A stretch of 34,746 nt of DNA, from positions 1 through 34,746 of IMG/VR virus record IMGVR_UViG_3300013126_000116; one strand, 5' to 3'. Positions within the stretch are counted from its first letter, which is position 1, and each line of letters begins with the position of its first letter. The stretch is from a virus. Lineage: Duplodnaviria > Caudoviricetes. A model generated the notes under the pieces. It was not told the origin of the DNA. It saw only the letters and a program-made list of their open reading frames with translations, and made no database searches. Positions 1 through 34,746 of the stretch are shown one piece after another. The position numbers were made by a program, and so were the translations under genes.

Positions 1-386
1 CCAGAAGACTTGTATTTACCTTTAACTTCGTCTTTAAGACCGAAAGGACTGTCTTGTTTATTTGCTTTAGGCATTTTACCGTCTTTTTTTACGGCTTCAG
101 CACTTTTAGCTGTTTCTCTTACTCCAGGTTTTTTACCAGATCCATATTCACCTACCATTTTAATGGTTTCGTTTACTAACATGTTAGTGTAAAAATTAGG
201 ATCTTTTTTAAGATTTTTCAAAACTTTGCTTTGGGCTTCTTTAATAGTATCAACATTAATGGTTTTACCAGAAGTTGTAATTTCATAGTCCATTCCATTT
301 TCAAATTCGTAGATATTAACTTTATCTATATCACGAACTACAGGAAGAGTATACTTATCAAAGTAAGATTTATTAGGATTACTCAT
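1..386 (-). CDS. Hypothetical protein, runs off the window edge (probably head-associated)
   Basis: Not in the ORF track. ATG at 386 opens a stop-free frame to the edge (MSNPNKSYFDKYTLPVVRDIDKVNIYEFENGMDYE...KVLKNLKKDPNFYTNMLVNE...). An ATATTTAT motif lies 4 nt upstream. Confidence 0.8.
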   Translation of the reverse strand, partial: MSNPNKSYFDKYTLPVVRDIDKVNIYEFENGMDYEITTSGKTINVDTIKEAQSKVLKNLKKDPNFYTNMLVNETIKMVGEYGSGKKPGVRETAKSAEAVKKDGKMPKANKQDSPFGLKDEVKGKYKSS

Positions 387-390
387 GGTA

Positions 391-398
391 ATAAATAT
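391..398 (-). promoter_or_regulatory. ATATTTAT motif (putative late promoter)
   Basis: In the short intergenic gap, 4 nt before the ATG at 386; the same 8-mer recurs before many other starts. Confidence 0.55.
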
Positions 399-401
399 GT
401 A

Positions 402-548
402 TTATCCTTGTCCTACGTATCTTTTTACGTAATTTTTACTTGATTTTGATTTACTTGCTTTTGTTTTAGCATGAATTCCAGGACGTCTACGTTTAGGTTT
501 TACTTGAAAAACTTTAATCGACGATGTTTTTGTTTTTACCTTTGCCAT
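402..548 (-). CDS. 48-aa highly basic small protein
   Basis: Translated by hand: MAKVKTKTSSIKVFQVKPKRRRPGIHAKTKASKSKSSKNYVKRYVGQG*. 16 K/R and no D/E. Fills the gap between two genes; below the ORF-track cutoff. Confidence 0.75.
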   Translation of the reverse strand: MAKVKTKTSSIKVFQVKPKRRRPGIHAKTKASKSKSSKNYVKRYVGQG

Positions 549-1305
549 TTTCCTTTATTTGTTTTAAGTTTTGATACAACGTTGCGGTTTCTTTGATTAA
601 CTGTTCTAAATAAGCTTCGGTGCGTTTATTATACGCAACATCATTGCTTTCACTTAAATCTTGTCTAAGTTTTTTAGTGTAACCAGCGATTTTGTTTACT
701 TCTTGTAAACGTTTTTTTATTTCTTTAATCGCAACGTGCATCTGTGTAGATGGCTTAACTACTTCAGTTTGTTTTTTAAACTGACTATAACGTGATTCGT
801 TTAATTTTTGTTTATTTACTATAGTATCATAATTAGCCATAGTAAGAGTATTACCTGTTGTGCTTAATTTAATAACGTTTTCAGTAACATTATGAAGATC
901 CATATCTGTTTTAGCATCTTCACGAGCATATTCTAATAAACGAATAAATAAAGGAACATCAGTTTTAATTGTGTCTTTTGGATTAGTAGCTTCTTTTAAG
1001 CCTCCTTTACCAGCCCAAAGATACTTAGCGTCAATCATTTCACTAGGTTTTACTTCTCTGTATCCAATATTTTTATATGCACTTAAGTCTTTAGCACCTG
1101 GTGTGAATACAGAAGGAACTCCTTTACCATTTTTAGGTGGTTTTTGGAATATTTTTTGTTTAGTCTCGTTTTTTGGTTTTTTACCTTGATGTTGGTAACC
1201 AACGCCTGTTTGAAATCCACTAGTAGCACCAGCTCCAGTAGACATTTCTTTTAAGCGTTTTTCAGCAAATTTTTTAATTCTTTCTTTAAGCTGTTTTTTG
1301 TTCAT
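514..1305 (-). CDS. Hypothetical modular protein, probable head internal/core protein
   Basis: 263-aa ORF downstream of portal; segments separated by LKE (aa 18-20, 103-105) and LNE (aa 168-170); coiled-coil-like C-terminus. Confidence 0.7.
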   Translation of the reverse strand: MNKKQLKERIKKFAEKRLKEMSTGAGATSGFQTGVGYQHQGKKPKNETKQKIFQKPPKNGKGVPSVFTPGAKDLSAYKNIGYREVKPSEMIDAKYLWAGKGGLKEATNPKDTIKTDVPLFIRLLEYAREDAKTDMDLHNVTENVIKLSTTGNTLTMANYDTIVNKQKLNESRYSQFKKQTEVVKPSTQMHVAIKEIKKRLQEVNKIAGYTKKLRQDLSESNDVAYNKRTEAYLEQLIKETATLYQNLKQIKENGKGKNKNIVD

Positions 1306-2156
1306 TAAATTACTTTTTTAATTTCGCTTAACAACTCATAATATTGCAACAAATTAATTAAATGTTCTTCTTTAGGAGCTTCATTTTTCTGAATAGGTTT
1401 AATTAACTTGATACCTTCGTTTATTTTAATTTTAGTAACGGGTTCTTGAATTTTTTCTGCAAAACTATTTAAAGTAAGTTTTAAGTAATTATAATGATCG
1501 TTTACTACTTTTTTTAATTTAGCAGAATCATTAATATTATTTATGTATTCTTTTAATATAACTTTTTGTTGAGGAGTAAAATTACTGTATTTATCGTTGA
1601 ATTTTTCTATCAACATTCTATAGGTTAAAATACGAATATCTTTACTTTCTTGTAAAAATTCTTTTATTTCCTCGTTTTCTTTATTAATAATTTCTTTTTG
1701 AGTTAAGTGTTCTAAAAGAGTAATTTTACTATTTACTACTTGTTTAGGATCTGTAAAGTATGGTAAACGATACGATTCTAACAATGTGTAAACACTAGCA
1801 CTAGTTTTATAGTTATTTATTTTATTTCTGAAAAAATTATTTAAGTCGTAATGTTTCTTAATTTCTTTAATTAAGTTATATTTTTCTTTATTTAATTTTT
1901 GTAAATCAAATTTTAAAGCTGACTCAGCAATTGTTTGTAATATAGTTTCTGCTTTACCTTCTGTAAATTTCTCTTGAGTATTTACTAAGTTATAAAGTCT
2001 TTGCTCTTTAGCTAATTCAGTATTCGAAAAATATTTCTTTAAAATCTTTACTGAAGGAGAATCTCCAGTAGTCAAAACGTCATTAGTTACTTGACGAACT
2101 AATAGTTCAAAAATAATTCCAGTATTTTTATACTTTGAATGTTTAATTTGATTCAT
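1305..2156 (-). CDS. Hypothetical alpha-helical protein next to portal (head morphogenesis region)
   Basis: Start moved from 2213 to the ATG at 2156 (MNQIKHSKYKNTGIIFELLVRQ). This removes the overlap with portal and places ATATTTAT 14 nt upstream. Confidence 0.75.
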   Translation of the reverse strand: MNQIKHSKYKNTGIIFELLVRQVTNDVLTTGDSPSVKILKKYFSNTELAKEQRLYNLVNTQEKFTEGKAETILQTIAESALKFDLQKLNKEKYNLIKEIKKHYDLNNFFRNKINNYKTSASVYTLLESYRLPYFTDPKQVVNSKITLLEHLTQKEIINKENEEIKEFLQESKDIRILTYRMLIEKFNDKYSNFTPQQKVILKEYINNINDSAKLKKVVNDHYNYLKLTLNSFAEKIQEPVTKIKINEGIKLIKPIQKNEAPKEEHLINLLQYYELLSEIKKVI

Positions 2157-2170
2157 GTGAAGCTCTAATA

Positions 2171-2178
2171 ATAAATAT
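2171..2178 (-). promoter_or_regulatory. ATATTTAT motif (putative late promoter)
   Basis: Intergenic, 14 nt before the ATG at 2156. Confidence 0.55.
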
Positions 2179-2187
2179 GTATTGGGA

Positions 2188-4122
2188 TTACAAAGGCATA
2201 ATATTGTCTTCACTTAGTAAACCATCGTCGTCTTTACTTTCAAATAAATTGATTTTTCTAGTTTCAGGTTTAGGCATCATGTCAAACATAAATTTATTTT
2301 TGTAGTATTGAGCTTTACTTTCTAAAGCTAAAGGACTACCACCTTTATGATTAGTTTTACCATACTTATCTTCTCCATCGTCTGATGATGAGTATTCTTT
2401 ACGACCTAAAGCATCTTTACCAAATGGACTTTGTTGAGTATCTTTAATACTAGTCTTTTCTTGAGGTCTACCAGGTAATCTTACAATATTAGGCTCATTT
2501 TCATCATATCCCATAGGAACATCAGTTGGAGCATTCGGTACTTGAGTGTATCTTCCTTTACCGTAAATTGTAGCTAATTGGTGTGGTGTTCCATATGCTT
2601 GTCCTGTTTCTGCTGGGTCGTTTCCTTCTTCTTCTACTTGTTTCATTCTAAACAAGCGCTTCTTATCTTCTACTACTAAGTCTCTCAACTCATCAATTTC
2701 ATCTTCACTGAAATGGAATACATTATCATAAATCCAATCACTAGACATCAATCCACTTTCCATAATACTCTTAGCTAATTCAACTTTTTCTTTCAACAAC
2801 GTAATTCGTTCTTGATCATAAATAATTGATGGTGTAGTTAAACTAAGTTCAAAATTTGTCATAGCTTCACCGTCATATCCCTGAGTATACAAGTGAACTA
2901 GTGCAATTTTGGTTAATTCACTTACTAAGATTCTTTGAATTCGTTCAATTGTGCGAGCAAAACGAATATCTTCAGCGGCTAACGTTGCTTTACCAGTTAA
3001 GTCTTTTTCATAACCCATAAACGCTTTAGGAACTTTAAGAGCAGCAAATAATTTTTCTCTTAAGTATTCTACGTCTTTAATTCCGTCGTATTCTAAACCT
3101 TTTACAGAATCAATTTTAGTTGTTGTGTCATTACCTCTTACAGGAATATAATAATCTTCCAACATATTCATTACGTTGTATTTTAAATTATATTGGCCTG
3201 TTTTATCGTCAATAAATGGAGTTTTTTTCAATTTAGACACCATTTTTTGCATGTAGTTTTCTACTTCGTTTGGAGGAATTGATCCAATATTGATGTAAAA
3301 TAAACGACGATCTGGGGCACGAGTAATACGATGAATTAACATCGCATCTTCCATCAAAATATACTGTTTAAATAATTTACGAGCTGGTTCTAAATAACTT
3401 CTACCGTATGGAAGATAATTAAGATCACTCAATAATCTAAAGTGAGCCATTTCATAATTTTCAAAATAAAATGCGTTTTCATCTTTTTGTCCTCCACCAT
3501 AGCTTGCCCATCCTCCAGCTGTTGTTCCGTAACCAGCAGCTGCTGCTGCATCATATTTAAATCTTACATAAGATGGATTTTTTGGATCCATTCCTTCTTC
3601 TCTTAAAATATTAAAAGCTGAGAATGGAATTACTTGATATACTCCAAATTTTTCAGCAATTTCTAGTTTTAAGAAAAAATCACCATACTTACACATATTT
3701 CTTGTCCATGACCATAAGTTAAACTCAATGTTTAACACATCATAAAACAAGTTATACAATATTTTTTGAATATTTTCGTCTGCACTACGAATATGAAGCA
3801 TTTCTCCAGATTCGTTTCTTAAAGTACATTCATCTGCTATAATATCTAACGCACTACTTACAATAGCATCAGTATCCATTGCTTCATAATCACTGTAAAG
3901 TTGAGGACGAAGTGATGGATAGTTAATAGCCATCTGTCCAGCATAAGCTGCAATTCCAGATGTTGTATAAATTCTACTAAATCTATCTACAACAGAGTTG
4001 GTTGCTAATACCCCAGTTGTTTGAATATTATTTGTATCTAGTATTTTTAGTTCGTCTCCTCCTACATTTCTAATGATAACATCAGAACTAAAAAGTCGTT
4101 TTAAATTGTCAAATATAGCCAT
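2188..4122 (-). CDS. gp20: Portal protein, T4 gp20-like
   Basis: Gp20-family motifs: YEAMD..A.V..ALDIIADE, LMEDAMLIHRITRAPDRRLFYINIG, NMLEDYYIPVRG, IKDVEYLREKLFAALKVPK, EDIRFARTIERIQ. Adjacent to terminase. Confidence 0.95.
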   Translation of the reverse strand: MAIFDNLKRLFSSDVIIRNVGGDELKILDTNNIQTTGVLATNSVVDRFSRIYTTSGIAAYAGQMAINYPSLRPQLYSDYEAMDTDAIVSSALDIIADECTLRNESGEMLHIRSADENIQKILYNLFYDVLNIEFNLWSWTRNMCKYGDFFLKLEIAEKFGVYQVIPFSAFNILREEGMDPKNPSYVRFKYDAAAAAGYGTTAGGWASYGGGQKDENAFYFENYEMAHFRLLSDLNYLPYGRSYLEPARKLFKQYILMEDAMLIHRITRAPDRRLFYINIGSIPPNEVENYMQKMVSKLKKTPFIDDKTGQYNLKYNVMNMLEDYYIPVRGNDTTTKIDSVKGLEYDGIKDVEYLREKLFAALKVPKAFMGYEKDLTGKATLAAEDIRFARTIERIQRILVSELTKIALVHLYTQGYDGEAMTNFELSLTTPSIIYDQERITLLKEKVELAKSIMESGLMSSDWIYDNVFHFSEDEIDELRDLVVEDKKRLFRMKQVEEEGNDPAETGQAYGTPHQLATIYGKGRYTQVPNAPTDVPMGYDENEPNIVRLPGRPQEKTSIKDTQQSPFGKDALGRKEYSSSDDGEDKYGKTNHKGGSPLALESKAQYYKNKFMFDMMPKPETRKINLFESKDDDGLLSEDNIMPL

Positions 4123-4136
4123 TCTATTGTATGATA

Positions 4137-4144
4137 ATAAATAT
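4137..4144 (-). promoter_or_regulatory. ATATTTAT motif (putative late promoter)
   Basis: Intergenic, 14 nt before the portal ATG. Confidence 0.55.
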
Positions 4145-4146
4145 TA

Positions 4147-5775
4147 TTAAATTAACCAAGTTAAATCCATCATTTGTCCATTACCCATATCCATCTTCCA
4201 CTGATCAGGAATTCCATTTCCTCCTCCTATTCCTCTATAACTACCACCTTGATATACACCAGATCCTACAGACATTGTTGTTTTTCCAAAATTTTCTAAA
4301 CTTGCTATAGTTAACTGATCTCCAGTTTGTTTATATTTAAGACTTGTGTCTCTTAAAAACATACAAATGCCTAAAGCCATTACTAAGTCATCATTATAAC
4401 CATCTTGTGCTTGGGCTTTACCATGTTTCCAAATAAACGTTCTTAATTCTTCTAAAGTACGTTTACTTTGAATAGTTACACTTTTTTCATGTAAATAACT
4501 AATCATTTTACCAATAACTAATGGACGAGTACGTAAAGTTGTACTAAAACCAGGTACCATACCTTGTCCTGAGTCAAATTTATTTAAATACATGTCTACA
4601 TTAGTAAGAGCTGCATCTTGACGTGGGCTATAATACATGTTTGGATATCCTCTTTCAATAGCTGTTTGAACTACGTCCCATCCTACGTTAGCATTTTCAA
4701 TTACCAATAAAGCATTGTTGTATTCGCTAGCTATACCCACTAAAAAGTGACCATAATCACGAGTTCCTATTTGTCCTTTATATTCTGCTACTTGTGTATT
4801 AGTTTCTATGTCAAAAACATGGAAAGCACTGTAGTCTTTTCCGTCTCCTCGAGCACAGTCAGCAACTACCGCATACATTTTAGAATAATCTGGTCTTTCA
4901 AATACCCAAAGATTACCATCTAAACCTCTACGTTCTAAAGGTTCTTTTGCTTGAATTAAATACCAGTTTAAAATAGTAGGATCAATAGCTGTGTCTCCAG
5001 ATGTTGTAAAATCACAATCACATTCTTGAGCTGCCATTCTAGGTCCTAAATCTATATCTTGTTGATCTCTCCAAGCTTGATCTCGTTCAGGATGCACATC
5101 CCATGGTAATTTAATTGGAAGAAAACTATTCTTATCTTCTTCTGCTTTAACCCAAGTTCTATGGAACCAGTTTCCAGTACCATATGGGGTAGATATAGCA
5201 ATACACCCACCACCTGTTGCGAGGGTTTGTTGGGCTGATACGAATACTTCTTCAATATTATCAATGAACGCGGCCTCGTCAATGAGTAATAAAGATACGG
5301 CTTCACTTCGCGCACTATCACTAGCAGCTGACACGGCTTTCATTTGACTACCATTTGATAATCGTATACTTAATTTGTTGTTTTCTAAAGATTTAATTTT
5401 CATCCAACTAGGTAAATTATCATATCCAAATTTTACTTTAGTTACCATGTTTTTGGCTGTTTCTGTTTTAGTAGCAATACATAATATGTTTTTATCTGTA
5501 TTAAAAAGCATAAGCCATAAAGCATATGCTGAGCTTAATGTACTGATGCCTAACTGGCGAGATTTGTTTATTATATTAAATTTATTTTTTAAAAATAATC
5601 GTAATACACTTTCTTGAAACGGATACAAATTAAAATGAACTCTACCTTTAGTAGGGTGTTGAATCATGTAGTATTTTTTACAAAAATAAACAGGATCTTG
5701 TTTACACCTAATAAGTTCTTGTTGAATAGCTTCTTTTATAGAAAGCTGTTTTGGAACATCGTTTAATTCACTCAT
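4147..5775 (-). CDS. terL: Terminase large subunit, T4 gp17-like
   Basis: Q-motif LYPFQ, Walker A-like KSRQLGIST, Walker B LLLIDEAAF, ISTPYG coupling motif, and nuclease domain motifs (VADCARGDGKDYSA, IENANVG, NDDLVMAL). Confidence 0.96.
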   Translation of the reverse strand: MSELNDVPKQLSIKEAIQQELIRCKQDPVYFCKKYYMIQHPTKGRVHFNLYPFQESVLRLFLKNKFNIINKSRQLGISTLSSAYALWLMLFNTDKNILCIATKTETAKNMVTKVKFGYDNLPSWMKIKSLENNKLSIRLSNGSQMKAVSAASDSARSEAVSLLLIDEAAFIDNIEEVFVSAQQTLATGGGCIAISTPYGTGNWFHRTWVKAEEDKNSFLPIKLPWDVHPERDQAWRDQQDIDLGPRMAAQECDCDFTTSGDTAIDPTILNWYLIQAKEPLERRGLDGNLWVFERPDYSKMYAVVADCARGDGKDYSAFHVFDIETNTQVAEYKGQIGTRDYGHFLVGIASEYNNALLVIENANVGWDVVQTAIERGYPNMYYSPRQDAALTNVDMYLNKFDSGQGMVPGFSTTLRTRPLVIGKMISYLHEKSVTIQSKRTLEELRTFIWKHGKAQAQDGYNDDLVMALGICMFLRDTSLKYKQTGDQLTIASLENFGKTTMSVGSGVYQGGSYRGIGGGNGIPDQWKMDMGNGQMMDLTWLI

Positions 5776-6185
5776 AACAATACTATTAAAAATATACTAA
5801 CAGCTGCTACTAAGCCTGTGAGTATGTATGATTTATTTAATTTAGTTTGTAAATCACTTACTTGATTTTCTTTTTCTTTTATTACTCCTTTATAATTGTT
5901 AACTATACTATCTTGTCTAGTTTCATTCTTTTTATATAGAGCAATTTGAACGTCACTAACTTTTATTGTAGAATCTTGAGATTTAATTATTTTACTTTGA
6001 GTTTTAACAGTATCTCTACAAACAATAAGTTGGTTTTGTAAATAGTCTCTTTCTATTTTTACCTCTAATGCTTTTCGTAAAGCAGAAACAGGCACTACTA
6101 CATTAGTATCACTTGAAAGTTTTTGTGAACTTACTGGCAATGTCAGCATTAGACATACCATTAAGACGATTACGTTCTTCTTCAT
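5772..6185 (-). CDS. Exported coiled-coil protein with C-terminal TM helix (outer-spanin-like position)
   Basis: N-terminal signal-peptide-like stretch, heptad-rich middle, C-terminal hydrophobic helix ILTGLVAAVSIFLIVLL. Overlaps the upstream membrane gene by 77 nt. Confidence 0.5.
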   Translation of the reverse strand: MKKNVIVLMVCLMLTLPVSSQKLSSDTNVVVPVSALRKALEVKIERDYLQNQLIVCRDTVKTQSKIIKSQDSTIKVSDVQIALYKKNETRQDSIVNNYKGVIKEKENQVSDLQTKLNKSYILTGLVAAVSIFLIVLL

Positions 6186-6450
6186 ATTGTTCTTTATATT
6201 CTGCTGCTCTTTTAGCGGCGGCTTCTAAGTCTTTTTTGTCTTTTGCTATTTGAGCTGCTAAAGCATTTTTTACTGAGTCTAAACTAGCAATGTATTGTTT
6301 ATCTTTTGCTATTTCTTTATTTAAACTGTCTATAGTATTGTAATACTGTTGCTCTTTATTATTAGAATAACGTGGAGTTGGTTTATGAAACCAAAAATAC
6401 AACACAACTATTATAATTAATAAACCTACAACCGTTGATATTGTTTTCAT
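6109..6450 (-). CDS. Membrane-anchored coiled-coil protein (i-spanin-like)
   Basis: Single N-terminal TM (VVGLLIIIVVLYFWF) followed by a long charged coiled coil. Confidence 0.55.
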   Translation of the reverse strand: MKTISTVVGLLIIIVVLYFWFHKPTPRYSNNKEQQYYNTIDSLNKEIAKDKQYIASLDSVKNALAAQIAKDKKDLEAAAKRAAEYKEQYEEERNRLNGMSNADIASKFTKTFK

Positions 6451-6451
6451 A

Positions 6452-6937
6452 TTACAATCCTAAATCAGACATCGTCTTAAGATCATCATTTACATCAAAA
6501 TCTTCTTCTTCTAATGATGATCTCCATGTATCAAATTCACTTCTCATAGATTCTTCAGGACTTTTAAATCTTGACATAACATCGTTATCAGCAAATACTC
6601 CGGATGTACCTCTACCATCGTCAAATAAATGATATGTTGTTCCTTTAATGTCTTTAGCAATACCTTTATATTTCATGTATATTCTTCCTGATTCTCCTGA
6701 TCCAGGTCTGCCACCTACATAAACATATTCTTTACCTACCACTAAATTTGAAGGATCTACTTCATTTAAATTTTCTTCTTTAAGTTTAACGTCAGTATCT
6801 TTTAGTTTCATTTCACCAAAAGCATGTTTTTTAAATGGTACGGCTTCTTGTACGTCTTCTACCTCATTTATTGGTTGGGGTTTGAAAGCTTGTACCATTC
6901 TTCTAAATAAATCGTTTGAAAAATTAATATTATCCAT
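6452..6937 (-). CDS. Acidic hypothetical protein with several [LIV]xE sites (probable processed head protein)
   Basis: 161 aa; INE, VQE, LKE and LNE precede a small beta-rich domain (LVVGKEYVYV...YKG...YHLF); own ATATTTAT motif. Confidence 0.65.
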   Translation of the reverse strand: MDNINFSNDLFRRMVQAFKPQPINEVEDVQEAVPFKKHAFGEMKLKDTDVKLKEENLNEVDPSNLVVGKEYVYVGGRPGSGESGRIYMKYKGIAKDIKGTTYHLFDDGRGTSGVFADNDVMSRFKSPEESMRSEFDTWRSSLEEEDFDVNDDLKTMSDLGL

Positions 6938-6939
6938 AT

Positions 6940-7470
6940 TTACGTTTTATTATAAATATGATCAATAATCATTTTTACGCGATTTTCAGTTGAACCACTT
7001 ATTTTTAATAAATTTTTAGGAGGATATCTTTCAAGTAAATTTTGAATTTGATAATCAATTTGGTCTCTATAATCACTGTTTGTTTCTCGTACTCCGTTAT
7101 TTTCAATACTTACACCTTCCGGACTAACATAAATAACAAGATCATACTCATCTTTTAAATACATTGCTGCATGTTCAAAATCATACTTTTGATGATCAGG
7201 AATACTTTGTGCTAATGCTGTAAATGCACAAACATCCCAAATAGTTCTATCTGTGAGAACTCTAGACATCATAAGCTCTGCACTTCTTTCTGCTAAAAAT
7301 ACAAATTGTCCTTTTAAAGTTGAATCAGTATTCAAAGGAATACCCATATTCATTAAGTATTTACTTCTTTCTGTAGCAGTTTGATAATGAGCAAAGTGAA
7401 AATCTGCTCTTAAAGCATTTACTAACGTAGTTTTACCTACACTCATTGTACCTGTTAATCCTATTTTCAT
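6940..7470 (-). CDS. P-loop NTPase/kinase, AAA_28 (NadR C-terminal-like) family
   Basis: MKIGLTGTMSVGKTTL Walker A at the N-terminus, VLTDRT Walker B region, YDLVIY and ENNGVRE lid-type motif. Confidence 0.8.
   Translation of the reverse strand: MKIGLTGTMSVGKTTLVNALRADFHFAHYQTATERSKYLMNMGIPLNTDSTLKGQFVFLAERSAELMMSRVLTDRTIWDVCAFTALAQSIPDHQKYDFEHAAMYLKDEYDLVIYVSPEGVSIENNGVRETNSDYRDQIDYQIQNLLERYPPKNLLKISGSTENRVKMIIDHIYNKT
6952..6959 (-). promoter_or_regulatory. ATATTTAT motif (putative late promoter)
   Basis: Within the 3' end of the upstream gene, 14 nt before the ATG at 6937. Confidence 0.5.
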
Positions 7471-7471
7471 A

Positions 7472-7714
7472 TTATCTCATTGATTGTTCGTAACGTGGAT
7501 CTTTTGATGGTGGAATGCCATTAAAGTCTCTTTTAGCTTCTTCCCACTGTTCTTTAGTCTTTTGTTCTCCAAAAATGTAATATTCTGGTTTTTGTTTTTG
7601 ATCTTTTGGGTAAATCAACGCAGGACCATCCCAATTGTGTAATACTCTACGTTCATCGTTGTTGAAGTAATGAATAACTTTACCATCAACGGTTTTCATC
7701 TTAATTGTTTGCAT
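7472..7714 (-). CDS. Hypothetical protein with an LHxxDGPA motif
   Basis: 80 aa; LHNWDGPALI...EYYIFG matches a repeat unit I recall from phage hypothetical proteins. Confidence 0.7.
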   Translation of the reverse strand: MQTIKMKTVDGKVIHYFNNDERRVLHNWDGPALIYPKDQKQKPEYYIFGEQKTKEQWEEAKRDFNGIPPSKDPRYEQSMR

Positions 7715-7731
7715 AACTTATTGTATATAGT

Positions 7732-9081
7732 TTAAATAAAAAGTGTTAAATCTCCATCATACCATACATCTTCTAGATAGTATTTGTCGTTAAGTAAAGA
7801 CTCAGCAACATAAATACCTTGTGCACCACTTACTGTAATTCCTCTTGATGATAATGCATCTCCTACAAAATAAACATTTGGATATTTAGTAAGACTCAAA
7901 TTTTTATAATTAACAAGTGGTTCAGGTGAAAGATATTTTACTTCAGGTACATAAACTCCCCAATCATCACCAAAATCAAATACTTTATTCATGTCATCAA
8001 TGAAATTTTTAATGTAAGTCCAATACTCACCCATAGCTTCTTCAATTTGTGATGTTTCTACAACTGGATAACTATTAACCATTTCACCTTCTGATGTGAT
8101 TCCTGCTACTCTTGATGGGCTGTAATATAATCCCGTTCCATCTTTTTGTAATTTAGACACAACATTACGACTCCACTCAAATGGATTTTCAATTCCTTTG
8201 ATTTCCATAATAATACCAAAGTTAGTCATATTGTTTCTGTATTCTTCACCTTTTTTAGCATGACCATTATAAGTAATGTCACCATAAGTTTCTTCTACAG
8301 CAACATAAGCAGCGTTATTATTAGTACAGAATGAACGTAAACTAACATCATCAAACTTTTGATATAACTTAAAATCATAACTTACATCAATCAATTTTTG
8401 AAAATAATGTTGTGGTGCTTCAAATCGAACTCCAATCTGGACTGATTTAGGTTCGTCTGGTAGTTGGTATTGATTAGCTAATTGTTGAGCAAAATCAATT
8501 CCTGATTTGCCTACTGCAAATATAAGTTCATCATATTCAAACGAATGTTCTAGATCAGATTGTGGTACTATTACAGTTCCTATTTGATTTTCAAAGTCAA
8601 TAGCTGTTACTTTGGCTTCCCATTCAAATTTAACACCTTTTTCTTGTAAATAAGTATACCAATTTTTAGCAATTTCATGAAGATAATTACTACCAATATG
8701 ATACACAGGAAACATTCTTAAACCGAAATATGGTTTAATAAATTCAGGTTCTTCTTGAGGATTAGACAAATAAATTTCTGCTTCTTTAGGATGAAAACGT
8801 CTAAAATTTTCTATAACTTGATCCATCAAATCCATAGCTTTTTCTTCACCACAGTATTTTGATAATTGACCTCCAATTGCTGTGTGGTAAGTTAATTTAC
8901 CATCACTCCATCCTCCAGCTCCTAACATTCCTTCCATTACTTCTTCAGGAAGTCTGTTGTGAGGATCTTTACCCATATCAATAATAGTAATATCTCCTCC
9001 AGGATAACCATTATCTACCAATTTAGTTGCTGCATTGATGCCTGCAACACCTGCTCCTACAATAACTATTTTCATGCTCAT
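7732..9081 (-). CDS. FAD-dependent oxidoreductase (uncharacterised dehydrogenase, COG2509-like)
   Basis: Rossmann motif IVIVGAGVAG, GAGGWSDGKL, FAVGKSG, IGVRFE, RSFC, YNGHA, and C-terminal NVYFVGD...GI. Confidence 0.88.
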   Translation of the reverse strand: MSMKIVIVGAGVAGINAATKLVDNGYPGGDITIIDMGKDPHNRLPEEVMEGMLGAGGWSDGKLTYHTAIGGQLSKYCGEEKAMDLMDQVIENFRRFHPKEAEIYLSNPQEEPEFIKPYFGLRMFPVYHIGSNYLHEIAKNWYTYLQEKGVKFEWEAKVTAIDFENQIGTVIVPQSDLEHSFEYDELIFAVGKSGIDFAQQLANQYQLPDEPKSVQIGVRFEAPQHYFQKLIDVSYDFKLYQKFDDVSLRSFCTNNNAAYVAVEETYGDITYNGHAKKGEEYRNNMTNFGIIMEIKGIENPFEWSRNVVSKLQKDGTGLYYSPSRVAGITSEGEMVNSYPVVETSQIEEAMGEYWTYIKNFIDDMNKVFDFGDDWGVYVPEVKYLSPEPLVNYKNLSLTKYPNVYFVGDALSSRGITVSGAQGIYVAESLLNDKYYLEDVWYDGDLTLFI

Positions 9082-9092
9082 AACTAAAATAT

Positions 9093-9119
9093 TATAATAA
9101 ATTATTTATATTAAACCAA
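9093..9119 (-). promoter_or_regulatory. TTGG-N14-TTTATTATA motif (putative host-sigma early/middle promoter)
   Basis: Minus strand TTGGTTTAATATAAATAATTTATTATA upstream of the FAD oxidoreductase; same spacing as the copies at 16187 and 21662. Confidence 0.55.
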
Positions 9120-9371
9120 ATAAATTTTCAATTTAAGTTTACCATTTCCCTTAATAGCTCTATGCCATTTATGTTTAGGAATGTAGATTGGTTTATTTAA
9201 TGAAGTTGGTAATTCGTTGTCTAACTGTATTTTCCAATCTGTTTTGCCAATTATTTCAATTGTTCTGTCTTCATTATCTCGATGCCACATTAATTCTATA
9301 GGATCAATGTTTTCATCAAACTCCCTAATAATATATTTGTCAGTAACTTCTATATTAGTATAAGGTCTCAT
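9111..9371 (-). CDS. Small cupin-fold protein
   Basis: Cupin motif 1 (WHRD.E) and motif 2 (IYIPKHKWHR..KG.G.L). Confidence 0.75.
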   Translation of the reverse strand: MRPYTNIEVTDKYIIREFDENIDPIELMWHRDNEDRTIEIIGKTDWKIQLDNELPTSLNKPIYIPKHKWHRAIKGNGKLKLKIYLV

Positions 9372-9610
9372 TTAATAGGTTCCCACCAATTTGTACAATA
9401 TTCGTTAGCTTTATAAGGAATTTTATTAGTACCTGCCCATTCAACGTAATAAGTACTTGAACAAATTTGTTCTTCTTTATTCCACCATTTACAGTTAGCA
9501 CAACAAGAACCTCCTTTAGGTACTTTTAAACCGGCTTTATGAGTAGGTGGTAAAACCATTTCACCAGGTCCACCATAATTTTCAGTAAGTATATTAGTTA
9601 ACTTAAGCAT
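9368..9610 (-). CDS. Cys-rich small protein with N-terminal capsid-targeting-like tag
   Basis: Starts MLKLTNILTE; CCANC...C...YCTNWW, possibly metal-binding. Confidence 0.7.
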   Translation of the reverse strand: MLKLTNILTENYGGPGEMVLPPTHKAGLKVPKGGSCCANCKWWNKEEQICSSTYYVEWAGTNKIPYKANEYCTNWWEPIK

Positions 9611-9926
9611 TTTTATTTTTAATTAATAATTCACCTAAAACTTCTAAACGACCAACTTCTCTTTGAAATTCAATTTGAGACATGTCTAAAGAGATTTTTT
9701 TATAAGTTTCTTCAAATTCTTTTTTTGCTTTTTCTAAATCTAATTTACCTTCGCTTGCCTTTTTATAATATGGTAATTTAACTTTAAAATGATGCCAAGT
9801 TAAAAGTGCTAAACCTCCTTTTTTATGAGCATTATCAGCAATTTTTTTAGCTCCACCCATACGAGTTTGACTAAAATCTTCAAATTGGTTTTTTGCTTCT
9901 ACTAGTATGTCTTTAAACTTAATCAT
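9603..9926 (-). CDS. Hypothetical protein with N-terminal capsid-targeting-like tag
   Basis: Starts MIKFKDILVE; 8-nt overlaps with both neighbours. Confidence 0.7.
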   Translation of the reverse strand: MIKFKDILVEAKNQFEDFSQTRMGGAKKIADNAHKKGGLALLTWHHFKVKLPYYKKASEGKLDLEKAKKEFEETYKKISLDMSQIEFQREVGRLEVLGELLIKNKNA

Positions 9927-10377
9927 TTTTTAATCTTTGGGTTTTTCTTTTAGATGCTTCTTTTTTAGCAGTAATATATGTTAATCCTTTTTTTAAACGA
10001 GCTTTTACTTCAGGATTTTTTGCTTTACTGTATGCTGCTCTTACACGTTGGTGAATTAAATTAATAATTTGTGATTGACGAGCATGACTTTTTGATTTAA
10101 ATGATGATTTAGATAATGTATTTTTAATATCTTGAACAGTTTTAAATTTAACACCTACAGTATCTGTTGGATCTTCATCTGTATATAAACGACGACTTGA
10201 TCCTTTTGGTTTTTTACCAGTACCTACTTTAGGTTCATTACCTTCTAGATATCCTCTTTTCACAGCTAAATTTTGATCATTAGTCCAAATATCAGATGCT
10301 TTGTATCTAATTTTTGACACCATATTTGCTTTATATGGTGGATACATTTCATTTAATATGTCAAGTAATTTAATCAT
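9919..10377 (-). CDS. Basic hypothetical protein with N-terminal capsid-targeting-like tag
   Basis: Starts MIKLLDILNE; very basic domain beginning RRLYTDEDP after YLEG. Confidence 0.7.
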   Translation of the reverse strand: MIKLLDILNEMYPPYKANMVSKIRYKASDIWTNDQNLAVKRGYLEGNEPKVGTGKKPKGSSRRLYTDEDPTDTVGVKFKTVQDIKNTLSKSSFKSKSHARQSQIINLIHQRVRAAYSKAKNPEVKARLKKGLTYITAKKEASKRKTQRLKND

Positions 10378-11102
10378 TTTGTTTTACCCCATGTTTTACC
10401 TTTGCCGGGTCTTCTACATTGACTTGGGGTAGGACGACAAGAAGGATACTTTGATCTTACTTCTCCTTTTTTTCTTCCACAAGGTTTACATTTACCATCA
10501 CGACAAGTATTACAATCTACCCATCCTCCAGTTTTACCTGGTGCTCCTTTTCGTTTAAACCAAGTTCTTAATGTTTCTTTTTTAGCTTCGTCTAATTTAG
10601 ATTTTCTTTTTTCAATATAAGACTCAATATCTTCGGCTTTATAGCTCAATAATTGGCCTATTCTTCTAGCATCTTCATCGGTAGCTTCATATGATAAATA
10701 ACCGTTGTATTTTTCTGCTATGTCTTTTAATTCATTAGCTTCATTTTCAGCTTCTTTTACATAAAAAACATAAGCTCTATGAGGATTTGAAGGAACTTTA
10801 ACAACACCTAAATCAAATTTTTTTACAATGTCCCAAAAATTTTTTTCAGGAAAATCCATACCATCTAAAACTATAAAACCTAATTTTCGTTTTCCATCTA
10901 AAACAGTTTTTATAGAATCTTTATCTTCGTATGCTTCTTCAGCACTAATTTCTTCTTTTATTCCCTTCCAAATGTTTCCTTTACGACACCTAACAATAGC
11001 ACCAGACTTATATGCTGATGGCTTACTATAACGACGATCTGCTATACGTTTACAGCGATCTTCGGTAAGTACTTCAAGCAATATATTGGTAAGTTTAATC
11101 AT
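10374..11102 (-). CDS. Three-part hypothetical protein (basic Cys peptide / acidic domain / basic Cys-rich peptide) with N-terminal tag
   Basis: Starts MIKLTNILLE; PSAYKSGAIVRCRK module; IKEE and LDE boundaries; C-terminal LRTWF...WVDC..C...C..CGR...YPSCRP module. Confidence 0.72.
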   Translation of the reverse strand: MIKLTNILLEVLTEDRCKRIADRRYSKPSAYKSGAIVRCRKGNIWKGIKEEISAEEAYEDKDSIKTVLDGKRKLGFIVLDGMDFPEKNFWDIVKKFDLGVVKVPSNPHRAYVFYVKEAENEANELKDIAEKYNGYLSYEATDEDARRIGQLLSYKAEDIESYIEKRKSKLDEAKKETLRTWFKRKGAPGKTGGWVDCNTCRDGKCKPCGRKKGEVRSKYPSCRPTPSQCRRPGKGKTWGKTK

Positions 11103-11980
11103 GTATAAATTATAGTTTTTATTTCATCTGTAGGTACTAACTTACCGCCTACACTTTCTATTTTTTGTTTTATTTCTTCAAAGTTTTTTGGTTGTACGGT
11201 TACTTTAAAACTTTTTGGGTTTTCTTGAACAAACTTAAAAAAATCATTTAATGTAGGAAATAAATCTGTTATATTATTACGGTCATAACTATATTTTTTT
11301 ATTGATACAGCGTCACCGGGGATTTTTAAATACTGTTTCTTTTCTAAAAATGGTTTTAAAAATCCATATTTAGTTGATCTAAATGTTGTAACTTTTCTTA
11401 AAAATCTACGTTGGTTAAATATATAAATTCCAAATTCTTTTCTTATTCCCATTTCTACACTTCCATACTGTACTGCTAATCTTCTTTCTTCTTCTCTAGG
11501 TAACTCTATATTAAAAGTTTCTGTTACTGTAAAATCTAGTTTATTTACGTTATCATCTATTTTTATTTTTCTTAAGGCTTGAGTTAAATCAATGCCTTGA
11601 GTTAAATCAGAAGTAGGAGCAGCTGTAACTGTAAATTCATCATCTATGTCTACTCCTAAATCTTTTGCTTTAATAGCTGCGCCTTCTACAGGCATTATAA
11701 TACCATTTTGCAATAAAGATTTTATAAATGTACTAGCATTACCTGTTCCTTTAATGTTAAATACTTTTTTAATGTCATCTACATTAAAGTGGTTTATGTC
11801 TTCTAAAGATTCTATTTTCAAAACAATGTCTTGAAATCTAGATCCTGAACCTCTAACGTTAGATAATTTACTTTCCCAGTCATCTGTTAAAGTATAAAAC
11901 TTTTTGATTTGTGGCATTTCAGCCAAATGTCTTTTTACAGCTTCTACTAGTATTGCTTTTATTAAATTTCTTTTTTCCAT
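11099..11980 (-). CDS. Hypothetical protein with a variant N-terminal tag and a possible winged-HTH domain
   Basis: MEKRNLIKAILVE...HLAE; segment NVDDIKKVFNIKGTGNASTFIKSLLQNGIIMP has a wHTH-like pattern. Confidence 0.6.
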   Translation of the reverse strand: MEKRNLIKAILVEAVKRHLAEMPQIKKFYTLTDDWESKLSNVRGSGSRFQDIVLKIESLEDINHFNVDDIKKVFNIKGTGNASTFIKSLLQNGIIMPVEGAAIKAKDLGVDIDDEFTVTAAPTSDLTQGIDLTQALRKIKIDDNVNKLDFTVTETFNIELPREEERRLAVQYGSVEMGIRKEFGIYIFNQRRFLRKVTTFRSTKYGFLKPFLEKKQYLKIPGDAVSIKKYSYDRNNITDLFPTLNDFFKFVQENPKSFKVTVQPKNFEEIKQKIESVGGKLVPTDEIKTIIYT

Positions 11981-11981
11981 A

Positions 11982-12614
11982 TTACCAAAATCCTGAGTAT
12001 GATGATTTTAATCCTAAAAGTTTACTGTATCTTGGAAGTCTACAGCTCCAATAACTTGCTTTAGTTCTATCTTTTTTATTAGGACAATCGTGACGTTTTG
12101 AAAAAGCTGCTCTTGCTTTAGAATTATTAATTTTAGCAGATAAACCAGTAGTATCACCAAACGATACTTTTTTAACTCCACCACCTGGTTTTCTTACGTA
12201 AACATAGAATTTTTTAGATCCACCACGTTTTGGTTTACCAATTGGAGGTGTTTTTTTCTTCTTATCTGCTTCTTCTAAATCTACTTCTTCTAATAATAAA
12301 TCTATTGGAACTAACTTACCATTATAAAAGTCAAATGTGCCAATTTCTGTTTCTTCTAAAAGTTGTTTATCAGCTCCATCAAAAGTTATTTGTTTATTTT
12401 CGTGTAACCATCTAGCTTCTTGCCATAAGTCAAGAAAAGATTCACTACCATATCTAAATGTATTTTCAGTAATAGGAAGTTTTTGATAAACATGATATAA
12501 CATGTTAGGACTAATTTTTTCTGGATTAGTCGATTCTGTCAATAAAGGAGCTTTAGGTCTAGTACAAGTTGGACATCCTAATCCTTCTAATAATATGTCT
12601 TTTAATTTAATCAT
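11982..12614 (-). CDS. Hypothetical protein with N-terminal tag and basic C-terminal Cys/His domain
   Basis: Starts MIKLKDILLE; after LLLEE/LEE comes KKFYVYV...KKVSFGD...AFSKRHDC...ASYWSC. Confidence 0.72.
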   Translation of the reverse strand: MIKLKDILLEGLGCPTCTRPKAPLLTESTNPEKISPNMLYHVYQKLPITENTFRYGSESFLDLWQEARWLHENKQITFDGADKQLLEETEIGTFDFYNGKLVPIDLLLEEVDLEEADKKKKTPPIGKPKRGGSKKFYVYVRKPGGGVKKVSFGDTTGLSAKINNSKARAAFSKRHDCPNKKDRTKASYWSCRLPRYSKLLGLKSSYSGFW

Positions 12615-14365
12615 TTTGGTCTGTTTATTGATTTTACTTTTAAACTAGGAAGTATACCTCCTGCTGAATTTCTCATGTCTATTTGATAAATAGTTTCACC
12701 TCCTTCAGGACTATTAGTAGTAACTCTTACTTCACATGATTTACTTGATATTGATGGATATTTTACTTTTACATTAGTTACTTCTCCAATAAGTTCATCA
12801 ATGTCTTCTTTTTGATTTATGTCTTTTATGTAAAGTTCGCCTGGTCTGATTTGTCTTACGTAATAGTATCCATAACCATAGCTAGATCTTAAAAAATTAA
12901 TAATTTTTTGTCCATCATAATCAGTAATATCTTCCCATTGTGACGGTATTCCTTCTTGTTTAACATTATTTTCTAAACCATCTGCTATTTTTTCAGGATT
13001 AACACCAGTAATTTCAACAATTTTTTTAGTTAAACTATCATCTTTTATAAAACTATCTTCATCAAAATAAATATTTTTATCTGGACTTTGTTTAATGAAT
13101 TTTAAAGTTCCTCCATTGTAAACATAATCACCTTTTGGATCTTTTAATGAAATTTTATAATCTTGACCATTAGCTTTAATAATAATATCAGCTATTTTTG
13201 TGCCTATATCTTCAGGTTCTTCTAAACTTGGTTGACGTTTAGTGTCTATTTTACCTGTACCCTCTACATCATCTGGACTTATAGTTTGAGGATTAATTTC
13301 AAGATAATCAAAGAGTTGTTTTACTTCTTCATCTTCTATATCTTTTAATTCTTTACCTGTATTTTGTTTTAGTTTTTCTACAAATTCTTTTTCATAAGCT
13401 TCACCTTTATTAGCACCTGATGCTAATATTACACCAACAGGTCCAAATTCAGTTTCAAAACTATACATAGAAAATTTATTACTGCCATAAGGTTTAACAT
13501 TTATACCTGTTTTAGGAGGAATAACTTTAATATTAGCGTCTGGGTAGAGAGTTTGTAGTAAAGCTTCAAACTGTTCACTAGGTATTTTATTTGGGTTTGC
13601 TACTCTTGAACTTTTGTTCATAGGTTTAAATCCAAATTCCTTATTTTCTTCAGAATTTAAAATTCTTTGAACTACTTTACCACTATTTTGACCAATAGAA
13701 CCTTCCAAAAGTAAAACTTGTCTTAATGCTATACGAAACGCTGTTGGATATTTTTTACCTATTTCTAAAAGAGTCTTTTTTTTTGACTCAACTAAAGGAG
13801 TAGTTGTTGTTTCTTCTGCTGTAGGTAAACTTTCATTTCCTGTTGGTGGAGCTCCTTCTCCGCCTCCTTCTGCGAATGGATTAGATCCTTCAGAAGGTAA
13901 TGGTGTTTCTGTAGATGTATTAGCAGTTGCTTCTTCACTTGGTTCAAGTCCTAACGGAGCTCCCATCATTAATAAGCGAGCTATAGCATCAATTGCTCTT
14001 CCTCGTTCTCCTACGTTTAATAAGTAGTATTTTTTACCAGCTATTTTAGCAATCCAAGTTCTTCCCATGTAAATCATGTAAAAAAACTGGTTATTATGTA
14101 AAATTACTTTAAAAGTTGTTGGAATAGGAGCAATAACATAAATACCTGTTATATAATCTAAAAAATCATTACTAAGTAATGTTTGAAGAGATTCTTTTAA
14201 GGTAGGATAACTATAAAGTATATAACCTATTGGATCTTCTTCAAATGTAGGAATTTTTTTAGTGTCTTTATTAAACTTTTCAATGTAAGCTTTATCCGTT
14301 TCCTTAGATGTGCGGAATTTTTGGTATTCTTCGTCGAATATTTTTTGAAAAGTTTTAATATTCAT
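12611..14365 (-). CDS. Two-domain protein with a putative C-terminal restriction-endonuclease-fold (PD-(D/E)XK-like) domain
   Basis: N-terminal domain, then a P/E/G/T-rich linker ending in LVE, LLE and LLLE, then NKGEAYE...IADIII...YKISLK (E...D...SxK pattern). Confidence 0.6.
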   Translation of the reverse strand: MNIKTFQKIFDEEYQKFRTSKETDKAYIEKFNKDTKKIPTFEEDPIGYILYSYPTLKESLQTLLSNDFLDYITGIYVIAPIPTTFKVILHNNQFFYMIYMGRTWIAKIAGKKYYLLNVGERGRAIDAIARLLMMGAPLGLEPSEEATANTSTETPLPSEGSNPFAEGGGEGAPPTGNESLPTAEETTTTPLVESKKKTLLEIGKKYPTAFRIALRQVLLLEGSIGQNSGKVVQRILNSEENKEFGFKPMNKSSRVANPNKIPSEQFEALLQTLYPDANIKVIPPKTGINVKPYGSNKFSMYSFETEFGPVGVILASGANKGEAYEKEFVEKLKQNTGKELKDIEDEEVKQLFDYLEINPQTISPDDVEGTGKIDTKRQPSLEEPEDIGTKIADIIIKANGQDYKISLKDPKGDYVYNGGTLKFIKQSPDKNIYFDEDSFIKDDSLTKKIVEITGVNPEKIADGLENNVKQEGIPSQWEDITDYDGQKIINFLRSSYGYGYYYVRQIRPGELYIKDINQKEDIDELIGEVTNVKVKYPSISSKSCEVRVTTNSPEGGETIYQIDMRNSAGGILPSLKVKSINRPK

Positions 14366-14973
14366 TACTTACGACGTAATTTTGCTTTTTCTATTTTTTC
14401 ACCTTTAGCAACTCCTGCACCAAAAATATTTTTTTCACCTTTTTTACCAAAACGTTTAGCGTCTCTAGCACGTTTATAATCAGTATCGCCTCTTCCTTCA
14501 TAGAATTGAGCACCTAAAATAATATCTGAGTCAGAAGAATGCATAGAAGGCATATCATCCATTTCTTCACTTTCTTCACCAGCTAAGTAATTGTAAACTG
14601 AATTTAAGTAGTCTTCTGCTTTAGTAAGTTTTGATTGAACCCATGCATCTAATTGTTCTCCATCGTCAATCATGTTACATAACTTATCAGCTAAACTTTT
14701 AACAGAACGAAGTTGACTATGAGCCATATCTGATTCGTCGTCTGGTTGTTTCCAATCGTCTTCTTCTAAGTCTTCAGCATCGTGATACATTTTTACAGGC
14801 TGTTCTTTCATAGTTTTTTTAGCAGCACGTAATGCTTTAAAATCGTCACCTGTAATTTTGTCTTTAGGTTCAGCAGCAGATGCTATTTTCTTTTGTTTAT
14901 CAGACAGCTCATTAAACTCTTTTAAAGCTTGCTGCATGCGCCATTCTCGGATGTCAAAGTTGTTGTTAGTCAT
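14365..14973 (-). CDS. Modular hypothetical protein, probable head internal protein
   Basis: NFDIREW...LKE leader; LSDKQKKIA...DKITGDDFKALR module; ESDMAHSQL...LDAWVQSKLTKAEDYL helical module; basic tail. Confidence 0.68.
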   Translation of the reverse strand: MTNNNFDIREWRMQQALKEFNELSDKQKKIASAAEPKDKITGDDFKALRAAKKTMKEQPVKMYHDAEDLEEDDWKQPDDESDMAHSQLRSVKSLADKLCNMIDDGEQLDAWVQSKLTKAEDYLNSVYNYLAGEESEEMDDMPSMHSSDSDIILGAQFYEGRGDTDYKRARDAKRFGKKGEKNIFGAGVAKGEKIEKAKLRRK

Positions 14974-15313
14974 TTTTATATTCTGTTACTTCGGCGCCTA
15001 ATACATTAGGCATTTTTTTACGAATGTTTTCTAAAATCTTTTTAAGTCTTTCAGAATTTACTTTACCTTCTTTAGTATTTACTTTTATTCCTGTTGAGTC
15101 TTTAACTTCAAACTTAAAAGGAGGTTCAACCATTTTAGATTCTTTAGCTAGTTTAGAATAGTTACTAGGATTGTTTAACCATTTCATAGCACTGTTTCTT
15201 AAACCTTCTGATTTAAATACAAAACCAGGAGTCAACACATCTACTATTTCTTTTTTTTCAGAAATAATACCAGCTAACGCCTGCATTCTTTTTATTTCTA
15301 CTGCTGAGTGCAT
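14966..15313 (-). CDS. Hypothetical protein
   Basis: 115 aa; N-terminal EIKRMQALAGIISE amphipathic segment ending in IxE. Confidence 0.65.
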   Translation of the reverse strand: MHSAVEIKRMQALAGIISEKKEIVDVLTPGFVFKSEGLRNSAMKWLNNPSNYSKLAKESKMVEPPFKFEVKDSTGIKVNTKEGKVNSERLKKILENIRKKMPNVLGAEVTEYKND

Positions 15314-15314
15314 G

Positions 15315-15659
15315 TTATTTTTCTAATTTTGCCATTTCAGCATAAAGTCTTTTCATTTCGTTATGCATTTTTTCTATTTCACCCAATGAATCTTCATATC
15401 CTTCGTGTGTCATAGTTTCATACATACTTTTTACATTATTATGCATTTCGCTCATTTCAGCCATTAATTCTTCTTTTTTCTTTCCTACGTTAAAGGCTTC
15501 AACGATTTCTTTTAATTCGTCTTTAGCAGCTTTAGGATCGTTGGCGTAAAGAGCTTTTAAATATTGTTTTACATCTCCTTTAGTGCAACCAACTTTTGCA
15601 CCCATTTTTCCTTCTTTTGTTTTCTTGTAAACACAAGATCCTTTACTTTTATACGGCAT
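15315..15659 (-). CDS. Hypothetical protein (basic N-terminus, acidic Met-rich coiled coil)
   Basis: MPYKSKGSCVYKK...YLKALYAN, LKE/IVE boundary, then a helical acidic tail; ATATTTAT 4 nt upstream. Confidence 0.68.
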   Translation of the reverse strand: MPYKSKGSCVYKKTKEGKMGAKVGCTKGDVKQYLKALYANDPKAAKDELKEIVEAFNVGKKKEELMAEMSEMHNNVKSMYETMTHEGYEDSLGEIEKMHNEMKRLYAEMAKLEK

Positions 15660-15663
15660 GATT

Positions 15664-15671
15664 ATAAATAT
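15664..15671 (-). promoter_or_regulatory. ATATTTAT motif (putative late promoter heading the tagged-protein operon)
   Basis: Intergenic, 4 nt before the ATG at 15659; a second copy at 15683-15690. Confidence 0.55.
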
Positions 15672-15677
15672 ATTAAT

Positions 15678-16187
15678 TTATAATAAATATTTAAAAGTTA
15701 ATTTTTGCTTAAAATATTTTACTGATTTAGATCTTTTATATATATTATTAATAATACTTCGTGGATTTATATTTAAATATTCTGATGCTTCTTTTACCGA
15801 TTTAAATGTTTTATTTAGTTCTACACATTGAACTTGTTTTCCATTTCTATCTGATACTAATTGTTTAAATCCATTAGGTTTTGATTTTTTTAATTTTTGT
15901 TTTGTTTCTTCTGATCTGGTCCAGGCTCCATTTCCTTTTTCTTGGTTTAGATTACATAAATTTTTATATCCTATTTGTTTACAAAATTCTGCTTCTAATT
16001 CAAATGCTTTTTCTTCACTAATATTATTAACTAATATAATTGTTTCAAAATCATGTTTATTTACAATATTTTTCCAATGTTGATTTCTATCTAACTTATA
16101 CCATGCTCTTCTTCCTGTGCCCTTTCCAATATAAAAACATTTACCATCAGTTTTTTTTACATGAGAATATACATAGAATTTATTCAT
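15678..16187 (-). CDS. GIY-YIG homing endonuclease with NUMOD-type DNA-binding C-terminus
   Basis: FYVY...FYIGKG..RR, AFELE, CNL..E; RSEETKQKL (NUMOD3-like) and VQCVELNKTFKSVKEASEYLNI (NUMOD1/HTH-like). Confidence 0.85.
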   Translation of the reverse strand: MNKFYVYSHVKKTDGKCFYIGKGTGRRAWYKLDRNQHWKNIVNKHDFETIILVNNISEEKAFELEAEFCKQIGYKNLCNLNQEKGNGAWTRSEETKQKLKKSKPNGFKQLVSDRNGKQVQCVELNKTFKSVKEASEYLNINPRSIINNIYKRSKSVKYFKQKLTFKYLL

Positions 16188-16213
16188 ATAATAAAGTTTT
16201 ATTTAATATCCAA
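16187..16213 (-). promoter_or_regulatory. TTGG-N14-TTTATTATA motif
   Basis: Minus strand TTGGATATTAAATAAAACTTTATTATA; its last base is the A of the GIY-YIG start codon. Confidence 0.4.
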
Positions 16214-16795
16214 ATATGTGTCAATTTTAGCTCTTTGGTCAGCAATCCATTGTTTAGTTTCTTTTATTTGTTCTGGAGTTAAACCCTTACCATCCCAACT
16301 TTCTACTTCTCCAGTTTCACTCATAATTTTTTCAAAACCGTTATTAACAAAATCGTCAAATTCTTTTTCGGTTTGGTCTAAAATGTGTTTGTGGTTTTTA
16401 AAATACATGTTCTTCGCGTAGTCATCAAATGTGCCGGCCAATTTCATGTTAGTTTCTTCTCTAGTCACACATTTTGGACATTTATGCGCGAGTTTGTAAA
16501 TATGTTTTACATATTCACTTTGTCTAGCTAATGGCTCATTACATTGAGGACAAGTAAGAGGCATAATATTTGTGTCTTTAAACTTAGCTAACTTACTTAC
16601 AGTGCGTTTTACACCATTTTTAATAGTCCATGTTTTACCATGTTCATCCCAAACGTCTCCTTCTTGTCTTTTTACTTGAGATTCATAACCTGCTTGAATT
16701 GAAGTTCTGTCTCCAGTTTTTTTAGTAACAATGTTACGCATTCGCTGAACTTCACGTTCAGTAAATTCTCTTTTTAGTAAAGTTTCTTTACTCAT
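16199..16795 (-). CDS. Hypothetical protein with a CxxC...CxxC zinc ribbon
   Basis: 198 aa; EGDVWDEHGKTWTIKNG, CPQC and CPKC. Confidence 0.75.
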   Translation of the reverse strand: MSKETLLKREFTEREVQRMRNIVTKKTGDRTSIQAGYESQVKRQEGDVWDEHGKTWTIKNGVKRTVSKLAKFKDTNIMPLTCPQCNEPLARQSEYVKHIYKLAHKCPKCVTREETNMKLAGTFDDYAKNMYFKNHKHILDQTEKEFDDFVNNGFEKIMSETGEVESWDGKGLTPEQIKETKQWIADQRAKIDTYLDIK

Positions 16796-19094
16796 ATTTA
16801 AATTTATATAACTTTTTTATTGATTCTGTTGAGTCTTTTGGATTATTTTTTATTCCTGTTCCACCAGCTTCAATAAACTGACTAACATTTGAACCCATAT
16901 CATCAATCAACATGTAACCTGGTTTTGCTTCTGTGTGTTTTTCTTTTGCTTGTTTGTAAACTCTGTGGTTTAGTGGAATATTTAGGTGTTTATCTACCCA
17001 AAGATTTTTACCTTTCTTAGCATCTCCGTTTGGGTCTAAACCAGGACTTGATAAAATCCATACTTCAAAATTTTTAGCTTTAGCTAATTCCATAACTTTA
17101 TTGTAAAGTTGTTGTCCACCTGGATTCCAAGGCATTTCACTCCAAAACTTTACTTTACCTTTATTGATTATATCCCAAGCTTTACTTGAACCATATTTCC
17201 CAATGTATTCTTTAAACTCTAAACCTTCATCGTTGTATTTTGTAAATTGTTCATCAAAACCTGCTAATACTCCATCTAAATCAAAATAGATTCTTGTAAT
17301 AGGAGGATTAGATTGTTTAACTTCATTTAACATTCCAATATTATAAATGTCAGGATTTTGTTTTCCATAGTCTCTCATTAAAATACCGGCAATAGCATTA
17401 GCATCATTTTCATGTTCACTACCAGTTTCACCTGAATCGGGTTGTAATAGCCCCATTTCATTTTGTTTAGCATGAACTAATTCATGAGCTAATGTGCGAA
17501 GAACATCTACTACGTTTCTGTTACTAGGATTGATAGATATGTGGTGATTTGACGGGACATATGCTCCAAAACTTGGTTGATCTTCACCATACTCATATCT
17601 AACCTCAAATGTAGGAGGATTATGAATTTGAAGTTCATTACAAGCATAAGCCATAAATTTTTCAAAAAGTGAAGTCTTGTCAACAGATTCAACTAAAGAT
17701 AAAGTTTTATCTATAAAAGAATTTTTTAAATTATTAAGTTTTTCTAAGTAACCTGTGTTTCTTAAATTTTTAAATGCTAAATTTTCTAATGAATATTCAC
17801 CATCTTCATCTAATCCAGACTGTCTAAAGTTTTTAAGACGTTCTTTTATTTTATTTGTAAGTTCTATTGCTTTTTCAGGATCATCTTTACCTATTTTTTC
17901 TAACTTATCTATTTGTTGTTTAAATAACTTTGCCTTTTTTTCAATTTCTTCATCAGGAATGTCTATTTCTACAAAAGATGGTTTACGTAACCACTTATCA
18001 CTCATTAAACTATATTCGCCTCTGTATTTAGGATGATCTTCATTATCTTGAATATAAACTTCAATATTTTGTTTACCTAATTTTAAATCATGAACTCGAT
18101 TCCAATTGACTTTTGCTTCATCAAAGTATTTTTTTAACAACTCAAGATTTTCAAATTTATCAAAATCAACAACAATGTGTAAATCTATGTCAGATGTTGG
18201 AGTATAGTTGTAATTAACACTACTTCCTGTTAAAAGAATATCTTCAAACGGCTCAGGTATTTCTAATCCTTCCCAAAAATAATTAGCTATTTTTAATAAT
18301 AATTCTCTTACTTCTGGGTCTACTTTATTGTCATTACCAAAAATAATAGGGTTTAATTTATTTTGGTTTTTGTATTCTAACCATACCCACTGAGGTTGTT
18401 TTTTAGGATTTGGTTGATTACCTTCTTGTAAACTAGCTGGTTCAGGAAAATTAATATTTAAAACTCTTTGAATGTCATCTAAGTATCCTTTTTGTATTAC
18501 TGCTTCAGGAAATAAACTTTTAAAGTAATTATATGTAGTATTATAATCGTTTAAAGCTTTTTTATCACCGGGGTTGTTTTTTACTTGAAGATATCTTTGT
18601 CTTAATTCAGCTATTGTAGCTCTAAAGTCAGTTCCACTAACTCTATCACCATCACTATCTATAAACTGATCATCTACAATCTCTTCTTGGACCCTGTCGC
18701 CAAAAGCTTCTTTTAAACCTTCAAAATATTTTAAATCATCTGCTTCTTTACCAGCAGCAGCGACATAAGCTTCTCTATTTAAATCATCTCCAAACCATCT
18801 ATAAAGATCTTTAATTGGAGATTTAGTTTGTGAAATTTCAGCTACAATTTTTGGATTTGGTTGTGCCTTTAAGTAAATATCCCAAATTGCTTTACTTTGT
18901 TCTGCTGTAATTCCACCTCTTTTACCATGACCGATTAATACTTTTACTTGAGTAATGTAAGGTTTTGATGCTAGTTGTTGAGCTGCAGAAAGATGACCTT
19001 TATGGGGTGGTTTAAAACCTCCTGGATACCAACAAATTTCTGGTTTTTTGGCTACTTCTTCTCCTATTAATTTTCCTATTTCTGCAATATTCAT
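16788..19094 (-). CDS. Four-domain enzyme: HxGH cytidylyltransferase-like + pol-beta-type nucleotidyltransferase + HExxH metallopeptidase + HAD 5'(3')-nucleotidase-like
   Basis: YPGGFKPPHKGH (aa 23-34) with VSGT; LTGS...SDIDLH...IEVY (aa 288-347); RTLAHELVH...E (HELVH aa 537-541); IYFDLDGVL (aa 602-610), ILSS, K, LIDD (aa 729-732). Confidence 0.85.
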   Translation of the reverse strand: MNIAEIGKLIGEEVAKKPEICWYPGGFKPPHKGHLSAAQQLASKPYITQVKVLIGHGKRGGITAEQSKAIWDIYLKAQPNPKIVAEISQTKSPIKDLYRWFGDDLNREAYVAAAGKEADDLKYFEGLKEAFGDRVQEEIVDDQFIDSDGDRVSGTDFRATIAELRQRYLQVKNNPGDKKALNDYNTTYNYFKSLFPEAVIQKGYLDDIQRVLNINFPEPASLQEGNQPNPKKQPQWVWLEYKNQNKLNPIIFGNDNKVDPEVRELLLKIANYFWEGLEIPEPFEDILLTGSSVNYNYTPTSDIDLHIVVDFDKFENLELLKKYFDEAKVNWNRVHDLKLGKQNIEVYIQDNEDHPKYRGEYSLMSDKWLRKPSFVEIDIPDEEIEKKAKLFKQQIDKLEKIGKDDPEKAIELTNKIKERLKNFRQSGLDEDGEYSLENLAFKNLRNTGYLEKLNNLKNSFIDKTLSLVESVDKTSLFEKFMAYACNELQIHNPPTFEVRYEYGEDQPSFGAYVPSNHHISINPSNRNVVDVLRTLAHELVHAKQNEMGLLQPDSGETGSEHENDANAIAGILMRDYGKQNPDIYNIGMLNEVKQSNPPITRIYFDLDGVLAGFDEQFTKYNDEGLEFKEYIGKYGSSKAWDIINKGKVKFWSEMPWNPGGQQLYNKVMELAKAKNFEVWILSSPGLDPNGDAKKGKNLWVDKHLNIPLNHRVYKQAKEKHTEAKPGYMLIDDMGSNVSQFIEAGGTGIKNNPKDSTESIKKLYKFKYE

Positions 19095-19933
19095 GGTTTA
19101 GCAAATGTTTTTACTGCTCCTACTGCTTCTCTATAATTAAGAGGTTTAATAATTTTTAAAAACTTCTCAACAGTTTTAAATTGATCTTTAATATTTTTAA
19201 CAGCATCACTAAATTTCTTTTCAGCTGCTTTTTTCTTTTCTTCTTTTGCTTTTAAAATTTCAGGATCTGGCAAGTCTTTTGATGTTTCTATGTCGGATGG
19301 TTTAGGTTTTTTAAAACTTGATCTGTATTTTTCTGGATCTTTTTGTATTAATTGTTTAAAATAATCTTCTAACTCACCTGATTTTAATACTTTTTCAAAT
19401 TTATTAACATTTGCTTTTTCTCCAGGAGATAATTCTGTTTGAACAACTAAATACTCAATACCAGGGATACTTTTATAACTACTTATTTGATTATAAACTT
19501 TAGCCCAGTTATTTAACACAACTTCTTTAGGTAATTTTCTACTTCTATTAAAATTTCTTAAAAAACTAACAATAGGACTTCCGTAAAGTGTAATAACCAT
19601 TACTTTATAACCATTTTGCTGAGCTTGATTTACAATTTCTGCTGTTTCTTTAAAATTTTGTCCTGTAGTATCATAAATAAAATTTTGTTTTTTACTTATA
19701 GCATCAGGAATAGCTTTAGTTCTTATAATAATATTATTTTTACTTATATTAGGTCTATCAGGATCATCTTCTGGGTTAAAAGTATCTGGATTAAATACTC
19801 TAAAATCTGAAGGTATATTTCTTATTAGATCATTTATTAAAGTTGATTTACCCATTCCTGCTGCTCCTGATAAAATTATTGCTTTTGGTTGGGTGCCAAA
19901 AACTTCTAATAATAAAGATTGCAGATTAATCAT
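19091..19933 (-). CDS. P-loop kinase, zeta-toxin/AAA_33 (PNK-kinase-like) family, with N-terminal tag
   Basis: MINLQSLLLE tag; AIILSGAAGMGKS Walker A; FNPD; FIYDTTG; RNFNRSRKLP lid motif. Confidence 0.8.
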   Translation of the reverse strand: MINLQSLLLEVFGTQPKAIILSGAAGMGKSTLINDLIRNIPSDFRVFNPDTFNPEDDPDRPNISKNNIIIRTKAIPDAISKKQNFIYDTTGQNFKETAEIVNQAQQNGYKVMVITLYGSPIVSFLRNFNRSRKLPKEVVLNNWAKVYNQISSYKSIPGIEYLVVQTELSPGEKANVNKFEKVLKSGELEDYFKQLIQKDPEKYRSSFKKPKPSDIETSKDLPDPEILKAKEEKKKAAEKKFSDAVKNIKDQFKTVEKFLKIIKPLNYREAVGAVKTFAKP

Positions 19934-19937
19934 ACAT

Positions 19938-19945
19938 ATAAATAT
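19938..19945 (-). promoter_or_regulatory. ATATTTAT motif (putative late promoter)
   Basis: In the 13-nt intergenic gap, 4 nt before the ATG at 19933. Confidence 0.55.
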
Positions 19946-19946
19946 G

Positions 19947-20729
19947 TTACATTTCTAGTTTTACTGATGTAGGCAATTTTTCAAATAAAGGTTTTTGATC
20001 GGGATTTTCTAAAATATAAATGTCGTAAATATTTTTAAACATAGTAAAATAGTCTTCTAATGATTTTTCAGGTTGAACAATTTCCCAACCATGACCTTGT
20101 AATTTATCTTCTTTACCTTTTCGCTTACTACTTTTTAACCACAAAATTCCACTTTCTTCAATTTTAACATCACTGTGTTCATTCCAAGCATTAGCGTAAG
20201 CTGATAATTGTAAATTATAACTGGTGTGTAAACTATTACTTGTTTTAGTGTCTAATAACCAAACTTTATCGTTCATTTTTACTATTAAATCACAAGTTCC
20301 AGCATATTTGTGTTCGTGACTCAATAAATGTATTTCACTAGCTATTAATTCAGGTTTACAAGTATTCCAAAAATCACTAAATCTCAATATCATTTTCCAA
20401 ACTTCTAAGCTGTAATTAGCTCGTTTGTTTTCGTCTACCCAAACAATTTCTTCACCTCTTAAGAATCTTTCAATAGCATCATGAACTTGAGTTCCTTCTT
20501 CACTTGCTCTTCTAACAATAATATCGCTATTGTGACCTACGTCTTTTAACCAACTTTCAAAAAACTTGTTTTTAGGATAAAAACCTAAAACTGTGGTTAC
20601 AGAAGGATAATAGTCTCCATTTTCTGTTTTGTAAAATCGAGAATCTAAAAAGTTAATTTGTTCTCCTTCGTGTTCAACAATTCTCTTTAAGTAAGGATGT
20701 TTTTCAATGTTGTGACCTTTTTCTATCAT
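19947..20729 (-). CDS. PD-(D/E)XK exonuclease (lambda-exo/Cas4/MGME1-like)
   Basis: YPSVTTVL, GTQVH...E, ASE, YAGTCDLI, LLDTKTS, QLSAYA. Confidence 0.88.
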   Translation of the reverse strand: MIEKGHNIEKHPYLKRIVEHEGEQINFLDSRFYKTENGDYYPSVTTVLGFYPKNKFFESWLKDVGHNSDIIVRRASEEGTQVHDAIERFLRGEEIVWVDENKRANYSLEVWKMILRFSDFWNTCKPELIASEIHLLSHEHKYAGTCDLIVKMNDKVWLLDTKTSNSLHTSYNLQLSAYANAWNEHSDVKIEESGILWLKSSKRKGKEDKLQGHGWEIVQPEKSLEDYFTMFKNIYDIYILENPDQKPLFEKLPTSVKLEM

Positions 20730-21652
20730 ATATTCATTTTAAGTAACATAATGTCACTAAAAGTTAGTGGATTTGCATTATGTAATTTTTTTGTAAAAGT
20801 TTCAAAACCCATTTCACTTGGATCTTTATCATCCATATCAACCCAATATACTTCTTTACCGTAGTTCGTTAAGGTAAGCGCGTGATCTAACGCGTCTTTT
20901 TTAGCATCGCGATCTAATGCGATATAAATAGTTTTTACTAAAGATTCAACGAGTTTCTTCATAAGAGCATTAGAAATAGTTTTACCAAAGAGAGGAATAG
21001 CGTTACGGCGCACAGAAATAGCATCAAATGCTCCTTCAACAAGAATAATCGGCATCTCCCAAGAAATGAGTGCCTCAAAACCAATAATCTCATTTTTGTT
21101 ACATTTAGGTGTATCATACTTTCTACTAGCATTCGGATCCATAGTTCGAGCCACGAAATAGTTGATACTATAGTTATTATCATAAGAGGGAATAATGATG
21201 CTATTAGCATAAGGTCCAGTAGATGCATATCCTATATTATATTTTATAAGTTCAGTTTCAGTAATGCCTCGTTTTTTTAAATAAACTTTAGCTCTTCTTG
21301 CTTCTAAACTAGTATCTGCAATTAAATGTTTGAAATCTTTAGGTAATTGAACGTCTGTGTGTTCTACTTTTAAATCTTCTTTAGGACTAACACCTAAAAT
21401 ACTTCTTAATTCAAGAGTTTTTTCTCTAGGTGTTTTGAGTTTTTTAAATAAAGTTGGAAGTTTAAGTCCTTTAACGTTACAAACCCAACAATGATATGGA
21501 TTTTCACCTTTTAAATTAGTTTGTAGTTTTACTTCTAATTTAGGTTTATGGTGATTACAAAAAGGACAATTAAAAGCATAATTACCACTACTAGATTTTT
21601 TGCCTTTACCTAATACACTTTCAAGACAGTTTAATAGTAGTATGTTATCCAT
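20726..21652 (-). CDS. DNA primase (zinc-binding domain + TOPRIM)
   Basis: CPFC...HCWVC zinc site, YLKKRGI, IIIP, ILVEGAFDAI, IALDRDA, KDPSE. Start reassigned from 21688 to the ATG at 21652. Confidence 0.92.
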   Translation of the reverse strand: MDNILLLNCLESVLGKGKKSSSGNYAFNCPFCNHHKPKLEVKLQTNLKGENPYHCWVCNVKGLKLPTLFKKLKTPREKTLELRSILGVSPKEDLKVEHTDVQLPKDFKHLIADTSLEARRAKVYLKKRGITETELIKYNIGYASTGPYANSIIIPSYDNNYSINYFVARTMDPNASRKYDTPKCNKNEIIGFEALISWEMPIILVEGAFDAISVRRNAIPLFGKTISNALMKKLVESLVKTIYIALDRDAKKDALDHALTLTNYGKEVYWVDMDDKDPSEMGFETFTKKLHNANPLTFSDIMLLKMNI

Positions 21653-21661
21653 TACTACTAA

Positions 21662-21688
21662 TATAATAAAAAAGGCTTGGAAAACCAA
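21662..21688 (-). promoter_or_regulatory. TTGG-N14-TTTATTATA motif (TTG-N20-TATATTAG, resembling a Bacteroidota -33/-7 promoter)
   Basis: Directly upstream of the primase ATG; same spacing as two other copies. Confidence 0.55.
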
Positions 21689-21691
21689 GTC
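21668..21691 (-). terminator. Short hairpin plus U-tract (possible weak intrinsic terminator)
   Basis: Minus strand GACTTGG-TTTT-CCAAGCC-TTTTTT; 5-bp perfect stem; overlaps the promoter-like motif. Confidence 0.4.
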
Positions 21692-21728
21692 TTATTATTT
21701 TTATTTATTATAAATATATTATTTTAAA

Positions 21729-22118
21729 TTATCTAGCCCAAGAAATAGACTGTATTCCTTCTATTCCACATTTATCAGATTGCCTAGTTTTAACAAATAA
21801 TGTAGTTCCAATACTATATGCTATTCCTACACCTTTATAAATTTTAGATGTGTCTAATTCTTCTTCTGGATTTTGTTCTAAGTATTTTTTGATTTTATCA
21901 AATAATGTTTTAGCGTCATATTGGTTTTCTTTTTTATATGCGTCTAAATGTTTATCATCTTTACAAAATTGTATAACTCCATTATTATATAAAGTTACTT
22001 TAATTCCTGATTTTTTATGTTCTGTACTATCTAAAACTTGTATTTGTTCTTCATTTATTTGTGAAGTTGATGTTAGTTTATTTTCTACTAAATATTTTTT
22101 TAAGTCAAAGTTATCCAT
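21729..22118 (-). CDS. Hypothetical protein with an MDNFDLKKYLVE leader (probable head internal protein)
   Basis: Leader ends in LVE, then INEE; ATATTTAT 4 nt upstream. Confidence 0.68.
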   Translation of the reverse strand: MDNFDLKKYLVENKLTSTSQINEEQIQVLDSTEHKKSGIKVTLYNNGVIQFCKDDKHLDAYKKENQYDAKTLFDKIKKYLEQNPEEELDTSKIYKGVGIAYSIGTTLFVKTRQSDKCGIEGIQSISWAR

Positions 22119-22122
22119 AGTA

Positions 22123-22130
22123 ATAAATAT
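22123..22130 (-). promoter_or_regulatory. ATATTTAT motif (putative late promoter)
   Basis: Intergenic, 4 nt before the ATG at 22118. Confidence 0.55.
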
Positions 22131-22594
22131 TATTCAAAGTCTCTTCTAAAAAATTTTCCTAAAATATTATCACAATAACACAAGTTATCTTGTAAACAAC
22201 TATTTTCCATTTGAGCTTTTACTTCGTAGTATGTTAAGAGTTTTTTATTAGAAACAATGTAAAGTATTTCTCTAGAAAATTCAGTGTCTAATTTTCCTTT
22301 TTTAAATTCTAAAAAATCTTTACTTGAACCCCAATAATTTAACCAGTCACTTTCTTTTTGAATTACTTTTGTAATTGGTTTTCTACCAGGTCCTGTTTGT
22401 TCTAATAATTCTTTTTTAGTAAGTTTTTTCTTTATGTTGTGAAAAAGAACTTTTTTACCAATATAATATCGTTTTGTTTCTTTATGAACTATTTTATAAA
22501 TAAATCCATAAGTAGCTTCAGGAAAATCTGACAGTTCACTGAAGTATTTAATGTCTCCTTTTTTAAAGTTAAACCACATGCTATGAGCGTTCAT
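22130..22594 (-). CDS. GIY-YIG family endonuclease (Seg-like)
   Basis: YGFIYKI...YYIGKK, ESDWLNYWGSS, FSREIL, TYYE, DNILGKF. Confidence 0.82.
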   Translation of the reverse strand: MNAHSMWFNFKKGDIKYFSELSDFPEATYGFIYKIVHKETKRYYIGKKVLFHNIKKKLTKKELLEQTGPGRKPITKVIQKESDWLNYWGSSKDFLEFKKGKLDTEFSREILYIVSNKKLLTYYEVKAQMENSCLQDNLCYCDNILGKFFRRDFE

Positions 22595-22595
22595 T

Positions 22596-23549
22596 TTACC
22601 AATCTAATTTTACCAAAAACGTCAAATCTGTTGCATTAGAAAGTGGAACAGGTTGTGACATTTTTGCTACGGCCAATAATTGATTTGAGTCATTGTAAAA
22701 ACCTAATGATCCTACGTAAGGACTAAAATAACTAGCTGTTGCAAAATCTTTTAATTGATTGTCTGGATATGTGTAATAAGTGCCTGAGTAATTGTAAGGT
22801 ATAGTACTAGAAGTAATCCACACAGATGCTGATTCATAAATAAATCCTAAGGATCCTGTTGTTAATGTTGGATTATAACTTGTATTAAATTCATAATCTT
22901 TTACTCTACAAACCATATTTTGTTCGTAAAGTATATAGCTATTTTGAAATTGTATATTAGTGAAAGAAGCTGACATTCTAGTCAATACTCCTAATCCTTG
23001 TTCGTAAAATATATTTCCTACACAACTACTTTGTGAAATAATTATTCCTACTGAGCCAGTAAAACTAGATCCTGACCATCTTAAATTATATTCTCCATCA
23101 TCATAAATTAACCCACCACTTACTGCTGCTTGAAAAGTAGTAGGAATTACTTTATTAGAATATAATGTATTAGGAATATTAATTAATTGAATACTACTTG
23201 TGTAAAAATTCTTTTCTATTGAATATAAATTTCCTAATCTTAAAGCACCACTAACAGCATAATCAGTTGAAGTTAAATTTACAGTATAATTTACTGTTTG
23301 ATAATAAGAAGAGGTAGATAAAGAATTTACAGGGTAATATTCAGGATAATAGTTAACTAGTACTGATTTATAAAGTAAATTACTGTAATTATAATCTGTC
23401 TTAACAGCTGAACTAGTGTAACTTCCTGTTTGAAAAAAGATACCGTATTCTATAAAATCCGATGCAGTAACAGACCATAACTTATTAGCTTCATAAGGTA
23501 TGGTAAAGGCGTCACTTACATTTAATCTTTTTAATACGGTATCAGACAT
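22596..23549 (-). CDS. Virion structural protein (baseplate/tail-collar-like C-terminus)
   Basis: C-terminal PYVGSLGFYNDSNQLLAVAKMSQP...FLVKLDW, paralogous to the adjacent gene; S/T/G-rich. Confidence 0.7.
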   Translation of the reverse strand: MSDTVLKRLNVSDAFTIPYEANKLWSVTASDFIEYGIFFQTGSYTSSAVKTDYNYSNLLYKSVLVNYYPEYYPVNSLSTSSYYQTVNYTVNLTSTDYAVSGALRLGNLYSIEKNFYTSSIQLINIPNTLYSNKVIPTTFQAAVSGGLIYDDGEYNLRWSGSSFTGSVGIIISQSSCVGNIFYEQGLGVLTRMSASFTNIQFQNSYILYEQNMVCRVKDYEFNTSYNPTLTTGSLGFIYESASVWITSSTIPYNYSGTYYTYPDNQLKDFATASYFSPYVGSLGFYNDSNQLLAVAKMSQPVPLSNATDLTFLVKLDW

Positions 23550-24574
23550 TAATAATCAAGTTTTACTCTAACTAAAGTTTCTTTAGTAAAGTCTTTTTGT
23601 AAAGGTTTACTTAATTTAGCAACTGCTAATAATTCGTTACTATCATTATATAAACCAATAGCTGTAATATAAGTTACAGGGCTATAAATTAACTGATTAT
23701 AAATTAAATTACCATCACTATCAATAATAGTAGGATTAGCTGTGTAGTTATATTCAGCGTTTTTAGCTCTACAGAAAATAAAATTACTACTTAATACTTC
23801 AGCAGCTTGTAAACTAAAATCTCCACTGCTACTAATTAATTGATAAACAGTTCTGTTATTTGGATTATAAAAAGGACTTGGAGGTGCAGTACTAGCAGGT
23901 GTTCTATTCCACCCAATTTCTAATCCAGCACTACCTGTAGGACACTGTAATGCCATTGGGTTTAACATAATAAGTCCCATATCTGGAAATACATAACCAT
24001 AACTTCCTGATACTGTTCCAGCTGAACTAAATACACTTCCTTGACTACCACTTACTAAAGTATAGTATTGAGTATTATTAATAAAAGTTGCAGTTGTTTG
24101 AACTTGACTATTATCTGTTAAAGTAAGTTGATTTGAACCTGTTTTTAAATTTAGTGTTAAACTTCCTGGATTAAAACTTTGTTTGTATCTTCCTCGCGCT
24201 ACTGTTATTACAACAATATCATCTGATCCAGATACAAAATCAAACATAAATTTACTATTTTCGTCTCCTAAAATTAAAGCTCTATATTGACCATAAATGT
24301 CTTTAGTAGGTGTATAAGTAGGAGCAGCAGCGTTAAAATAATAACTTCCAGATCCTAAAATATTACCATAAGCAATAGCAAATTGATTTTCTGCTGTAGT
24401 TAAAGTTGATGCTGTTTGATAAACGTTTAAGTAAAACGCTCCAGTAGACCCAGTTTCTTGAGTTGAACTTGTAAAGAATTGAGTTAAAGTATATTGATTA
24501 TTAGTCCATGCTGCTGAAACTACTATTTCACTACTTACTGTTTGATCGTCTAATGATAATACTGAATATGACAT
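23549..24574 (-). CDS. Virion structural protein (baseplate/tail-collar-like C-terminus)
   Basis: C-terminal TYITAIGLYNDSNELLAVAKLSKP...VRVKLDY, similar to tail-fibre attachment (IGL..xLLAVA) domains. Confidence 0.7.
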   Translation of the reverse strand: MSYSVLSLDDQTVSSEIVVSAAWTNNQYTLTQFFTSSTQETGSTGAFYLNVYQTASTLTTAENQFAIAYGNILGSGSYYFNAAAPTYTPTKDIYGQYRALILGDENSKFMFDFVSGSDDIVVITVARGRYKQSFNPGSLTLNLKTGSNQLTLTDNSQVQTTATFINNTQYYTLVSGSQGSVFSSAGTVSGSYGYVFPDMGLIMLNPMALQCPTGSAGLEIGWNRTPASTAPPSPFYNPNNRTVYQLISSSGDFSLQAAEVLSSNFIFCRAKNAEYNYTANPTIIDSDGNLIYNQLIYSPVTYITAIGLYNDSNELLAVAKLSKPLQKDFTKETLVRVKLDY

Positions 24575-24576
24575 TA

Positions 24577-25242
24577 TTATTGTTTTTTATTAACTGTGAA
24601 TGGAATACTAATTCTTGCTCCTGAATTTCTACCTACAAAAGTAATTGTTGTAGTTACAATAGTTGTTCCTGAAGGGAATATATCGTTTAAGCTAGTAGCT
24701 GTTAAGGTAAATGAAGTTCCAATTTGTGAAATACTTAAAGGAGCACCTGATGTTGTTGGGGTAGGTGTTAAACTTGGTAAAGCGGTTGTATTAACTCCAG
24801 TACCTGTAAAACTACCTACTAAATTTTGATTTGAGATAGTTGCTAAGTAACCTAAAGGTTCAACACTTTCAATAGTTCCTAAATAATTTAATGTAGTAGG
24901 ATTAATAACAATTGTAGCTCCTTGTTGTAAACTAATACTTGCTCTACCACCAATGTTTAATACAGGCAATTTTGCAGTACCACGAGGTAAAGTTACTAAT
25001 TGATATTTCATATCTTGGGTATTATCTACAAAAGCTTGCAATAAAGGCATAGCTTCAATAGCCTCTCCATAATATGCTGATCCAGAAGGATGATTGGGAT
25101 TGTAAAGAGTATAATCAATTTCATCATCAGATAAAGAAAATTGAGTAATTCTAAATGAACCATCATTACGAGCTAAAAGCTCTCTGCCCTTTGTTGTTAG
25201 AACCGCATCTACGGTTACATATTCGTTCGACAAGTATGCCAT
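24577..25242 (-). CDS. Virion structural protein (baseplate/tail-collar-like N-terminus)
   Basis: DAVLTTKGRELLA...ITQFSLSDDEIDY; Thr-rich beta C-terminal half; located in the baseplate module. Confidence 0.68.
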   Translation of the reverse strand: MAYLSNEYVTVDAVLTTKGRELLARNDGSFRITQFSLSDDEIDYTLYNPNHPSGSAYYGEAIEAMPLLQAFVDNTQDMKYQLVTLPRGTAKLPVLNIGGRASISLQQGATIVINPTTLNYLGTIESVEPLGYLATISNQNLVGSFTGTGVNTTALPSLTPTPTTSGAPLSISQIGTSFTLTATSLNDIFPSGTTIVTTTITFVGRNSGARISIPFTVNKKQ

Positions 25243-25244
25243 AT

Positions 25245-25811
25245 TTATATATATTTAAATGTTATTTTTTGTTTATTATATTTTACTGATTTAGATAATC
25301 CTGATATCTGATTTCCTATTGTTCTTGAGTTTAAATTTAATTTTATACTGGCTTCTTGTAAACTGATGAATGTTAAATTTAATTCATTACAATAAACTGG
25401 TTTATACTTAGAAAGGTGAGGTTTTTCATTTCCTTTTCTTTTTTTAGGTTTTCCAGTCATTACAAAACTTCTATATTGTTTTTCATCTTTTGATTGAACT
25501 CTACCTTTATTTTTTTTACTTATTTTTTGTTTTGTTTCTTCTGATCTAATTTTTCCTTTGTTTGTTTTAGAAGATAATTCAGATAAAATTTTATAATCTA
25601 GTTTCATTCTTTTAGCTAATGCTAAACAAGCACCCCAATCATTTTGTTTTAAATGAATATCATAGTGTTCTTGAATAGATAATGCTATTAAATTATTAAT
25701 ATTATTATTTTTTTTATTTCCATCAATATGGTGTATATCATAAACCCTACCTAAATTATCTTTAGGAATAAAACTATGATGTTTTAAATATATTCTTCTA
25801 TAGGGTGCCAT
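25245..25811 (-). CDS. HNH homing endonuclease with NUMOD-type C-terminus
   Basis: YDIHHIDGNKKNNNINNLIALSIQEH..IH; RSEETKQKIS; PVYCNELNLTFISLQEASIKLNL. Confidence 0.88.
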   Translation of the reverse strand: MAPYRRIYLKHHSFIPKDNLGRVYDIHHIDGNKKNNNINNLIALSIQEHYDIHLKQNDWGACLALAKRMKLDYKILSELSSKTNKGKIRSEETKQKISKKNKGRVQSKDEKQYRSFVMTGKPKKRKGNEKPHLSKYKPVYCNELNLTFISLQEASIKLNLNSRTIGNQISGLSKSVKYNKQKITFKYI

Positions 25812-25821
25812 ATTGTGTTAT

Positions 25822-25829
25822 ATAAATAT
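25822..25829 (-). promoter_or_regulatory. ATATTTAT motif (putative late promoter)
   Basis: Intergenic, 10 nt before the HNH ATG. Confidence 0.5.
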
Positions 25830-28800
25830 TATGAAAATAATCCTTTTGATGTTAAGTTTGAAATTATATTTGATAAATTATTTTTTAAAGTAGGACTCAT
25901 GTATTTTGGAAGTATAAATGACGGTGCTAAACCTGGTTTAGACTTAACGGGGTTATTATTTAATATAATATAACCTGGATCAGAAACCAAACGTCTTATA
26001 GCAAAATAATCTAAGTTTTGTCCTTGAGGAGTTCTATCTAAATATAGAAATAAAGGAGAAGCATATGATATGCCAGAAGCTCCACTAAAATTATATGTAG
26101 TACTTCCTGATGTGAATGTATAATTATTTAAAATTGTAGCATCATATTCACCTCCTACAAAACCAGCTTTAAGAATTAAAACATCAGTAGAATTTGAAGC
26201 TGTTATTCCAGCAAAAGTACTTGAATACAAGGGTGCTGAGCTACTTACATTAAAAACTTCAGATGCTGAATATGCGAATGATGTTGGGGTTGTAGAAGTA
26301 AAAGATGAAGTTACTATATAAATGTTAGTTAATGTATTACCCCCAAGAGGAGAAGAAGAAGTAAAATTAAAAGTAATTCCATTTACTTTAAATGAACCTA
26401 TACCTGTCGAAGCAGCACTAGCAGAAGCATAAATTAAACTTCCACTTACTGATCCTGTTGTTTGTAGTTCATAAATAGAGTTTATAGATGAAGACATAAT
26501 TGTATAAACTTCATTTTCATTCCCACCAAATCTTATTTGATCATAAGGTTCTATAGTAAAAGGTAAAGGATTATTAAATCCACTTGAAGTTCCATTTGAT
26601 ACAACAGGAGTTTGAGCATACCCAGGTCCATAAAAATAACTTAAAGCTGTTGAAGCTGTTAAAACAGTTCCTTCAAAACTACTTGTAAAATAACTACTTG
26701 TTATTGTTAGTGGTGTTAATACACTACCTGATGTTATTTGAAAAAATGAATCACCATTAACATATAAATTATCTCTATTAAATCCAGCTGGACTTTGAAA
26801 AGTAGTATAAAAAATATCTCCTTGATTATATGAAGTTTGGGTTGTTAATCTAACTGTGGTGATATTTCCGGTTCCAGGAAGATCATCAGTAGATTGCGCT
26901 AATATTTGATTATTTTTAAATAAAGTAGTAATAACATCTAGAGCTTTTCCACTGGCAAACTTTTGATATTTTATTGAAGAAGTGATATCAACTAATGTGT
27001 TAGAATTTTTTGGAGCTGTGTAAATATAAGTAGATAAATCCCACCCACCAGCCTCATCAGTAATAATATTATTAAATTTTATTCCTTCAAAATCTATAGG
27101 ATTATAATTAATTCCTCCATAAATAAAAGTTTCTAAACCTGTTGTAAATCCTCCTAAACTAGTGAAAGACATTGTAGGAATATAACCTGATTTTAAAAAT
27201 AAACTATTATAAGATCCTGTGTCGGAGTGTATTATAGTTTCAAATCTTTTTAAAGGTTGATAAACAGTTGTTTCAAAATCTTGATTAAAACTTCCACTAC
27301 CATTGTAAACAGCTACAGCTACTGGTGAATCACTTCCAAAATTTTGGTCTGTATTATACCAATAAGAAGAACTTTCTTCAGGTTTATAAACACTTCCTGT
27401 ATTATCTATTAAAAGTTTTATATGATATTGTGTACTTCCAAATCTTTCTGCTAAGGTATTTTGAGCTGTATCAACAAAAAGAATATATTCTTGAGTTTGT
27501 TCAACGTTAGGATAAGTATTACTTCCTAAAAATGTTGTATCATAAGTAACAATACTAGAAGTATAGTTAAAAGTTTGGTTAAAATCTAAAGCTGTTGTTG
27601 AACTTCCTATTTCTCTACTTTTAACATATCCAGCATCACTTAAATTAGTATCTTGCCACTCAATAGATGAAGAAAATTGATTAAATACTCTATTATCTAT
27701 TTGTCTTATATAACCATCAAAATCTACTTGGAAATTATTTGCTGGGCCATTAGTACCACATAATCCTAAAGTATCATATCCTATAGAATTTACAATAGCT
27801 TCTCTATAAATAAAGTTAGGACCAAAAATTGGGAATGGAGATGAACTAACAACATCACACAATACACCTATGCCATTACAATTTGTATAATTAAAATAAA
27901 TATCTTCATCACCCTGAGCTGGGGTTCCACCTTGAGTTCCTAAGTTAGTTACTTTATATCTAACACAACTACCTAAAGCATTTGTATTAATAGATTGTGA
28001 TGTAGGTAGTTTTTTAAATTTAAATTGAGATTGAACGTTTGGAACAACATTGTTATCTAAAGCATCCCAACCTTCATATTGTTCTACAAAAGCTTGACCT
28101 TCATTAAATCTTCCTAAGTCTTGTAAATAAAAATTTGTACTACCTACTGTTGTTACTTTGTCTTTACATGCTGTTAATTGTACTACTCTTTGTGTAATTC
28201 CAGAATCTACTTTAGTTTCTCCATTACAATCAATCCAAACAATTTGTCCGTCTGTAGTAACTTGATATTGATGGCAATCACAAATAGCTCTAGTAAATGG
28301 ATTATTTTGATCATAAGCACTCCAAACTTCAATAAAACTTCCACTTAATTCTCCATCAAAGAAAGCTTCATTTATAGTTGAATTTCTTGAACAACAATAA
28401 TCTCCTGAGTTAGATCCTACAATGGCTACTGTTTCTGTTTGACCATCATATGATGCTGTGTCAATAGTAGGTTCATATCTTCTTGTTTTACTTCTTTCAA
28501 GAATATGGGGTTTAATTACAACACCTGATGTATTATTTGCTCTACCCGGAATGTATGTTTCTAAATATCTAAATAAAGACTTATGATAAGTTTCAATTAA
28601 TTGAATAAAGTCTTTATAATTATAAGGACTAACATATTTTTCAAAATAATCTTCTTGTAAAGTTTCTAAACCAGGATAAAAGTTTAAATCACTGTATCTT
28701 GGGTCTCCTATTATTTGATCTAAATTATAAGTAGTACCTAATTGAGCAATGATATCATTATTTATTTGATCTTGTGGGCTAAAACCAACTTGAGTTAAAT

Positions 28801-31405
28801 GAATATCGGTAGTTCTACTACTTGTAGGATTATTATAAACTACAGATTTAACAAGTTGTAATCTATTAGTTGCTAATGTTTGACTTTCTATTCTTATTTT
28901 ATCTGTATTTGGAACTGAGTATCCTCCTACGGCTGGTTGAGTATAGTATTGTTCTGTGGAATATACATAATCACTTGGTTGCCAAGTTCCATTAAAATAT
29001 AAAAAATAATTTGGAGTAGAATGAGGTTGACTACCTGTTACAATGCCAAAATTAGTATATAAATCATTTCCTAAAGGAAATCTAAATATTAAATTATCAT
29101 AAGCATCATTTGTAGTATTACCTACATAAGATTCTGGGTTGAGAGTATGGGCGTCTAATACAGATTTACTTAAAGGAATGGACCATCCTCTTAATTCTTG
29201 TAATTGAGAATAACAACTACCTAATGATAAATTTGAAGGAAGTGTAGTAGAAAATAATGGATTTACATTTCCTAATTCAATTCTTGTATTAACGTCATCA
29301 TAAACAGGAATAGAGTAAGATGTAGAAACATTATAACCTATTTCACCATTTAATTCATTTTTTACATATAAAGTAGATCCAGTTCCTTCATTTTGCCAAA
29401 TTACATTCCACCAATTATAGTCTTTATTACTACCTGTTACAAAAACAGGCACTGAAACACTTTGAGTTACATTTGTTGTATTAGTCCAAAGAACTACATT
29501 AGCATAATCATAACCATTTACTGTAGTTGGTTGTAAATAAATTACCCAATCAGCTGTAGATGGAGTAGTATGATTTGATCCTATTAATAATGTTTGGTTA
29601 TTTGATGTATTTAAAGTAGTCGGTTTAAATCTAAATTCTAAATTTTGTATACCATAAGAACTAGTTGTAAGATTATCTATAAAACTATATTTAAATGGTT
29701 GAAATTGTAACGCTGCAGAAAATCTAGAATAGTTGTATTCTGCTGTGTTGCTTGTTTTATCTATACCACCAAATTCCATTGGAAATAAGATAGTATCAGG
29801 AATACCATAAAGAGTATTTAAATAATTAACAAATTTATCTGTTCCTTTACTTTTTAATAATGTAGGTAAGTTAGCATATATTCTTTTAAATACACTTTTT
29901 GCTTCATCTTGACCAGAAAGTGTATATTGTGATGCCGTTATACCTGTTTGCCATGAAGCTGTTTGAAAATAAGGACTTCCTTGTTGGTTTGTTCCATATA
30001 ACCATGTATAAAGATTATCTTGATCTCCATCAGTATAAAGTTTAATACCTAAACTTTGAAGAGCATTTCCAACCATATCTTTACTAATACCATCAGCTAA
30101 TGAGTTATCTGCTTTCCATAAATCAGTCATAGCTTTGATATAAAGCCAAATCTCATCAAACATTTGACCCATTGAATACACAAATGGTTCTACATTTGAA
30201 AAAGTTGGACTTTCTTGTAAGTATGTAGGTAATGCATAAATTAAGTTATTATTGTTAAATTCATCATAATAACTTGCTGAGTAGGATTGGTTATTATACC
30301 AAATAATAGATTCTGTAGATCCGGTTGTTTGGTTTACATAAGGAAGAGTTGTATTTGATTTAGGCCAAGCTGTACTACTTGATTGATAATACAAATATTC
30401 TTCATAGTTTGTAAAACCTTGAATTGTTTGGTCTATTATAGATTGAGAAATAATTCTGTTTAAATTAGTAGAAGGTAAACCACTTATTCCACTTTGTAAA
30501 CTCTGTATTTTACCTAGTTTATATTTAAAAGTTTCTAATTGTTGTTGAGCTGAACCAAAGTGAACAAAATTAATATATTCAGTATAATCTACATTTATTG
30601 TTGGATTACTACTTGATATAAAAGCCAACATTGTTTGTAGTTCACTAGATTGAGTTAAATTTGTAATTTGATTAAAATTATAATAATCACTTGAACCAAT
30701 TCTATAACTATCAACATCTAAAGTAAAATTTGCTTCTCTTAAACTTGGAAATGTTACAGAAGAAGAAATATTAGATGTTAAAATAGCTTGATAACTATAT
30801 GTATTTACTACTTTTTCTACAACATTTAAAGGACTATTTACAATAATGTTTTGAGGAAGAGGATTTTCTAATTTAATAATTACTGTAGCTGTTCCAAAAA
30901 CATCTTTTTCAGCAGCTAAAGATAAAGCGGTGGTTAAATTATTATTTCCAAAATCAAGATAATACTCAATAAAATAATCTCTTGATTGAATTAAATCTAT
31001 ATAAGCAACAGCATTTGAAAAAAATAAATCGTTGTTTGTTGTTGTTCTTACTTTAATTTCTTTTCTATCTGGGGAAATTGAATAAATAAATAAATCTAAA
31101 TTAGGATTTTGCGTTAATAAAGGTCTTAAAAAATTATAGACCATATTATATGTACCTAATCTAAAACCAGCACTTTCTATATCATATGCTGGGTCAAAAT
31201 TAATTTCTTTATTTTCGGTAACACTATATTCTTGAAAGTTTGGATTATTAAAAACTAATGTACCTAAATCTGTATAAATAAATAATTGTACAAAATCCCC
31301 AGATACGCCAAAAAATCTAGTCATTTCTGTACTCGCTACAAGATTTTGCTCTTGTTGAGTTAAAATATTATTATTTACGTATGTTGGATTTATTTGTACA
31401 GGCAT
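25829..31405 (-). CDS. Large (1858 aa) baseplate/tail structural protein
   Basis: In the baseplate module; RIYANLPTLLKSKGT (wedge-subunit-type KGT motif), LamG-like region (LEFRFK...WWNV...QELRGW), YIPGRAN..SGVVIKPHILER, S/T-rich beta C-terminus. Confidence 0.75.
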   Translation of the reverse strand: MPVQINPTYVNNNILTQQEQNLVASTEMTRFFGVSGDFVQLFIYTDLGTLVFNNPNFQEYSVTENKEINFDPAYDIESAGFRLGTYNMVYNFLRPLLTQNPNLDLFIYSISPDRKEIKVRTTTNNDLFFSNAVAYIDLIQSRDYFIEYYLDFGNNNLTTALSLAAEKDVFGTATVIIKLENPLPQNIIVNSPLNVVEKVVNTYSYQAILTSNISSSVTFPSLREANFTLDVDSYRIGSSDYYNFNQITNLTQSSELQTMLAFISSSNPTINVDYTEYINFVHFGSAQQQLETFKYKLGKIQSLQSGISGLPSTNLNRIISQSIIDQTIQGFTNYEEYLYYQSSSTAWPKSNTTLPYVNQTTGSTESIIWYNNQSYSASYYDEFNNNNLIYALPTYLQESPTFSNVEPFVYSMGQMFDEIWLYIKAMTDLWKADNSLADGISKDMVGNALQSLGIKLYTDGDQDNLYTWLYGTNQQGSPYFQTASWQTGITASQYTLSGQDEAKSVFKRIYANLPTLLKSKGTDKFVNYLNTLYGIPDTILFPMEFGGIDKTSNTAEYNYSRFSAALQFQPFKYSFIDNLTTSSYGIQNLEFRFKPTTLNTSNNQTLLIGSNHTTPSTADWVIYLQPTTVNGYDYANVVLWTNTTNVTQSVSVPVFVTGSNKDYNWWNVIWQNEGTGSTLYVKNELNGEIGYNVSTSYSIPVYDDVNTRIELGNVNPLFSTTLPSNLSLGSCYSQLQELRGWSIPLSKSVLDAHTLNPESYVGNTTNDAYDNLIFRFPLGNDLYTNFGIVTGSQPHSTPNYFLYFNGTWQPSDYVYSTEQYYTQPAVGGYSVPNTDKIRIESQTLATNRLQLVKSVVYNNPTSSRTTDIHLTQVGFSPQDQINNDIIAQLGTTYNLDQIIGDPRYSDLNFYPGLETLQEDYFEKYVSPYNYKDFIQLIETYHKSLFRYLETYIPGRANNTSGVVIKPHILERSKTRRYEPTIDTASYDGQTETVAIVGSNSGDYCCSRNSTINEAFFDGELSGSFIEVWSAYDQNNPFTRAICDCHQYQVTTDGQIVWIDCNGETKVDSGITQRVVQLTACKDKVTTVGSTNFYLQDLGRFNEGQAFVEQYEGWDALDNNVVPNVQSQFKFKKLPTSQSINTNALGSCVRYKVTNLGTQGGTPAQGDEDIYFNYTNCNGIGVLCDVVSSSPFPIFGPNFIYREAIVNSIGYDTLGLCGTNGPANNFQVDFDGYIRQIDNRVFNQFSSSIEWQDTNLSDAGYVKSREIGSSTTALDFNQTFNYTSSIVTYDTTFLGSNTYPNVEQTQEYILFVDTAQNTLAERFGSTQYHIKLLIDNTGSVYKPEESSSYWYNTDQNFGSDSPVAVAVYNGSGSFNQDFETTVYQPLKRFETIIHSDTGSYNSLFLKSGYIPTMSFTSLGGFTTGLETFIYGGINYNPIDFEGIKFNNIITDEAGGWDLSTYIYTAPKNSNTLVDITSSIKYQKFASGKALDVITTLFKNNQILAQSTDDLPGTGNITTVRLTTQTSYNQGDIFYTTFQSPAGFNRDNLYVNGDSFFQITSGSVLTPLTITSSYFTSSFEGTVLTASTALSYFYGPGYAQTPVVSNGTSSGFNNPLPFTIEPYDQIRFGGNENEVYTIMSSSINSIYELQTTGSVSGSLIYASASAASTGIGSFKVNGITFNFTSSSPLGGNTLTNIYIVTSSFTSTTPTSFAYSASEVFNVSSSAPLYSSTFAGITASNSTDVLILKAGFVGGEYDATILNNYTFTSGSTTYNFSGASGISYASPLFLYLDRTPQGQNLDYFAIRRLVSDPGYIILNNNPVKSKPGLAPSFILPKYMSPTLKNNLSNIISNLTSKGLFS

Positions 31406-31734
31406 TAAATATTTGTATTAAATTCGTTTATTTGTTCTTGTAACTGTTTATTTTGTTGTTGTAAAAAATTTAACTGTTCTAATAATAAATTTAAGTCTAA
31501 ACCTAAATATTCACTACTTCTTTCTACAAGAGTAGTATGTGAATTACTTCCAGTTAAAGGAATTTGATAAAATAATATATCATAATTTTCAAAAAAACCA
31601 TCAACAGTAGGAATATTATCTATTACATCAGTAGTAGTATTAGGATTTACAGCTACACTAAATCCAGTATCTACTACTTTATTAATATCTTTACTATATA
31701 TTGTTTTTTTAGTTGATATAGTTATTTTACTCAT
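31405..31734 (-). CDS. Small hypothetical protein in the baseplate module with C-terminal coiled coil
   Basis: 109 aa; overlaps both neighbours; FFENYDILFYQIP..G.NSH..LV. Confidence 0.7.
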   Translation of the reverse strand: MSKITISTKKTIYSKDINKVVDTGFSVAVNPNTTTDVIDNIPTVDGFFENYDILFYQIPLTGSNSHTTLVERSSEYLGLDLNLLLEQLNFLQQQNKQLQEQINEFNTNI

Positions 31735-32816
31735 GGGAATATAGTTTGGGAAACTTTAAATTTCATATCACTATCATCTTTTACATATGTACTTCCATCA
31801 ATATTTACTTTAACTTGGATTGTATAAAATCTTTCTGGTTCTAGTGTACTCATATCTACATTGAAATAAGATCCTGTTTTATTTGCACTTATTAAAGTAC
31901 CAGGATTATTAAAAGGAATAATAGTTTCATTAGTATCTACATCAATAATTTGATAAAAACTTTGTGAAGGTAAAGTTTTATTAAATTCATATAATGAAGA
32001 AGTTACAAACTGTCTTTGAGGATATTTATCTCTTGAAGCCACAGTAAATCTAACGTTACTTTCAGCGTAATAAACTCCATCATTATTTCCAATAGACATA
32101 TCAAATACTTGATTAGTTTGAATTTTTGTTAACTCAGGATCCCAAATTTGACTTTTCCAATAAAAGAATAAAGAAGGAGGATAAATAGTATTAGTATCTC
32201 TACTAAAATAATCTAAAGTATATTGGTAATTTTGGTTATTTTCTACAGATTCACTAACTCTTAAAATAAATCCTTTATTAGGTATTAAAGAAGAAGACCA
32301 TTGATTTATAATAGAAGTTACATTAATGTATAAATCTTGGGGAGTATATTGAGAAATAGATGTTGTAGCATAACTACTTGTATACCAAGATCCTCCACCT
32401 ACAGAACCTGATAGAAAAGAACTTGTAGTTCCAGATCCAGTAAGCCAAAATTGTCCAGCTTTAGGTCCTAACCAACTACATCCATTTATAGTAGTCGGAT
32501 CGTTTGCTAATCTTCCAGTTCCTTGATCCCATTCTTGAGAAATAGGATTAACTACTATTGGAACTACTGTTGGTAAACTTTCTACTTGTGAAGCATATAT
32601 TTTTAAATAAGCTTCCCAACTACCAGACGCTGCGGGAGTTGTATTTACTTTATTTAAAATATCCATTATTTCAGTTTGGTCAAACTGAATAAGTATTCTA
32701 GAAGCATTATATATATCAGGTTTAGTAAATTCTAATATAGGATCTAAACCAGTATTTGTGGTTGGAAATAATGAATATAATGTTGCGTCTTTAGAAGGGA
32801 ATAATTGAGAAAACAT
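31731..32816 (-). CDS. Structural protein with a DNRLRE/disaggregatase-like beta-sandwich domain
   Basis: KDATLYS...N.G, SRILIQFD, AYLKIY, WDQGTG, INVTSII..W, NKGFIL, FSRDT...PPSL. Confidence 0.62.
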   Translation of the reverse strand: MFSQLFPSKDATLYSLFPTTNTGLDPILEFTKPDIYNASRILIQFDQTEIMDILNKVNTTPAASGSWEAYLKIYASQVESLPTVVPIVVNPISQEWDQGTGRLANDPTTINGCSWLGPKAGQFWLTGSGTTSSFLSGSVGGGSWYTSSYATTSISQYTPQDLYINVTSIINQWSSSLIPNKGFILRVSESVENNQNYQYTLDYFSRDTNTIYPPSLFFYWKSQIWDPELTKIQTNQVFDMSIGNNDGVYYAESNVRFTVASRDKYPQRQFVTSSLYEFNKTLPSQSFYQIIDVDTNETIIPFNNPGTLISANKTGSYFNVDMSTLEPERFYTIQVKVNIDGSTYVKDDSDMKFKVSQTIFP

Positions 32817-32821
32817 ATATT

Positions 32822-32829
32822 ATAAATAT
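32822..32829 (-). promoter_or_regulatory. ATATTTAT motif (putative late promoter)
   Basis: Intergenic, 5 nt before the ATG at 32816. Confidence 0.55.
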
Positions 32830-34697
32830 TAAGCTCCAACAACTCGTCCTAAAATATCACTATCTGGGTATCTAATTTCAAAAATCATTGGATCTAAACT
32901 AGGATAAATAATACCTCCTAAAGTAGCTCCTTGTAAATCATATGTATAAGGACTGTAAATTCCACCAGCTTTATTAGTAAATTCTATATTTTTTACAGCA
33001 GCAACTCCATTTACGTTAGCACAACTAATACAATTTTCTACTTGACTTAATATAATAGGTTGATTTATTGACCAATTTTTAATATTAAAAAATTCTTTTA
33101 GGGCATTAATACAACCAATTAAAACTTGCTGTGCATTATAACCTTGTAATACTTGTATTTCAAAATTAATACCAATATTAATATAAAAAGCATTTTTAAT
33201 TGTAACAGCATCTGTTAACATTTTATATTGACTTAAATATGTTTTTAAATTTTGTTTTACTGCTAAATTAGATGTAGTTAATTTACCATCGTTATTAGTT
33301 GATAATACATAAGCACTTAATGCTAAAGGATTCATATTAACTAAACTTTGAGTATTATCTCTATCAGCGTTTAAGTTTAAATCCTGAACTACATAAGCTT
33401 TAGCAATATATCCAAACTCATTAGGCATACTAAGAATTCTTACTAAGTAATCATCTTTTGTAACATTTCTTAATTGAGTAGGAAAATTAGATAAAGCATT
33501 TAATCTTATTTCTTCTAAAGTATCTCCAGGTCCTCCTCCAGTTGCTCCAATTGTATTGTTAAATTTGATACTTTCTAATACTGTTTGTACTGTAGAACTA
33601 TTTAAACCGTAATCATTTAATTGAGCATTTGCTGTTACTAATTGATTAACATCATTAGCAGGAACATTACTTCGAGCTCCTCCACCAACAATATAAGTAA
33701 AAGTAATTGTTGTATTTACTGGGGCTTGACCATACTCGTTTGTAAAGAAAAAGTTTGACGGATCAAAAGCTGTATTAAATGCACTAATTCCATCTTGTAT
33801 TCCTAAACCAACATTATCAGGATTAGGAATAATTAATTCACTGTCTTTACCAGAAGTTCCTGCTCCAAAACTAATTTCTAATTCAGTATCACTTACAAAT
33901 TGAGCTGTAAATCTATTGTTTACTTTTTTAAGTCTCAACATAAATGGAGCTTGATCATTATATTGAGAATAATTAGGTTCAAAAACACTAATATTATAAG
34001 TTTTATCTATGATTGTATCTTGAGCTAAATAAGGTACTTCATACCATGTATTTCCATCACTATCTACAGCTTCAAGAATTTGAATTATGTTTTCATCAAC
34101 TAAAGTTACTTTAGCAAATTGTTCTAAAGTAGTAAAAGGAAAACTTTGAGTTTGAACAGTTCCAGAAAAAGCTTCTACTTGTTTTTTTATAACATAAAAT
34201 AAAGGATCAGTAGTAGCAGTATAATAACTATAAACACTTACATCTGTAGGATCAAAACTACTGCTGTAGTTAAAATCTACTAAATTTTGAGTTAAAAATA
34301 CTATATCGGGTTGAGAAGTACTACCTACTTGCGTGTTTTCGGGTATTCTTACCGCATATCTCCAATCAGGCAGATAACTGTTCGCTGCATCAGAAGGTAT
34401 TAATTGATATACGTCTAAAACTACAGTAGAAGGTCTAGTCATTTTTGGACTATATCCTAAACTATAAGCAATAGGAAGAATATTTTTTCTTTCTTTAGCT
34501 TCTAAAAGTAACGTTTCTTGTACTTGAGTATCAGTGTAAAAAGATAATACATCTCCTACATATGCTGATAAATCAACAAACATATTACCAGGTGAACTAG
34601 GACCAAAGTCAGAGTAGTTTTGATAGTTATTTTTAATATAATCTACTAAAGCCTGTTGTAGTTGTTGAAAATCTTTATTTAAATATTGTATTGCCAT
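32829..34697 (-). CDS. gp6: Baseplate wedge subunit, T4 gp6-like / baseplate J-like
   Basis: KDFQQLQQALVDYIK..Y...SDF...SPG.MF.DL.AYVGDVLSFY.D, A..LGY.P, ISFGAG, GG..N, TGGG..DTLEEIR, Q.R.VT..DY. Confidence 0.88.
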   Translation of the reverse strand: MAIQYLNKDFQQLQQALVDYIKNNYQNYSDFGPSSPGNMFVDLSAYVGDVLSFYTDTQVQETLLLEAKERKNILPIAYSLGYSPKMTRPSTVVLDVYQLIPSDAANSYLPDWRYAVRIPENTQVGSTSQPDIVFLTQNLVDFNYSSSFDPTDVSVYSYYTATTDPLFYVIKKQVEAFSGTVQTQSFPFTTLEQFAKVTLVDENIIQILEAVDSDGNTWYEVPYLAQDTIIDKTYNISVFEPNYSQYNDQAPFMLRLKKVNNRFTAQFVSDTELEISFGAGTSGKDSELIIPNPDNVGLGIQDGISAFNTAFDPSNFFFTNEYGQAPVNTTITFTYIVGGGARSNVPANDVNQLVTANAQLNDYGLNSSTVQTVLESIKFNNTIGATGGGPGDTLEEIRLNALSNFPTQLRNVTKDDYLVRILSMPNEFGYIAKAYVVQDLNLNADRDNTQSLVNMNPLALSAYVLSTNNDGKLTTSNLAVKQNLKTYLSQYKMLTDAVTIKNAFYINIGINFEIQVLQGYNAQQVLIGCINALKEFFNIKNWSINQPIILSQVENCISCANVNGVAAVKNIEFTNKAGGIYSPYTYDLQGATLGGIIYPSLDPMIFEIRYPDSDILGRVVGA

Positions 34698-34746
34698 TAT
34701 GATGTTGCTATTTCTACATTTAATTCATCTACAATTCCATTAATAG
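34697..34746 (-). CDS. C-terminal end of an upstream gene (possibly a gp25-like wedge protein, from synteny only)
   Basis: ...INGIVDELNVEIATS*, with its TAA overlapping the gp6-like ATG (TAATG). Confidence 0.45.
   Translation of the reverse strand, partial: INGIVDELNVEIATS

Follow-up and report, generated by a model that had tools for sequence, protein, structure and literature searches.

How is a phage protein to be read when one chain joins four enzyme-like modules and each of the short linkers between them carries a T4-type head-protease motif? The question is raised by a gene of a T4-like freshwater phage in a 34,746-nt stretch of viral DNA, the whole of which we call the window (Table 1). 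An earlier note on this DNA had named [LI]-x-E as the cleavage consensus of T4 gp21, in agreement with the accessible part of PMC9026906, according to which gp21 cleaves after L/I-X-E.

Four modules in one reading frame

The 768-aa ORF and its four modules lie where the earlier note had placed them, and the junction sites are exact to the codon, with the glutamates at 18423-18425 (LQE, E224), 17688-17690 (LVE, E469) and 17322-17324 (LNE, E591). A contig from another study runs over 16796-17494, and hence over junction 3, with a single difference; a further contig covers both junctions 1 and 2. The ORF is therefore not an assembly artefact, and a chimera was ruled out as its source. No tRNA was found in the tRNA scan, the promoter scan was uninformative (47 sites vs. 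45.7 expected), and in RNA runs just 5-15% of the words were present.

Table 1. Features of the polyprotein locus, in window coordinates
Feature	Position	Strand	Remarks
Polyprotein gene	16788..19094	(-)	768 aa, 88 kDa predicted
Leader ending I-G-E12, 12 residues, candidate capsid-targeting propeptide	19059..19094	(-)	conserved in 29/29 chosen homologues
Module 1 (aa 13-224), HxGH nucleotidyltransferase, NadD/NadM/PPAT fold	18423..19058	(-)	structure matches
Junction 1, L-Q-E224	18423..18431	(-)	118/118 relatives; pLDDT <50 at 224-246
Module 2 (aa 225-469), Pol-beta-type nucleotidyltransferase with C-terminal helical bundle	17688..18422	(-)	phrog_36119
Junction 2, L-V-E469	17688..17696	(-)	119/119 relatives, middle residue V/N/T; pLDDT <50 at 462-471
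Module 3 (aa 470-591), HExxH zincin-like metallopeptidase	17322..17687	(-)	alignment A1: HELVH, E562 invariant
Junction 3, L-N-E591, main hotspot of cassette insertion	17322..17330	(-)	pLDDT <50 at 588-595
Module 4 (aa 592-768), HAD phosphatase, 5'(3')-deoxyribonucleotidase-like	16791..17321	(-)	fold and phrog_2643
Zeta-toxin-family P-loop kinase, upstream, leader ending L-L-E10	19091..19933	(-)	PF06414 E 1.9e-12, above cut-off
Small-gene cluster, stand-alone cargo candidates	9368..12614	(-)	L-x-E ends at residue 10 (five) and 13 (one)

Module 1 carries the motif HKGH at residues 31-34, and its fold matches 5llt (Z 11.7, rmsd 3.5, 168 aligned), 3h05 (Z 11.1) and 2qjt (Z 11.0), with the PPAT structure 4nah close (Z 10.5); its Pfam matches fall below cut-off and its NCBIfam matches all far below. 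The motifs of module 2 are GSS 290, DID 302 and E345, whose G, S, D, D and E are invariant in the distant alignment A2, and the module passes narrowly over the cut-off of 21 bits for Pfam NTP_transf_2 (PF01909; 21.6 and 22.8 bits). Its best Foldseek rows are all of the Pol-beta type at weak significance (E 1.3e-3 or worse), and palm matches reach Z 6.3-6.9 only, none spanning the whole domain (subfamilies compared: ANT, CD-NTase, MNT, TENT5). Helical bundles filled the match list of the fold searches, which gave no subfamily, and a PDB sequence search using alignment A1 returned nothing significant.

Module 3 has HELVH at 537-541 together with E562. All zincin Pfam matches are sub-threshold, and the assignment draws further on phrog_87 (E 2.2e-5), IrrE-like viral models and an Atlas lead. 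For module 4, with DLDG 605 and a terminal LIDD 729, the matches to 3bwv (Z 15.4, rmsd 2.4, 145 aligned) and 6g2n (Z 15.0) give a cdN/mdN fold; phrog_2643 matches at E 1.8e-20 and Pfam NT5C below cut-off.

Junction motifs are conserved and cassettes are inserted at them

It had been cautioned earlier that L-x-E tripeptides arise by chance and that the evidence lies in their position, and both points held. The protein contains 6 L-x-E vs. 5.6 expected and 11 [LI]-x-E vs. 10.0 expected; the total count, being at chance level, was discarded as evidence, and the argument rests on position and conservation. In the AlphaFold model (pTM 0.35), just three long inter-domain stretches are of low confidence, and each contains one of the three junction L-x-E sites; pLDDT is low at all three junctions. 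The placement, unlike the count, is not at chance level: of 20,000 shuffles, 19 had L-x-E in all three junction segments and 107 had [LI]-x-E, a test that is post hoc because the segments were picked after seeing the model.

At junction 3, L-x-E is kept in 108/110 relatives and [LIVM]-x-E in 110/110, and the latter, broader motif is that of the clade. Of the N-terminal sites proposed earlier, IGE12 stood (Table 1), but IAE5 is present in only 15/29 chosen homologues and was dropped as a cleavage site. Two observations count against the proposed loading and cutting of the chain: IKE418, a non-junction site in a predicted helix, is also conserved (27/29), and the leader departs from the pattern of its MIKLxDILxE-type neighbours.

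The suggestion that homologues might shuffle domains while keeping L-x-E at the junctions gave a clearly positive result. Near-identical relatives carry up to four extra modules exactly at the junctions, each ending in [LIVM]-x-E, and the inserts start directly after E591 or E224 in relatives that are 93-99% identical over the shared part. The 35 different junction-3 linkers that bear inserts all close with [LIVM]-x-E, which is L-x-E in 32 cases, and internal module starts, located with motif-excluding probes, are preceded by L-x-E in 10/13 cases (10/10 at junction 3) over a background of 1.9% per position; the close homologue set is redundant, so these counts are not independent. One TPR-like module stands at junction 1 in the relative P0068 and at junction 3 in P0008, P0010 and P0100. 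Junction 1 receives DUF5661 and TPR-like cassettes in relatives, and some inserted cassettes are tiny or non-enzymatic (a 41-aa zinc ribbon, DUF5661).

The pattern extends to distant proteins. Where the chain continues beyond module 2, [LI]-x-E stands at the end of that module in 107 of 114 proteins vs. 1-11/114 in spacing controls; 74 of the 114 are one family, and among the others the motif is present in 33/40. It follows module 1 in 15/18 and module 3 in 69/99; after module 3, [LIVM]-x-E reaches 89/99 vs. 23-39/99 in spacing controls, a point against the proposed reading, since linkers are E-rich. Distant proteins beginning with module 1 have an [LI]-x-E leader in 21/25 cases. Stand-alone module 2 stops at ...LSL or ...LSLK, just short of E, and the leaders of stand-alone HAD copies end in L-x-E or a similar motif.

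These data bear also on a different reading, which we consider unlikely, namely that only the leader is removed from an uncut polyvalent protein, in which the internal L-x-E would be relics of former leaders, now recombination homologies. Inserts and junction codons have 8 bases in common, which the insert boundaries overlap, and the junction thus doubles as recombination homology. Since the leaders of stand-alone modules end in L-x-E, fusion would leave such a motif behind, and certain polyvalent proteins are packaged or transferred without processing (PMC5512222, accessible part). However, the middle codon (CAA, GTT, AAT, ACA, GAT, AAA, AAC) and the leucine codon (TTA, TTG or CTA) vary at the junctions, so what is conserved is not a fixed DNA word, and L/I and E survive at 35-50% identity while neighbouring residues change. 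An exposed motif would, moreover, be hard to keep uncut in the prohead.

Head protease, candidate neighbouring cargo and virion proteins

A gene for a gp21-type S77 prohead protease is absent from the 34.7-kb contig itself. The near-identical phage of contig L016 (portal 96% identical) encodes a gp21-type protease (PF03420) at a distance of 3.2 kb beyond the portal, the ends of this protease bear the motif too, and we infer the cognate protease of the 768-aa protein from this contig. Of the clade's proteases, 25/34 carry [LI]-x-E in their C-terminal tail; in the 15 capsid proteins, L-x-E stands at the start. The upstream zeta-toxin-family kinase is likely co-packaged cargo; among the loci listed, a P-loop gene occupies its place. 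The module encoded at 9919-10377 is also found inside related polyproteins.

Related cargo genes occur in two cultured phages, immuto_2-6A and S-CREM2. Among cultured phages, the nearest relative is Flavobacterium phage immuto_2-6A (Immutovirus; portal 55%), which shares the gene order. In its gp088 (907 aa), [LVM]-x-E links connect an HxGH module and zincins, with the HAD next (gp087); it differs in having another module set, without module 2, and in the HAD having a gene and a leader to itself. Over 194 plus-strand ORFs of at least 70 aa from an in-house ORF caller, L-x-E occurred at 1.50 times the expected density in the head block, 1.22 in cargo, 1.22 in replication and 0.77-0.82 in the tail; it was rejected as a cargo marker, cargo being no denser than replication. 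Only N-terminal motifs tell the blocks apart (cargo 5/12, head 5/10, tail 0/14 and 0/19, replication 16/120).

In S-CREM2 virions, a true module-2 homologue (ORF156, 39% identity, leader ISE7) was represented by 6 peptides and accompanied by an HxGH cytidylyltransferase whose leader ends in LTE10 (PMC10665884, accessible part, Table 3); the two genes are adjacent. S-CREM2 ORF154 resembles module 1 at the superfamily level only. An HxGH nucleotidyltransferase (NMNAT-like) was detected in purified virions of both cyanophages S-CREM2 and S-SCSM1. Unlike here, separate genes are used, and the accessible parts of both reports mention no leader or cutting; their authors caution that such proteins may co-purify, which counts against packaging (PMC10665884, PMC9602691). 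A literature search found no virion proteome for immuto, Maribacter phages or Mel-JY01.

It is very unlikely that the head protease cuts the chain as prohead core and that the pieces act as filler or exit the head instead of being injected as effectors. T4 core proteins are indeed cut into many fragments, most of which leave the head (PMC9026906, accessible part), several cassettes are tiny or non-enzymatic as described above, and SGTxFR of module 1 is eroded in five relatives (P0109, P0110, P0111, P0120, P0121). Against this, the catalytic motifs are invariant (modules 2 and 3 in A1, module 2 in A2), the predicted 14-29 kDa products are folded domains, and homologous stand-alone enzymes were found in mature virions. 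Self-processing by the module-3 zincin, in the head or after injection, is the least probable alternative: Iyer et al. 2017 suggest autoproteolysis by the zincin-like MPTase domains of polyvalent proteins (PMC5512222, accessible part) and most distant chains have the zincin along with modules 1 and 2 (130/149 reach its end), yet the gp21-type protease and the capsid protein bear the same motif at their ends, and it also follows the leaders of cargo genes without a zincin.

A proposed route from one precursor to several proteins

T4 IPI-III and Alt (capsid-targeting sequence and gp21) share with the present protein a short N-terminal leader (about 7-20 residues in T4-type cargo) that ends in [LI]-x-E, a gp21-type (S77) protease, encoded in our case by the near-identical phage of L016, and non-structural cargo, here predicted to be packaged and injected. 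T4 cargo consists of single proteins trimmed at their ends, whereas here one leader precedes several enzymes with internal sites, at which the modules of the phage polyprotein are swapped (PMC9026906, accessible part). With the polyvalent proteins of Iyer et al. 2017 (PMC5512222, accessible part) it has in common several biochemically disparate enzyme domains in one polypeptide with rapidly shuffled architectures, a zincin-like peptidase (here HExxH, with all Pfam matches below cut-off), ParB-like domains, an adjoining zeta-like kinase and predicted packaging. They differ in that zincin autoproteolysis or no processing was proposed for them, and no head-protease junction motif is described in that part of the source.

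We regard the arrangement as a new variation on two known themes, T4 capsid-cargo processing and polyvalent proteins. Fused Ip2/Ip3 proteins have reportedly been described. Such fusions are not shown in the accessible part of PMC12373910, the term 'polyprotein' is absent from PMC13573597 and PMC5694885, and our literature searches found no description of this junction-motif polyprotein arrangement. In SPN3US, every identified cut except the protease's own removes an N-terminal propeptide (PMC10052503), which counts against cutting at internal sites.

Because the linkers carry the motif and relatives add or swap modules exactly there, we consider it likely overall that the chain is loaded by its leader, cut at the junction glutamates by the head protease and its products injected. 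Packaging in the capsid is very likely, cutting at the internal junctions highly probable, and injection of the freed proteins fairly likely. The 12-residue leader would draw the chain into the prohead, and the phage's own head-maturation protease would cleave after E12, E224, E469 and E591; the freed proteins of ~24, 29, 14 and 20 kDa would go into the host along with the DNA. With a leader and internal sites, one leader would thus load several effectors, and recombination at the junction codons would add or drop modules with packaging and release retained.

Tentatively, the best candidate for their function is that, early in infection, they alter the nucleotide pools of the host and weaken its nucleotide-based defences. 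Module 1 could be an NMN/NaMN adenylyltransferase and module 4 a nucleotidase; module 2 may attach a nucleotide to some target, and module 3 may cleave a host protein. NARP3 requires the PnuC transporter and a bifunctional NadR, according to the accessible part of the source; no match to PnuC was found among the 37 ORFs scanned of this incomplete genome.

It is somewhat more likely than not that large T4-like aquatic phages use a general cassette system, in which a capsid-targeting leader heads effector modules in any number; a head-protease site would close each module, and the codons of that site would double as recombination joint. Effectors would be swapped in the population, loaded as one chain and freed inside the capsid as separate enzymes, forming an injected counter-defence arsenal open to shuffling, a DNA-phage counterpart of RNA-virus polyproteins. 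If true, gp21-type proteases set free several active enzymes out of a single precursor, beyond propeptide trimming and scaffold clearance, and the system would offer a natural route for loading several proteins into one capsid. With the motif, thousands of long hypothetical phage proteins could then be divided into their real products, and candidates for injected effectors and counter-defence enzymes could be listed.

The polyprotein, its modules and its linkers

In the sequence of the window, the 768-residue ORF and its LQE (E224), LVE (E469) and LNE (E591) sites lie at the bases that an earlier note had assigned to them. The four modules it had proposed are present as well, as judged from fold matches (modules 1 and 4), PF01909 (module 2), and HELVH with E562 (module 3, for which Pfam matches were sub-threshold). 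In structure comparison, module 1 aligned with 5llt (Z 11.7, rmsd 3.5, 168 aligned) and PPAT 4nah (Z 10.5); its profile matches were all below cut-off. Profile searches placed module 2 narrowly above the PF01909 cut-off and gave a phrog_36119 match with E 1e-45. Folded singly, it reached pLDDT 94, its Pol-beta-type matches were only weak, and fold searches with this model yielded no subfamily. HELVH and E562 of module 3 are invariant in the homologue alignment, and IrrE-like viral models were matched. In one lineage (P0109, P0110, P0111, P0120, P0121) the SGTxFR of module 1 is lost with the junctions intact, possibly reflecting decay of the module-1 enzyme.

Modules of the polyprotein and neighbouring genes
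Feature	Position	Strand	Description
Polyprotein	16788-19094	-	768 residues
Module 1	aa 13-224	-	HKGH; NadD/NadM/PPAT fold
Module 2	aa 225-469	-	Pol-beta-type; PF01909, phrog_36119
Module 3	aa 470-591	-	HExxH zincin
Module 4	aa 592-768	-	HAD, 5'(3')-deoxyribonucleotidase type; 3bwv Z 15.4
P-loop kinase	19091-19933	-	zeta-toxin family; PF06414 above cut-off; leader ends LLE10
Zinc-ribbon protein	16199-16795	-	without leader motif
Homing endonuclease genes	15678-16187; 25245-25811	-	
584-aa protein	12611-14365	-	L-x-E at 193, 201, 221 in acidic linker
Run of small genes	9368-12614	-	MIKLxDILxE-type leaders; several resemble short module strings
L-x-E-rich gene	11982-12614	-	8 L-x-E vs 1.5 expected
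Gene with DUF5872	10374-11102	-	
Dehydrogenase-like protein	7732-9081	-	
Nucleotide kinase	6940-7470	-	thymidylate kinase / NadR-like PHROG matches
263-aa gene	514-1305	-	after portal block; 7 L-x-E vs 1.4 expected; counterpart in near-identical contig L016 has +89 aa

The AlphaFold model of the polyprotein (29 sequences, mean pLDDT 78, pTM 0.35) contains five stretches with pLDDT <50. The longest three, 224-246, 462-471 and 588-595, are the three junctions; the remaining two, 294-296 and 502-506, are short loops. The number of L-x-E motifs is no evidence in itself, since six were observed vs 5.6 expected, and the earlier caveat that such tripeptides are common by chance holds. All three junction segments, which were chosen post hoc, contained L-x-E in 19/20,000 shuffled sequences and [LI]-x-E in 107/20,000.

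Conservation of the junction motif and exchange of cassettes

The polyprotein is a modular chain in which the junction motif is under protein-level constraint and cassettes are exchanged at the junctions. In the close set (the query and the best 120 of 262 proteins, redundant and including the window's own protein), L-x-E was found at junctions 1, 2 and 3 in 118/118, 119/119 and 108/110 of the sequences with both flanking modules found, the two exceptions at junction 3 being MNE and INE. Among 29 chosen homologues, E591 scores 24 because four proteins end there and one has MNE. Non-junction sites were kept less well (E129 18, E163 15, E281 20, E430 3, E478 16); IKE418, kept in 27/29, is an exception that counts against the processing-site reading. 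Of the N-terminal sites named earlier, IGE12 at the end of the leader was kept in 29/29, whereas E5 (IAE), also outside the junctions, was kept in only 15/29.

The distant set, drawn from the best 150 of 7620, consisted of 149 proteins new to the analysis, each representing a 50%-identity cluster. The C-terminal motif of module 2 was present in 122 and the chain continues in 114, with L-x-E ending at the query's exact offset in 83. At offsets 17-24, [LI]-x-E occurred in 107/114 and [LIVM]-x-E in 112/114 (spacing controls, 1-11). One long-chain family supplies 74 of the 114 and has [LI]-x-E in 74/74; without it the count is 33/40, five of the seven misses being V-x-E or M-x-E. [LI]-x-E follows module 1 in 15/18 distant proteins and module 3 in 69/99 ([LIVM]-x-E, 89/99; controls, 11-39). 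Seven of eight chains ending at module 2, some of which may be cut-off contigs, lack the glutamate, and the complete stand-alone module-2 genes of phages S-CREM2 and S-CRM01 end ...LSLK and ...LSL. The glutamate thus goes with a partner downstream and not with the domain as such. At six more distant loci (L012, L015, L125, L126, L128, L129) modules 1, 3 and 4 occupy the same gene slot together with other cassettes, and module 2 is absent; in Flavobacterium phage immuto_2-6A and at L006, L014 and L113 the HAD has a gene and a leader of its own. Within P0153-P0270, at least 74 chains of up to 2288 aa belong to one family, with module 2 first, then a zincin and long variable tails; all of them have [LI]-x-E after module 2.

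Domain shuffling with the motif retained, a check suggested earlier, was indeed observed. In relatives 93-99% identical over residues 1-591, inserts of up to four modules (P0010, 1319 aa) start directly after E591; in others they follow E224. Insert-bearing linkers end in L-x-E in 32/35 distinct cases at junction 3 and 1/5 at junction 1, and in [LIVM]-x-E in 35/35 and 5/5. Cassette types include ParB-like domains (phrog_17560, phrog_723), a 41-aa zinc ribbon, DUF5661, a TPR-like module and a second zincin. When insert starts were used as probes with the motif left out, 13 matches fell inside chains and L-x-E directly preceded 10 of them (background, 135/7106 positions); all three misses came from one probe (P0068), matching within a DUF5661 module. 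At the DNA level, related contigs L003 and L106 align up to the final base of the E591 codon; beyond the break, the alignments start again with 8 bases of overlap on the junction codons. In independent sequencing runs, junction 3 was spanned without an insert (X8 record 19) or carried ~370 extra bases (X9 record 25); X4 and X5 have contigs that break at 17319/17322.

The broad definition of polyvalent proteins in the available text of PMC5512222 fits the polyprotein. That it is a polyvalent protein which stays uncut, its motifs being leftovers, is an unlikely alternative reading. At the junctions middle codons vary and synonymous leucine codons are used, which weakens a DNA-only reading.

Genomic setting, head protease and virion proteomes

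Genes for portal, large terminase, primase, exonuclease and baseplate wedge lie on the window, a phage contig; its nearest cultured relative is immuto_2-6A (portal 55%, same gene order). Runs containing the stretch are mostly from lake water, freshwater sediment and drinking water. In the related loci examined for gene order, a P-loop gene precedes the polyprotein, and the zinc-ribbon gene follows the HAD module, immediately or with one gene between, in almost every relative, immuto (gp086) among them. By eye, the N-terminal part of the 584-aa protein is like the end of immuto gp079, and a restriction-nuclease-like motif follows its acidic linker. The 263-aa gene is possibly a second cassette locus or a core protein. 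The homing endonuclease gene nearer the polyprotein seems absent from that place in L002, L003, L100 and L101.

An S77 protease (PF03420, E 6.8e-32) is encoded on L016, a contig whose portal shares 96% identity with that of the window. The 80 portal loci yielded 34 distinct proteases. [LI]-x-E is present in the tail window tested in 25 of these, and by eye the tails of most of the rest show M-x-E or V-x-E. In the capsid proteins, L-x-E lies no further in than about residue 11 (15/15). In the window, L-x-E ends at residue 10 in 6/37 ORFs, the upstream zeta-family kinase included, and none of the seven baseplate-block ORFs has it within the first 20 residues. The accessible text of PMC9026906 describes T4 gp21 as cleaving after L/I-X-E, removing propeptides of 7-65 residues from mature proteins and fragmenting core proteins, and the T4 capsid-targeting sequence as 10 residues long, processed at residues 8 and 10.

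The S-CREM2 virion proteome, as given in the available part of PMC10665884, lists 52 proteins, including ORF156 (126012-126725; 6 peptides, 15.2%) and ORF154. ORF156 is a tblastn match of module 2 (39% over residues 239-467) with a leader ending ISE7, and the leader of ORF154, an HxGH cytidylyltransferase, ends in LTE10. Counted over 218/219 annotated genes (omitting one of 26 aa), 11/30 detected non-tail/neck, 3/22 tail and neck and 24/166 undetected proteins have [LI]-x-E among their first 18 residues (Fisher P 0.008). The portion of PMC9602691 consulted reports NMNAT-like proteins in S-SCSM1 and S-CBWM1 virions; both papers, in these parts, warn of co-purification. S-CREM2 ORFs 6, 13, 14, 136, 154 and 160 (L141, L143) are virion-detected non-structural proteins with T4-style leaders. 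Several [LI]-x-E sites lie inside ORF160, which on its sequence may be a polyprotein.

Proposed packaging, processing and role

We consider it probable that this modular chain is packaged, cut and injected: the leader would direct the polyprotein into the head, the S77 protease would cut it into products of ~24, 29, 14 and 20 kDa, and these would be injected. The polyprotein would in this way behave like T4 internal proteins and Alt. Cutting of the chain merely as core filler is very unlikely. Self-processing by the zincin is likewise very unlikely. For polyvalent proteins, zincin autoproteolysis is proposed in the available text of PMC5512222. In SPN3US, the identified cuts take off N-terminal propeptides (PMC10052503, available sections). 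Such a junction system was not found in the accessible portions of PMC7824862, PMC9024508, PMC5694885, PMC12373910 and PMC13573597, nor was literature on head-protease sites between swappable cargo modules found in a search of main texts covering few subscription journals.

As to what the products would do, the folds and the NARP precedents in the available text of PMC13464706 tentatively suggest that they may act on the pools of nucleotides and NAD and take part in counter-defence.
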